Source: Octopus sinensis (lineage: Eukaryota). Taken from it: a stretch of DNA of 64,000 nucleotides. The stretch is taken from positions 14,942,001 through 15,006,000 of the forward strand of contig NC_043000.1 in NCBI RefSeq assembly GCF_006345805.1, in the 5' to 3' direction. The translations under genes were made by a program, and so were the position numbers. The notes beneath the pieces were generated by a model. That model did no database searches, was not told where the DNA came from, and worked only from the letters and a program-made list of their open reading frames with translations. Of this stretch, positions 1-64,000 are shown in pieces (positions within the stretch are counted from its first letter, which is position 1; every line of letters begins with the position of its first letter).

Positions 1-849
1 ATCTGTAGGGTGTGATCTGAGGGATTGATGATGGTGTATTAGTGTTCTGATCTTATCTGAAAAATTACATCCCACCCCATCTCCAGGGTGCCCTCTGAAG
101 AATCGTCACTTTCCTGGGCCTGGAGTCATGATTCTTTACCTCTAGAGTGAGACCCCCAGAATGTGGGTAGAATTGTTCTTTAAGGTTTCTATGAGTGAAT
201 CAACTTGAGGAATCTTGCTGAGCATAAAGAATCCACTTCCCCACCCAGCTCAAATTATTTAGGATACCAAAACTATTCCTTTGTGTTGTGCACCTTTTAT
301 TATAAAAATTTAAGAAAATAAATTTAAATCTGGAGGATTAATGATGGTGTGTTAGAGTTCTGATCTTATCTGAAAAATTACATCCCATCCATCTCCAGGG
401 TGCCCTCTGAATAATTGTCACTTTCCTGGGCCTGGAATCGTGATACTTTACCTCTAGAGTGAGATCTTCAACCAAAAGAATTTCTACTAACTTGCAGAAC
501 TATAACAACAGTCCTCTTAATAATCCAACTTCATTTGCTGCCCATATTATTTCTAACTACCCGAAAGAAATATTCGCAAACTGTCTGTCTCCATTTTGTT
601 TGCCTTGTTCTCATGGAAGTGCAATTACAAAGTTGAGTCTTTATATGGATACTAAACCTACAAGAAATAACTAAATCTCCCACAAATCAACTCCTGCTGT
701 CTTAAATAAAGGGATATGTGTGGTAATGTAAAGCTAGATACTCATATGGACATCTTTAGCATCACAGCAATATTGGCCCTTGTAAATTAGTGGATCCTAC
801 AAGGGTTTAAGAAATGTATCACCTGAGCTAAGATAAGTTTTAAACCCAC

Positions 850-1140
850 CGTGATGGTCAACAAATTCCATTTACCATCTCCTGCATTACAGAGCAATCA
901 GTCAAGAATCTGAACAAGCTTTTTGACTCAGCGATGAAAGACTCTGCTACTATTTAAAAGTTCAGCTAAGACCATGAAGCTAGCAGGCACCAGGCCTGGT
1001 TCTATCAATATTGTATCTGGGTCCCAAGTTTTGTGGCCTCTACTTCTTGATAGAGTCCACTGACAACAGTTGACTCCCTCAAAATGAAGACTGGTGGCCT
1101 TTTTCTACAAGTAGCTGGATCTTTCTCACAACGGCAACAT
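850..1140 (+). mobile_element. Highly decayed HERO-like RT fragment
   Basis: ITEQSVKNLNKLFD, AWFYQYCI and LWPLL pieces in shifting frames. Confidence 0.4.
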
Positions 1141-2096
1141 CTAGCTTCTCCTGTTCAATGGCTTTTGTAGTGGCATGAATTAGTGAGGTGCTGCAGTACA
1201 GGGACCAGAAGTTTTCCTCAGTTGGCATCGAGGTGAGAGCAGTGAGAAAATGAAAGTGGCAGTCACAGCTAAGGCAAAAAGTGCTGATAGACACCAGGGT
1301 AACAGTCTTAAGGGCAGAGGCTTACAATATTTCCCAAAGACCCAGGGCAAGGTGACACACCATCTTATCTAGAAAGTGGTTTGTGTAAGATAAAGAGCAA
1401 GTGAGCAAGATAATAGGCCTCAAGCAACAAGAAGTACGGAATATCATAGTTTTAATCATATGCTTGCTCAATCAAGTGTAATCTTAGAATGCTTCTTCTG
1501 TTACTATCAGTTTATTCTAGAGGTAACTCCTATCCTTACTAAATGCTATAATTTCCTTGCCAAAATTATGCAAAACATGATATACCTAACTCTCAAACAG
1601 AATTATTCCTATCACTTTCACTTCCAATTGTCTCAAGAATAATGGAAAAGGTTATAAATGACCATGTCCTTCATCTCCAAGAATCTCCCTCTTTTATCCA
1701 TGTCTGGAATGATAGCTTTTTAACTCGGTCACTTGTTTATGTACTCCATCAATTTCTTGGATACTGGCTGTGTGATCACTACAGGGGGTTTAGTTGTGAT
1801 TGTAAATAGTGTAGGTGGTTTTAGATGTGTAATGTCTGTTTGTGATGCTTTTGTCCTCATAGCGTGATGTTTTGGAGTTTTTTACCAGTTGAAGAGGGGA
1901 CTTGTATGGGGAGGGGGCTGTTGATGTTGTCTCTATTTTGGTGAAAAAGTGACTAGAATTGTGTGTAATTTCAAACAGCAGCAAACAAGAGAGCCATTCG
2001 ATCATTATGGGTGGCAAAATCATAAAGCACTGGAGGTTGTCGGGTTATATTTTGTGTTAAGACCTTGTCCTGGTGGACTTTAACTTTCATCCTGCC

Positions 2097-3690
2097 ATCA
2101 TCATCAGTTAATGTCTGCTTTCCATGCTGGCATGGGTTGGATGGTTTGACTAATGGCTGGCAAGTCAGGAGGTGGCACCAGGCTCCAATCTAATCTAGCA
2201 AGGTTTCCACAGCTGGGTGCCTTTCCTAACATCAGCTACTCCGAGAATGTAGTGGGTGCTTTTTATGTGCCACCAGTACGGGAGCCAGTACTGTGGGACT
2301 GGCATCAACCACACTCAAATGGTGCTTTTTACATGCCACTAGCATGGGTGCCAGTCAAGTGGCATGACAATGATTTCACTTGACTCAACAGGTTTTCTCA
2401 AACACAGTTTATTGCCCATTGATTGAAGGATACTCTTAAATGGGCCGGTTAATGCAACACTGGCATAAGCCATGGCTACGGTCTCACTTGGCTTGCCAGG
2501 TCTTCTCAAGCACAGCATATCTCCAATGGTCTCAGTCGCTTGTCATTGCCTCCGTGAGGCCCGATGTTCAAAGGTCGTGCTTCACTACCTCATCCCATGT
2601 CTTCCTGAGTCTACCTCTTCCACAGGTTCCCTCCACTGTTAGAGTTTCATCCATATGCAACACATGACCATACCAGCGCAGTCATCTCTCTTGCACACCA
2701 CATCCGATGCTTATGTCCAACTTTTCTCTCAGGGTGCTTACACTCTAGTGTATTCACACCATCATTAACACATCCAGGGGAGCATACTAGCTTCTCGCAA
2801 GCTTACACATGTCCTCAACAGTCACAGCCCGTTTCACTGCCATGTAGCATGGCTATTCGCACACATTCGTCATACAGTCTACCGTTCATTCTGAGCAAGA
2901 GACCCTTTGTTCCCAGCAGAGGTAAGAGCTCTCTGAACTTCCCCTAGACTATTCTTATTCTAGCAGCTATGCTCTCAGAGCATCCATCCCCACTACTGAC
3001 TTGGTCACCTAGGTAACAGAAGCTATCAACTACTTCCAGTTGTTGCTCCTGTGCATCTGCCACACACAAAAACTATCTTCCCTTCCTTTGATATTGCTGC
3101 ACCTTTTGTGTGTCCATTGCTTACACCGGGTACATCTTATGGAGTTTCTACCTATGCCTTTTCTACAGATTGAACAGGGCCATCTACCTCAAGGGATTTA
3201 TGATTTGTCTGCCTTCCTACTTACTAAGACTTTGGTTTTTGCTACATTGACTCTTAGGATCTTCGATTCTATACTTTGCTTCCACACCTGAAACTTCTCT
3301 AGTTCTGATAGTGACTCAGCTATTAAAGCATAGAGAAACTCCCAGGGGCATCCTGTCTTGAATTCCTCTGTTATTGCCTGGATGACTATGATGAATAAGA
3401 GGGGGCTGAAGACTGATCCTTGGTAGACCCCTACACAGAATTCTTCACTATATTCATTGTCAACCCTCATCTTACTGACAGCATCCCTGTACATGGCTTG
3501 TACAGCTCTCACTAAACATTCATCTATCCCTAGTTTCTTCATTGACCATCAGATAAGGGATCAGGGGACCCTGTCAAAGGCTTTCTCCATGTCTATGAAA
3601 GCCAGGTACAGAAGTTTATCTTTGGCTAGGTATTTCCCCTGCAGCTGTCTTACCAGAAATATAGCATTGGATAACATGGTCTGGGTTAAA
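2097..3690 (-). mobile_element. 5'-truncated, decayed RTE-clade LINE (RT C-terminal half, 3' UTR, (GAT)n tail)
   Basis: ORF fragments LYLAFIDMEKAFDRVP and GVYQGSVFSPLLFIIV; contiguous with the abundant ggcgttaggaagggcatccagc-type tail family. Confidence 0.85.
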
Positions 3691-3880
3691 TGGAGGCTGG
3701 AATCATGGTTAGAAAGCTTTTGATCATCTGTCTTACATGAGGTCTGACCTTGACCATGCTTGGACTTGTACTGTAGCTTCCCAGTTGAATTCTCTCTTCT
3801 TGCAATTCTCCATTTAATTTTTGCTGGATTAAAATTAGAGTTCTCTTCATTCTCCCCATTTGAAAGCAATTTTCAGTACA

Positions 3881-4257
3881 AGGCGTAGGAGTGGCTATGT
3901 GGTAAGTAGCTTGCTTACCAACCACATGGTTCCGGATTCAGTCCCACTGCGTGGCACCTTGGGCAAGTGTCTTCTACTATAGCCTTGGGCTGACCGAAGC
4001 CTTGTGAGTGGATTTGGTTGACGGAAACTGGAAGAAGCCCGTATATATATATGTATGTGTGTCTGTGTTTGTCCCCCCAACATCGCTTGACAACTGATGC
4101 TGGTGTGTTTACTTCCTCGTAACTTACCGGTTCGGCAAAAGTGACCGATAGAATAAGTACTAGGCTTACAAAGAATAAGTCCTGGGGTCGATTTGCTCGA
4201 TTATAGACGGTGCTCCAGCATGGCCACAGTCAAATGACTGAAACAAATAAAAGAGTA
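3881..4257 (+). mobile_element. SINE family B (ggcgtaggagtggctgtgtggtaag...gaaacaagtaaaagag)
   Basis: Further copies at 6973-7324(-), 20729-21147(+), 40336-40720(-), 57960-58320(-), 58345-58706(-), 63580-63780(-). Confidence 0.85.
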
Positions 4258-4510
4258 ACTTCTAATGACTTTTTATCTCATTCCAGTTAAAATTTCAATT
4301 GATTAAAAATATCTTCGACTAATTAACTTCTGTGTGCAAGATGACAATGAACTCTATTGTATGTTAACCCTTAGGTAGCTAACGACTTGTCTTCTGAAGA
4401 GGTAACACAACACCAGCAGTGTTCCAGGGGTAGATGGTGTTCTACAATACATGTTTAATCAATATAATCTGTTTTCCTGTACAGTAATTTTTTTTGTTTT
4501 TAATTCACAG

Positions 4511-4566
4511 GTGGGAAAAAGAAGCCTTTAAAGGCCCCTAAAAAGGATTCCAAAGAATTAGATCAT
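4511..4566 (+). CDS. TMA7: Translation machinery-associated protein 7, internal coding exon (first exon lies upstream of the window)
   Basis: cacag acceptor and gtaagg donor; encodes (G)GKKKPLKAPKKDSKELDH, matching the TMA7 N-terminal GGKKKPLK motif; 56 nt, phase 1 to 0. Confidence 0.93.
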
Positions 4567-4722
4567 GTAAGGAATTTAATTTTTTTAAATTTAAATCATA
4601 AAAGGCATTTTCATGCTTGTGCACGAACATATTGTCTGGTGTGAGATTTGTGCAGTTCTTTGGTATTTCCAACTTCTACTTCTGGTTGTTTTCTAATATG
4701 ATGTATTGTATCTGTTTGGCAG

Positions 4723-4810
4723 GATGATTTAGCATTTAAGCAAAAGGAGAAAGAAAAAGAAAAAGCTTTAAAAGATGCAAGGGCTAAAGCAACTCAGAAA
4801 GGCCCAATGG
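4723..4810 (+). CDS. TMA7: TMA7 internal coding exon
   Basis: ggcag acceptor and gtatgt donor; DDLAFKQKEKEKEKALKDARAKATQKGPM; 88 nt, in frame with neighbouring exons. Confidence 0.93.
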
Positions 4811-5990
4811 GTATGTATATCATCTGAATATTGGTTATGTTGGTGAACTTTAGCAAAAAATAATAGGACGGTTCTGGTTAATGTTTTGAAGGTGTCAGGT
4901 CATCATCATCATCATTTAGCATCCGTTTACCATGCTAGCATGGGTTGGACGGTTCAACTGGGGTCTGTGAAGCCGGAAGGCCGCATCAGGCCCAGTCAGA
5001 TCTGGCAGTGTTTCTACGGCTGGATGCCCTTCCTAACGCCAACCACTCCGTGAGTGTAGTCCACTATGCTTTTTTAATATGGTCAGGGATAAGAGATTTT
5101 ATAAACAAGAGGATGTATGAGATATATCTTTGGTGGTTTGTGAGGAGGGCGTAATGCAAGGTGATCTTTGTGTAGCAGTTGAATCTGTTTTGAAAGAGAT
5201 TAGGTTGTCATAATTACAGGAAAATGGATTGGTTGCATAATTCTGTGTTTTAAGATAAATATCTGAGATATAAGCTGAGAGGTGTTTACCATAATTGACA
5301 TTTTCGAGGTATTACGGAAGCAAGGGTTATCTTCCTGTCACAGTCTATACAAGCTTTATTTCTTTATTGGCAACAAGGGGCTAAACATAGAGGGGACAGA
5401 CAAAGGGATTAAGTCAATTACATCGACCCCAGTGCGTAACTGGTACTTAATTTATCGACCCAGAAAGGATGAAAGACAAAGTCAACCTCGGTGGAATTTG
5501 AACTCGGAATGTAAAGAGACGAAATACAGCTAAGCATTTTGCCCGGCGTGCTAACATTTCTGCCAACTCACTGTCTTAAATGTCTATACGAGCTTTCTTG
5601 TTTACTAAATTGTAGCCAGTGTCTCTGATATTTAATCAAAAGAGTTCCTGATGAGAGGTAAAGAAATTATATTTACCCCTTTAGCATTCATTTTACTGTC
5701 AATTGTAATGCTTATTTATACACATTGTTTTGAATTACTCATGCATTATCTCATATCTTTGAGATTTTGATGATGTGCTTGTTTATCTTTAGAATTATAT
5801 TGTAGAGTAGAAGTGAAAGACCAGACATGGCCAGTTTAAATGGTAAAGTATTATGAAGATACATTATCCTATTCGTCTTTGTAGTTTTATAAAGCGTTAA
5901 TGTTAAATAAAAATGTGTTTACTAGCTGAAATGTTTGGGGTGGTGATGATTATTAGCTTTGTTACAAAATGTAAATCTTTTTCATTTCAG

Positions 5991-6028
5991 GTGGAGGTGG
6001 CATAAAGAAGTCTGGAAAACGGCAGTGA
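5991..6028 (+). CDS. TMA7: TMA7 last coding exon
   Basis: tttcag acceptor; GGGGIKKSGKRQ-stop, the typical TMA7 C-terminus GGIKKSGK. Confidence 0.92.
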
Positions 6029-8921
6029 TTGGCTTCTACTGTTTTCAGCTACAGATTCATGATTTTCATTTGGATATAAATATTTTTATTTTAAATAAGT
6101 CTTCTGTTTTCATTTTGAATTTAGAAGCATTTCTGACCAACTTTTCAACTTGATGTCCTGAGTTAAACATTAAATTTTGGAAACCATACTTCAACCTGTG
6201 GACCATAATTTCACTAATTATTCTGCCTTTGTGAATTTACATATCTGTATTGCTTTTTGAGATTTAGTTTACCTAAGTAAAAATTGTTAAACTTTCACCA
6301 TCAACATTTTAGGTCCACGTTTGCATGTTGGACCAAGTCAGTTCTTTTGTGAAGCTAATGCCTTCCTGAAAGGAGGACATATACAGCTTTTAAACCATTT
6401 CTTTGATAATTCGCTCCAGATTTGCAAAAAGTTTAATGTACAACAATTGTCATTATTTTCATTATCATCAACAACAGCATTTAACTTCCATTTTCCCTGC
6501 TGGCATGGGTTGAATAGTTTCACAGGTCCCAGCAAGCCGTAAGGTCCGGGATTCAAACTCACAACCTCAGCATCATAAGCTCAACGCTCTAACCACTGAG
6601 CCATGCAGCTTCACAATTTTGCTTATACAATTGTCATACCTCCATAAATACTATGCTTTTTAGCTAGTCCAAAAATTTTTTTAAAAACCACCATTTAAAT
6701 TTGAAGAGAGAGAGAGAGCATGCACAGGTTTCCGGTCTGAAGAACAGTTTAGGTTATAGAATGTCACAAAAGCAGTTGGTCTAGTTGTATTACAAATAAA
6801 AACAGAATGGACTGAATTACAACAATCTCCAATAAGTGAAAGCTTCTTAGTTGGAGAAAACAAACATAGCATTAATTAGCAACTCTAAGAGAAGGGAAGA
6901 TAATTTTGAGAAATTAAGAATGACATGCATAAGGAAAAGACTGATCAAAATTTTATTTTTCTTTCGCAATCTATACTCTTTTACATGTTTCAGTCATGTG
7001 ACTGTGGCCATGCTGGAGCACCACCTTTTAGTCGAGCAAATCGAACCCAAGACTTATTCTTTGTAAGCCTAGTACTTTTTCTATCAGTCTCTTTTGCTGA
7101 ACTGCTATGTTACAGGGACATAAACACACCAGCATCGGTTGAGGGGACAAACAGACACACATAAACGATATGCTTCTTTCAGTTTCTGTCTACCAAATCC
7201 ACTCAAGGCTTTGGTTAGCCCGAGGCTACAGTAGAAGACACTTGCCCAAGGTGCCATGCAGTGGGACTGAACCCGGAACTATGTGGTTCATAAGCTACTT
7301 ACCACACAGCCACTCCTATGCCTATGTCAAAACTATTGTCAAGTGATGGAAACAGGCTTGATTATAGTATATTGATGTTGTCCATTAAGGCTAAAACATG
7401 TCCATAGTAGTCTTTCTTCCCTGCAAAAATCATGTTTACCCCTTTAGTTTTTTTTGCTTTTATACCTGAGAGTATCTTGTACTCAAGGTTGAAAGGTCAC
7501 CATTCAACCTTGCTGTCATCTTTTGGGTTGGTGCCTCTGAGTGCCTTGCTTGACTAAATTCAAAATCAAATTAACATAGATGGTCCTATTCCCTCTACTA
7601 GGTTAGAGTCTTTGGCTCATTGTCATTTCTCTGTCTGGTCAAGTACCCACCGTCAAGATCTTTAAATATATGCTCACTTGATTCTTTTCCCAGGTACATC
7701 ATTTCTCTGTTGATCTTCCTGTTAGTCATAAATCTTTTTATTCTGATAGCTTTTATCCTTGAACTGCTTCTGAGCAACTGACAACCATCATGTTTACCTT
7801 TATATTTGGGCCTTTAAGCTTTTTATTAATCAGAAAAAAAAATGGGTTTTTTTTCTGATTAATAGAAAAGCTTAAAGGCCCAAGAATTTTTAGGTCCCTT
7901 ACAAATAGTGGCCTGAGCTTTGTATGGAACAAAATTGTTAAGGAAAAAGTTAGGGAAATGTAACTTGACAAGATAATTTGATCTTTTGAAATCATACCTG
8001 CCACCTTTGAGACTTGCTAAGAATATCTGCTAGGTTTTTTTTTTTTTTTTTTTCCTTTCCCCAACTTAGAAGGAAATTTCGATGGATTTTTTTTCCCCAT
8101 ACATATATATATATATATATATATGTATATCATTCAGTACATGGCACTATAACTTTCTTTTTCATCCAGCAAGCTTCCACACCGTCATTATCGAAAGTCT
8201 AAAAACTTTCAAACAATGGACTTGTATAATTTCTGCAGTCTATTTTTAAAATTATGTCAATTTAACATTGGTTGTTTTCTTGTGAGTAAAACTAATTAAA
8301 TTAAAACAGTCCAATTTCTAAAGCATTGTTGAATGGCAAGTGTAGAACAAAAATCTCTAAACTTGGCTTGAAAGAAGATAATTAAAATCTAATTTAAGAA
8401 AGTAGAATATAACTTTAATTAATTACAGTTCAATTAGTACAGGACCAACTAAAATCTGATATCCTGAAATTAATCTTATTCTGAGGTTGAAAGTAATTAT
8501 AGTAAGAAGGATAGTGTCCCTGATTTTTTTTTTTTTTTTTTGGCACAAGGCCAGCAGTTTTGAGCACGGGGGTAAGTTGATTACATTGACCTGATTGTTT
8601 AACTGTTTATTGATCCTAAAAGAATGAAAGGCAAAGTTGATCTCATCAGAATTTGAACTCAGAACATAAAGACAGTCACAATGCTGCTAAGCGTTGACAT
8701 GCTAACAATCTGGCGGCTTATTTAAGATCATGCAGGTATCAGGTTGAAAATTCTCAATCATGGGTGGTGAATTTCCTACAGTAAAAGTTGCTCTCAATAA
8801 AAGTATTCCAGTGGCGTACAATATTTGTTTCAGGCTATAATATTTTAGTTAAAAATAGTGTTAGTCTTTGTTTTTTGTTTTTTTTTTCCCTACCCTCACT
8901 ATCATGCTAGTATCAAAGTCA

Positions 8922-9296
8922 GTGTGGAGGCGCAATGGCCCAGTGGTTAGGGCAGCGGACTCGCGGTTTCGATTCCCAGACCGAGCTTTGTGAGTGTTTA
9001 TTGAGCGAAAACACCTAAAAGCTCCACGAGGCTCCAGTAGGGGATGGTGGTGATCCCTGCTGTACTCTTTCACCACAACTTTCTCTCACTCTTACTTCCT
9101 GTTTCTGTTGTACCTGTGTTTCAAGGGGCCGGCCTTGTCACTCTCTGTGTCACGCTGAATATCCCCGAGAACTACGTTAAGGGTGCACGTGTCTGTGGAG
9201 TGCTCAGCCACTTACACGTTAATTTCACGAGCAGGCTGTTCCGTTGATTCGGATCAACCGGAACCCTCATCGTCGTAACTGACGGAGTGCTTCCAC
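8922..9296 (+). mobile_element. tRNA-derived SINE (ggaggcgcaatggcccagtggttagg head, tail type 1)
   Basis: Pol III A/B-box-like head; 13-bp TSD AGTATCAAAGTCA; near-identical to 30874-31258 and 33784-34158. Confidence 0.88.
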
Positions 9297-9468
9297 AGTA
9301 TCAAAGTCAAACTAAGATGTAATACATGTTAACATGTATTTCATCTTAGTCTGACTTCCTCATTCTTTGACTTAGATACACGGTGAATCTTTCAGAACAG
9401 AGGATGCTGTGTATTTGAAGAAACCCCAGTAATTTTTAACAACCGATTTGCTTTTTAAATGTTATTTA

Positions 9469-10273
9469 TCTATATCTATAAAACAGTCCTTGGACGAAAA
9501 TTGTATGCACATTTTGCTTTGACGGTTAATGGCAGCCAAACCGAGGCTAGGATCGAGCTGAAAATTGGCAGGGATACTAACTGCGTGGTGAGGATGAGAC
9601 CCGCGATGGTTAAAATTCACAAGCTGTAAAGATGTGGTTGCTATGGCAAAAAGAGCGGGTTTCTTGGAAGAAAATTGTATGCACATTTTGCTTTGATGGA
9701 TAATGGCAGCCAAACCAAGGCTAGGATCGAGCTGGAAATTGACAGGGATACTAACTGCGTGGTGAGGATGAGACCTGTGATGGTTAAAATTCACAAGCTA
9801 TAAAGATGTGGTTGCTATGGCAAAAAGAGCGGGTTTCTTGGAAGAAAATTGTATGCACATTTTGCTTTGACGGATAATGGCAGCCAAATCGAGCTGAAAA
9901 TTGGCAGGGATACTAAATGTGTGGTGAGGATGAGACCCGTGATGGTTAAAATTCACAAGCTATAAAGATGTGGTTGCTATGGCAAAAAGAGCAGGTTTTT
10001 TTTTTTTTCTTTTTGTCAATTCAAGGGGGCCCAGAGCCCCTCTAGGTTTGTGTGATTGGCTTTCAATGCACTGCAGGCTGTTGTGCTTAATAAACACATT
10101 TTGTCGCGAAATTCCGGCTACTAGGAAACGATTTTTCATTGTGAAAAAAACAAGTGCTTTTTGCTCACGTTTTCTTTTTAATTTTTAATAAAATTTTCGT
10201 TTTTTTTTTTTTTATTCCTCATCTTTAAAATGTGGCCCAAGTAGATCCGAATGAAATCGGGTTATAATACTAG
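9469..10273 (+). mobile_element. Non-autonomous Helitron carrying a ~179-bp tandem array
   Basis: A|TCTATATCTATAAAA 5' end; hairpin atccga-atgaaa-tcgggt then CTAG|T at the 3' end; no TSD; about 3 tandem units at 9497-9997. Confidence 0.72.
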
Positions 10274-11269
10274 TTTATCTGATAAATTTACAAAGATTAT
10301 TCAAGCAATATTTCATCAACAACAAGTATTTTGTTTAATTATAAAGTAGTTAAGTACATGTTTCACTACTTTCAACAACAATGGTCTGTATAGAAATACG
10401 AGTAATATTGTTATTGTTGTAAGGCAACGAGCTGACAAAAACGTTAGTACGTGGGCGAAATGCCTAGTGGTATTTCATGTGTCTATGTTCTGAGTTCAAA
10501 TTCCGCCGAGGGCGACTTTGCCCTTTATCCTTTCAGGGTCGATAAATTAAGTACCGGTTGTGTATTGGGGTTGATATAATTGACTGGCTCCCTCCCCCAA
10601 AATTTCAGGCCTTGTGCCTAGCAGCTTTTACTACTTTTCATTCTACTGTATCAATTTCCCCAATCAAACTTCTTAAAAGATCAAGTAAAACTGCTGAAAT
10701 TAACTAATTATGAGTGATAATCTTTTCACTGGTGGAAGTTGTACCAGTCTACATTATCTAGTAATTAGGTACCCAAGGACAAAAGTCAGATATAAAAAAA
10801 AAAAAAATTGAAGGAGATATGAAAGATCTTTCTACCATACGTTACTGTTGGGTTACAAAAGTGATGCCTATAATGAGAAAGGAAGAAACTAAGCTTTTCT
10901 TAAAACCATAGACCAGATTTATGGAGATTAACGGAGTTGTGGAATAGAACAGATTTCGAAGGAGGTGAAGTGGGGCTAAACAAGTGATTTTTTTTTTTTC
11001 TCCCCACCATTTATGAAAATCAAAGCTGTTCCGGATTATCAAATAAATCAAAATGATGATGATGCATTTGATCTCTGAGGAATTACTGAGTGCATAGGGA
11101 AAATTAGAGGCATAGTCTGTGTTCATATCAAGATCTGGTGCAAACTAGCGTTCATTGCCTGGAGCTTGGTGAAGAATATTATGAGTAGATTTCCATTATA
11201 GCTTGGTAGCTTGTTTATAAACAGTGCTCCAGGTCATAACTAGTCAGGCAAAGAATTGAGAGCTTTAGA

Positions 11270-11860
11270 TGTTAAAGACAAGTTCTAGCAGACAAAAAAA
11301 GGATACTGTTACCAACAAGGAAATGGCCAAGCTTAATATGCAGAAAGGAAGAAGCAAAGAACTGTTGTGTTGTGAATGCAATACAAACAGTATACAGATG
11401 GTTCAGTGAGATCTTGAATTGGCTCACAAATGAAGACTTGATTATTAAGAAAGCTCTTTGGAAGTAGTTGTAAAATTGTAATTGCCAGACAAAGGAAGAG
11501 GTGCAAAAAAGAGTTTAGAGAACTATGACCAGTATCACAAACTGTCTTAGCTCTCAGACATTTTAATGTGATGTGAAAGAAAGAAGGTGGTGAATCTAGT
11601 TAACAGTTCCTCATGAAGATAACATGGATGCCACTTGGACTCAAAAGATTGACCATTATGTAAACCTCCTTGAGGACTGTGAAGATGCTGGCTGGAAAAT
11701 GGAGCATTTTCTAATCAAAGTCGGATGTAGAGGGTTTGTTGAACATGGTGTAAGACATGTTGTTATAAAGTAAATACCACCATGACCAATATCCAAACTA
11801 CAGTGGAAAAGGCTAGCCACTGGATTTAGTTAAAAAGAGATGAAGAGTGATGGCTAGAAG
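11270..11860 (+). mobile_element. Decayed HERO/R2-like non-LTR element, restriction-like endonuclease region
   Basis: LTVPHEDNMDA...LLEDCEDAGWKMEHFLIKVGCRGFV and EKASHWI fragments resemble the RLE C-terminus. Confidence 0.55.
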
Positions 11861-12539
11861 AATATTGACCAGGCAGGACAAGTGAGCCCAGCCCACTTAT
11901 GCATGCCTTTCCTCCCTTGGACACAAAGACCTGTTGAGGCAAGCAAAGTCGATATCGAACCTCATCCGACGACAGGCACCCATGCCAACCCCCTTTGCTT
12001 ACAAAGACATGTTGGGGTAAGTGAAATCGAAATTGAACCAATCCTATGACTGGCACCCGGCAGATGCCAGGACCCCTGGACTGGTGGTACGTAAAAAGCA
12101 CTATCCGAATCGTGGCCGATGCCAGCGCCGCCTTGACTGGCTTCCGTGCCGGTGGCACGTAAAATGCACCGATCCGGCCTTGCCTGGCACGTAAAAAGCA
12201 CCCACTACACTCTTGGAGTGGTTGGCGTTAGGAAGGGCATCCAGCTGTAGAAACATTGCCAGATAAGACTGGAGCCTGGTGCAGCCTTCTGGCTTCCCAG
12301 ATCCCCAGTCGAACCGTCCAACCCATGCTAGCATGGAGAACGGACGTTAAACGATGATGATTTGATAACCAGTTCATCTAGCAAGCAGGGACTCCTATCA
12401 GTGAGGGTGCGCAATGATGCCATCAAGAGGTAGGCCCTGAAACGGCACACATTCTCTCCTGATGACCCCATACACTAGCTGGCTTTCAGCTGGTAGCACT
12501 TGCATCTGCAAGTTGTTTGCAAAACGACATATATATATA

Positions 12540-12695
12540 TATATCTGAAAAAATGAATAGAAATGGTTATTCTGATAATTTTTCCACTTTAATAATTACA
12601 AAAGATAAAAACCATTAGTAAATTTATAAACGTCTAAATATTAAAGTGGAAAAATTATGAGAAAAGCCATTTCTCTTCATTTTTTCAAATATATA
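12540..12695. repeat. Short AT-rich inverted repeat (MITE-like)
   Basis: tgaaaaaatgaatagaaatggttattctgataatttttccactttaata pairs with tattaaagtggaaaaattatgagaaaagccatttctcttcattttttca. Confidence 0.65.
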
Positions 12696-14330
12696 ATACT
12701 GTACCAAGGACATTTTATTTCTTCATCATCATCATCGTTTAAAGTCCGCTTTCCATGCTGGCATGGTTTGGACAATTTGACTGAGGACTGGTGAACCAGA
12801 TGGCTGCACCAGACTCGTCTTGATCTGGCAGAGTTTCTACAGCTGGATACCCTTCCTAACGCCAATCACTCCGAGAGTGTAGTGGGTGCTTTTACGCGCC
12901 ACCAGCATGAGGGCCAGTCAGGCGGTACTGGCAACAGCCACACTCAAATGGTGTTTTTTACGTGCAACCTGCACAGGAGCCAGTCCAGCAGCACTGGCAA
13001 TGACCTCGCTCGAATGTTTATTCACATGCCAGTAAGGCGACACTGGTAACGTTTACTTCGGATGGTGCTCTTAGCGCTCCACTAGCACAGATGCCAGTCA
13101 TCAAATTTGATTTTGATTTCACTTGCCTCAACAGGTCTTTGCAAGCAGAGTTTAGTGTCCAATGAAGGAAAGGTACGCATAAGTGGGCTGGTTACACCCC
13201 TGGCGTATATATATATAGATAGATTGATATATGTATATATACAGACATTTATGTATGTATATGTGTATTTCCCCTTGTCTTGACATCATGGTTGTAAACA
13301 GGTATCACTGTCATAAGCAATGTTGTTAATTTCAAATGCTTCATGAAAAATATGCCTGGCCATAAGGAAATATAACTCTGATTGTAAACAGATGAGGGTT
13401 GGTGACAGGAAGAGCATCCAGCTGTGGAATATCTACCTCAATAAATTACGTCTGTCCCATGCAAGCATGGAAAAGTGGTCATCATAAGACAATGTTGAAA
13501 TAATTCAAGCAGTGGCAATAAATGTTAAACTCTCTGATGAAGAGGTCAAACATTTGTCTTATAAACCTGCTGTCTGAAATTTAATCAATTCCCCAGGTGA
13601 AGTGAAATGATTAATCAGAGCATCAAAACAAGGATGTGACATCTGCTGGTTCTAAATTTTACATCTAACTCTTCAATACTCATCATACATTTGGCACAAT
13701 TTTACACAACACATTCTTCAAATTTCATAGAATTTTAATTTAAATTTGCAAAACAGGTACTTAGCGTATAAAGATTTCAAAATATTAAACATACAAAAAA
13801 ATGGTCTTTTCTCTTTATATATATAATATATATTATATATACACACATATATATATATAATATATATACATATATAGATATACACACACATATATATATA
13901 CACATAACATATATACACATACATATACATATATATATATGTACATATATACACTTTATATATATATATACACTTAATATGTTTGTGTGTGTATATCTTT
14001 ATATATACATAACAAATACAAGAACTATTTTTATTTTCTCAAATAAAAGTAGCTCTGAAATTTATAAATATTCTCAGCATTTATGATTGAAAACTCTTCC
14101 TTCCCCTACAAATTCATGAGCAATTAACATATTTTTTCTTGCTGATTTGTTTTCAACATACATACATACATATCATCATCATCATCGTTTAACGTCCATG
14201 GAGAACGGACGTTAAACGATGATGATGATATGTATGTATGTATATATATACATACATACATACACACACAAGTGTTTATGTACAAGAAAAAGAGGGAGAA
14301 GAATTTTGGAACTGTGACGATGGCATCAGT

Positions 14331-14526
14331 TTAAGGAGGAACCATGTTCATATTCATTGATGTGGACAAAATGTGGTTACGGTATTGAACACTTAAACCA
14401 GTCATCCAGAACTTTAGCAACTGTTTGTCTTCTTCTTTGGCACCAACCACTTGCAGAAGTTTCTTCATGTCGTCTTCTGATCGGCTGCCACCAGCTTTGG
14501 TGAACTTGAATAGAACCTTTACTTTG
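14331..14526 (-). CDS. FLCN: Folliculin last coding exon
   Basis: [51 protein letters not shown]...PP-TAA; the nine exons sum to 1611 nt (536 aa plus stop) with no frame break. Confidence 0.95.
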
Positions 14527-15189
14527 CTGGAAAAATAAAAAAAAATTAAAATACTATAAAAAGTATTTCATCTAAATGGAGGGTGGGGGTTCCTTCTTAA
14601 TTTTTTACCAACAAAATGAACTGACCTGAAGGAAGTTGATAAAGTTTACAAATAATTTTATAAATGGCTAAATATGTTATTTTTTAATGCTGGACAATTA
14701 TCACCATTTTAATATCCACTTGTTCATGTTTGCATGGGTTGGAGGGAGTTTGTTGAGGAAAAGGCAAAAAAAACCTTTACTAAGTGGTGGGGAAGGTAAC
14801 TTTATGCCAGTAGAAGGACAAACACGGGTGTATGTGTATGTCTCTTCTTGTCTTGATAGCATATTCATAGAAAACTAGTGTCATTCGTTTGCAATCTTTC
14901 ATGTACCACATACAAAGTGCCCATACAAATACCATATGAAAAGCATCCAGTACATTTTGTAAAGTGGTTAGTGTTAGGAAGGGCATCCAACCATAGAAAA
15001 CAGACCACTGGAGCCTGGTGCAGCCCACCAGCTTGCCAGCTCCTGTCAAACCATCCAACCCATGCCAGCATGGAAAACAGAAGTTAAATGATGATGATGA
15101 TATATATATATATATAATGTATGTATATATGTGTGTGTTTGAGTCACTTCGTTTTGACATCATGTGATAGTTGTAAATGATTTTCATTG

Positions 15190-15680
15190 TCCATAGAGAG
15201 GGATTGACAATGGAGATACTGTATGCGGACGACCTTGTTCTGATGAGTGAGATGAGGGAGAAGTTTTGGAAATGGAAGGAGGTGTTTGAAGGTAAACCTC
15301 AGGAAGACAAAGGTGATGGTGAGCAGGGTGGAAGAAGTGTTGTTGGGTAAGGTGGATCCATGTGGTGTATGTGGGAGGAGGGTAATGGTAAATGCAGTGT
15401 TGAGTACAAGATGTGAGAAATGGATTCGTGGTACATGTACGAAAATGAAGAAGGTGACCCCAAGACTCTTGAGAGAGATTGTTTGTGGAAGATGTGAGAA
15501 GCTGGAGGGCTGGCGGAACCAGTGGAAACTGAGAGGGTTTTGTTATTTGGGAGATAGAGTGGATGTGAAGCAGCTGTGACAGCAAGAGCAAGACTTGGCT
15601 GGGTGAAGTTCAGGGAATGTGTAGCATTGTTATATGGGAAAAGGTTCTTGTTAAAGATGAAAGGAAGGGTCCCTGTTGAC
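15190..15680 (+). mobile_element. RTE LINE RT relic
   Basis: EILYADDLVL and KVNLRKTKVMV...PCGVCGR fragments, with stops and frameshifts. Confidence 0.75.
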
Positions 15681-16222
15681 AGGGACAAAACCCCAAAATT
15701 AAAACACTGGATGATGATGACAATAGAATACCAAATACTGTAGTATTCACCTTGAGAGATTCTTTCATATACACATATGGTATTAAGAGCACAGACATAT
15801 ATCATTAACAAACAAAAAATGTCTGGCATGAGTTCCAGAACTGCCAGATCATGTGATTTCACCATACTCGAGTTTCCTCAGTGGTAGGCATCTACTAACC
15901 ACATAGCAGCTAAATCTCACTGCCAACAATATCTAGAATAACACTGATATTGCAAATAGCCAGCAGACTTGTTAAAAAACAAATATTAGCAACAGAAGTA
16001 ATATTAATACCAAATAGCAATCATTATATCTTACTTAATGTGGATGTGTTATTAGAATGCCATATAGAGCGATATTTGCCTTGAGAGATCCTCTCGTGTT
16101 TATGGAGTTCAATACATATGACAGGCATACTGAGCACCCAAAAGTATACTAGTTAGATCATAGACACAAATCTCATTTAATAAACAAAGTGATCAATATT
16201 TAGTAGTAAAAAATATGCTTAC

Positions 16223-16325
16223 TTCATCCATTCTTCTTTTAAACAAATTAAGCATTGTTCAATAACTTCATAGCATAGATTTGTATTTCTTAGTGCAAGT
16301 TCCATACGGATTAGTACCTTAGGAG
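16223..16325 (-). CDS. FLCN: Folliculin coding exon 8
   Basis: (A)PKVLIRMELALRNTNLCYEVIEQCLICLKEEWM(N); 103 nt; gtaagc donor. Confidence 0.94.
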
Positions 16326-17360
16326 CTGAAAAAGGAAGACAATTTTTATAATTAAATACACGTGATTTACCCATGAAATAGAAAAGAAAAAGCAATCAAT
16401 AACATCATCATCATTGTTTAACGTCTGCTTTCCATCCTAGCATGGGTTGGACGATTTGACTGAGGACTGGCAAACCAGATGGTTGTACCAGGCTCTAATC
16501 TGATCTGGCAGAGTTTCTACAGCTGGATACCCTTCCTAACGCCAACCACTCCAAGAGTGTAGAGGGTGCTTTAAGTGCCATCGGCACAAAGGCCAGTCAG
16601 GCAGTACTGGCAACAGCCACGCTCAAATGGTGTTTTTTACGTGCCACCTGCACAGGAGCCAGTCCAGCGGCACTGGCAACGACCTCACTCGAATGTTTTT
16701 TCACGTGCCACCAGCACAAGTGTCAGTAAGGTGACGCTGGTAATGATCACACTCAAATGATGCTTTTTATGTGCCACCGGCACGGAAGCCAGAATTCAAA
16801 ACAAACATGCTTACTGTCTTACAAAACTGTTGGACAAGATCGAAGAGGAGGATTTTCGTGGTAATTCTATAAAACAAGACTAAAAGACAGCGTTACCAGG
16901 CATACAAAAGGCAACTGTTAGAAGGGCAGAAAAGATTCACTGTAAGTAATACACAGAGAAAGATCAATTCCATATGGATAAGCTGATAAATGATCTTACT
17001 TTCTCTTTTTCTAAGTTTTATATTTACAATGGGTTCTCAAAATACAAAGATGATCTGTTTTGGAGGTCTGTTCTTTAACCAAGCTGTTTACTACATGAAT
17101 AATTAAGAACATATAAACAGGGTAATACATTCTAAGCCATGCCCACATAAAAGCAGGAAATGTTTTACTTGTCCATCCATCAACAGCAAATACATAAATA
17201 TATATATATATGATTGATTGATTGATTGATTCTAGTTTCAGCTCATGAACTGTGGCCATGCTGGGGCACCGCCATTATATATATATATATATATATATGA
17301 TTGATTGATTGATTGATTCTAGTTTCAGCTCATGAACTGTGGCCATGCTGGGGCACCGCC

Positions 17361-17393
<33 letters not shown>

Positions 17394-18651
17394 GTGTGAA
17401 TATGTGTATATATGTGTGTGTGTATGCATGTTTTCCCTTTGTCTTCTTCTGTTGATACATAGCTAATCATCATCATCATCATCATTTAGTGTTTGCTTTC
17501 CATGCTAGCATGGGTTGGACGGTTCAACTGGGGTCTGTGAAGCCAGGAGGCTGCATCAGGCCCAGTCTGATCTGGCAGTGTTTCTACGGCTGGATGCCCT
17601 TCCTAACGCCAACAACTCCGTGAGTGTAGTGGGTGCTTTTTACGTGCCACCCGCACAGGTACCAGACAGAGCTGGCAAACGGCCACGAACGGATGGTGCT
17701 TTTACGTGCCACCGGCACGGGGGCCAGGCGAGGCTGGCAACGGACACGAACGGATGGTGCTTTTTACGTGCCAAAAAAATGAGAAAAATAATTTTCTATA
17801 TAAAACAGGAAAATTTCCAAGAAAGATGAAATGTGTTCATAGACATTAACAAACCATACGTACAAGCTTTCCCAGCCACTTAAATGTGTGTGTAGTTTCC
17901 CATGGTTTGTTATTCAAATTTCAGCTCATTGGTTGAATATAATTTCCTTCAGAAAAACATTTGCTAAACAATTGGCTAATTTAGCATACCATTCATATAT
18001 GCTCTTCTAGCACTTATACACATGTGTGGTCTACACAGATTTTGCTGTTCAAATATGAAATCATTAAGCAAATGGACTCCCAGTCATTTATACACATACA
18101 TAACCTGCACATGATTCGTGGATCAAATTTCAGTTCAGTATGCAAATTCAATTTTCTTCAGAAAAATCATTTGTTATTCAATGTTCATTTAGAGAACCAT
18201 TCATATATGGCTATCCCACTGAATATCTGTATGCTACCATGGTAGTATACTTTACTTTTGTAATCTAGATAATGTCAGAGATAGTAGTTTTATAGCTAAT
18301 GTATCTGTTGCATTACCAACCATTCTACTGTAAAAATATCTGTCAGGCAAAACTGAGAGAATCAGAATAATATAAAATACAATTACAATGACTGAAACAT
18401 GTTTTGAACTTATACATATATGTGATCATTAGACCAGCACCTCAAATTCACAACCAGAGTTACCATATCTGATGGCATAAAAGACACACAGGCATATTAG
18501 ATGCACCCCAATTTCAGCAGAGCATAATTGAAGAATAGAAGTTTAGTCATGATAGGTCAGCTGGTATTGACAAATATCACCAGTCCACTGTTACAATAAT
18601 CCCTTTTATAGTACAAATAGTAATAATAATGTTTAAGTAAATATTATTCAT

Positions 18652-18964
18652 GTGGAGGCGCAATGGCCCAGTGGTTAGGGCAGCGGACTCGCAGTCATAG
18701 GATCGTGGTTTCGATTCCCAGACCGGGCGTTGTGTGTGTTTATTGAGCGAAAACACCTAAAAGCTCCACGAGGCTCCGGCAGGGGGTGGTGGTGACCCCT
18801 GTTGTACTCTTTCACCCCAACTTTCTCTCACTCTCTCTTCCTGTTTCTTGAGTAACGCTGCAATTGACTGGCGTCCCGTCCAGCTGGGAAGAACACACAC
18901 TACAGAAACCGGGAAACTGAGCCCATGAGCTTGGCTAGGCTTGAAAAGGGCAAAAAAGAAAAAA
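18652..18964 (+). mobile_element. tRNA-derived SINE, same head with tail type 2
   Basis: TSD AAATATTATTCAT; related copies at 29992-30280 and 53941-54227 (TSD GATAAGATTAGAT). Confidence 0.85.
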
Positions 18965-19176
18965 AAATATTATTCATATAATTAGGTTAGGCAGAAGAGA
19001 CTATCTCGATTAAAATTAACCTATAGTAGTAAACACCAGGGACAAAATTAGCTTATGGGAAACCCAACTTCATGCATAGAACCAGGGATGATTTTCTGAA
19101 ATATTTTGGGGAAAAAAATGTCTTATATGCCATCAAATATGGTACATATAAATTGTTTAAAAATGGAAATTTTTAC

Positions 19177-19402
19177 CTTTATCTGGCAGGATAACATGGC
19201 TACTGATTTTGAACTCATAGCTATTGAGATCTTGTGGTCCCTCTTCAGGACTGAGAATCTCTATTAAAAGGAACTGTTCTGAGTTTAGAATATGGTTAGG
19301 TAACAAAACTCCAAGAGGGACTCCTAAAAAGTTGCAGCGCCAAGATTCTTCATACTTTTCACTGTAAGGAATTATTTTACAACAACCTTTTGGTAATAAA
19401 CC
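19177..19402 (-). CDS. FLCN: Folliculin coding exon 7
   Basis: GLLPKGCCKIIPYSEKYEESWRCNFLG...LPDK; 226 nt, phase 1; canonical splice sites. Confidence 0.94.
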
Positions 19403-22282
19403 CTGTGGTGAGATAAAAAAATAAACAAATAAAAATGCCATGATGAGAGAGAAAAATGATTCAATAAAATTTATTTTTAAAAATGGTGTGCATTGAAGGA
19501 AATTAAAGAGAATTATCAGTAAAAAATAAAAAACAGAATAATTCAACATTAAATCATTAACAACTAATTACATTGTTACAGGGAAGAAGTGTCTGAATAA
19601 ACAAGCTGGACTCTCTTCCCTCAGACCCAGATTTCATATCCAGTTGTTGGCTTTATTGGAAGACAGTTCACTCTATCTGCTGAGCCTTCAAACCTAGTCA
19701 CTTATGTATATATCATCATCATCGTTTAACATCCGTTTTCCTTGCTAGCACGGGTTGGACGGTTTGACTGGGGTCTGGGAAGCCAGGAGGCTGCACCAGG
19801 CTCCAGTCTGATCTGGCAGTGTTTCTACAGCTGGATGCCCTTCCTAACGCCAACCACTCTGTGAGTGTAGTGGGTGCTTTTTACATGCCACCGGCACAGG
19901 TGCCAGGTGAGGCTGGCAACGGCCACGATCGGTTGGTGCTTTTTACGTGCCACCGGCACAGAGGTGAGTCGAGGCAGCACTGGCAACGGCCACATTCAGA
20001 TGGTTCTTTTACATGCCACCAGCACTGGTATCACAACTACAATTTCCATTGATTTTTTATCGATTTCAATTTTGATATTGATTGATTTGATTTTGATATA
20101 TGTATATATACATAACTAACTAGGAAATCAAAATCAAAATCTAGTTACTTATGTATATATATTTATACATTTCCTAGAAATATCAATAAAAACTTATCAC
20201 ATGATATGTTGTCCAAAAAAAAGTTTGAGAATTTCATGGTGATTGAGATAGAAGTAGAATAAAATTCACAATTTAGCATACACAGATGATATAAATGATA
20301 TGATCAGTTAGAGAGAACATCTATACAATCCAGATGTCAAGAAGAGAAAAACACTTAATCCAATGACAATGAGACATCAAAATATACAGGATTGTTTAGA
20401 ATTAGAGAATGTGTGGATTCTTGAGCAGGTTTAAATACCTGTAATCAATAAATTACCAATCAATATTTTTTTTTTTTTCACTACCCACAAGGGGCTAATC
20501 ATAGAGGGGACAAACAAGGACAGACAAAGGGATTAAGTCGATTACATCGACCCCAGTGCGAAACTGGTACTTTATTTATCGACCCCGAAAGGATGAAAGG
20601 TAAAGTCGACCTCGACAGAATTTGAACTCAGAACATAACGACAGACGAAATACCGCTAAGCATTTCGCCCGGCGCGCTAACGTTTCTGCCAGCTCGCTGC
20701 CTTATTACCAATCAATATTAATTAAGTAACAGGAGTGCCTGTGTGGTAAGTAGCTTGCTTACCAACCACATGGTTCCAGGTTCATTCCCATTGCATGGCA
20801 CCTTGGGCAAGTGTCTTCTACTATAGCCTTGGGCTGACCAAAGCCTCGTGAGTGGATTTGGTTGACAGAAACTGAAAGAAGCCAGTCGTATATATGTGTG
20901 TGTATATATATATGTATGTATGTATGTATGCATGTGTGTGTATATGTTTGTGTGTCTGTGTTTGTCCCCCCAACATCACTTGACATCCGATGCTGGTATA
21001 TTTACGTCCCCGTAACTTAGCGGTTCGGCAAAAGAGACCGATAGAATAAGTACTAGGATAACAAAGAATAAGTCCTGGGGTCGATTTGCTAGACTAAAGG
21101 CAGTGCTCCAGGATGGCCACAGTCACATGACTGAAACAAGTAAAAGATTATTCATACAAAGAGGCTAGAGCAGGTTCTCATTTTAGAGGAACTATAGACT
21201 ATTATTTAAAACTAACACATTATCATCATCATTTCACATCTGTTTTCCATGCTGGCATGGGTAGGATTGTTTGACAGGAACTGGCAAGTCAGAAGACTCG
21301 CAACAAGCTCTGCTGTCTGTTTTGAACATGGTTTCCCTGGTTGGATGCCCTTCCTATAATGCCAACCTTCCTATAGTGCCAGGCGAGGCTGGCATCAGCC
21401 ACGGTCGGATTGGTGCATTTTATGTGCCACTTGCACGGAAGCCAGTCGAGGCAGCACTGGCTTCGGCTACGATTCGGATGGTGCTTTTTACGTGCCACCG
21501 ACATGGAAGCCAGTCGAGGTGGCGCTGGCATCGGCCACGATTCGGATAGTGCATTTTACGTATCTCCAGTCCAGGGGTCCTGGCATCTGCCGGGTGCCAG
21601 TCATAGGATTGGTTCAATTTCGATTCCGATTCTTGTGTATCATAATGAAGCAAATAACAAGTAACTTTGTATTTATCAAATGTGAGCACAGTATCTCATG
21701 AAGTTGGGATTCCCCAGTCGAAGACATAAGCTTTACATGTATTTGAAGCAAGAACCGTCTAGTGGAAACACTCTTTAAACAAGCTACATTCATAGAACTT
21801 CAACTCAATCCAAGCTAACACAACACATCACTTATGCATTGATATCAGTTTATAGTAGTGAGCTAAACCTATACATGATGCCTTGTTCAGATCCCAGATC
21901 ATCAGGGATCTAGCAGACCTACCAACAAACCATACCAACCATGACTATCCCATCTTATATTTTAAGACATGATACATCTAGGACTATTATCCAATTTGTT
22001 CGTCATTTTTAAGACAATAGGGTGTGTGTGATTCTAAGGAATCTTGGTAGTTATTTCAAGCAGATGAAGTGACTTCATAGAGGCTGCCACACTGATTCAT
22101 CTACATGATGTCCATTGTAACAAGGTAGACTATGTCATTGAAAGTATGTACAACTACATCACAGAGCCAAGATATCAACCACTGATCCTGCAGCTACGAA
22201 TCTGTGAAGCCTATCGATTCAGTCAACTATAACACCAATCATTATAATAGAACAGATGAAATAATTTTGGGTAATAACAAAC

Positions 22283-22396
22283 CTTCAAGACTTCTAACAT
22301 TGACTTGACAAGCTGTTTCTCTGCACCCTTGACAATTAACTGGTTCCCTATGACAATATGATGGGCCACTGTGTGAAAGTTTAAATAACCAAGCAC
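22283..22396 (-). CDS. FLCN: Folliculin coding exon 6 (DENN domain)
   Basis: VLGYLNFHTVAHHIVIGNQLIVKGAEKQLVKSMLEVLK; 114 nt; cag acceptor and gtttgt donor. Confidence 0.94.
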
Positions 22397-23364
22397 CTGT
22401 AAAAGAAGAAAAAAACACACAATCCATTAGACTACAGTTATTTGTTACTCACTACATTTAGATTACCCTTTAGCATTTAAAACTGGTCATATCCGGCCCA
22501 AATATTTAACCTATTTTATGTTCAAACCAGATCCAGCCTCTTACACATCATCATCATTTCACGTCTGCTTTCCATGCTGGCATGGGTTGGATGGTTTGAC
22601 TGAGGACTGGTGAGCTGGATGGCTGCACCAGACTCCAATCTGATCTGGCAGAGTTTCTACAGCTGGATGCCCTTCCTAATGCCAACCACTCCGAGAGTGT
22701 AGTGGGTGCTTTTACATGCCATCGGCATGGGGGCCAGTCAGGCGGTACAGGCAATTAATGTGGAATATAATGTAGAAATTCACACAACTGCACTTGTATA
22801 GATGTATGAAGGGGTGCTGCAAAAATCCTGGCTTTAAGGGTATTACAAAAGGCCTGGTTGGAGACCCAACCTTCAGAGTTCTTTTACAAGGATTAGAAAA
22901 ACTAAAGGACCACTGCAGTAAGTGTGTGAATCTGAAAGGGGGATATGTTGAATAAAATCATAATTAACTGATCCACCAGTATTTTCTTTTATCCAATGCC
23001 ATGAACTTTTCAACACCCCCTCATTTAGTGCTAAGACACACAAGAATATCATGCCAGACAATTTTCGTTTGCTACTGATATTCCTCTATGCTTTTTAGCA
23101 CTATACATCTATATGAGATAGTTTCTTGAGATGAATACTGCAGTTGTGTGGTTTTCTACTGTACATCACATTGCAAGAGATTGGTAGAGGCAGCTAATAT
23201 ATGGAACGCTGTGAACAACAAATTATAATTTCATTTCAAGTACATTTAAGATAATTAGTAGGGATAAAAAAAGAACATAATATTGATCTGGTGTGGGCAG
23301 AGGTGTATAGTAACTTGAGAAAATTTAGTATTTTAAAGGAAAAAAATTGACAGTACAAAATTAC

Positions 23365-23492
23365 CTGCATAACATTTTGTAAATTATAAAATCTCGGCTG
23401 ATCTGGGTCGGCATCCATTGAATCAATGTCTGGATTTTCTTTGTCTGGACTGGATTTCCTCATGTAGAGTTTTATAAAGCCTTCTTCAGTTT
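23365..23492 (-). CDS. FLCN: Folliculin coding exon 5
   Basis: (E)TEEGFIKLYMRKSSPDKENPDIDSMDADPDQPRFYNLQNVMQ; 128 nt restores phase 0; canonical splice sites. Confidence 0.9.
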
Positions 23493-23841
23493 CTAGAAAA
23501 ATAAAAGGGACAGAATAATTCATTTACACTTTGTAAATGTTCATCCATTCAGGCTTCTACACAATTTTTGTCTATCAATTTCACTCACAAGGCACTGGTC
23601 AGCTGAGGCTATAGTAGAAGATACTTACACATGGGGTCATGCAGAGAGATTGAACTCAAAGATACATGCTTGCAAAGCAAGATTCTTAACCACACAGCCA
23701 GACCTGCGTCTGTGGTCAGTAATCCATCTTAACCTTAGAGTCATTATATATCATGCATTAACAAGCAAAATAAATTTTGGAAATTATTGTTCATCAAAAT
23801 TTTGCTTTATTAAGATTTTTTTTTTAAATTCTTCAACTCAC

Positions 23842-24097
23842 CTTCTAATCTCTCTGTATCCAGAATAGCATCTTCTGTAGGAGGGGCTTCTAGAGAGGTT
23901 TCAGTTATTCGGTTAACGCAAGCTTTAAGGATCCACACAAACGATACATGTAACATTTTGAAAATATGTTTATCATCTGTTAATTCCTTCAATGATCGAG
24001 CTGGCTTGTTACCACCTCGTTGAAACCGGAAGCTTGCTGGGTAAATACTATCTCTGTAGCCTTTCTGCGGACATCTTGTCTGTTCTTCAGTGTAGAC
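23842..24097 (-). CDS. FLCN: Folliculin coding exon 4
   Basis: VYTEEQTRCPQK...PARSLKELTDD...LEAPPTEDAILDTERLE; tag acceptor and gtgagt donor; 256 nt, phase 1. Confidence 0.93.
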
Positions 24098-24182
24098 CTA
24101 ATAAACATTAAGGGTAACATTAGACCAAAGTAAAAACAATTCACTCAACTACTTTGAAAAAGAATGACACACACACATATGC

Positions 24183-24212
<30 letters not shown>

Positions 24213-24218
<6 letters not shown>

Positions 24219-24410
24219 AGAGTTTATGAAAAAACAAAAGACGAAGACAGGTGGTGTATAAAACAAACAGATGTATTAGTATAATGCTCAGGAATAGAAA
24301 AAGTCTTTTACGTTTCGAGCCTATGCTCTTCTACAGAAAGGGACACAGAAAAAACAAGGAGAGAAAACAATGTGTGTAGTGGCTAACGATCTATCATGGT
24401 GACTAGTACC

Positions 24411-24415
<5 letters not shown>
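24213..24415 (-). mobile_element. Penelope-like short element with a hammerhead-like motif (24303-24344), inside a (TA)n tract
   Basis: Minus strand: GTCCCTTT-CTGTAGA-aGAGC atag GCTC-GAAAC-GTA-AAAGAC. Confidence 0.5.
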
Positions 24416-24457
<42 letters not shown>

Positions 24458-24778
24458 TCTTGAAACTTGAGTATGAAGGGGTACTGAAAAGTTCCTGGCT
24501 TTAAGGGTAACACAAAAGGGCTGACTGGAGGCCCAACCTTCCGACTTCTTTTACAGGGCTTAGAAAAACTGAAGGACTGCTGCAATAACTGTGCGAATCT
24601 GGGAGGGGAATATGTTAAATGAAACCATAATTAACTAATCTTCCTCTATCTTTTTTTTACCCAAAGCCAGGAATTTTTCAGCAATCCCTCAGATGTATGC
24701 ACCTGCGTACATATGTATGCATGTATGTACATACGTATGAATGAATGCATGCATGTATTTATTTATTTATGCATATAT

Positions 24779-24991
24779 ATGAGGGGGGTGCTAAAAAGTT
24801 CCTGGCTTTAAGGGTACCACAAAAGGCTTATTTGGAGGTCCAACCTTCCCATTTCTTTTGCAAGCCTTAGAAAAACTGAAGAATTGCTGTAATAAGTGGG
24901 TGAATCTGAGAGTTGGATATGTTGAGTAGAATCATAATTTTCTGACATTTTCTTTTACCCAAAGCCAGGAACTTTTCAGCACTCCCTCATA
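24779..24991. mobile_element. Tc1/mariner-type MITE (~215 bp); related copies at 22806-23023 and 24473-24692
   Basis: TIRs tatgaggggggtgctaaaaagttcctggcttt and aaagccaggaacttttcagcactccctcata in TA context. Confidence 0.75.
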
Positions 24992-25944
24992 TATACCCTC
25001 CCCATTTATCTCTCTTTTTCCAGCTGAGAAAGCCATGTATCTCCTCTATCATACTTTCATCATACAACGTCACTCTATCATACTTTCATCTCAGTTGAAC
25101 AGGGCCTTATTTTCAAAGTTACTTGGTGACCTCGTTAATGCTGGTGCCACAACAAAAGCACCCAGTACACTTGTAGAAACCCATGTCAAAGCAAACACTG
25201 GAGTTTGCCACAGCCTTCTGTTTCCCTGGTTCTTGTCAAGCCATTGAACCCATACCAACACAGAAAACAGATGTTAAACAATGATGATATGTATATATAC
25301 ACACATACATATAAGCATGAAAATTGCATGTTAAAACAATGACCATGGTGTGTGTGTGTGTGTGTATGAGAGAGAGGAGAAAGAGAGCCATTACAGCTAT
25401 AGAGTGCTGACACAACATAGTCTCAAGTTTGGTTCCACTGTGTGATACCTTGGTCAAGTGTCTTCCACCATGGCCCAGGGTCAGCCAAAGCTTATGGATG
25501 GATTTGGTAGGCGGAAACTAAAAGAAGCTTGTCATATATGTAGACCCCTCTGGCACGTAAAAAGCACCCACTACACTTGCTGAGTGGTTGGCATTAGGAA
25601 GGGCATCCAGCTGTAGAAACACTGCCAGATCAGACTGGAGCCTGGAGCAGCCCCTGGCTCCCCAGACCCCGGTCGAACCGTCCAACCCGTGCTAGCGCAG
25701 AAAACGGACGTTAAACGATGATGATGTGTGTCTATACCCTTGCCTTGATATCACATAATGGTTGTAAATGAGCATCACTGTCATACCAGCAGTGTTATTT
25801 GTTTCCAGTTTTCTATGAAACATATTTGGCCATAGGGAAATATTTCCTTGCTTGTAAACAGATGAAGTGACAGGAAGGGTATCCAGCCATGGAAAAATCT
25901 ACCTTAAACAAATTCCATCTGACTCATGCAAACAAAAATAATTG

Positions 25945-26308
25945 GTTCTATATTTAAGAGATGAGAAATTATGTACATTATTTATATTTGACAGATAATT
26001 GTCCTCATCTTGTTTGTTGTTAACACAACGTTTTAACTGATATACCCTCCAGCCTTCATCAGGTGTCTTGGGGAAATTTTGAACCTGGGTTCTCATTCTT
26101 GAGGTATTTTTTGATGTTGTTGTTATTATTATTATTATCATTATTAAGGTCACTGCCTGGAATTGAACTCGGAATCTTGGGGTTAGTAGCCCATGCTCTT
26201 AACCACTATGCCATATGTTGAATGAAATCGTATGGCGTAGTGGTTAAGAGCACTGGCTACTAACCCCAAGATTCCGAGGACAAATATCCATCAAATGTAA
26301 ATAATGTA
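25945..26308 (-). mobile_element. tRNA-headed SINE-like element with a decayed hammerhead tail and an inverted partial copy
   Basis: tRNA-like head at about 26150-26218 (-); GACAC-CTGATGA-aGGCTG...CAGTT-AAAAC-GTT-GTGTT at 26021-26068; inverted head and tail at 26230-26308. Confidence 0.55.
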
Positions 26309-26471
26309 ATTAATGAAAAATAATTGGGTATTAAATGATGATGATTTCTGATTCAAAACACAGGGCAAATTATTTCAATAAATATCAACAATGTTAGCTT
26401 ATTCTCATTTTTTTTTCTCCTGTTCCACTTAAACTACTTCAACAGAAAAAGAAGAATTACACACAAGTTAC

Positions 26472-26693
26472 CTTTTCTGCTTTCATTTGTAGTTGCTTGA
26501 TAACAAGTTGTAAATTTGGTACAAGGAAAGACCAAGAGTTCAACAAATATAATTTGTCCATCATAACAATGATGATGCTATACCAACGTTTAAATCCACG
26601 AGCTTGATTATCTTGGATATAGAAAGTGTAACTGAGAACATTGCCTTGTTGTTTATCACCAAAGAAAATAGGACCTTCTCGACCGGGACACAC
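26472..26693 (-). CDS. FLCN: Folliculin coding exon 3 (longin domain with the ARGF arginine-finger motif)
   Basis: [13 protein letters not shown]...[14 protein letters not shown]...MKAEK; canonical AG/GT; 222 nt. Confidence 0.96.
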
Positions 26694-26883
26694 CTGTGGG
26701 GTATAAAAAGAGTGAAAATAGCAATAAAATGTGACTAAACAGCTGATTTTTTTTCATTAAAATCATTACTTAGATATTTTTCTTTTTTATAGTGTCCATC
26801 TCCTACCAGATATTATAATTTATAAAACGGCAATCTGTTCAAAGTGGCAACAAACCAAGAATAATCCAGAATTATTTTTCCTA

Positions 26884-27537
26884 GGCGTATCCAGCCCACT
26901 TATGTGTACCTTTTCCTTCTTTGGACACTAAAACTCTGCTTGCGAAGACCTGTTGAGGCAAGTGAAATCAAATCAAACCAATCAAAATCAAATTTGATGA
27001 CTGGCGTCCGTGCTAGTAGGGTGCAAAGAGCACCATACGAGTGTGATCATTGACAGAGCGACTAACTGGCTTCCGTGCCAGAGGCACTTAAAAGGCACCA
27101 CTCGAGCATGATCGTTACCAGCGTCGCCTTACTGGCATTTGTACCCGTGCTAGTAGGGTGCCAAGAGCACCATCCGAGCATGATCGTTGCCAGAGCAGCC
27201 AACTGGCTTCCATGCCAGTGGCACGTAAAAGGGCACCATTCGAGCGTGATCGTTACCAACGTAGCCTAACTGGCACCTGTGCTGGTGGCATGTGTAAAAA
27301 GATTCGAGCGAGGTCGTTGCCAGTACCGCCAGACTGGCCCCCATGCTGGTGGCAAGTAAAAAGCACCCACTACACTCTCAGAGTGGTTGGTGTTAGGAAG
27401 AGCATCCAGCTATAGAAACTCTGCCAAATTAAGATTGGAGCCTGGTGCAGCCATCTGGTTCGCCAGTCCTCAGTCAAAATCGTCCAACCCATGCTAGCAT
27501 GGAAAGCGGACGTTAAACGATGATGATGATGATGATG
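26884..27537 (+). mobile_element. RTE-tail retroposon with (GAT)n end, long copy
   Basis: More than 20 related copies in both orientations, e.g. 11885-12360, 12724-13205, 16403-16790, 17468-17772, 19712-20050, 41364-41687, 45848-46410, 57641-57925, 58945-59218, 62336-62630. Confidence 0.85.
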
Positions 27538-27882
27538 AACAATTGAGACTAGAGATATTATCCAACCATCATGTTTTTGGTCTACCCCTAGGTCTCTCAT
27601 CAATTGACTTGGCTTGAGAAAGGTCTTGCAATTCTTTCTTGTGATATTCTAATCACATATTCATAGTACCAGAGCTGTGACCCCTCCATGCAGAGAAATA
27701 GCATCTCCCTGATCTCTGACCTATGCACTCTTGTCAAGTAACATTATTCTAGAGATCCTTTGGAGTAGGCGCTCTCAACCACTTTTTATCTATGGAACCC
27801 CTTTGATTACTATTTTAATCTGGTCACCCCTATACCCATTTGAAGTTTAAAAACTAGTTTTATAGAAAATTCTTTCAAAATT

Positions 27883-28166
27883 AGAAATAATACATCTCTA
27901 GAACTCTCAGAGAGATTTATGCAGTAGTGATACAATAAAGTAGTTATATGCTGTCAACTTAATGTGACAGTCCCATGAAGGGAATAATACTACTGCTATT
28001 TAGCCCTAGGAAGCATCAATGCTTCCTGTCAGCCTTGACACATTTCCTGTGTCCTTATGTTTACAAGAGGGAGACAAGCACCTCCACCCAGCTAAGCCAG
28101 CTTCAAGAGACTAGTTTCTGAGTCATTGCTCGTCTTCAGTCTGGAGTAGCATGGCCTGCTAGTTTA
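27883..28166 (-). mobile_element. Short hammerhead-containing retroelement nested in a hAT MITE
   Basis: 12-bp TSD TCTTTCAAAATT (27871-27882 and 28167-28178); hammerhead motif near its 5' end. Confidence 0.72.
28101..28146 (-). ncRNA. Minimal hammerhead ribozyme motif
   Basis: Minus strand: CTCCAGA-CTGAAGA-cGAG caatga CTCa-GAAA-CTAG-TC-TCTTGAAG; canonical CUGANGA/GAAA core and GUC triplet. Confidence 0.65.
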
Positions 28167-28622
28167 TCTTTCAAAATTCCTATTTTGTTTTTCACACATT
28201 AATTTGTGTAAGTTGAACTAAGTAAATGTTAGAGAAAGAAACCTGTTTCTTGCAATACATACAAATGCACACATCTAAAGCAAAATTTTTTCAGGGGCCC
28301 TTAAAATACTGTTGTGGATTCCAAATTTACTATTTTGTTACATGGACTCCCCAAAATCTTTTATGAACCTTCAGGGGCTATATGGACCCCGGTTGAGAAC
28401 CACTATTTTGGAAGAACCCCATTTCGACCACCTACATTCACAATAATACTGACATAAATTCTCTAAATACAACTACACAGGTGTTTCTCTTATAAGTAAT
28501 AAAAAAATCTCCATTTTGCAGTTTTAAATTATTCCTAAAAAAGAACTTGAAAAAATACCAAATGCATAGTATTCGATAATAATTTTGAAATATATAAGAC
28601 ATAAAAAAAAAGTATGCATTAC

Positions 28623-28760
28623 CTCACAACTAAGACTTCGCAGACAAGCTTGTCGTACCATACTAAAAACTTTGGGGTGGTGTGGATGTTGGCTGCTCAC
28701 ATAACTAATAGGAACTTCATCATCGTGACTAACAAATCCAGTTTTGACTGAATAACAGCC
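28623..28760 (-). CDS. FLCN: Folliculin coding exon 2
   Basis: [46 protein letters not shown]; canonical AG/GT; 138 nt. Confidence 0.95.
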
Positions 28761-29261
28761 CTGCATGAAACAAATTATCCAGTTTTTAAAAAGATATACA
28801 AGTGACAATAAGCAATTATGAAGAACACAAATTTATAATTCATCACAAAATAAACTGGCATGTTAAACATTTGAATTCTAATTCTTTTGATCTTTTAACT
28901 GGTTACTCGTATGTGATGGAGAATTCAAGGGAGCTGAAATTTACTGAGGTGAAGTCTGCTGTAAGTTTGTGCCCTCTTTCCAGATGTTGCTAGACTTGTA
29001 TGGTTTGTTGTGCTATTTGAAGGTAAATGATGAGAAATGACATAATAGTCTAGAGATTTTCCTGAACAAATATCCAATGTTTACATTTAAAAATAAAAGT
29101 GAAATATAAAGCAAAAACTGCAAGGAAAGAAGAGAGAATAAAAACGAGACAAAATAAAGGGGAAAGAAAAAAATAGTAGTGTAAAGAAAGAAAAAGAAAA
29201 TAGTGAAATGGAGAGAATGAGAGAGAAGGAAGAATACAGAAATAGGAGTAAGATGACATAC

Positions 29262-29489
29262 TTCACAAAGATCTGTCTTCATACTTGTCACAGCAGCACT
29301 ATCAGTAGAAGAAAAAGAACCATGTCTTATGGCTTTTGACCGGTTGTGTAGATGACCAGCACTGACATCAGACAATGCATCCTCATCATCTACAGCTCTG
29401 TGTTCTTGTGGATGGAAAGATTGTGTGCAATATACAATTCTTGGGCCATGGAGTTCACAGAAGTGACACACAGCTATGATAGCATTCAT
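29262..29489 (-). CDS. FLCN: Folliculin coding exon 1
   Basis: MNAIIAVCHFCELHGPRIVYCTQ is the diagnostic FLCN N-terminus; acceptor at 29509-29510 leaves 19 nt of UTR; gtatgt donor; 228 nt. Confidence 0.96.
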
Positions 29490-30873
29490 TTTTATAATTT
29501 AAAAATATCTGGAATGAAAAATATATACAATGTTAGTAAAAAGAAAACTTTAAATATAAATCATTTCTGAATTAGAATCAAAGCTGCACTGGGACCATGA
29601 ATAGAGACCTCAAAGACATTCTCCAATAGGGGGATCTGCTAACCTCATCTTCTTCAATAACACAAAGACAAATTACCACATATATCAAGAAAACAATATT
29701 GTACCTAACCCTTCCTAAACCTAGATCAATGCAAATGCTAAGCCACACAATTACTGAAGATTTCCCCTGGAAACTGCACATCTTCAGCATAGCAAAGACT
29801 GGCCTTCCTATTCAGGGCCAGAAAACACTGCAGTCCCAACAACTCAAATAAACCCCACAATGAAGTACTTCTCCCACAGTGCAGCTGCTACACATTCAGA
29901 CATCCAAAACAGACCAGCCAACTAAGTGACATGAAATCACTCACTAACACATTCAACCTCTAGTCCATAATCATGCTGTATACACTCACTCCAGAGGCGC
30001 AATGACCTAATGGTTAGGGCAGCAGACTGGAGGCACAATGGCCCAATGGTCAGGGCAGCGGGCTTGTGTGTTTATTGAGTGGAAACACCTAAAGCTCCAC
30101 GAGGCTCGAGCAAGGGGGTGATGGTGACCCCTGTTGTACTCTTTCACTCCCACTCTCTCTTCCTGTTTCTTGAGTAATGCTGTGATGGACTGGCGTCCCA
30201 TCCAGCTGGGGGGAACACATACGCCACAGAAACCAGGAAACCGGGCCCATGAGCCTGGTTAGGCTTGAAAATGGCGCATAAATAAAACTAAATACACTCA
30301 CTCTACCGTTTCTACTGCTACAGTGGCCTCTGCTCCACATAGCTGGCTGGTCTTGTTCCACCCAACAACTCAGACACTTCCAACTTATGTCTTTCCTTGC
30401 CCCATCATCTATATTGCATTCAACCCACTTAGTCAAGCTGTTCTCCCCAGAATGTCAACCCTTTGAAATACTCTCTCTACCCATGTTTTTCCAGAAAACA
30501 TCAACTGGCAACTATAAGAACACTAACTGTGTAGATCTCACCAGTTTCAGAGGGTTTGCAAAAACAATGGGCACATCCCCTTCCTTTATACCTCCCACCC
30601 TAAAAAAATATGAGCTTATGTGCAAGCGTATGCAATAAGCGGAGAAACAAAACCATTGTTGAAGAGATGTAGTATTCATTACAGGCTTATTTTCTTGAGA
30701 TATGCCAAATGTGCAGTTTCATTCCACTTCAGTGCCAAGACCCTCACAGAACACTCTCAATGAGATAGCATATAACGGGGAGTAATTAAATTATGTGGAT
30801 GAAGCTTGTATGTGAAAAGAGAGGAAGGCATATAGGCTGGTGCTATCAATACAGGAGTATGTATAAGACATGT

Positions 30874-31258
30874 GGAGGCGCAATGACCCAGTGGTTAGGG
30901 CAGCGGACTCACGGTCGTAGGATCGTGGTTTCGATTCCCAGACCGGGCGTTGTGAGTGTTTATTGAGCGAAAACACCTAAAAAGCTCCACGAGGCTCCGG
31001 CAGGGGATGGTGGTGATCCCTGCTGTACTCTTTCACCACAACTTCCTCTCACTCTTACTTCCTGTTTCTGTTGTACCTGTATTTCAAGGGGCCGGCCTTG
31101 TCACTCTCTGTGTCACGCTGAATATCCCCGAGAACTACGTTAAGGGTGCACGTGTCTGTGGAGTGCTCAGCCACTTACACGTTAATTTCACGAGCAGGCT
31201 GTTCCGTTGATTCGGATCAACCAGAACCCTCATCGTCGTAACCGACGGAGTGCTTCCA
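30874..31258 (+). mobile_element. tRNA-derived SINE, tail type 1
   Basis: Near-identical to 8922-9296. Confidence 0.88.
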
Positions 31259-32919
31259 TCCATGTATACAACATAATATTAATATAGAATATGATGATAG
31301 AGACAACTTGAGCACTGAGATACTTCTGAGCATTCCACCAACATGCACACTACAATGGAACAATCAGACATGAGTCTTCTAAACCTAGTGATTAATGGCA
31401 AGTATAACCCATAAACTGGCAAATGTATCTAACATCCTGGAATGGTCAAAAGCTTTGCAACAAATAAACTTTTACCAAAATGCTCAAGAATAAAAGACAA
31501 CTGGCATGTAACATAGCACGGGCCTCCAATGTAGTTGACTGTGAATACTAAAAGAAACATAATGAATATAGTAATAAGGTGTTTGTTAACTAACACCATC
31601 ATCTAAGAAATACTGGAGGTGAGGGTGTTGGGCTAATAATTGACAGGATAAGAGATTACCTTTCTAAGGAGTAGGTCACAAAGATGCGTTTCTATATCTC
31701 AAGGTAAATACACTCAGAGAGAAATTGCGGAAGTTGGTGAAACCGGCAGTGGACAATTGCTGAGTAATTTTTCTTAGATATGGTTGGGTCTCACATATGC
31801 AAGACTAAAACTCAATCTATGAGTATTTTGTACGCAGAACGCTCCTTTGAGGTACTTCCTACGGCCATATTGTTTAATTTATTTACATCTGTCTAATTAG
31901 ATATATGGCATCTGAAGTTCCGTTTTCTGGAACAAGTCCAAATAACATTTTGTTCATTTTAACTCCCAACGTGTGCGTAACAGCAAAACTATCAAACACA
32001 ACTATAAAATAAGTAAAATTTAAGACTATTTTTGAGTTTTCAAAATCAGTTTAAAGATTTTCCATTTGTTTTGGGTTTCTCTATTTATTTATTTATTTTT
32101 TAATTAAGGTACAAATTCTATGTCAACATAAACTTAGTCGTTAATGTTTACTTTAGTACCCAACTAAAATTATTAAAAAGATCAATTCATTCTAGTCACG
32201 AAAACATCAATACAAATACAGATTAATTTATCGGAATATTACAATACACAACTTAAATAGAGTTTGAAGAATTCAAAACAATTTTATAACTTCATTATAG
32301 TGACGTTTTATTCCTTCTTAATTGTTGTTGTAAAAGTTATCTAATGTTTGTAATTAAATATTTAACAATGATCAGTGACACGGACATCAAACTATTATTT
32401 TCCTGCGATTCAATATTGTATATAATCTAACGCGAAGTAAATAAGTATGTACCACATGAGGTGGTTAAATCAAAGCAAATTAACAGAGAAGATAAATAAA
32501 CACACTATATAGATATATTTACAAAATAAAAAGATTTGGGAGAAAGGGAGTGCGTATTTATTTAATTAAAATACACTAAATGAGAATAAGAATAAAGTAA
32601 TTACCGATATTTTTTATTTATTAAGCTAAAAATATAAATATTTATCAGTAAAAATAATAGTGACAGGTAATCAAACAAACACGCTATCTCTATGTTCGAA
32701 ATAGATCATCTTATCAATCACATGAAGTGAATTATATGATGAAAGAAAACAACATGGTTATAGTAAACAATACAGCAAAGGCAAAAATGTCGGGAAAAGG
32801 AGTCTGGGGAGGGAAACGGAAACTAGACAAGCTTTGGGAGGAGATTCTTTAAAATAAAATTAATCCATGTATATACAGACCATCAAAAATTGAATGCACT
32901 TGTTGTATTTACAAAGCCA

Positions 32920-33232
32920 TGTTGGCTAGAACCAATTTAGATATCGGCCACATTCCCGTGATTAATGAACTGGTTGGCACACGATGAATCACGAGAAACA
33001 CTCCTTCCATTGCACAAGATATCGTAAAATGCCGAGTTTACTAGAAAGCAGGGCTTTTTTTGTTGATGTTTCCAACGCTATCTGTGATTGGTTGATATTA
33101 CCAACGTCAGCGTTAATGCTGACCAATTATTAACGTCGTTTCAAACGGTGAAATTATTGTATTTGCGTGGTTTTTAAAATGGTGTCTGCTAGTTAATAAA
33201 AGTTTTGTCGAAGTGACTACTACGACAGGTGA
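32920..33232. promoter_or_regulatory. Putative bidirectional promoter (FLCN on -, and a non-coding + transcript)
   Basis: CpG-enriched, repeat-free patch; CCAAT boxes at about 32932, 33087 and 33123; TTCAAA at 33140; AAAATGG at 33176; strong donor ag|gtgagg at about 33229; candidate FLCN 5'UTR donor at 32603-32604 (-). Confidence 0.5.
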
Positions 33233-33783
33233 GGGCGTAACATCGGTATATGTACCGGTGTTAGTACCGGATACATTTCAAGAAAGTGTTGTTGTTTTTT
33301 ATATATGGGGGGGGGGGGGTAGGGATAGGAGTGGGAGAAAAGGGTTTCTGTTATCTTCAGAAATGTAAACAAAGTCACGTGTGTACCTATACCGAAGCAT
33401 CGCCTTACAAATGTATTTCGTAGAAGGTTAAGAAATTATTTTCGGTCTGTGTTACTTATTCACTTTTCTTCGGACATTCTTTATCCTAGTTTCCATAGAA
33501 AACCATTCACTTTCTTATTAATGACTTAATTGCGTTTTCTAATGTGAATCCTATACTTTCACTTTCTTTTACATTATTTTCCTACATTTTTTTCTGCCAC
33601 TTTATTAGTATGTGCTATGGACTGAACCGTCGAGTCAAATCGGACAACTCTTGGCCTCCGTCAAACATCTGCGTACACTAAGTTTTCCTAGTCTATTAAA
33701 GAGCAGTCTATTTATTGTCATCCTCTGGGGTTCACTTTTTCCCCGTCATAAATCATTGGACTTGTTATCTATTTAAGCTAGAT

Positions 33784-34158
33784 GTGGAGGCGCAATGGCC
33801 CAGTGGTTAGGGCAGCGGACTCGCGGTTTCGATTCCCAGACCGGGCGTTGTGAGTGTTTATTGAGCGAAAACACCTAAAAAAGCTCAACGAGGCTCCAGC
33901 AGGGGATGGTGGTGATCCCTGCTGTACTCTTTCACCACTACTTTCTCTCACTCTTACTTCCTGTTTCTGTTGTACCTGTATTTCAAGGGGCCGGCCTTGT
34001 CACTTTCTGTGTCACGCTGAATATCCCCGAGAACTACGTTAAGGGTACACATGTCTGTGGAGTGCTCAGCCACTTACACGTTAATTTCACGAGCAGGCTG
34101 TTCCGTTGATTCGGATCAACCGGAACCCTCATCGTCGTAACCGACGGAGTGCTTCCAC
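33784..34158 (+). mobile_element. tRNA-derived SINE, tail type 1
   Basis: 11-bp TSD TTAAGCTAGAT. Confidence 0.88.
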
Positions 34159-34611
34159 TTAAGCTAGATAGGCTGGGCTGATTTGAAAGTTGTGAAAAAG
34201 TCACTCGCACAACAAATAACAAGGCATTAATTGCCGACCTCTCGATTGGATGTCTGATAAGCAATTTGTGTTCCCGCTCCATCCGATAGGTTTCTGCATA
34301 GTTTCCCATTTAACAAATTTCGCTCATAAGCTTTTGGTCAAAGTTCTGGGTTAGCTGTCCTAATGTCACGGGAAAGGAAAAGAGAATAGATGTTCCATAT
34401 TTTGAGAATTATTTTATATCGTTATTCAATATTTGCCTAAAAGCAAAAACCTGAAAAACCATGTTAACATTTTTATATAATATTGGTTTGAATTTTTCAT
34501 TTTCTTTTAAAAATCTGACTTTTGTAAACTAAATTACTTTATCAAAATAAAGCAAATAAATTTCTCCAGTGTTTTATGTTTATTTGGTGTTACACTGAAA
34601 ATTTATACTCT

Positions 34612-35174
34612 TGTAGTGACGCTATACAACAGCGCGCGCGCGCAACGCCCTTTTCTGATTCGCGCGTGTTTTCATCAACAGAAGAGGGAATATTGCTATC
34701 GTGGAATTAGCTGATTGGCTAGGAAAAGCGACCCTTAGAAAAGAGGCAAGGGAACGCAAAAACCTTGACCATCAGCGTCCAGTAGAGACAGCAGAGACAG
34801 CAGAAGGCCTTTGATACCAGCAGACGTATATTTTCTCTCTGTCCGAATTTGATAGCAGTCGGCTGAAGATTTTAACCAAATTGTTGCAGACAACATCGTC
34901 TTCATTATTTCGCGGCCATCTTTAACCCGTTCTGTTTTTAGCGGCTGAACATTGTAAATCTTACAAGCGATTAACTTTCAGCCTTGCGCGCCCAGAACCA
35001 AGGATATCAGATATACCACTGATTTCTCACCGGTATAAAACAATAAAGTATATCTATTTTTTACGTCTGCGTTTTGTGTTTCTTTGACTGGTAGAATCTG
35101 GATTTAAAAGCAACGGATAGTGATTGCTTCTCGCACCCCAAAAGGTCCAGAGAAGATATTCACATTTCCTTACA
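34612..35174 (+). repeat. 5' LTR (563 bp)
   Basis: Direct repeat of 39764-40335, starting tgtagtgacgc and ending ccttaca. Confidence 0.97.
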
Positions 35175-35175
35175 G

Positions 35176-35190
35176 TGGTGACCCCGAAGT
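35176..35190 (+). other. Primer-binding site complementary to the tRNA-Trp 3' end
   Basis: TGGTGACCCCGAAGT starts 1 nt after the LTR; the tRNA-Trp complement is TGGTGACCCCGACGT. Confidence 0.85.
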
Positions 35191-35625
35191 TCCAGAGAAC
35201 ACTCAACAAAAAAGAAAAAAAATCCAGTTTTTCTGCCAAGTCTGAAACACGACCAACCTGTTTTCCAGTCACTTTCAACAGTTTGTTTCTTCATCTGCAC
35301 TCACGCACGGAAGAAAAAAAAGAGAATAAATTTTTTTTTCTCGATTTAAACGCGACGAAGGTTGAAAAAAACAAAAAAAAAGAAAGAATTTTTTTCTATT
35401 CTCTGTGCACACAGTACAAACAAAAAAAACAAAAACAAAAGAAAAAAACATTTTTTTTTGTAAATTGCACATTCAAAATTTATTGGTTCAATTGTTGGTC
35501 TTTCTTTCTTTCTTTCTTCCTTTTTTTCCCTTTGTTTTTCCTTGTTGCGTCTGTTCAGCGTTGGTTCGTTGTCAGTTTTGTTTTTTCCATTTGACAGAGT
35601 CATCTAGTGAATAAAAGGCTACAAA

Positions 35626-36343
35626 ATGTTTATGGGTTCGTTACCTACTTTTACAGGTGATGCCACACTGTGGTTTTCACAGTTAGAGGCACAATTTCGT
35701 GCACAAAGTATTACTCCCGAGCAGCAGTTGCAAATCCTTTATGGTTGCATGCCGCCTCAACTGGCATCTATAGCAAGAGACCTTATCACAGACCCTAGTC
35801 CAGGCGCTACTTATGCGTCTGTTAAATTAGAGGTAGAGAAAAGAAATACACGAAGCGAGGAAAGTCGTTTCAACGAATTAATGGCAGATGAGCAACTGGG
35901 AGATAGGACTCCGTCAGAATTTTTACGAAGACTGAGGGAGTTAAGTGGTAATGCATCAGACGCCCCCCTCCTTCGGAAGATTTTTTTTCGAGGTTGCCCG
36001 CCTATATACAGACCGTTTTGGCAACCGGCTTAGAGACAAATACAGTGGACCAAATAGCAACGATGGCTGATAAGATGGTTGAATTTGCCGTTCAACCATC
36101 GTCACGGTCTGCTTGTGCCTGTTCACAAACTTCTTCGGCCTCAATTGAGGGGCTTTCTAAACTAATAGAAACCCTCACTAAAAGGATGGTCGCGATGGTA
36201 AGCGATCTTCAAAATCGCGGAGTCGCAGTCGTTCATCCTCGAGATCAACACAGTCTAAGTCTGGACTGTGTTGGTACCACTCCAAGTATGGAGAGAATGC
36301 ACATAGGTGCACACAGCCATGCACTTATAAGTCTTTAAACTAG
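35626..36343 (+). CDS. gag: Gag of the Gypsy element, split by two apparent 1-nt deletions
   Basis: LPTF...[10 protein letters not shown]...[16 protein letters not shown], then [10 protein letters not shown], then SRSRSRS and [18 protein letters not shown] (C-x2-H-x9-C-x3-C). Frame jumps at the T8 run 35981-35988 and the A4 run 36180-36183. Confidence 0.85.
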
Positions 36344-39300
36344 ATTCGGAGAATTTGAGCACGTCAACTTCCTCCACAACATTTTCTAGTTATCGTGCAT
36401 TCTTTGTTAAGGATCTAGTGTCGAAGAAAAACTTCATGGTGGACACTGGTTTTTGTTGCAGTATTTGGCCACTGCGTTGCACAACCGACAGGCCAAAACG
36501 ATCTAACGTCATCTTGCACGCTATTGACTCGTCACCAATAGCCACATTCGGTCAGATCTCGTTACGCCTTGATATTAATCTTCGTCGAGACTTTCAATGG
36601 GTTTTTGTCATTGCCGACATTCCGCATCCTATTTTAGGTGCGGATTTTCTGGATAAATTTGATTTGTTGGTAGATGTCAGATGTCGGAGGTTGGTCGATA
36701 GTTCGACTACACTCTCCACGCCGACCGGAGAATCTACCAATTTAGCTCTTAGCCCGACATTTTTTGTCGGTACATCTGGAGATGTTTTTCACTCTCTTTT
36801 AGCTTCTTTTCCAGAGCTATATGATGTTACCTTTAGGGTGGCTAAGCCATTGCATTCGACACGACACTTTATAACAACAACTGGACCTCCTGTTTTTTCA
36901 CGTCCAAGGCGTCTTGCACCTGATCGACTTAAAACTGCTAGGGCTGAGTTTGAGCATATGCTCCAGCTCGGTCTGATACGCCCCTCCACCAGTCCATGGG
37001 CATCTCCCCTTCATTTAGTAAGAAAAGGGGATACAGATTTTCGCCCGGTGGGAGATTATCGGCGTCTAAATTCGGTGACGATTCCGGACAAATATCCCAT
37101 AAGGATTTTAAACGATTTTTCGGCAAATTTACATGGCTGTACTATTTTTTCTAAGGTTGACCTCATACGTGCCTACCATCAAATACCGGTCAACTCAGAC
37201 GATATTCCTAAAACAGCAATTACTACTCCTTTTGGCTGTTTCGAATTTTTATTTATGAGTTTTGGTTTGAGGAATGCCACTAGTACTTTCCAACGGTTTA
37301 TAGATGAAGTTGTTCGCGGACTTGATTTTGTGTTCGCGTATGTCGATGATATTCTAATCGCAAGTGATACGCATGAAAATCATCTCCTGCACTTGTCTCA
37401 GCTTTTTCAGCGTCTTCGCGACTATGGTGTTCGCATTAATCCAGACAAGTGTGTTTTTGGGCAACCATCTCTTAATTTTCTCGGTCATTATATTGACTCG
37501 AGAGGAATCAAACCATTCTCATCCAAAGTCGATGCTATTCAGCGCATCGCACCACCTTCTTCTTTGCGTCAACTTCGCCATTTTTTAGGCATAGTAAATT
37601 TCTATAGACGTTTCATAGATCGGTGTGCAGACAAGTTGTTACCTTTAACACAGATGCTAAAGGGCAATTCCAAGAAGGACGCCCGTCTTGCTCTTTCGGC
37701 TGAAGCACTATCTGCCTTTAATTTAGTTAAAAAGGAAGTAGCTTCAGTCCCTATTTTGGCACATCCGGCTCCTAATGCTCCACTTACTTTATCTGTGGAC
37801 GCATCAGAGTCTGCAATTGGCGCTGTTTTGCAGCACACCGTAGAGGGTGAAGTTAAACCTTTAGCTTTCTTTTCTTGTCAGCTAAAGCCAGCTGAACGCA
37901 GATATAGTACTTTTGATCGAGAGTTACTAGCGATCTATCTGTCAGTTCGGCATTTTCAACACCAGCTCGAGGGACGAGAGTTTGTGATTTATACTGATCA
38001 CAAGCCCCTTACTTTTGCACTATCTTCTAAAACGGTTAAACTCTCTCCTCGTGCTTTCCGTCACCTGGACTATATTTCTCAATTTACAAGTGACATTAGG
38101 CATGTGCCAGGGACGGAGAACATCCCGGCTGATGCGCTCTCTAGACTCGCTGTCAATTCCATTTCCTCTCCTGCAGCAATTGATTTAACTGCTATTTCGC
38201 AGGACCAACAACCTTTAGAGGAGTTGGATTTAGCTTCACCTAGGTTTATTAACTGCAGGTTTGCCTACCTCCAGCTCCCTACAGCGGAAGGCTCTATTCT
38301 TTGTGACGTTTCTACCGGTTCACCTAGACCATTAGTACCTGAGAAACATCAACGTTCTGTGTTTGATGCTCTTCATTCACTGTCACATCCAGGTATCTCT
38401 GCCACAGTAAAGCTTGTTACCGCTCGGTTCTTCTGGCCCAATATGCGACGATCAATTACCTCTTGGGCACGCTCTTGTTTGAGGTGCCAGAGTGCTAAAG
38501 TCCATAGACACGTTCGTGCTCCACTTGGACAATTTTCCTCTCCTGAAGCCCGTTTTCGCCATATCCACCTTGATTTGGTTGGACCATGGCCTGTGAGTCG
38601 CGGGTTCTCATACATCTTAACTTGTATTGATCGTTTTTCACGCTGGCCGGAAGCTATTCCTATAGCAGACATTTCAGCTGAAACTGTTGCGAGGGCTTTC
38701 GTATCTAATTGGATTTCGAGGTATGGTGTACCGTACAGTTTAACCACAGATCGTGGTCGACAATTCGAGTCTGCATTGTTTCGTGAGTTATCACGAATCC
38801 TGGGGATGCATCATATACGCACCACAAGTTACCACCCCGCTTCTAATGGGATGGTGGAGCGTTTCCATAGGCAACTTAAGGCCGCTTTGCGTGCCTCGCC
38901 GAATCCACAGTCATGGACTGAATTTCTACCGATCGTCCTGCTTGGATGTCGGACTGCGATTAAAGCAGACCTTGGTTTTTCGTCTGCCGAGCTCTTGTAT
39001 GGTACCACACTGGCATTGCCTGGTACGATGTTGGTGCCAGACAAGTCACAGTCTCTTAATTTAGAGTCTTATGTTGCTCGATTACGCAGATATTTTTCTG
39101 CCCTTCCTCCTATGGACCCTCGACACCAAAATCCTCCTTCTAGTGTGCCATCAGACCTTAATTCTTGGACGCATGTTTTTATTCGTGATGATTCTGTCAA
39201 AGGACCTCTTGTTTCTCCTTATAAAGGACCTTTTCGTGTGATTTCTCGCACGCCGAAGGTATTCAAACTTGAAATTAACGGTCGTTCGGAGACCGTCTCC

Positions 39301-39546
39301 GTAGATCGTCTTAAAAGGGCATATTTTGAGGTGTCCACATCTTTTAATGACCCCACTGCCACAACCATCGTTGAACCTTCACATGCACCTTTGACAACAC
39401 CACTATTTACACATGCACCATTATCAACACCAACATCGACAACACCACCTTCGTCGTCGCAGCCTGCCTCGAACAGACCTTATGTTACGAGGTCAGGCAG
39501 AACTGTTCACTGGCCGAAAAAACTTTCCAAAACTATTTATATTTGA
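36334..39546 (+). CDS. pol: Pol polyprotein (protease, reverse transcriptase, RNase H, integrase)
   Basis: ORF 36355-39546 (1063 aa; frame open from 36331): VDTG protease, YVDD RT, DAS...ELLA...TDHKPL RNase H, HHCC plus DDE integrase, PYKGPF. Confidence 0.96.
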
Positions 39547-39763
39547 CATTTTCAATTGTCTTCCCAGTGACAGTTCAATACTCATTGAACCTTGCTCATT
39601 TTGAGTATTTTTTCTCTTTTTACCTTTTAGGTGAATTTTTTTTTTTTTTGTTTTGTTTTAATGTATTATATTGTGTGTTATTTTGGTTGTCTGGTATCCA
39701 CCTTGAGTTTTGCAGTCACTACAAGAAGTTTGCTTCGTGCATACGCACTTGTGGGGGAGCCTT

Positions 39764-40335
39764 TGTAGTGACGCTATACAACAGCGCGCGCGCGCAACGC
39801 CCTTTTCTGATTCGCGCGTGTTTTCATCAACAGAAGAGGGAATATTGCTATCGTGGAATTAGCTGATTGGCTAGGAAAAGCGACCCTTAGAAAAGAGGCA
39901 AGGGAACGCAAAAACCTTGACCATCAGCGTCCAGCAGAGACAGCAGAGACAGCAGAGACAGCAGAAGGCCTTTGATACCAGCAGACGTATATTTTCTCTC
40001 TGTCCGAGTTTGATAGCAGTCGGCTGAAGATTTTAACCAAATTGTTGCAGACAACATCGTCTTCATTATTTCGCGGCCATCTTTAACCCGTTCTGTTTTT
40101 AGCGGCTGAACATTGTAAATCTTACAAGCGATTAACTTTCAGCCTTGCGCGCCCAGAACCAAGGATATCAGATATACCACTGATTTCTCACCGGTATAAA
40201 ACAATAAAGTATATCTATTTTTTACGTCTGCGTTTTGTGTTTCTTTGACTGGTAGAATCTGGATTTAAAAGCAACGGATAGTGATTGCTTCTCGCACCCC
40301 AAAAGGTCCAGAGAAGATATTCACATTTCCTTACA
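39764..40335 (+). repeat. 3' LTR (572 bp)
   Basis: Differs from the 5' LTR by one extra 9-bp agcagagac unit and about two substitutions seen by eye. Confidence 0.97.
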
Positions 40336-42250
40336 CTCTTTACTCTTTTACTTGTTTCATTCATTTGACTGCGGCCACGCTGGAGCACCGCCTTTAGCCG
40401 AGCAAATCGACCCCAAGTCTTATTTTTTGTAAGCCTAGTACTTATTCTATCGGTCTCTTTTGCCGAACCGCTAAGTTATGGGGACGTAAACACACCAGCA
40501 TCGGTTGTCAAGCGATGTTGGGGGGACAACTAGAGACACACAAGCACACACATATACGACGGGCTTCTTTCACTTTCCGTCTACCAAATCCACTCACAAG
40601 GCTTTGGTCGGCCCGAGGCTATAGTAGAAGACACTTGCCCAAGGTACCACGCAGTGGGACTGAACCCGGAACCATGTGATTGGTAAGCAAGCTACTTACC
40701 ACACAGCCACTCCTGCGCTTATGTTTGTATATTTTTAAATGCGTCATTAAGTTTGTGTGATTCGAGGAGAAGAGTGTATATTTACCATTTCAACCTTACA
40801 TTCCTTTAACCGTTATAATGATGTTGTGTTTACTCATAATACTTGTGTGGACTGAGTCACTTAGTTAAGTGTTTTGGACATGAGATATAGACCATCAGCT
40901 GGTTCAACAAAACAATATTGACTCTGAGGCTGTGACTCTATATACATCTAACATTAGTTTCATATAAATACATATCGTCATTTAACGTTTGTTGTCCATG
41001 CTGGCATGGGTTGGACAGTGTGACCCAGAGCTGGCAAGCTGGGGAGCTACACCAGAACCCAGTCTGATTTGGCATGGTTTCTACAGCTGGATGCCCTTCC
41101 TAATGCCAACCACTTTACAGATGGTGCTGGGTGCTTTTATATGGCACTGCACGGGCACTTTTACATGGCTCTTCCACAAATGCTTTACACCACTAGAAGA
41201 ATTAGTCTTCATACTTCTGCTGTAGGGTATGAGTCTTCTTGAGTATGGCCAGGTGCCAGGTATCTTGGTCCTTTGTCATCTTGCCTGAAAGGTTCGGCTT
41301 CCTGAAGTTATTCTTCAGTACTTCATCCCGTGTCTTCCTGGGTCTCCCACTTTTACGTGTTCCATCATCATCATCGTTTAACATCCACTTTCCATGCTAG
41401 CATGGGTTGGACAATTTTGACTGAGGGCTGGCGAACCAGATGGCTGCACCAGGCTCCAATCTGATCTGGCAGAGTTTCTGCAGCTGGATGCCCTTCCTAA
41501 CACCAACAACTCCGAGAGTGTAGTGGGTGCTTTTATGTGCCACCAGCACAAGGGCCGGTCAGGCGGTACTGGCAACGGCCACGCTCAAATGGTGCTTTTT
41601 TGTGCCACCTGCACATGAGCCAGTCCAGTGGCACTGGCAACAACCTTGCGCGAATGTTTTTTCATGTGCCACCAGCACAAGTACCAGTTTGAGAAATCAG
41701 CACTTCTTTATTGAGCTATCCACAACTCACCATATTTTAGCTAGAACACAGTGATATATTGAAATAAATCAACTTTATTGCCTTCTGGCAATAGCCAACC
41801 CATACTTGAAGTATTTTGCTATGAGATATTTGGTATATTAAAACTAAAACTACAGGAAAACACAAAATAAGTTTGTCTGACAAATAGTATTATTTAGTAA
41901 AATTATGAAAATTATAGAATGCTATAATGTTAATGTGACATATTCACTTATGTATAAGTTGTGATTTTTTTTTTTGCTGACAACTTCAATGAAAAAATTC
42001 AGGGATGCAAGAAATTACATCATGTGGATTATAAAAGCTTTGTGTCAATTTTTCTGGCCAAAGTATGGAGTGTTATGATGCACAATAACTACAGATGAAT
42101 GCAGGTATTGAAGTTGAGAGACTGACTAATTGACTGGCGTTTAGCTGCTGAGAGACATCATATCTGATGAACTAGCTTACTGGTACTTGTACACAAATTG
42201 AAATTTTACAGAATAACAAGACATTGATATTAACCCTGATTGTGTATATT

Positions 42251-42578
42251 GTGAGGGCGCGTGGCTTAGTGGTTAGGGCATTCGGCTTATGATCGTAAGG
42301 TTGTGAGTTCGATTCCCGGCGACGCGTTGTGTCCTTGAGCAAGACACTTTATTTCACGTTGCTCCAGTCCACTCAGCTGGCAAAAATGAGTTGTACTTGT
42401 ATTTCAAAGGGTCAGCCTTGTCACTCTCTGTGTCACGCTGATTATCCCCGAGAACTACGTTAAGGGTACACGTGTCTGTGGAATGCTCAGCCATTTGCAC
42501 GTTAATTCCACGAGTAAGCTGTTCCGTTGATCGTATCAGCTGGGACCCTCGTCGTCGTAACTGGCGGAGTCTTTGAGA
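42251..42578 (+). mobile_element. tRNA-derived SINE with a different head and tail type 1
   Basis: 11-bp TSD ATTGTGTATAT; shares the 3' half with 8922-9296. Confidence 0.8.
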
Positions 42579-44412
42579 ATTGTGTATATAGAGAGCTTTC
42601 ACATCATATTAATGTTGTATATGATGGTGGAGAGAGAGCACTGCGTAAATGATAGTGCCGGGTGAAAGGTAGTGTTCCTTTTTGACTCCACGTGTGTTGT
42701 GCTTAAAAACGTGTTTATATTCTTGGATGTGATAAAGTGTAGAATTAGATTAATTATTATCCTGCTTCCAGCTTCAGTGTTACTACCAGGATCTGAAAAA
42801 TAGGGCACATCTCCCCCACTTATTTTGTGATTTAGGGGGGATTTTTGAAAAACAAGGGGGAATTTGCAGTGATGTTTGGTGAACAAATTAAGCACACTAT
42901 CTGACAGTGGTTAAAATGCAAACCAATCAAGTTTATGTATAAATGTTCTTTTTATATATTTGTTTCCTTTTACACAATATTAAAACAATGGCTAAGAATT
43001 TTCTGAAGCAGTACTCCCACTAATTTTATCTACGAGCTACCAATGCTTATATATGGAGTTAGACCTCCCCAATAATTAATTATAGTGACCTCATTATCAG
43101 AGCTAGTTTTTTTTTAATGACATGTTAGGTAACACCATCATTTTAAGGCGGCGAGCTGGCAGAAATGTTAGTGCGCCAGGCGAAATGCTTAGCGGTATTT
43201 CGTCTGCCGCTATGTTCTGAGTTCAAATTCCGCTGAGGTCGACTTTGCCTTTCATCCTTTCGGGGTCAATAAATTAAGTACCAGTTACGCACTGGGGTCG
43301 ATCTAATCGACTTAATACCTATGTCTGTCCTTGTTTGTCCCCTCTATGTTTAGCCCCTTGTAGGTAATAAAGAAATAGGTATTTCGTCTGCCGCTATGTT
43401 CTGCGTTCAAATTCTGCTGAGGTCGACTTTGCCTTTCATCCTATTGGGGTCGATAAATTAAGTACCAGTTACGCACTGGGGTCGATGTAATCGACTTAAT
43501 CCATTTGTCCTTGTTTAGCCCCTTGTGGGTAGTAAAGAAATAGGTAATCCCAGCATGGTTTCTCCTGCAAACATGGAGGCTATGGATATGGTGCAAGGAA
43601 TGAAAAGAGGATAAAGGTTCTTTGAATTTTGTGATGTAAATGACACAAACATTTGCAACACTAACTTCAGGAAAGCAACTAGTGATCTGACCAGGCAAAC
43701 ATGCAAGCCAAATTGACTCACCAGGATACAGGATAAACAGATAATTGTGAATTAAGATTTTTTTTACTGGTGAAGAATCATCATCATCATCATTTAACGT
43801 CCGCTTTCCATGCTAGCATGGGTTAGACGATTTGACTGAGGTCTGGCGAAAAAGACTCCAATCTGATCTGGCAGAGTTTCTACAGCTGGATGCCCTTCCT
43901 AACACCAACCACTCCGAGAGTATAGTCAGTCTGAGAGTGTAGGACCACACTCAATTTAGACTATTGAATAAAACAAACAGCTGAACCCAGAGACACAAGA
44001 CAATTCAGAGAAAGAAAATGTGAAAGTTAAAAAATCCCTTTCAAGTGATAAAACATTTCAAGAGTGAGAAAAGACACAAACCTATAACATAGAGGACAAC
44101 TAGAAATTTATTATAGACCACTTGCTGTGAGCTGTAAACCAGATTTATGGTTGAAACAAGGTTCTAACCAAATCAAAAGAGATATGGTGTTGGAATGGTA
44201 GAGAAAACGGAGCTATTAAAGGCTAAAAGGCTTAGAATGACTGGAAGTGGGACATAGGAAACAATATTAAGTAGCAAGAAGTGAACTACATAAACATTGT
44301 AGCATAGAGAGAAGCTGAAAGTGAGAGGCTTGCCAAGATTCTGTTACAAGAGATTCAAAAGCATGAGTTGTTCTGGCGATCTTTCGTTTTAACTCGAAAT
44401 AATGTAAACATT

Positions 44413-44837
44413 ATTAAATCTCAGAATGAGATTGAAACAGTAATCACTCGATAATGTAAAGTATAGAAGCCATCTTATCATGGCTAACCACATTGGGGAG
44501 GGGGTGTTACTGTAGCTTTATAGCCCCAAGAGATCGTCGTCTCTAGCTGGCTTTAGACACAATATCAGTGCCCTTGGAGTATTTGCAAAGGGAGGCCATC
44601 CCTTCCTCGCAAGCCTGAGTGATACGCTCGAACTAGTTTCGGGATTTTTGTCCCTTGTCAACGGGCGGTAACCACCAGGTCGCGATGAAAGTGAAGGCTG
44701 CTTTGCAAATATATAAGTTTTTCTAGTGGCGTCTGCCACTGATTTCGAAAAACTGACAGTAAGCATAATTAAATCTCAGAATGAGATTGAAACAGTAATC
44801 GCTCGATAATGTAAAGTATAGAAGCCATCTTATCATG
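44413..44837 (-). mobile_element. Hammerhead-containing retrozyme or Penelope-pLTR-like element (355-nt monomer plus 70-nt redundancy)
   Basis: 44413-44482 is repeated at 44768-44837; flanking ATGTAAACATT duplication (44402-44412 and 44835-44845); internal hammerhead motif. Confidence 0.75.
44623..44670 (-). ncRNA. Minimal type I hammerhead ribozyme, U3-A8 variant
   Basis: Minus strand: TACCGCCCG-TTGACAA-GGGA caaaaa TCCC-GAAA-CTAG-TT-CGAGCGTA. Stems I and II pair, and the stem III region is the palindrome ACTAGT. Confidence 0.7.
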
Positions 44838-44846
44838 TAAACATTG

Positions 44847-45203
44847 AATTCGGTCATTTCCGTGACCACATGTTGTCTTGTCAGTTGGGAAGAGAAAGCT
44901 AACGGGTTGTGCATGCTTGTTACTCTGTGTGTGTGTGTGTGTGTGCTTATTTTTGTTTGTGTGCGTGCTTGTTCTTGTTTGTGCATGTGTGTGCCTGTTT
45001 GTTCCTGTGTGTTATTTCTACATTCCACAACATATAAATACAAAAAAAAACAGAACAGACACATATATACACAGAAGAACAAGCACGCACACACACACAC
45101 ACATATGCACGCACAAACAAGCACGTACACACGTACACAGGAACAAGCACGCACGCGCAACTGACAATTGACAAGACAACATGTGGTCACGGAAATGACC
45201 GAT
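44847..45203. repeat. MITE with ~40-bp TIRs and inverted TG/CA microsatellite interior
   Basis: tcggtcatttccgtgaccacatgttgtcttgtca and tgacaagacaacatgtggtcacggaaatgaccga; CATTG on both flanks. Confidence 0.75.
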
Positions 45204-46767
45204 TCATTGTGGCTTTATTGAGAAAATTCTATAGTTTGTAAGATATTTGTTGTTGTTTTTTCTTCAATTTCTGCAATTTCAACCAATCAATGACGTCTAT
45301 TGAGGTGAAAACATTCTGTGCCGTATGAATATGTCCCTCGTTTAAGAAACAGATTGGGATTATTTACATTTCTGAAGAAAAAAAGATACCCTTCCCCCCA
45401 CCCCTAACCCTAACTCTAACCCTAACCCTATAATAGATTGAAATGCAATAGATCGATACTAGGGTCATAATTATGAGTGACAATTTCATATGACACCGCT
45501 AGAAAAAACTGCCGTTCAAACCGAAAAGATCCTAAAATGTTTGTATGCTAGTAAGAAAGTGAATTTTGTGAAATAATACAAAATGGTAAGAGCATCTTAC
45601 CAATCTACAGTTATTGCATTCTGTCAACAAGATGGCATGATTTTTTTGTAAGAAAGTTTCACGTTTGTGAGAGTGAGTCATCCAGCTTCCCACCAGCCAA
45701 AAAAAATTTTTTTCAAATTTTGGTACAAAGCCAGCAATTTTAGGGAAGGGACAAGTTGATTGCATTGGTCCCAGTACTAGACTGGCAATTTATTTAGCGA
45801 CCCCAAAAGGGTGAAAGGCAAAGTTGACCTCGGCAGTATTTGAAGTTATCATCATCGTTTAACATCCGCTTTCCATGCTAGCATGGGTTGGACGATTTGA
45901 CCGAGGACTGGCAAACCAGATGGCTGTGCCAGGCCCCAGTCTGATCTGGCAGAGTATCTACAGCTGGATGCCCTTCCTAACGCCAACCACTCCGAGAGTG
46001 TAGTGGGTGCTTCTACATGCCACCGACACAAGGGCCAGTCTGGTGGTACTGGCAATGGTCACGCTCGAAATGGTGTTTTTTTCGTGCCACCTGCACAGGA
46101 GTCAGTCCAGCAGCACTGGCAACGACCTCGCTCGAATGTTTTGTTCACGTGCCACCAGCAGGGAAGCCAGACAGCTGCTCTGGCAGTGATCCCGCTCGAA
46201 TGGAGTTGTTAGCGCTCCACTGGCATGGGTGCCAGTCATCGAATTTGGTTCAATTTCGATTTCACTTGCCCCAACAGGTCTTCGTAAGAAGAGTTTAGTG
46301 TCCAATGAAGGGAGGTTGGCATGGGTGCCAGTCGTTGAATTTGGTTCGATTTCGATTGCCTCAACAGGTCTTCGCAAGCAGAGTTTTGTGTCCAAAGAAG
46401 GAAAGGTATGCATCTGGATGGGGGGCAGCATTATGTCCGACGTGTTAAGAATTACACCTATTCGCCGCCTTAACCCCCAGATAATAAATACTATTTATTT
46501 ATTTATGTTTATTCTGCTCGAGTCAGGCTTTATGAAACGTTAAAAGAATGATTTTGGTATTACACAAGTTTAAAAAAGAAAAAAATACGAAACTATAAAA
46601 GAAACACGTTTTGAATTTACAGAAAAAAAAAACTACGCTTGAGAAAAGTTAAGAAAGGAGTTTAATTAATTGAGAACCGGGTGAACCGATGAATCATTTG
46701 TAATATCTCTATGGCGCAACTTATCGTCTGTTGTTATCGAAGCAGACAAGTTTTTTTATATTTTATA

Positions 46768-47020
46768 TATTTCTTTACTACCCACAAGGGGCTAAACACA
46801 GAGGGGACAGACAAAGGGATTAAGTCGACTACATCGACCCCAGTGCGTAACTGGTACTTAATTTATCGACCCCGAAAGGATGAAAGGTAAAGTCGGCCTC
46901 GGCGGAATTTGAACTCGGAACGTAACGACAGACGAAATACGGCTACGAAATAAAGAAATTTAGACGAAATACGGCTACGAATTTCGCCCGGCGTGCTAAC
47001 GTTTCTACCAGCTCCCCGCC
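46768..47020 (-). mobile_element. SINE family C inserted in the CCP110 promoter
   Basis: 12-bp TSD TTATATTTTATA; further copies at 5357-5577, 10420-10620, 20478-20703, 43145-43545 (partial dimer), 53234-53470, 60726-60940. Confidence 0.85.
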
Positions 47021-47039
47021 TTATATTTTATAACACATG

Positions 47040-47140
47040 TTTTCATTGGATAACACTGTAAACATTAGCATAGTGATGACCAATTATAGAAAGCATTTCA
47101 GCATAAATTCGGTGAATCTCCGGAATGTTTCAAAATGGCG
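47040..47140 (+). promoter_or_regulatory. Putative CCP110 promoter
   Basis: ATTGG (47045) and CCAAT (47080) about 35 bp apart; TTCAAA (reverse CHR-like) at 47129; AAAATGGCG YY1-like motif over the ATG. Confidence 0.5.
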
Positions 47141-47178
47141 CTTGCTGGACAACCTAACTTGACTGATGCAGAAGAAAT
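47135..47178 (+). CDS. CCP110: Centriolar coiled-coil protein 110, probable first coding exon
   Basis: caaaATGGCG context; MALAGQPNLTDAEE; gttcgt donor in phase 2 joins in frame to the exon at 51763; CCAAT boxes just upstream. Confidence 0.65.
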
Positions 47179-47754
47179 GTTCGTTGAACCTTTGTTTAAT
47201 TATCTTGTTTCCCTTTAAACTTCCTGTGATAACTAACACGAATAATACTCGTCTTAGTATAGTGAGATTTGTGTTAACGATTACTAATCCTCATGTAACT
47301 AAGTTGTTTTCGTTCGTTTAATCATATCCAAACATGTTTTTGTGTGTTTTTTTTTAAATAATTTATCCTTTCATTTACATGTTTTGTTTTTCTTTGTTGT
47401 AGTTTTGCTAAAGAGAGAAATTCTATTAGTATTTGTACTATATCTATTCCGTGGTTAGTCTGTAGAAACTTTTCTGTAGCTAAAAAGTTAAAATCTAGGA
47501 CACTTCCCTTCTCGCGTGTATACTAAGGAGGGACCTTAGGAAGCTTCTTAGTATGAGAGTGGTAGTCCTAACTATTCATACCAAGGAAGCTTCTTAGTGT
47601 GAGAGTGATAGTTCTAACTATTCAGGCTTAGCAGTTTTTAAATCGCAAATTCCCAGGATGGCTCGAAACTTTACACTAACAGTTGCTGAGTCGACAAAAT
47701 GTTCTGAATACAAATCGTAAAATTAGTGCAAAATAAAAAGGAAATAGTCAGAAA

Positions 47755-49678
47755 TCGGTTAATATAGGGCGTAACAAATATCAGAAAATCAAAAAAAAAT
47801 GTGTGTAATAGGTGTAAAACAACTTCCTATGAACGAATATGAAAAAAAAAATTCGCGCACGCGAAAGGGGGGTGGGGGAGAGGCCTCGGAAAATTCACAT
47901 CGGGAAGTTCCGAAAGCGTCTGAGGGGCTGACCCGGGCACCAAAACAAAAAAAAAATATGTAATATGTGTAAAAACTTGCTCTAAACGAACTTGCTCTAA
48001 CGAATATGACAAAAAAATGCGCTCTCGAGAAAGAGGGGTGGGGGAGAGGCCTCGGAATATTTATATCGGGAATTTCCGAAAGCGTCTGAACCGGGCACAA
48101 AAACAAAACAGCGTAATAGGTGTAAAACAACTTGCTCTAAACGACTATCATGAAAAAAATGCGCGCTCGCGAAAGGGGGGTGGGGGAGAGGCTTCGGAAA
48201 TTTCACATCTTCAGTCCACGGCCTTTAAACTAAGAAAAAATATGTAATTGGTGTAAAACTACTTGTTCTAAACGAGTATCAAGAACACACACTCACACAT
48301 GAATCATAAACTCCGTATTTCGCAAAAAAAAAATAAATAAAGAGAAGAAATTCTGGAAAAAGTGAAGAAATGTTGGATCTCCGCCATGTGAATCAAAATA
48401 CGTGTCAGAAACATCTTGAAATACTACAGAAATTATGTTACGAAAATGATAATGTATACATACCTCTTTGAGTGGTCCATCGATAATGATGATAAAGAAA
48501 TGAGTTGGATTTGAACTCAGAATATTGACTAACACAACTACATACTACAAGACTCAAAATATTCAGCCAAGTCACCACCCTTTAACTAGCAATAATAATA
48601 ACATCAATAACATAACAGCCAAAAGATTTATTTGTTCTGAAAATAACAATCATAGTAAATAAATGTTCTTTAATATTCACATTCATGTGCACAGTTAAAC
48701 ACACTTACATACAAACAGTCATGCATGCATAATACAGAACGGACACATAAATGAAGGATGCATTACTAAGTATATATTACATCTAGAGAATTTTGATTAA
48801 TAAGTCAAATATGCAAATTATAAAGATAATTAATTGCTTTACTAAACTGTTGTAAAGGTGAAAAAATAAATTTGGAAAAAAATACACGCCAAAACTAATT
48901 AATAAAGGATAATTAGGGAAGGATTGACACAAAATAATAATTTTTTCTGTCTCTTTTTTTCTGATAAATGCATCTTAATAAGTGAGAAGAATTGCATATA
49001 TCTGAACTATTTCAAAGAAAAGCATAAATTTAATGTTTAAAATAGCTTTAACCAAGGAATGAGATCCAACATTTCTTCACTTTTTCCAGAATTTCTTCTC
49101 TTTATTTATTTTTTTTGCGAAATACGGAGTTTATGATTCATGTGTGAGTGTGTGTTCTTGATACTCGTTTAGAACAAGTAGTTTTACACCAATTACACTA
49201 TTTTTTCTTAGTTTAAAGGCCGTGGACTGAAGATGTGAAATTTCCGAAGCCTCTCCCCCACCCCCCTTTCGCGAGCGCGCATTTTTTTTCATGATAGTCG
49301 TTTAGAGCAAGTTGTTTTACACCTATTACGCTGTTTTTGTTTTTGTGCCCGGTTCAGACGCTTTCGGAAATTCCCGATATAAATATTCCGAGGCCTCCCC
49401 CACCCCTCTTTCTCGAGAGCGCATTTTTTTTGTCATATTCGTTTAGAGCAAGTTGTTTTACACATATTACACTATTTTTTTTTTTGTTTTGGTGCCCGGG
49501 TCAGCTCCTCAGACGCTTTCGGAACTTCCCGATGTGAATTTTCCGAGGCCTCTCCCCCACCCCCCTTTCGCGTGCGCGAATTTTTTTTTTCATATTCGTT
49601 CATAGGAAGTTGTTTTACACCTATTACACACATTTTTTTTTTGATTTTCTGATATTTGTTACGCCCTATATTAACCGA
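47755..49678. mobile_element. Foldback-type DNA element with ~625-bp terminal inverted repeats
   Basis: 47755-48381 is the reverse complement of 49062-49678; each arm holds about three ~150-bp subrepeats; AT-rich non-coding core; flanked by AGAAA/AGAAA. Confidence 0.88.
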
Positions 49679-50516
49679 AGAAATTACGTTCATTTAAACA
49701 AAAGCAAACAGTAACTGAAATTGTCCCAGTCCAATGTCTGAGAAAAAAAAAATTTTTTTCAGAACGACCAAGATACATTATATAAAACGAATGTTAGACT
49801 TTTTGTGTTTCATGGTATTTTTAGCAAAATTCACCTATGAATAACTCTTTCACTTTGCTGCTAATATAAAGAAATAATGATTTTAAACATAGGTATAAGG
49901 CCACAAATTTGAGGAGGATGCGCTGAAATTGTTATAGAAGTGGTGTAGTCAATCGAATTGACTTTAATAACTCGTTTTATAAATTTCTACCAATTTTCCA
50001 TTCTGAATATTACCAGGAGTAGTGTTTTATGTGAAGTTTGGGAAGAGGAAAGATAGTGGAGTCCAAGTAAAGAGAATATGTAACTGCCTAGTTTAGAATG
50101 AGCTATTAGCTGTGCCAAAGTAGACAGTGGAAGACCTCTCTGGCTGAAGTTAGCAGCCAGCTTAAGTCTGAAATCTTCAATCCTCACAGAATTGAAATAG
50201 TATTTGAAATACATATATTGTATTGAATGCTGGCGGAGGGGGCCGTTAGCATCGCTTTCATATTATCATTTTTTCATTTTCATTTGCTCATAAATTTAAT
50301 CATATTGTTCTATGTCCCCCATGTTTTGTAATGTCCGCCATTCTTCGTGGCCCCTGGTGGGTAATAAAGAAATAACATATATTGTATTGAAGGCTTAACT
50401 TAATGTTTCTCAACCATTTTTTTTTTCACTGTGGACCCCTTTAATTCCTATTTTATTTAAATGGACCCTCCTAGCCATTTTATGTTTAAAACGTCCTATT
50501 ATATTTTTATGATTAA

Positions 50517-50905
50517 CCCTTTCGTTACTGTATTTATTTTGAGATGCTCTGTTTCTTTCAATTACTTCAAATATAACAAAGAATTTAGTAAAATAACTTA
50601 GTTATCATTCAGCTAGTGTTAGGAACATAAATTGTGACTAAGGTTTGGTGGAAGATTTTTGCTGAAGCATGGAATAAACTGCCTGCGTCAGTTGTTGACT
50701 GCCATGACACTGCATCCTTTAAGGCCCTCATGCTTCCCGAAATCCGTCGAAACTACACCTGATTATATATACACTTTAGATGAGTTGTAGTGCACCTGAG
50801 CACTGTACACAATGTTTATTATTATTATTAATTCAAAACTTATGGAAACAAGACATTTGTACTACAGAGCCAGAGCCGGTTTCAGCCAGGTTGGTAACAA
50901 AAGGG
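50517..50905. mobile_element. piggyBac-type MITE
   Basis: TTAA on both sides; TIRs ccctttcgttac and gtaacaaaaggg. Confidence 0.82.
50661..50830 (+). mobile_element. 3' end of a CR1/L2-group LINE
   Basis: AEAWNKLPASVVDCHDTASFKALM...-stop, then a short UTR and an (ATT)n tail. Confidence 0.7.
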
Positions 50906-51762
50906 TTAAATATTATTGCCAGTACCGGCTGACTGGTCCCATGCCAGTGGCACATAAGAAGCACCATTCTAGCATGGTCAATGCCAGTACCACCTGACTG
51001 GCCCTCGTGCTGGTAGCATGTAAAAAAAAGCACCCACTACACTCCCAGAGTGGTTGGCGTTAGGAAGGGCATCCAGCTGTAGAAACTTTGCCTGATCAGA
51101 TTGGAGCCTGGTGCAGCCTCCTGGCTTTCCAAACCTCAGTCAAACCATCCAACCTATGCCAGCATGGAAAGCAGGCGTTCAACGATGATGATGATGATTA
51201 TTAGGAATTGTATTTTTTAAAATTAAGATATTTTGTGACTTGTAGAAGTATAACAAATTTATTACACATAGATTTTAACTAAATCTTTTATGACCCCCCC
51301 CCACCCCAAGGGCCATATGGTTGAAAACCATTGGCTTAACTAATTCAAATCAGTATGGGACAAAAGACCAAAGTATGGCTACATTGACAATGGTGATGGG
51401 GATACAATCATCATCATTTAACGTCCGTTTTCCATGCTGGCATGGGTTGGACGGTTTGACTGAGGACTAGCCTACCAGGAGGCTGCATCAGACTCCAATT
51501 TGATCTGGCCAGTGTTTCTACAGCTGGATGCCCTTCCTAACGCCAACCACTCCAAGAGTGTAGTGGGTGCTTTTTACGTGTCACCGGCACGACCCACGCA
51601 TGAATGGTGCTTATTGTGTGCCACCAGCACTGGTATCAGTCAGAACTACAATTTCAATATAAATTGAAATCTATTTTATCTACTCTTCTAACTTAATAGC
51701 ACGTTACAAATTGTTCCCTTCTTTTATTTTAATCTCAATTCTCTTGTACTCTTATATTTCAG

Positions 51763-51925
51763 CCAAAATAGATATTCTGATTTACTCTCTCAAATACCCA
51801 AGCTACTGACCCAAATTGGAGAGCATGTTCTTTCTCCCACCAATCCAAGTGAAAATGTCAGTTCCAGTTCTAAGTGTTATGTTTCCTGTATAAAGATTAA
51901 TGGTGTACCAATCTTACCTCCAATT
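51763..51925 (+). CDS. CCP110: CP110 exon 2
   Basis: tttcag acceptor and gtaagt donor; ends ...YVSCIKINGVPILPPI, matching the conserved CP110 N-terminal motif (human SLIRFHGVAILSPL). Confidence 0.85.
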
Positions 51926-51959
51926 GTAAGTACAAGAAACTTGAAATTATATTTATATA

Positions 51960-52845
51960 CTAGCTGGCTCTGTGCCATCAAAAGTGACACTAACTGTAGT
52001 ATTTTATATATAAATAAGGTACATAATCACAGATACAAACATTCACATACTTCCCTTGTACATGCACGCACATATATACTCACACAGATTTGAAACATTG
52101 TTTGATTTTTCGTTTCAGCATTGAATGTTTACCATCCCACTTCCATTGCACACGCACATACACATACACACAAACATTCACTTGACACCCTTTTATATAC
52201 ACACGTATATACTGAAGCAGAGTTGAAATTCTGTTTGATTTTTTTTTTTACCATAGAACTTCCATCATCCCACTACCAAGTTTGCCCTCACTCCCTTCCT
52301 TCTTTATTCATATATTGTGACAGAGAAATACACAAGAGTTATTATTATAGAAGATATGGATGGTAAATCAAATTAATACACTTGTCAGTGTTCACATACA
52401 TTCACATACCTCCTTTGCACATGCATACAAATACATATACTCACACAGTTGAAATGCTGTTTGATTTTTTTTTCAGCATTGAACATTCACCATCCCATTT
52501 CCCTTGCACACACATTCACACACTTCCTTTTACATACACACACACATACTCACACAGTTGAAACGCTGATTTCTATTTTTTTTCACCCCTTCCTTTCTCA
52601 TTCATATGTTGTGACAGAAAAACAGAAGATACACAACTTGCTCTTTTCCACTTCCTCTCTCTCATTGCTATTACTTTCTCTCACTCCCTTTCAGTCAGGG
52701 CTATTACTCTCACTACTTCTCCTTCACTGAATTACTATTTTCTCTTTCTCTTCATTTATACTACTCTGCATGATTTTGGACAAATATATATATATATATA
52801 TATATATATTCAAATATATAAAAACACTACGCTCATTATATTAGA
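51960..52845 (-). mobile_element. Non-autonomous Helitron in CCP110 intron 2
   Basis: Minus strand reads A|TCTAATATAATGAGC at 52845; 3' CTAG at 51960-51963 followed by T, with an imperfect hairpin (gtgcca...tgacac) about 8 nt inside; degenerate internal duplication. Confidence 0.6.
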
Positions 52846-54583
52846 TTTTCTTATGATGGTGAGGGTTACGCTAAATGCTATATAGCATCTAGTTTAATGC
52901 CTCACTTCTCTAAATTCTAGTCCTTCATCAGTTGGTTTTAGCCTTTTACCCTTCCTGGGTAAATGAAGTAGTGTCAGAAATAAATTGGAATCTTGTCAAT
53001 TAACTATACCACTTTCCTTTATTCAAAAGCCTTGTATCTGTAAAATAAATCTTTAAATGTGTATGTTTGGGGATGTAAGTGTTTGCATTCCTGCTCAGCC
53101 GAACGCATTTGGTTTATATCTGCCTAACTCTTTGGTGTTTTCATTCTATTGCAAATATTTGAACCAGACATCCAGTTCTCTCCTTTCCCAAGTTTTTCTT
53201 GCTGATGCTCCACAAAAGGTATTCTTTTCTCCAAAGGCGGCGAGCTGGCAGAAACGTTAGCACGCCGGGCGAAATGCTTAGCGGTATTTCGTCTGCTGTT
53301 ACGTTGTGAGTTCAAATTCCGCCGAGGTCGACTTTGCCTTTCATCCTTTCGGGGTCGATAAATTAAGTACCAGTTACGCACTGGGGTCGATGTAATCGAT
53401 TTAATACCTATGTCTGTCCTTGTTTGTCCCCTCTGTGTTTAGCCCCTTGTGGGTAATAAAGAAATAGGTATTCTTTTCTCCTCTAGGCACAAGGCCCAAA
53501 ATTTTTGGTGAGGGGGCCAGTCGGTTAGATCGACCCCAGTATGCAACTGGTACTTAATTTGCTTCACGAAAGGTATTACTTACACCATTCTCACCAGTCT
53601 GGAAGGGTCTGCGAGTGCCATTGTCACTTCTCCTCTATCCCTGATTGACTCTTTAATAAAATAAGTAGGGATTTTTGTCCATTCAAAGCTAAGGCTCTAC
53701 TCAATCACCACTCAAAATCTCCTGTACTGCTAAAGGAACATATACACCTTACACTTACGTATTTTATGCATGTATGTATACACTCGTGTATGTATACAGA
53801 CACACAATGTATTTACTCACTTACTTGCATACACATTTTCATACACAAAGTTAAATGATGATGATATGACTCACTGATGAAATAGTAGTTCTAGTGGAAG
53901 AGACAAAACCTGGAATATATGAAAAGTGATAAGATTAGATGGAGATGCAATGGCCCAGTGGTTAGGGCAGCGGACTCGCGGATCGCAGTTTCGATTCCCA
54001 GACTGGGCGTTGTGTGTGTTTATTGAGCGGAAACACCTAAAAATTCCACGAGGCTCCGGCAGGGGTGGTAGCGACCCCTGTTGTACTTTTTCATCACAAC
54101 TTTCTCTCACTCTCTCTTCCTGTTTCTTGAGTAACGCTGCAATGGACTGGTGTCCCATCCAGCTGGGGGGAACACATACACCACAGAAACCGGGCCCATG
54201 AGTCTGGCTAGGCTTGAAGAGGGCGACGATAAGATTAGATCTGAAGATGCTGAACTTGATGGATGAAGTGACACAAGATCAACAAAAGTAGCAATACATC
54301 ATAATGCATATCAGCCTGACCCATACAAATGAAAATCGTTTTCATATATTCACTTTTTATATATTCCATGTTTCGCCCTTTCTACTAGAACTCCTATTTC
54401 ATCATTGAGTCATATCATCATCATTCAACATGTTTTTCATGCTGGCATGGGTTGGATGGTTTAACAGGATCTGGTGAGCTGCAGGGCTGCATCAAGCTCA
54501 AGTGTCAGCTTTGGCATATTTTCTACAGCTGGATGCCCTCAATGCCAGCCACTTTACAGTGAGTACTGGGTGCTTTAAGTATG

Positions 54584-54970
54584 CCCTAAAGTCCAACCCC
54601 TCCTCAAAGCAGTAGGGTGGTGTGAACGGGCAGTGTCAGGGCTATGCCTTCGGGAACTTCGGTTCCTGGTATGGCCACCCAAGACGGATTGGTCTGGCAC
54701 TGAGTGGTATTAGGGCTGCAGCCTGGCCAACGGGGTTCTGGTGAAAATTCCAAGAGGCGTCTGATCGGCAACCAGCAGCTTCGAGGTTGTTCTGTCCCTG
54801 CGTCTGTGGAGACTCCGCAGCAAACAGGGCGTCCCATCACTTGGGATATGTGTGTGGGGTGTTGGGGACCGCTTGTGAATTCAATATTCCCACGAAACTT
54901 CTTCTTCATGATGCCATCAGGACCAGAGAAGAAGCCGGCTCTACCCGCCCTGGGTGAATGCCGTCACAAG
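54584..54970 (+). mobile_element. GC-rich non-autonomous retroposon, RTE-5'UTR-like, in CCP110 intron 2
   Basis: 8-bp TSD TAAGTATG; aagtaagt tail; ggccacccaagacgga motif reminiscent of RTE/BovB leaders. Confidence 0.55.
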
Positions 54971-55118
54971 TAAGTATGTATATGCTTTTGTATCTGCACA
55001 TCTTGTTTTCAAATTGAGAGTACAAGTGTTTAAGATCATAACTACTAGAATAGCAAAATGAAGTTGGACTTGACTGTAAAGGTATTAGAATTCTAATTAC
55101 ATGATTTGTCTTTCAAAG

Positions 55119-55226
55119 CTTACTGAAGCTGAAAGAGAAGAAATGAGACGATACAGAGATGAAGCTGTCAGACGGATGCAGCAACGTAACCAAAGAAAAA
55201 GAACATTGACAGATACTTCTGCTTCT
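55119..55226 (+). CDS. CCP110: CP110 exon 3
   Basis: LTEAEREEMRRYRDEAVRRMQQRNQRKRTLTDTSAS continues the CP110 motif (human LNIEKRKEMQQEKQKA); 108 nt, phase 0; gtaagt donor. Confidence 0.85.
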
Positions 55227-56066
55227 GTAAGTAAATTATTTTTAGTACTTATAACAGAATTTTCCTTGTTTTCAAATTTTTAATTCTTTGTTGGGATGGA
55301 TAAAGCCTAAGATATTGCCTGAATCTCTATATTGTAAGTGTTTGGACTGGACATTATTCTCACCAGTCTATGAGAGTCCAAAAGAGTTGTGCACACTGCA
55401 TTTCTTCTAGTTAACTTGTAAAAGAAAAATAGCCTGGTAGATTTATGCATATGGCTGGAGCAGCTAAATAACTGTTACCTCAAATTAGCTTCTGTAGTTG
55501 TCATCCAGTGAAGGCGCATGGCTCAATGGTTAGAGCATCAGGCTCACAATCATGAGGTAATGAGTTAAATTCCCAAACCAGGCTGTGGGTTGAGTTCTTG
55601 AGCAAGACACTTTATTTTCATGTTGCTCTAATTCACTCAGCTGTAGAAATGGGTAGTGATGTCACTGGTGCCAGCCTTTGCCTTTCCCTTGGATAGCATC
55701 AGTGGTGTGAAGAGAGGAGGCTTGTATGCACAGGCGACTGCTGGTCTTCCATAAACAACCTTGTCCAGACTTGTGCCTCGGAGGGGAACTTTCTAGGTTA
55801 ATCCCATGGTTATTCATGACCAAAGGGAGTCTTGACTCTTTTAGTTATCATCCATATTTTCAGCTATTTTTCTCAACTAAGGCAAATAAATATATGTGAT
55901 ATGATTTAAGATGCTAATCATGGATTAACTATATTATTTTTAGATTATCACCATCTTATCCAGCCAGCACTCCAAATTTCTTTTGTTTTGTTATATAATC
56001 TATTATAACTCTGTATTATTTCTCATTGTAATTTATGAATTCATAAGCAAAATTATCACATTTCAG

Positions 56067-57614
56067 ATTAACTCTTCTACTGTTGCTGAGAACATTTCAA
56101 ATCCTCTTCTGGAACATGACAGAACTGCACTATTTCATGACAATATTACAATACCTGGGTGTGTACCTGAAGACAAATCTTCAGACAATCTTCAACAGTC
56201 TTCATTTCCAGAAGAACTTGTTCCCCAACTTTCACATGAACTAATCCCTCCAAAAGATGAAATCTCTTTTCAAGAGAATAGAGGACAGACAAATTTAAAT
56301 TCACCTACAGAGAACAGAGCAGAGACAATTTTAAATTCACCTACAGAGAACAGAGCAGAGACAATTTTAAATTCACCTACAGAGAACAGAGAAGAAACAA
56401 ATTTAAATTCACCTACAGAGAACAGAGAAGAGGCAAATTCAAGTTCACCTTCATCCAAATTAAGATATTGTGACAATTTACTGATTACCAGCTCTCTGTC
56501 TGACTTGGGCTCCTTAGAAGAAGGTTCATTACCCACCGAAATGAATGGTATACCTCTAACTTCCCGATATGAGCAACAAATTACTAAGGATCTTTCAACT
56601 CTTATTAAACATTTACCTGACAATTGTAGTTCTGACAATTCTGACTTTAGTGATTTTATTTCTGTTTCCAACTTTGATTTAATCTGTGAATCTTCTGAGC
56701 TTGATAAGGAAAATCCTCCTGTCACTAAATCATCTTCAGATGAACCAGTAATTTGTTCGTTTCTTTCCAATATGAAACCAAGTACAAGTGATTCCTCTCT
56801 CCATTTACCAAATGATGCATCCCAAAATGTTCTGAGGGCTCCTATATTTCTCACGGATGAAAATGGTTTGGAATTGCATGCATTGCCAGCTGAAAATCAA
56901 AGTTCAATGCAAACTAGTATTAATAAAGAGCAAGGATGGATCATGACCTCTCCTTTAATTGCTTATGTCACCAAGAAACGACCTGAAACAGTAGGCATGT
57001 CTTCCAATTCATCTCAAAAGCCCATTAAAATCCAACAGGCAGCAAACGCCACCTTTACAATTGACCCCGAAGACGACGGAGAAGAAGGTCAACTTGTCCG
57101 GCCTGTAATATCTAGCCATCAAGATTCTTTGGGTGCTGATGTTTGTCAAACAGACTATAGTAATAACTCCGTTTCTCCTAAAGCTAAACTAAACCAGTCA
57201 TGTAATAATAATAATGTTAATAACAACAACTCTGTCCAGGTTCATTCTTCAAATCAAGAGCAAATCTTTACAAATCATCAGAATACAAATCCTGCTGTTT
57301 TGCCAGCAAATTTGAACATTTCTTGTAATTCAAGTAAAAGAGACAAGACTTTCATCGCTGCTAGTTCAAATGAATCTAAGTCAGAGGACGATGAACCCAA
57401 AATGCTGTTGTCATTTTTGTCTTCACCACATAATTTATCTCTCGAAGACCATTTCAGCGATGATTCTTTGGATGAACTTTTATTTGGGATTGACAAAATT
57501 GGATTTGTTCCACGGAAGGATGGTGATGGCAGTGACTTGAAGGATTTAAGCAATCCAGTCAAAACAGGTGCTATAAATAAAAAATGCAATTCTAAGCAGC
57601 CAGCTAAGGCACAA
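56067..57614 (+). CDS. CCP110: CP110 large low-complexity exon 4
   Basis: 1548-nt open frame inside ORF 55983-57704, bounded by tttcag and gtaagt; phase 0/0; Ser/Asn-rich. Confidence 0.82.
56285..56440 (+). repeat. Coding 36-bp minisatellite (about 4 copies of xLNSPTENRxEx) in CP110 exon 4
   Basis: ttaaattcacctacagagaacagag repeated four times in frame. Confidence 0.9.
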
Positions 57615-60600
57615 GTAAGTTTTTATATTATTTATTTATATCATCATCATCATCATCATTGTTTAACGTTCGCTTTCCATGCTGGCATGGGTTGGACAAT
57701 TTGACTGAGGACTAGTGAACCAAATGGCTGCACCAGGCTCCAATCTGATCTGGCAGTTTCTACAGCTGGATGCCCTTCCTAATGCCAACCATTCTAAGAG
57801 TGTAGCGGGTGCTTTTACGTGCCACCGGCACGAGGGCCAGTCAGGCAGTACTAGCAACAGCCATGCTCAAATGGTATTTTTTACATGCCACCTGCACAGG
57901 AGCTAGTCCAGCGGCACTGGCGACAAGATAGATATATATATATAATGTATATTTTTCTTAAATCTTTTTGCTTGTTTCTGTCATTAGACTACAGCTATAC
58001 TGGGGCCTCTGCCTTGAAGGGTTTAGTCAATTGAATCAATTCCAGTACTTACACTATTGGTCTCAATTTTGCTGAACCACTAAGTTAAGGAGGACCTAAA
58101 CAAACCAACACAGGTTATTAAACTGCAGTGAAGGACACACACATGCACACATAATTGATGACGAGCTTTTTTCGCTTCCTGTCTATCAAATTCATTCACA
58201 GGTCACTGGCTGGTCTGGGAGCTATAGTAGATGCTTGCCCATAGTGCCACACAGTGTGACTCAACCTGGAACTGTGGTTGGGAAGTAATCTTTTTACCAC
58301 ACAGCCACACCTGCACCTATATATATACACACACACACATATACTTTTACACTTTTATTTGTTTCAGTCATTTGACTGTGGCCATGCTGGAGCACCACCT
58401 TTAGTCAAACAAATTGACCTCAGGACTTATTCTTTGTAAGCCTAGTACTTATTCCATCAGTTTCTTTTGCCAAACTGCTAAGTTATGAGGACGTAAACAC
58501 ACCAGCATCAGTTGTCAGACACGCAAACATACGCGCACACACATATATTTATATACAACAGGCTTTCAGTTTCCATCTACCAAATCCACTCACAAGGCTT
58601 TGGTCAGCCCAAGGCTATAGTAGAAGACACTTGCCCAAGGTGCCATGCAGTGGCACTGAATCCAGAGCCATGTCATTGGTAAGCAAGCTACTTACCACAC
58701 AGTCACTTTTTTTAAAGTATAAAATTTAAAGCATTTACTCCTTACAACTACATTTCAAATTCTTTCCTTGAATATTTATTGCCTGAAAACTCACCTTGCT
58801 TAGGAACAGGTGAGGGTTAGCAACGGGGAGGGCATCCAGCCATAGAAAATCTGCCTCAGTTAATTTTGTCCCATCCATACAAGTATGGAAAAGTGGACAT
58901 TAAATTATGACAATGTTAAACACTTGTTAGTGTCATTATTACTGATGCCAGCACTGCCTTGACTGGCTTCTGTGCCAGTGGCATGTAAAAAGCACCAACC
59001 GATCGTGGCCACTGCCAGCCTCCTCTGGCACCTGTGCCGGTGGCACGTAAAAAGCACCCACTACACTCACAGAGTGGTTGGCATTAGGAAGGGCATCCAG
59101 CTGTAGAAACACTGCCAGATCAGACTGGAACCTGGTGCAGCCTCCTGGCTTCCCAGACCCCGGTTGAACCGTCCAACCCGTGCTAGCACAGAAAACAGAT
59201 GTTAAACGATGATGATAATGAGGAATTTATTGCTGGCATTACTGGTCATCTTCTTATTCTCTCCTCCACTACCCTCTTATAACTCTATTCCTCCCACCAT
59301 GCATTTGCTTCTCTCACCGCTCTCTCTTCTGTTCTTCCACTTAGAGAATCTGAGCCTGTTGTTTTGTGAAGGACAAGTCAACATGAAGAGTACTGATACC
59401 ATGATAAAATGCACTCAGTCCATGGTAAAGTGATTGAAAAATTGAGCCAAAGCAACATAGTCAAGAGGGCTCTTTAGTCTTATCAAGAGCATTACCACAT
59501 TTTTGGTTCCACAAAATAAAAAAACACCTAGTACACCCAGTACTAGGTTGGTGTTAGAAATGGTATCCAGCTGAAGAAACCATGCCAAAACTTGAGACAT
59601 GTGAACTAGGCATGAGCCTCTGACTTGTCTAGGAAGGCAGTAATTCCATATAAATTCTGACTTTGACTATGATACCCCATCTAATCCATGCCAGCTTGGC
59701 AGACAGGCACAGAGATAATGATTAGGAGGATGATTTGGTAGTATCATTATATTGATACAGGTAAAAAGCACCGACCAATCGTGGCCGTTTGCCAGCCTCA
59801 TCTGGCACCTGTGCCGGTGACATGTAAAAAGCACCCACTACACTCATGGAGTGGTTGGCGTTAGGAAAGGCATCCAGCTGTAGAAACATTGCTAGATCAG
59901 ACTAGGCCTGGTGCAGCCTTCTGGCTTCCCAGACCCCAGTTGAACCATCCAACCCATGCTAGCATGGAAAGCAGACGCTAAATGATGATGATGCAATTTT
60001 GGCTCAAGACCAGTGATTTTGAAGGGAGTGATCAGTTCATTTCTCCAACCCCAATACTCAACTGATACTTGTTTTGTTACCCAGAAAGGGTGAAAAGCAA
60101 AGTTGATCTTGGAGGCATTTGGACTCAGAACATAGAGGGCTTGAAGAACTGCTGCTAAGCATTTTGTCTGGTGTATGAATGATTCTGCCAGCTTGCCATC
60201 TGATATAATATTAATATATAAGGCCGCAAGCTGGACAAAAGGCTTGAGGGCATTTTATCTGTCTTCATGTTCTAAGTTCAAATTCCATTGAACGGTCAAC
60301 TTTTCCTTTCCTTCTTTCACATCATCATCATCATCATCATTTAGCGTCCGCTCTCCATGCTAGCATGGGTTGGACGGTTCAACTGGGGTCTGGGAAGCCA
60401 GAAGGCTGCACCAGGCCCAGTCTGATCTGGCAATGTTTCTACGGCTGGATGCCCTTCCTAACGCCAACCACTCCGTGAGTGTAGTGGGTGCTTTGTGCAT
60501 GCCACCGGCACTGGTATCACAGCTACAATTTCCATTGATGTTGATTGATTTTGATTTTGATCAGTCAATAAAATAAGTACTGGTCTTGTATTCTCTCTCT

Positions 60601-61090
60601 CTCTTTCCCCGTCTGTCTTGATAGACAATGGGTTTGGTCTTGTATTGGGATTGATAAAATCAATTAGCCCTCTCCCACAAAATTTCAGGCCTTGTGGAAA
60701 GGATTATTATATTAATATATCATTTAAGGTGGCAAGCTGGCAGTATTGTTAGCACGCTGGGCAAAATGCTTAGCAGTATTTCGTCTGCCGTTACGTTCTG
60801 GGTTCAAATTCTGCTGAGGTCAACTCTGCCTTTCATCCTTTCGGGGTCAATGAAATAAGTACCAGTTATGTACTGGGTCAATGTAATCAACTAACCCCCT
60901 CTCCTCAAATTTCAGGCCTTGTGCCTGTAGTAGAAAGGATATTAATATCATTCATTATATTAATATCACATTAATATTCATGTGAAAAATCTATTGTATA
61001 TTTTTTATTTTAATCACTTTCTAGTAAGAGTTCTCTTTTGTTAAGGTGTAATAATATTCATACATTCATCTCTAAATTATTCTTTTCCAG

Positions 61091-61817
61091 ACCATTCTCC
61101 CCACCAAATCAATTCCAACTAACTTCACTACGGTAACAACTCATTCTTCTCACAACTTGCCAGTTTCCACTGCTACTACAGCCATGGCTGATGTCCCTAA
61201 TCCATCAGAGGTATGCAGTCTTGCAGAGATCTCTTATTTAGATTCCACAGCTAATTATTTAAATCCAGCAGAAAAGGAAATGACCAAAACTAGTCCAAGC
61301 CTAATTCCAAAATATTGTAATAATTCAATAATTCGCCAGGGCTCATATACCCTGGGAGAGCCATCAGTTGATTTAAGAAAATACCTTAACAGTTCAATCC
61401 ACAATTCCCATGAAGATAAGGATGCCGACAATAACAGCAGTTTAGATTCTGACAAAATCCCTTCTTATGACGTTTTTCAATCTCAACTGCTGAAAAAAAA
61501 TTCTGAAAATGTCAGCCCATCACTTATCAGTTTTGAAATAGACAGCTTTAAATCAGAACAGCAATCTGCAAGCGTAAATGAGGTTGAAATCACAAGTAAT
61601 TCCAGCAAAAATTCTACCCCTGTTACAAAAGAGAAAATACCCAGAAACTCAATTTTGGAAAATATTCCATTATCAGCAGCTTCATGCCAAAGTGATTACA
61701 GCCCATTAAATACTTCAAGAAAAAAATCTCCAATCAAGAAAAAAGAAGATAAATGCAACATGAATACTTCTACATTATATCATACACAAAATGGTTTGGA
61801 AACTTCAGCTTTCAACG
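61091..61817 (+). CDS. CCP110: CP110 exon 5 (gene continues beyond the window)
   Basis: ttttccag acceptor in frame with ORF 61157-61894; contains IIRQGSYTLGEPS; probable gtaaca donor at 61818. Confidence 0.78.
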
Positions 61818-62823
61818 GTAACATTCACTTTAAGTTTTTAAAGAATTTTTTTTTACAATTGCAGATCTCCTTAATTTCAATGTTTTGCTTCTAAGTTAAG
61901 CCTTTGCCTGTGCAAAGCTTTTTCATAAGTTTGTTCTACTCATTTAATGCTTGCTTTCAGACTTTTTTTAGTTAGCTCTTGTTTCATAGATCCTGAGTAA
62001 TATTAAGCTTTCCTTTCATAAGTCTCAAGTTACTCTGGTGGTCAAAAATATTGGAAGTATATATCATATATGGTGCATGGACATCAGGCAGATACATCCT
62101 GCACATCACATGTGATACACAGGACAGGCAGTGTTAAAAACCAGGCAGTTACATCCTTATCTTCTATCTTTTACTGGTTTTAGTCTTAAGCTGTGGCCAT
62201 GCTTGAAGAATTTTAGCCTGGTACTTATTCTATTAGTCTCTTTTTGCCAAACCACAAAAGTTACAGGGATCTAAACATACCAACACCAGTTGTCAAATGG
62301 AGGTAGAGGATGAGCAAAAACACTAAGAAGCACACATCATCATCATCATCGTTTAACGTCCGTTTTCCATGCTAGCATGGGTTGGACGGTTTGACTGGAG
62401 TCTGGGAAGCCAGGAGGCTGCACCATGCTCCAGTCTGATCTGGCAGTGTTTCTATGGCTGGATGCCCTTCCTGATGCCAACCACTGTGAGTGTAGTGGGT
62501 GCTTTTTACATGCCACCGGCACAGGTGCCAGGGGAGGCTGGCAACAGCCACGATCGGTTGGTGCTTTTTACGTGCCACCGGCACGGAAGCCAGTCAAGGC
62601 AGCGCTGGCATCGGCCATGTACAGATGGTGCCTGTCATTTGTAATGCATTTTTCGTATCCTGGCTGAAAGAGTTTTGTTTTTACCTTACAAACTCTATCT
62701 GTAATTAAATAAAACCTATAAAATGATTAATAGCTTGTAAGGCATAGATATGTCCTAAAATTCAGTCTTTGGTGATATGGTAGTAGTACTACTACTAATA
62801 ATAATAATCCTTTACATTATATA

Positions 62824-63094
62824 ATTTTGTTGTATCTTGGTAGGGTCATTACACCAGTATTAAACACATACACTGGTTCTATTTCACTTCTTTATTTGTC
62901 AACCATTTAACCAATTAACTAATCAATTGTTTGATTATTTGGTCAGTCAGTCAATCTTATCACATGATTAACTAAATAATCAATTAGTTAACTTGTTAAG
63001 TGGTTAACTTGTTGTCTAATAAAAATAAAGAAGTGAAACAGAACCAGTTTGAGTATATTATTGATGTAATGACCCTCCCAAGATACAACAAAAT
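62824..63094. repeat. ~270-bp palindromic MITE
   Basis: attttgttgtatcttggtagggtcattacac... pairs with ...gtaatgaccctcccaagatacaacaaaat; interior also self-complementary. Confidence 0.75.
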
Positions 63095-63383
63095 GTTTCA
63101 TCACATGGGTTCACATCAAGAATTTTACAAATCAAATATAAAAACAGTTTTATAATTTAAATTCTTTTTAAACATTTAGTATTTGCTGTGCTATTGTATA
63201 GATCTTTCATGATCTGACTTTAATTTATTCTATCAATTTTCATGCATCAATATTATATGCATGCAGATCAGTCCTGATTAAGAGCTGCCTTGAGATTCAA
63301 AGGCATTACAGTTGTGATAATCCTGTTTTATATCTTCATTTTTCAGATGTAGTCAATCTAGGCCTACAAATCCAGTGTGCTTT

Positions 63384-63416
<33 letters not shown>

Positions 63417-64000
63417 AGATAGTTGGGTGTAATTTGAGTTAGATTTAGCTGCTATTGCTAGCAGTTCAATCAGCTGCATAGAGGCTCTGTTGTGTTGAGT
63501 TTCAAATATTATTTCTATGGAGAGGCACAGTAAACAATCCAACAGCATACCCCACTCTCCCTCACTCTTTTGTGAAGCTATACTCTTTTACTTGTTTCAG
63601 TCATGTGACTATGGCTATACTGGCGCACTGCCTTTAGTTGAGCAAATCGACCCCAGGACTTATTCTTTGTAAACCTAGTACTTATTTTATCGGTCTCTTT
63701 TGCCAAACTGCTAAGTTACGGGAACATAGACACACTAGCATCGGTTGTCAAGCGATGTTGGGGGGACAAACACACACACATATATATTCATGCCCCAACT
63801 GGCTTCTGTGCCGGTGGCACATAAAAAGCACCATCCGAACGTTGCCAGCGCTGCCTTGCCTGGCTTCCGTGCCGCTGGCACGTTAAAAGCTCCAACCGAT
63901 TGTGGACGATGCCGGACCCCCCATCCTGGCACCTGTGCAAGTGGCATGTAAAAAGCACCCACTACACTCGCGGAGTGGTTGGCGTTAGGAAGGGCATCCA

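Follow-up and report, generated by a model that had tools for sequence, protein, structure and literature searches.

The window analysed here, a 64,000-nucleotide stretch of the Octopus sinensis genome, carries a folliculin gene (Table 1). The intron between the folliculin exons at 28763-28620 and 26744-26469 contains a short insert, E1, which lies on the same strand as the gene, beside an exon that matches Octopus folliculin, and is itself nested in another repeat. This host repeat is multi-copy and is transcribed in another species. A second element, E2, lies at 44.4 kb. No coding ORF runs over E1 or its unit. The window also holds an uninterrupted LTR-retrotransposon pol ORF and 14-15 copies, from 2085 to 62590, of a SINE-like repeat that starts with (CAT)n and is unrelated to the retrozymes described below.

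Table 1. Features of the window, in window coordinates (TSD, target site duplication).
Feature	Position	Strand	Remarks
Folliculin gene	14334-29489	-	nine coding exon matches
Host repeat of E1	~27630-27870 and 28179-28410		
E1 TSD, left copy, TCTTTCAAAATT	27871-27882	.	12 bp; overlap in empty-site reads
E1, 5′-truncated monomer of retrozyme family A1	27883-28166	-	284 bp; unit positions ~70-351 of 351
E1 3′ multi-branched domain (predicted)	27883-28055	-	fold comparison
E1 type I hammerhead (predicted)	28101-28146	-	core and stems
E1 5′ end	28164-28166	-	homologous to the predicted transcription start (A1 position 70)
E1 TSD, right copy, TCTTTCAAAATT	28167-28178	.	12 bp
LTR-retrotransposon pol ORF	36331-39546	+	1071 aa; RT, RNase H, integrase
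E2 TSD, left copy	44402-44412	.	11 bp
E2, retrozyme family B1, 1.2 units	44413-44834	-	one ~355-nt unit and a ~70-nt partial upstream unit
E2 hammerhead (predicted)	44619-44675	-	U3-A8 core UUGACAA (44661-44655)
E2 predicted transcription start, AUCGC	44679-44686	-	as at U2 +1
E2 ATCAG promoter-like motif	44736-44745	-	57 nt upstream of predicted start; 57-61 nt in U2 genes
E2 TSD, right copy	44835-44845	.	11 bp

Reads from three RNA runs of another species (29, 31 and 28 reads) join position 27870 to 28167 with a 12-letter overlap. They stem from other copies of the host repeat and thus represent the empty, pre-insertion site of E1, bearing out an earlier note on this DNA that had described a 284-bp insert with a 12-bp TSD. 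The CUGAAGA/GAAACUAGUC hammerhead read by the same note is also present, but on the minus strand, where CUGAAGA (28139-28133) is followed by stem II and then by GAAACUAGUC (28118-28109). The predicted ribozyme consists of stem I, the core CUGAAGA, a 3-bp stem II, GAAA and a palindromic ACUAGU helix III, and would cut between 28109 and 28108. The predicted 3′ domain comprises, in order, a GACAC hairpin, a two-tier hairpin, a closing helix around three small hairpins and a terminal AUCUC/GAGAU hairpin, and the two fixed insertion ends of family A1 are located within it. An Rfam scan gave 32 matches at E<=1, all of them low-complexity miRNA matches and none a hammerhead; both E1 and E2 went unrecognised, and their hammerheads were identified by core and stems instead. 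E1 is ~7-10% diverged from its closest relatives (40 scored of 2643 first-look candidates). It has a private mismatch in stem I relative to the family consensus, a helix III of one pair and no tandem partner. In addition, the promoter motif is missing and the long closing helix has no 5′ strand. Because its promoter is lost and its tandem partner absent, E1 is most likely inert.

E2 runs well past the 44413-44600 interval to which the earlier note had confined it. Its hammerhead has a 4-bp stem II, an ACUAGU helix III and a predicted cut between 44631 and 44630, and its core is non-canonical, UUGACAA being of the U3-A8 type. Alignment of E1 with E2 gave 167 identical columns out of 262 (64%), with z scores of 13.7 (local) and 11.8 (global) over 500 dinucleotide shuffles, and of 0.6-0.7 for the opposite strand. 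The two elements are therefore plain homologues. The note had credited them with little sequence in common, which the 64% identity and the z scores of ~12-14 contradict; in the comparison with shuffled controls that it had proposed, they align far above the shuffles. The ordered modules that it had listed are all present and collinear in E1 and E2, but, having been read on the plus strand, they were given as the reverse complement of the RNA.

E1 and E2 belong to lineages A and B, respectively, of a ~350-nt non-LTR retrozyme that has three lineages in all, with unit lengths of 347-357 nt; lineage C and the B-related subfamily B2 were recovered from neighbours in the examined loci. In a six-way sequence-only alignment the lineages are mutually 52-59% identical, and the A and B consensuses are 65% identical when aligned pairwise and 53% in the six-way MAFFT alignment. 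First-look candidates across the genome numbered 2643 for A1, 2092 for B1, 3023 for B2 and 363 for C (40 scored per query), and the core pattern matched 953 times versus 14 in the control. In sets chosen by likeness to a query, copies are on average 97% (B1), 96% (B2), 90-93% (A) and 90% (C) identical to their consensus, which points to expansion waves of different age. RNA reads of another species contain family A, mostly at less than 95% likeness, and essentially no B1 (22 reads, all below 90%). The units stand head-to-tail with no internal body, are non-coding, have less than 50% GC and show no LTR, PBS or PPT layout, as retrozymes do by definition; TSDs of 11-14 bp in several further copies exceed the 4 bp of that definition. 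Tandems occur at the family level, with 3.9 and 2.6 units at the B1 loci L047 and L036 and ~2.3 units at the A1 locus L401. Since E1 and E2 contain one hammerhead each, they are "monomers" and not "active" by the 2026 definition. All in all, E1 and E2 are decaying copies of non-LTR retrozymes. Nine further hammerhead loci, eight of them tested, showed no detectable homology to A, B or C. Such older hammerhead repeats, also with an ACUAGU helix III and some of them in ~315-330-nt tandems, are found at L063, L065, L067, L073-L075, L080, L081 and L090.

The earlier note had proposed that compensatory changes maintain a multi-branched fold shared by two subfamilies. In our test, a single consensus was folded and its confident pairs were mapped via a sequence-only alignment onto another lineage; in the null, partners were re-dealt among pairs of the same type. 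When the A1 fold was placed on B1, 25 of 100 pairs were double-compensated versus 9.1±2.3 in the null (p=1e-4), and between lineages such pairs were 2-5 times as frequent as under re-pairing, also outside the ribozyme. All 12 comparisons based on the six-way alignment (p<=0.011) and all six pairwise-aligned ones (p<=0.009) were significant, as was the 3′ domain by itself in eight of eight (p<=0.022). The proposal thus holds and extends to lineage C. In 16 real copies placed on the fold of one A1 copy we counted 160 both-side cells versus 74.5±7.3 after shuffling and 42-61 after sliding; these cells count sequences, not events, and seven of the 16 rows are A. RNAalifold returned 29 pairs, 18 of them with compensation, and stems I and II of the family A hammerhead covary. 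The lack of significant covariation that the note would have taken as a refutation is thus not seen at the family level, but the two real copies alone reach significance in one direction only: the E2 fold on E1 gave 18 compensated pairs versus 9.3 (p=0.0002) and the E1 fold on E2 gave 6 versus 6.4 (p=0.68). The analysis covers three deep lineages. More B-lineage subfamilies, with the same hairpins in other letters, are found at L216 (~1497-1725) and in the reads of another species; none of these entered the test.

Helices whose strands lie 60-140 nt apart, bulges and the multiloop geometry are kept across lineages, and each lineage has a palindromic helix III, of which there are three different sequences. 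Among the covarying elements, a rod around the hammerhead is the largest. In all six subfamilies, a long closing helix (-13 to -31 kcal/mol) joins a strand from upstream of the predicted start to one that follows the cut, the letters having changed. Because it spans both start and cut, this helix would form only in a unit-length monomer, a circle or a multimer, and its geometry argues that the selected RNA is not a primary start-to-end transcript. Strand asymmetry is weak (G-U 42 versus A-C 14 on the hammerhead strand, 32 versus 18 on the other), and the sense strand is clearly more stable in four of six consensuses. Rare, private substitutions are about equally frequent at paired and unpaired sites in the five subfamilies tested, and private mutations are compensated in 22 of 1433 affected pairs. 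Inserted copies thus decay neutrally, so that selection acts on the source elements and not on copies such as E1. These results suggest that the whole-unit fold, kept by paired changes in three lineages, likely reflects selection on the copied RNA; much of this fold is a long rod that would bring the two ends of the cut monomer together, a shape that points to circularisation or stability no less than to recognition by an enzyme.

Part of what the units share is a DNA promoter motif, ATCAG, as it is found upstream of U2 genes. In 23 of 25 U2 loci ATCAG lies 57-61 nt before +1; each retrozyme unit likewise begins with it, and all six subfamilies place it 83-85 nt ahead of the core. A LINE family with an APE endonuclease and a reverse transcriptase (RT), 99% identical over 3.8 kb, marks the corresponding position in the retrozymes. 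Its members have entered both B1 copies and a U2 gene, with TSDs of ~15-18 bp (L406, G000:C3:19724000-19732000; further loci L403, L404 and L405); the insertion points are U2 +1 and, in A, B1 and C, the predicted start. The marked site lies ~59 nt behind ATCAG in A and B, and LINE tails adjoin this homologous site in seven of 71 A and six of 48 B1 loci. At the 5′ end of the copy in U2 there is a 14-nt B1 leader that begins at the predicted start, and the simplest reading is that this copy was transcribed from a B1 promoter. The leader is a footprint of promoter hijacking, and the LINE is a parasite of the retrozyme, not its helper. On this genomic footprint we infer a U2-like, snRNA-type promoter that would start transcription ~59 nt behind ATCAG. 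The 5′ end of E1 fits a full copy of such a primary transcript, yet this reading was rejected as 5′ ends other than those at LINEs are not enriched at the start: two of 36 A and two of 25 B1 sub-unit copies begin 56-61 nt from ATCAG, with ~2 expected in each by hand count. The match between the E1 end and the predicted start may be due to chance.

Insertion ends were analysed in 71 A loci (19 of 30, nine non-A and two duplicate loci having been dropped, together with 52 of the other 70 listed rows) and in 48 B1 loci from 100 listed rows, with second hits at one place skipped; both samples were taken in genome order from hammerhead pattern lists. In 57 of the 71 A and 43 of the 48 B1 loci, the 3′ end falls into one of two narrow classes, at the unit end or ~45-55 nt before it. 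Both classes also occur in C, and the shorter one lies in the loop of the same mini-hairpin in A, B and C; the distance from the cut site to the unit end is 220-228 nt in all lineages. A Pol III terminator as the cause of the 3′ end was discarded, the T-run that follows the end in A and B being missing in C. An inverted arm adjoins the 5′ end in 37 A and 12 B1 loci. Sixty copies were picked out by a motif that directly follows the cut; of these, 50 extend more than 10 nt past it, which implies a template continuous across the cut, either a circle or an uncut multimer; the reads do not distinguish a circle junction from a tandem junction. Eight of the 60 stop within 4 nt of the cut (6.4% expected, p=0.036), an excess that may reflect linear templates in some cases. 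In copies that exceed one unit, the sequence goes on into a further ~350-nt unit and not into an ORF, the longest reaching 3.9 units. Targets are AT-rich or (TA)n, and both end classes are at T/TA-rich positions. In L091 (4600-6630), L024, L115 and L117, retrozyme subfamilies and stumps of Penelope-like elements (PLEs) are clustered in (TA)n tracts. The published description of PLE insertions (PMC8557442) names 5′ truncation, partial tandems, an inverted 5′ copy, (TA)n targets and a tail at a single end, and the octopus insertions show all of these, (TA)n as a bias. They look Penelope-made, the type of enzyme being suggested by this footprint.

The families differ in their ribozyme cores. The A core is the canonical CUGAnGA in 26 of 33 copies counted. 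In B1, all 100 listed matches have U3, although the pattern allowed C or U: 73 are U3.G8, 26 U3-A8 and one other (hand count), and a B1 sample picked independently of the core contained no canonical core among 28. U3-A8 is coupled to a loop variant (22 of 33 versus 2 of 64, Fisher p=1e-11, three rows with other letters left out), which makes it the mark of a source sublineage and not random CpG decay. The consensus cores of B2 and C have U4C. U3.G8 impairs hammerhead cutting, and the young family B1 expanded with U3.G8 or U3-A8 cores. A literature search on the cutting rates of C3U/G8A gave no match. U3-A8 is described as an active natural covariation (PMC3088659) and is present in Schistosoma PLEs (PMC4209133), and U4C is reported to have lower activity in vitro, yet to support a viroid (PMC3088659). 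The B1 cores, together with those of B2 and C, suggest that efficient cutting may be dispensable. The helix III palindromes of every lineage would fit cutting as a dimer. No accumulation of read ends at the predicted cut was seen in RNA from another species, a weak test since the reads are unstranded cDNA; a single read end with 22-23 reads was seen at 27919 in one run only.

We favour, with a probability of about 0.78, a non-coding hammerhead retrozyme whose whole-unit fold is likely kept because only source RNAs that fold in this way are cut, closed and recopied by a borrowed, probably Penelope-type enzyme. The collinear units, covarying stems and constant ATCAG-to-core spacing of A, B and C are the starting point of this scheme. 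Transcription would begin at the snRNA-type promoter, whose footprint the LINE preserves, and would run through tandem units. Two neighbouring hammerheads could then cut as a dimer via the palindromic helix III, and the freed unit, its ends held together by the long rod, would be closed by a host ligase. Two fixed positions of the 3′ domain, lying ~170 and ~225 nt after the cut, would serve the RT as alternative starting points, as the footprint of the 3′ ends suggests, and from there it would run through the cut to leave truncated, inverted or more-than-unit copies in AT-rich or (TA)n targets. Once inserted, the copies decay neutrally.

The step of this scheme that we hold least firmly is recognition of the 3′ domain by the enzyme, a proposal to which we give somewhat less than even odds. 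That the fold is a recognition signal for a helper RT, as the earlier note had supposed, is kept as a working hypothesis: fixed ends lie at homologous landmarks in three lineages, and no helper sharing the domain was found. A contending account of this one step, which we give similar odds, has the fold selected because it stabilises the transcript, helps to join its ends or protects the circle, with an enzyme that ignores it; the insertion ends would come from endonuclease resolution and TA microhomology. The prominence of the rod among the covarying elements and the T/TA-rich positions of both end classes, next to (TA)n targets, agree with it, as does the 30-40 bp tail at one end that is described as general in Penelope elements and ascribed to endonuclease resolution (PMC8557442). 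Against it, the 3′ domain covaries by itself, and the end classes coincide with homologous landmarks in lineages 52-58% alike, despite many other TA-rich sites in the units. A bolder form of the recognition proposal is rather unlikely in our judgement. In it, the covarying ~170-nt 3′ domain would act through structure alone as a docking and priming signal, and retrozyme circles unrelated in sequence would use it to recruit a telomerase-related RT of the Penelope type at two defined sites, homology to the ends of the helper not being required; the youngest family would spread with a crippled U3.G8 core as fold and promoter, and not cutting speed, limit success.

Two protein searches recovered five Penelope-like families, whose ORFs of the RT and GIY-YIG type are long and intact (727-919 aa). 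One is very young, with 97-99% protein identity and 19,544 first-look candidates. Three have a detected hammerhead with a helix II of 40-60 nt, and the core of the young family is U4C; a UUGACGA in one PLE 3′ UTR, likened to the B1 core, was dropped, the core of that PLE being a downstream CCGAAGA. Neither the unit nor the 3′ domain is common to any of the five intact families (45 ORFs in 46 examined loci, from the best candidates of 19,544 and 29,632 first-look matches), and three retrozyme matches in PLE loci are separate insertions. Among the units of A, B and C examined, none had an RT/GIY-YIG ORF belonging to it; a GIY-YIG remnant beside two units in L091 is of an unrelated family and on the opposite strand. 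These data bear on the idea that the units are terminal repeats (pLTRs) of an unsampled autonomous Penelope-like element, with the copies as its 5′-truncated stumps and the fold as its 3′ UTR. We regard this as improbable. Only the best first-look PLE matches were scored, the insertion anatomy is Penelope-like (PMC8557442) and retrozymes of Xenopus match pLTRs (Li, Clavereau and Pollet, 2026, bioRxiv 10.64898/2026.07.22.740005), all of which speaks for it. However, what follows in over-long copies is another unit and not an ORF, none of the A, B and C units was observed in continuity with a Penelope ORF, and the five intact families have unrelated 3′ UTRs, the three with a hammerhead having a long helix II.

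The paired changes themselves could in principle be a mutational artefact, produced by template switching between the arms of near-palindromes with no selection on RNA. Inversions are frequent in A and present in B1, and the fold has little strand preference, as such a process would leave them. Nevertheless, the long-range helices, bulges, multiloop geometry, three helix III palindromes and 83-85 nt spacing are kept, the stems have not been perfected into uninterrupted palindromes and private mutations are almost never compensated, so that we consider this origin quite improbable. That E1 is a domesticated intronic ribozyme regulating folliculin is barely credible: it is on the strand of the gene, in an intron and with a canonical core, but it is one of thousands of copies, diverged from its closest relatives, nested in a repeat, mismatched in stem I and left with a one-pair helix III and no tandem partner.

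The borrowed-enzyme retrozyme that we favour is of a kind already known from other animals. The available text on metazoan non-LTR retrozymes of coral, Mytilus and axolotl (Cervera and de la Pena, 2020, PMC7229834) describes type I hammerheads in non-coding units of 150-450 bp with less than 50% GC, no LTR, PBS or PPT, TSDs of more than 4 bp, a mismatch at the base of helix II and a highly self-paired monomer, and the octopus units are alike in all of these. The axolotl motifs, which cut as dimers, have a palindromic helix III of one or two pairs like the octopus units, and PLEs were proposed there as the helpers of retrozymes. Long arrays are described in those systems, whereas the octopus copies are mostly dispersed, truncated or inverted. 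The same text presents MFE folds and notes that the coral structures are alike; a whole-unit covariation test across ~55%-alike lineages, fixed ends and a promoter do not figure in it. Xenopus retrozymes resemble those of octopus in co-occurring with intact PLEs, in forming monomers and multimers and in unit length, but 21 of their 57 families match PLE termini, versus none that matches the five intact octopus families; the taxa named in the available part of that preprint are vertebrates, insects and one coral, with no mollusc (bioRxiv 10.64898/2026.07.22.740005).

Hammerhead-carrying PLEs that encode an endonuclease (Cervera and de la Pena, 2014, PMC4209133; Craig et al., 2021, PMC8557442) share with the octopus units truncation, partial tandems, an inverted 5′ copy, a tail and (TA)n targets, and a circular template model was proposed for them in 2014 (PMC4209133). 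The octopus units differ in having no ORF, a helix II of 3-4 bp and a long helix I, the PLE motifs being minimal (PMC4209133). In the available text of these two papers (PMC4209133, PMC8557442) we found no expanding family in which most cores are U3.G8. Newt satellite 2 is likewise a hammerhead repeat with an internal snRNA-type promoter (Coats, Zhang and Epstein, 1994, as cited in PMC2220036); unlike it, the octopus promoter is deduced from the motif shared with U2 and the leader captured by a LINE, not from transcription assays. Compensatory changes in hammerhead stems are described for the Dolichopoda pDo500 satellite too (Martinsen et al., 2010, PMC2837043). In that satellite, lower conservation is described outside the hammerhead, whereas compensation in octopus extends over the whole unit. 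The octopus LINE resembles Keno, a U2-targeting Tx1 LINE (PMC4494074), in its APE-type endonuclease, its RT and its presence in U2 genes. The likeness is one of features, and beyond the Keno trait the octopus LINE also targets the predicted start of a retrozyme.

In the literature we searched, which left aside most subscription journals, Repbase and Dfam, we found no report of whole-unit retrozyme covariation across lineages with homologous insertion ends, and no cephalopod hammerhead retrozyme of this type, for which an entry could exist in Repbase or Dfam. The single 27.9-kb copy is ordinary and probably inert. Its family bears on how animal retrozymes are recognised and copied and on which template Penelope-type RTs accept, open questions in the available texts of this field (PMC7229834; bioRxiv 10.64898/2026.07.22.740005). 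Natural U3.G8, U3-A8 and U4C cores in families of hundreds to thousands of copies would offer a direct test of how much cutting is needed, and three ~55%-alike lineages with one fold, one promoter spacing and two homologous ends are natural compensatory mutants for priming and binding assays.

What the first reader, a model, noticed from the sequence alone, without database searches (positions are those of the whole stretch)
32955..33232. Old duplicate of the CCP110 promoter and exon 1 at the likely FLCN promoter
Seen: 32955-33200 is colinear with 46660-47150 once the SINE at 46768-47020 is removed. Shared blocks in order: cgatgaatca; c.at.gc.caa..tatcgt; aagcag..ttttttt; attgg; aac.t.agc.t; tgaccaattat; tttca; cggtgaa; aaaatggtgtctgctag versus aaaatggcgcttgctgg. 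In the left copy the ATG frame stops at once (ATG GTG TCT GCT AGT TAA), but a strong donor (ag|gtgagg) follows. Inference: FLCN and CCP110 once shared one bidirectional promoter that duplicated, separating the genes by about 14 kb and possibly creating a new + strand non-coding transcript or an alternative CCP110 leader.
Basis: partly seen in the sequence, partly recalled or inferred. Interest (0 to 1): 0.75.

Follow-up and report, generated by a model that had tools for sequence, protein, structure and literature searches.

The report
Duplicated FLCN-CCP110 promoter in octopus
Two neighbouring octopus genes that point away from each other, folliculin (FLCN) and the centriole gene CCP110, start in related 300-base stretches 14 kb apart, likely the two copies of a once-shared promoter that duplicated, as is known for human BRCA1 and NBR1.

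Summary
The similarity is real. Window 32897-33204 aligns with 46605-47160 once the SINE is removed: 64% identity, score about 200 against at most 128 in shuffles, 400 kb of flank and motif-matched sites. A related octopus lacks the SINE exactly there, and its version fits the left copy better (253). The left copy overlaps FLCN's untranslated first exon (spliced 32881 to 29508 in 3 of 3 RNA-like runs); the right copy carries the CCP110 start codon. Consecutive accession numbers on shared contigs suggest the genes are also neighbours in O. vulgaris, Argonauta, Sepia and amphioxus. Best reading (0.7): an old tandem duplication of a bidirectional promoter left each gene its own copy plus a relic of the partner's first exon. 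The single-copy ancestral state was not seen. The mechanism is known from primate BRCA1/NBR1, so this is a new, much more diverged case of a known kind. The suggested plus-strand transcript or alternative CCP110 leader has no real support: the donor abuts a MITE and the relative's alignment stops before it. Two look-ups in the scan's earlier notes found no such case.

The parts
29261..29508 (-). FLCN exon 2, first coding exon (ATG at 29489)
   Evidence: tblastn of P0313; contig pieces 29261-29508 in X10, X13, X14
29509..32880 (-). FLCN intron 1 (3372 bases, GT-AG on the minus strand)
   Evidence: joint 29508-32881 in 3 of 3 RNA-like runs, not listed for DNA run X17
32881..33148 (-). FLCN untranslated exon 1; contigs end at 33001, 33022 and 33148, so the start site is not fixed
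   Evidence: table 8
32897..33204 (+). Left copy of the duplicated unit: FLCN exon 1 and its likely promoter, ending in a relic of CCP110 exon 1; CpG observed/expected 1.24 against 0.52 for the window
33087..33130 (.). Two CCAAT boxes in opposite orientation (ATTGG 33087, TGACCAATTAT 33120); NF-Y binding is inferred from recalled consensus
   Evidence: sequence
33179..33196 (+). Relic of the CCP110 start: ATG then five codons to a stop (MVSAS)
   Evidence: aligned to 47135
33229..33234 (+). Donor-like word GTGAGG; use not shown; its last base belongs to the MITE
33234..33404 (.). MITE with 17-bp terminal inverted repeats, high-copy family (1153 candidates); no target duplication here
34612..40335 (+). 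Ty3/gypsy-type LTR retrotransposon in the spacer, LTRs nearly identical, so much younger than the duplication
46605..46754 (+). Right copy, upstream half: homologous to FLCN exon 1 (relic, or CCP110 upstream promoter)
   Evidence: 1 substitution and 1 insertion against organism E in 46687-46754
46755..47020 (.). SINE plus one target-duplication copy; absent in organism E
   Evidence: X17 contig 17 runs from 46754 straight to 47021; flanking repeat
47021..47160 (+). Right copy, downstream half: CCP110 proximal promoter with the two CCAAT boxes (47045, 47077) and the start of exon 1
   Evidence: no listed difference from organism E in 47021-47091
47135..47178 (+). CCP110 coding exon 1 (MALAGQPNLTDAEE), donor at 47179
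   Evidence: N-terminus of P0001, P0006-P0008; covered by a contig in run X10

Best explanation
FLCN's untranslated first exon and CCP110's first coding exon lie in two related 300-base stretches 14 kb apart in the same orientation, likely because a bidirectional promoter once shared by the two genes was tandemly duplicated, so that each gene would now be driven by its own copy. Shown: homology of the copies, FLCN exon 1 inside the left copy, the CCP110 start in the right copy, both copies present in a related octopus. Inferred: laid on one unit, the FLCN exon-1 donor and the CCP110 ATG fall 298 bases apart and face away from each other across two opposed CCAAT boxes, which is the layout of a bidirectional promoter. 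After duplication the left copy kept FLCN and a dead CCP110 start, the right copy kept CCP110 and a dead FLCN exon, the rest of the duplicated DNA decayed, and transposons widened the gap. The likely effect is that the two genes can now be regulated separately; the motif core stayed alignable because both copies remained working promoters.
For: Independent check: organism E lacks the SINE, and its reading of the right copy scores 253 against the left copy, filling a gap with letters that match it. FLCN exon 1 spliced from 32881 in 3 of 3 RNA-like runs of three studies. CCP110 N-terminus encoded at 47135. Right-copy core conserved against organism E: 2 listed changes in 136 bases against 37 in 549, Fisher p 0.013. 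CpG-rich in both copies. Paired motifs are nearly private: 3 and 6 exact sites genome-wide, two of each being these copies, the others not alignable. FLCN and CCP110 have accessions 1-2 apart on the same contig in 4 of 12 other species with both accessions seen: O. vulgaris, Argonauta hians, Sepia pharaonis, Branchiostoma lanceolatum. The same route is documented for BRCA1/NBR1.
Against: The single-copy ancestral state was not seen: accession numbers give neither orientation nor distance, and 8 of 12 species are not shown adjacent (O. bimaculoides 10 apart; 4 others on one contig but 266-1253 apart; 3 on different contigs). No further duplicated DNA was found: the best of 200 spacer-versus-intron comparisons (score 140) is matched by 46 of 1920 background tiles, so the breakpoints are unknown. 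With the shared words scored as zero the remainder is at chance level (59 against 65; 753 of 1000 shuffles as good), and one word-keeping shuffle reached 198 against 199. Extrapolated to the whole genome the score alone would be marginal (expected 0.1-40 tiles, my arithmetic); the significance rests on proximity and order. The stretch 32112-33220 is not better conserved in organism E (80 substitutions in about 1110 bases) than FLCN intron 1 (89 in 1761). The FLCN donor position aligns only weakly in the right copy. Promoter activity and its direction were not measured.
Confidence: 0.7

Rival explanations
1. Promoter capture: the genes were neighbours with separate promoters; a copy of CCP110's promoter and exon 1 landed upstream and FLCN adopted its antisense side as a new first exon (or the reverse), losing its old promoter.
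For: Gives the same present-day picture. The left ATG context resembles the octopod-type CCP110 start (MALA/MALG), which differs from the Sepia start. No duplicated intron DNA flanks the copies.
Against: Needs an extra replacement event. The homology runs from just inside the FLCN exon-1 donor to just past the CCP110 ATG, the span expected of a shared promoter. Long-lived adjacency is typical of co-regulated 5'-5' pairs (PMC3514665, passages).
Confidence: 0.15
2. Both copies descend from an old dispersed transposon that inserted twice and was domesticated as promoter DNA.
For: The spacer is 75% repeats; genome DNA searches are too insensitive to find even the sister copy.
Against: No third copy in paired-motif searches of the whole genome, in 32 motif-matched loci or in 609 kb searched with a two-copy profile (best other hit E 1.5). 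The homology includes the CCP110 coding start.
Confidence: 0.07
3. Convergent promoter grammar or chance: two housekeeping promoters share CCAAT boxes, a TGAATCA word and an AAAATGG start context without common descent.
For: Signal vanishes when the shared words are zero-scored; the double-CCAAT pattern has 122 sites genome-wide against 98 for the reversed control.
Against: Keeping only the CCAAT boxes, or those plus TGAATCA and the start context, gives shuffle maxima of 125-169 against 199-253. FLCN's promoter has no reason to share CCP110's start-codon context. The relative's sequence fits better without having been used to choose the blocks.
Confidence: 0.05

Closest known systems
Primate BRCA1/NBR2 plus BRCA1P1/NBR1 duplicated bidirectional promoter (bioRxiv 10.1101/2025.11.08.687349, passages read; PMC1382208, passages; PMC8268747, passages)
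   Same: Head-to-head unrelated genes, tandem direct duplication of the shared promoter with the 5' ends of both genes, one intact gene and one relic per copy, a retroelement inserted afterwards.
   Different: There the copies are kilobases long and over 80% alike and the relic side gives a long non-coding RNA (NBR2); here only about 300 bases at 64% remain, no relic transcript is shown, and the unduplicated state was not seen directly.
Conserved ancestral microsyntenic pairs and their proposed release by duplication with reciprocal loss (Irimia et al. 2012, PMC3514665; passages and Discussion read)
   Same: The Discussion proposes that co-regulated pairs separate when each gene is lost from one duplicate while both keep the common cis-elements; FLCN-CCP110 appears adjacent in amphioxus and cephalopods.
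   Different: Here the genes are still neighbours 14 kb apart. FLCN and CP110 are not named in the main text; the supplementary pair list could not be read and may contain them.

Membership tests
Tandemly duplicated bidirectional promoter (BRCA1/NBR1 type) | Two homologous copies in direct orientation between divergently oriented genes | tested here: met
Tandemly duplicated bidirectional promoter (BRCA1/NBR1 type) | Each copy holds the working 5' end of one gene | tested here: met
   FLCN exon 1 in the left copy; CCP110 coding start in the right copy
Tandemly duplicated bidirectional promoter (BRCA1/NBR1 type) | Each copy holds a relic of the partner's 5' end | tested here: met
   dead ATG at 33179; 46605-46754 aligns to FLCN exon 1, donor position only weakly
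Tandemly duplicated bidirectional promoter (BRCA1/NBR1 type) | Outgroup with one copy shared head-to-head | tested here: inconclusive
   accessions 1-2 apart on one contig in 4 of 12 species; orientation and spacing not readable
Tandemly duplicated bidirectional promoter (BRCA1/NBR1 type) | Copies still fire in both directions, giving relic transcripts | tested here: inconclusive
   only unstranded contigs, with truncated lists
Tandemly duplicated bidirectional promoter (BRCA1/NBR1 type) | Measured bidirectional promoter activity | not testable with these tools
   needs CAGE or reporters
Dispersed repeat (transposon family) | Many copies elsewhere in the genome | tested here: not met
   sensitivity to old copies is limited
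Conserved ancestral microsyntenic pair (Irimia 2012) | Close linkage of unrelated genes in four or more major metazoan lineages | tested here: inconclusive
   indicated in two lineages (cephalopods, amphioxus); others not sampled

The most novel reading that the evidence does not exclude
FLCN-CCP110 is a bilaterian-old head-to-head pair of cilium/centrosome-linked genes that octopuses uncoupled by promoter duplication, and the left copy still fires on the plus strand to give a CCP110-derived non-coding RNA (an invertebrate counterpart of BRCA1P1/NBR2) that could act on FLCN or CCP110.
Probability: 0.15. Interest if true: 0.7.

Novelty: new member of a known kind. Interest (0 to 1): 0.47.

Why it matters
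How long-lived head-to-head gene pairs escape from a shared promoter has a proposed route and one well-described primate example. This would be an independent, far more diverged invertebrate case (about 0.48 substitutions per site between the copies, 7-9 times the distance to the related octopus) in which both descendant promoters are mapped. The two paralogous 300-base promoters form a natural experiment on how a two-way promoter specialises to one direction. It also points to an FLCN-CCP110 linkage shared by cephalopods and amphioxus that my searches did not find in print (listings only).

Tried and rejected
Genome DNA searches with either copy returned only the query itself: too insensitive to say the unit is rare. 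No RNA holder was listed as on record; the runs used are guessed or unlabelled and are treated as RNA only because they hold a GT-AG joint. Plus-strand transcript: no joint or loose end at 33228 among the 15 joints and 24 loose ends shown (166 and 1586 not shown), so this is no test. One contig of X10 covers 33368-33760 unspliced at depth 11.5, in 1 of 3 runs, strand unknown: a weak hint at most. No cover of 46630-46725 or 47046-47109 in 3 RNA-like runs, and CCP110 exon 1 covered in only 1 of 3: absence proves nothing. Further relics of the duplication in the spacer: 200 comparisons, best hit at background level. Third site of the TGACCAATTAT-CGGTGAA pattern (L005) and four other CGATGAATCA-TATCGT sites: no alignment. 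Rfam on 32000-48000: 0 matches. MITE as cause of the duplication: rejected, it is 84-92% like its family over its length and so younger than the copies. A whole-genome profile search for old copies remains undone. RefSeq XP order as a synteny proxy: unreliable, the window's own adjacent pair is 259 numbers apart. Literature searches for duplicated bidirectional promoters in general gave 0, 1, 10 and 0 listed papers, none a precedent by title or abstract start; the BRCA1/NBR1 case came from recall and was then confirmed. PMC4820839 and PMC13508932 (passages) added nothing specific. Earlier-findings look-ups gave no matching case.

Full report
Setting. The window is octopus DNA (G000:C4:14942001-15006000). 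CCP110 lies on the plus strand: its exons match P0001, which the sources name as an Octopus sinensis centriolar coiled-coil protein of 110 kDa, and it carries Pfam PF16025; its first 14 codons start at 47135. FLCN lies on the minus strand, with nine coding stretches from 29489 to 14334.

Observation. With the SINE cut out, 32897-33204 aligns to 46605-47160 at 182 of 284 columns. Under strict gap costs the score is 186-222 against shuffles of 82-84 +/- 9-10; under blastn-like scoring it is invisible, which fits the genome searches returning only the query. In 400 kb of flanking DNA the best of 2560 tiles scored 118 and 123 against 207. nhmmer finds each copy from the other at E 7e-5 and 1e-5 in the window. 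Extrapolated to the whole genome the score would be marginal (0.1-40 expected tiles, my arithmetic), so proximity and block order carry the significance.

Descent or shared motif grammar. Thirty-two other loci chosen for holding the same paired motifs score at most 96, 128 and 119 against the left, right and outgroup versions (these are 28 of the 120 other double-CCAAT sites and all 4 other sites). Against this, scoring the words as zero leaves nothing above chance (59 against 65). The best independent check came from a related octopus (organism E, run X17, about 6% diverged): one contig runs from 46754 straight to 47021, so the SINE is a later insertion, and its letters raise the score against the left copy from 199 to 253, filling a gap with matching bases. 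At 25 columns where the two right copies differ, the left copy sides with organism E 12 times and with this genome 8 times, which alone is not significant. The CGGTGAA block is changed in organism E and may be coincidental.

What the copies are today. In 3 of 3 RNA-like runs from three studies one contig joins 29508 to 32881 across a GT-AG intron of the minus strand; the DNA run shows no such joint. The contigs end at 33001, 33022 and 33148. The left copy is therefore FLCN's untranslated exon 1 and, by inference, its promoter. The right copy holds the CCP110 start; a contig of X10 covers about 47130-47178 (read from bin depths). Its core (46687-47088 without the SINE) has 2 listed changes against organism E in 136 bases, against 37 in the other 549 (p 0.013). 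For the left copy only a total was available, 80 substitutions over 32112-33220, which is no better than FLCN intron 1. Both copies are CpG-rich (1.2 against 0.52). Laid on one unit, the FLCN donor and the CCP110 ATG are 298 bases apart and point away from each other across two opposed CCAAT boxes; reading these as NF-Y sites rests on recalled consensus.

Outgroups. Among 12 other species for which both accessions were seen, FLCN and CCP110 are 1-2 numbers apart on the same contig in four: O. vulgaris (CAI9722087/CAI9722086), Argonauta hians (GAB1598237/GAB1598238), Sepia pharaonis (CAE1237481/CAE1237483) and Branchiostoma lanceolatum (CAH1273163/CAH1273164-5). O. bimaculoides has them 10 apart on one chromosome; Haliotis asinina, Gigantopelta, Biomphalaria glabrata and Pinctada have them on one contig 266-1253 apart; Lymnaea, Babylonia and Biomphalaria pfeifferi on different contigs. 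RefSeq order is not positional (the window's own pair is 259 apart), so the Haliotis and Gigantopelta rows say little. Orientation and spacing were not readable, so the shared ancestral promoter remains an inference.

The spacer and the donor. Of 13,371 bases between the copies 75% are repeats, including a 5.7-kb LTR retrotransposon whose LTRs differ at 2 of 563 aligned bases. No other duplicated DNA survives detectably. The donor-like GTGAGG ends on the first base of a MITE at 33234-33404; 8 of 14 other copies have an exact 8-bp target duplication and this one has none, so the junction was probably rearranged after insertion. Organism E's contig stops aligning at 33220 with 101 letters left over, so the donor is not shown conserved. 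The four O. sinensis isoforms seen, and the O. vulgaris protein, begin with the exon at 47135. A leader from the left copy would carry a five-codon reading frame, and the next in-frame Met (78) lies inside the PF16025 match at 54-112. An alternative leader is therefore unlikely (about 0.05); some plus-strand transcription from the FLCN promoter is not excluded.

Mechanism and age. Most likely a tandem duplication spanning the shared promoter and both first exons, followed by reciprocal decay: left copy FLCN plus dead CCP110 start, right copy CCP110 plus dead FLCN exon. The copies differ by about 0.48 substitutions per site, 7-9 times the 0.05-0.06 between this genome and organism E, and both exist in organism E, so the event is much older than that split. 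The relic ATG context resembles the octopod-type N-terminus rather than the Sepia type, a weak hint that it happened on the octopod line.

Known or new. The route was proposed by Irimia et al. 2012 (PMC3514665; passages and Discussion) and is documented for catarrhine BRCA1/NBR1, where the tandemly duplicated bidirectional promoter now drives BRCA1 with NBR2 and NBR1 with BRCA1P1 (bioRxiv 10.1101/2025.11.08.687349 and PMC1382208, passages; PMC8268747, passages). Searches for folliculin with CP110 and for FLCN with CCP110 listed 9 and 3 papers, none about linkage by title or abstract start; PMC13508932 does not name the genes in its main text; the supplement of PMC3514665 could not be read and may list the pair. 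The link of both genes to cilia is from recall and from review titles, not from text I read. Verdict: observation confirmed, interpretation partly supported, new member of a known kind, interest 0.47.

Noticed in passing
window 34612-40335: Ty3/gypsy-type LTR retrotransposon with a 1070-codon open pol frame (RT, RNase H, integrase), LTRs 561 of 563 aligned bases identical and a 4-bp target duplication: a recent insertion between the two promoters.
   Followed up: partly
window 33234-33404: MITE of a family with 17-bp terminal inverted repeats and 8-bp target duplications (hAT-like by recalled rule); this copy lacks the duplication, suggesting a flanking rearrangement. A related piece lies at 45360-45412.
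   Followed up: partly
window 32881-33148 (-) and 29490-29508 (-): The longest FLCN 5' UTR seen (287 bases) has four upstream ATGs, none in frame with FLCN: three share a frame ending in exon 1 (33, 14 and 3 codons) and one runs out of frame over the start codon.
   Followed up: no
window 47179-47184: CCP110 exon 1 uses a weak donor (GTTCGT; GTACGT in organism E).
   Followed up: no
L068-L073 (G000:C4:78.7-79.1 Mb): Six near-identical 41-base sites with three CCAAT-type boxes, on both strands within 330 kb: possibly the promoters of a local gene family.
   Followed up: no
window 33368-33760: An unspliced contig at depth 11.5 in run X10 only, beyond the FLCN 5' end; could be divergent transcription or DNA.
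   Followed up: partly
P0314, P0315: Argonauta folliculin is listed under two accessions on two contigs; the Sepia model has a 47-residue N-terminal extension absent from all other folliculins viewed, probably an annotation artefact.
   Followed up: no
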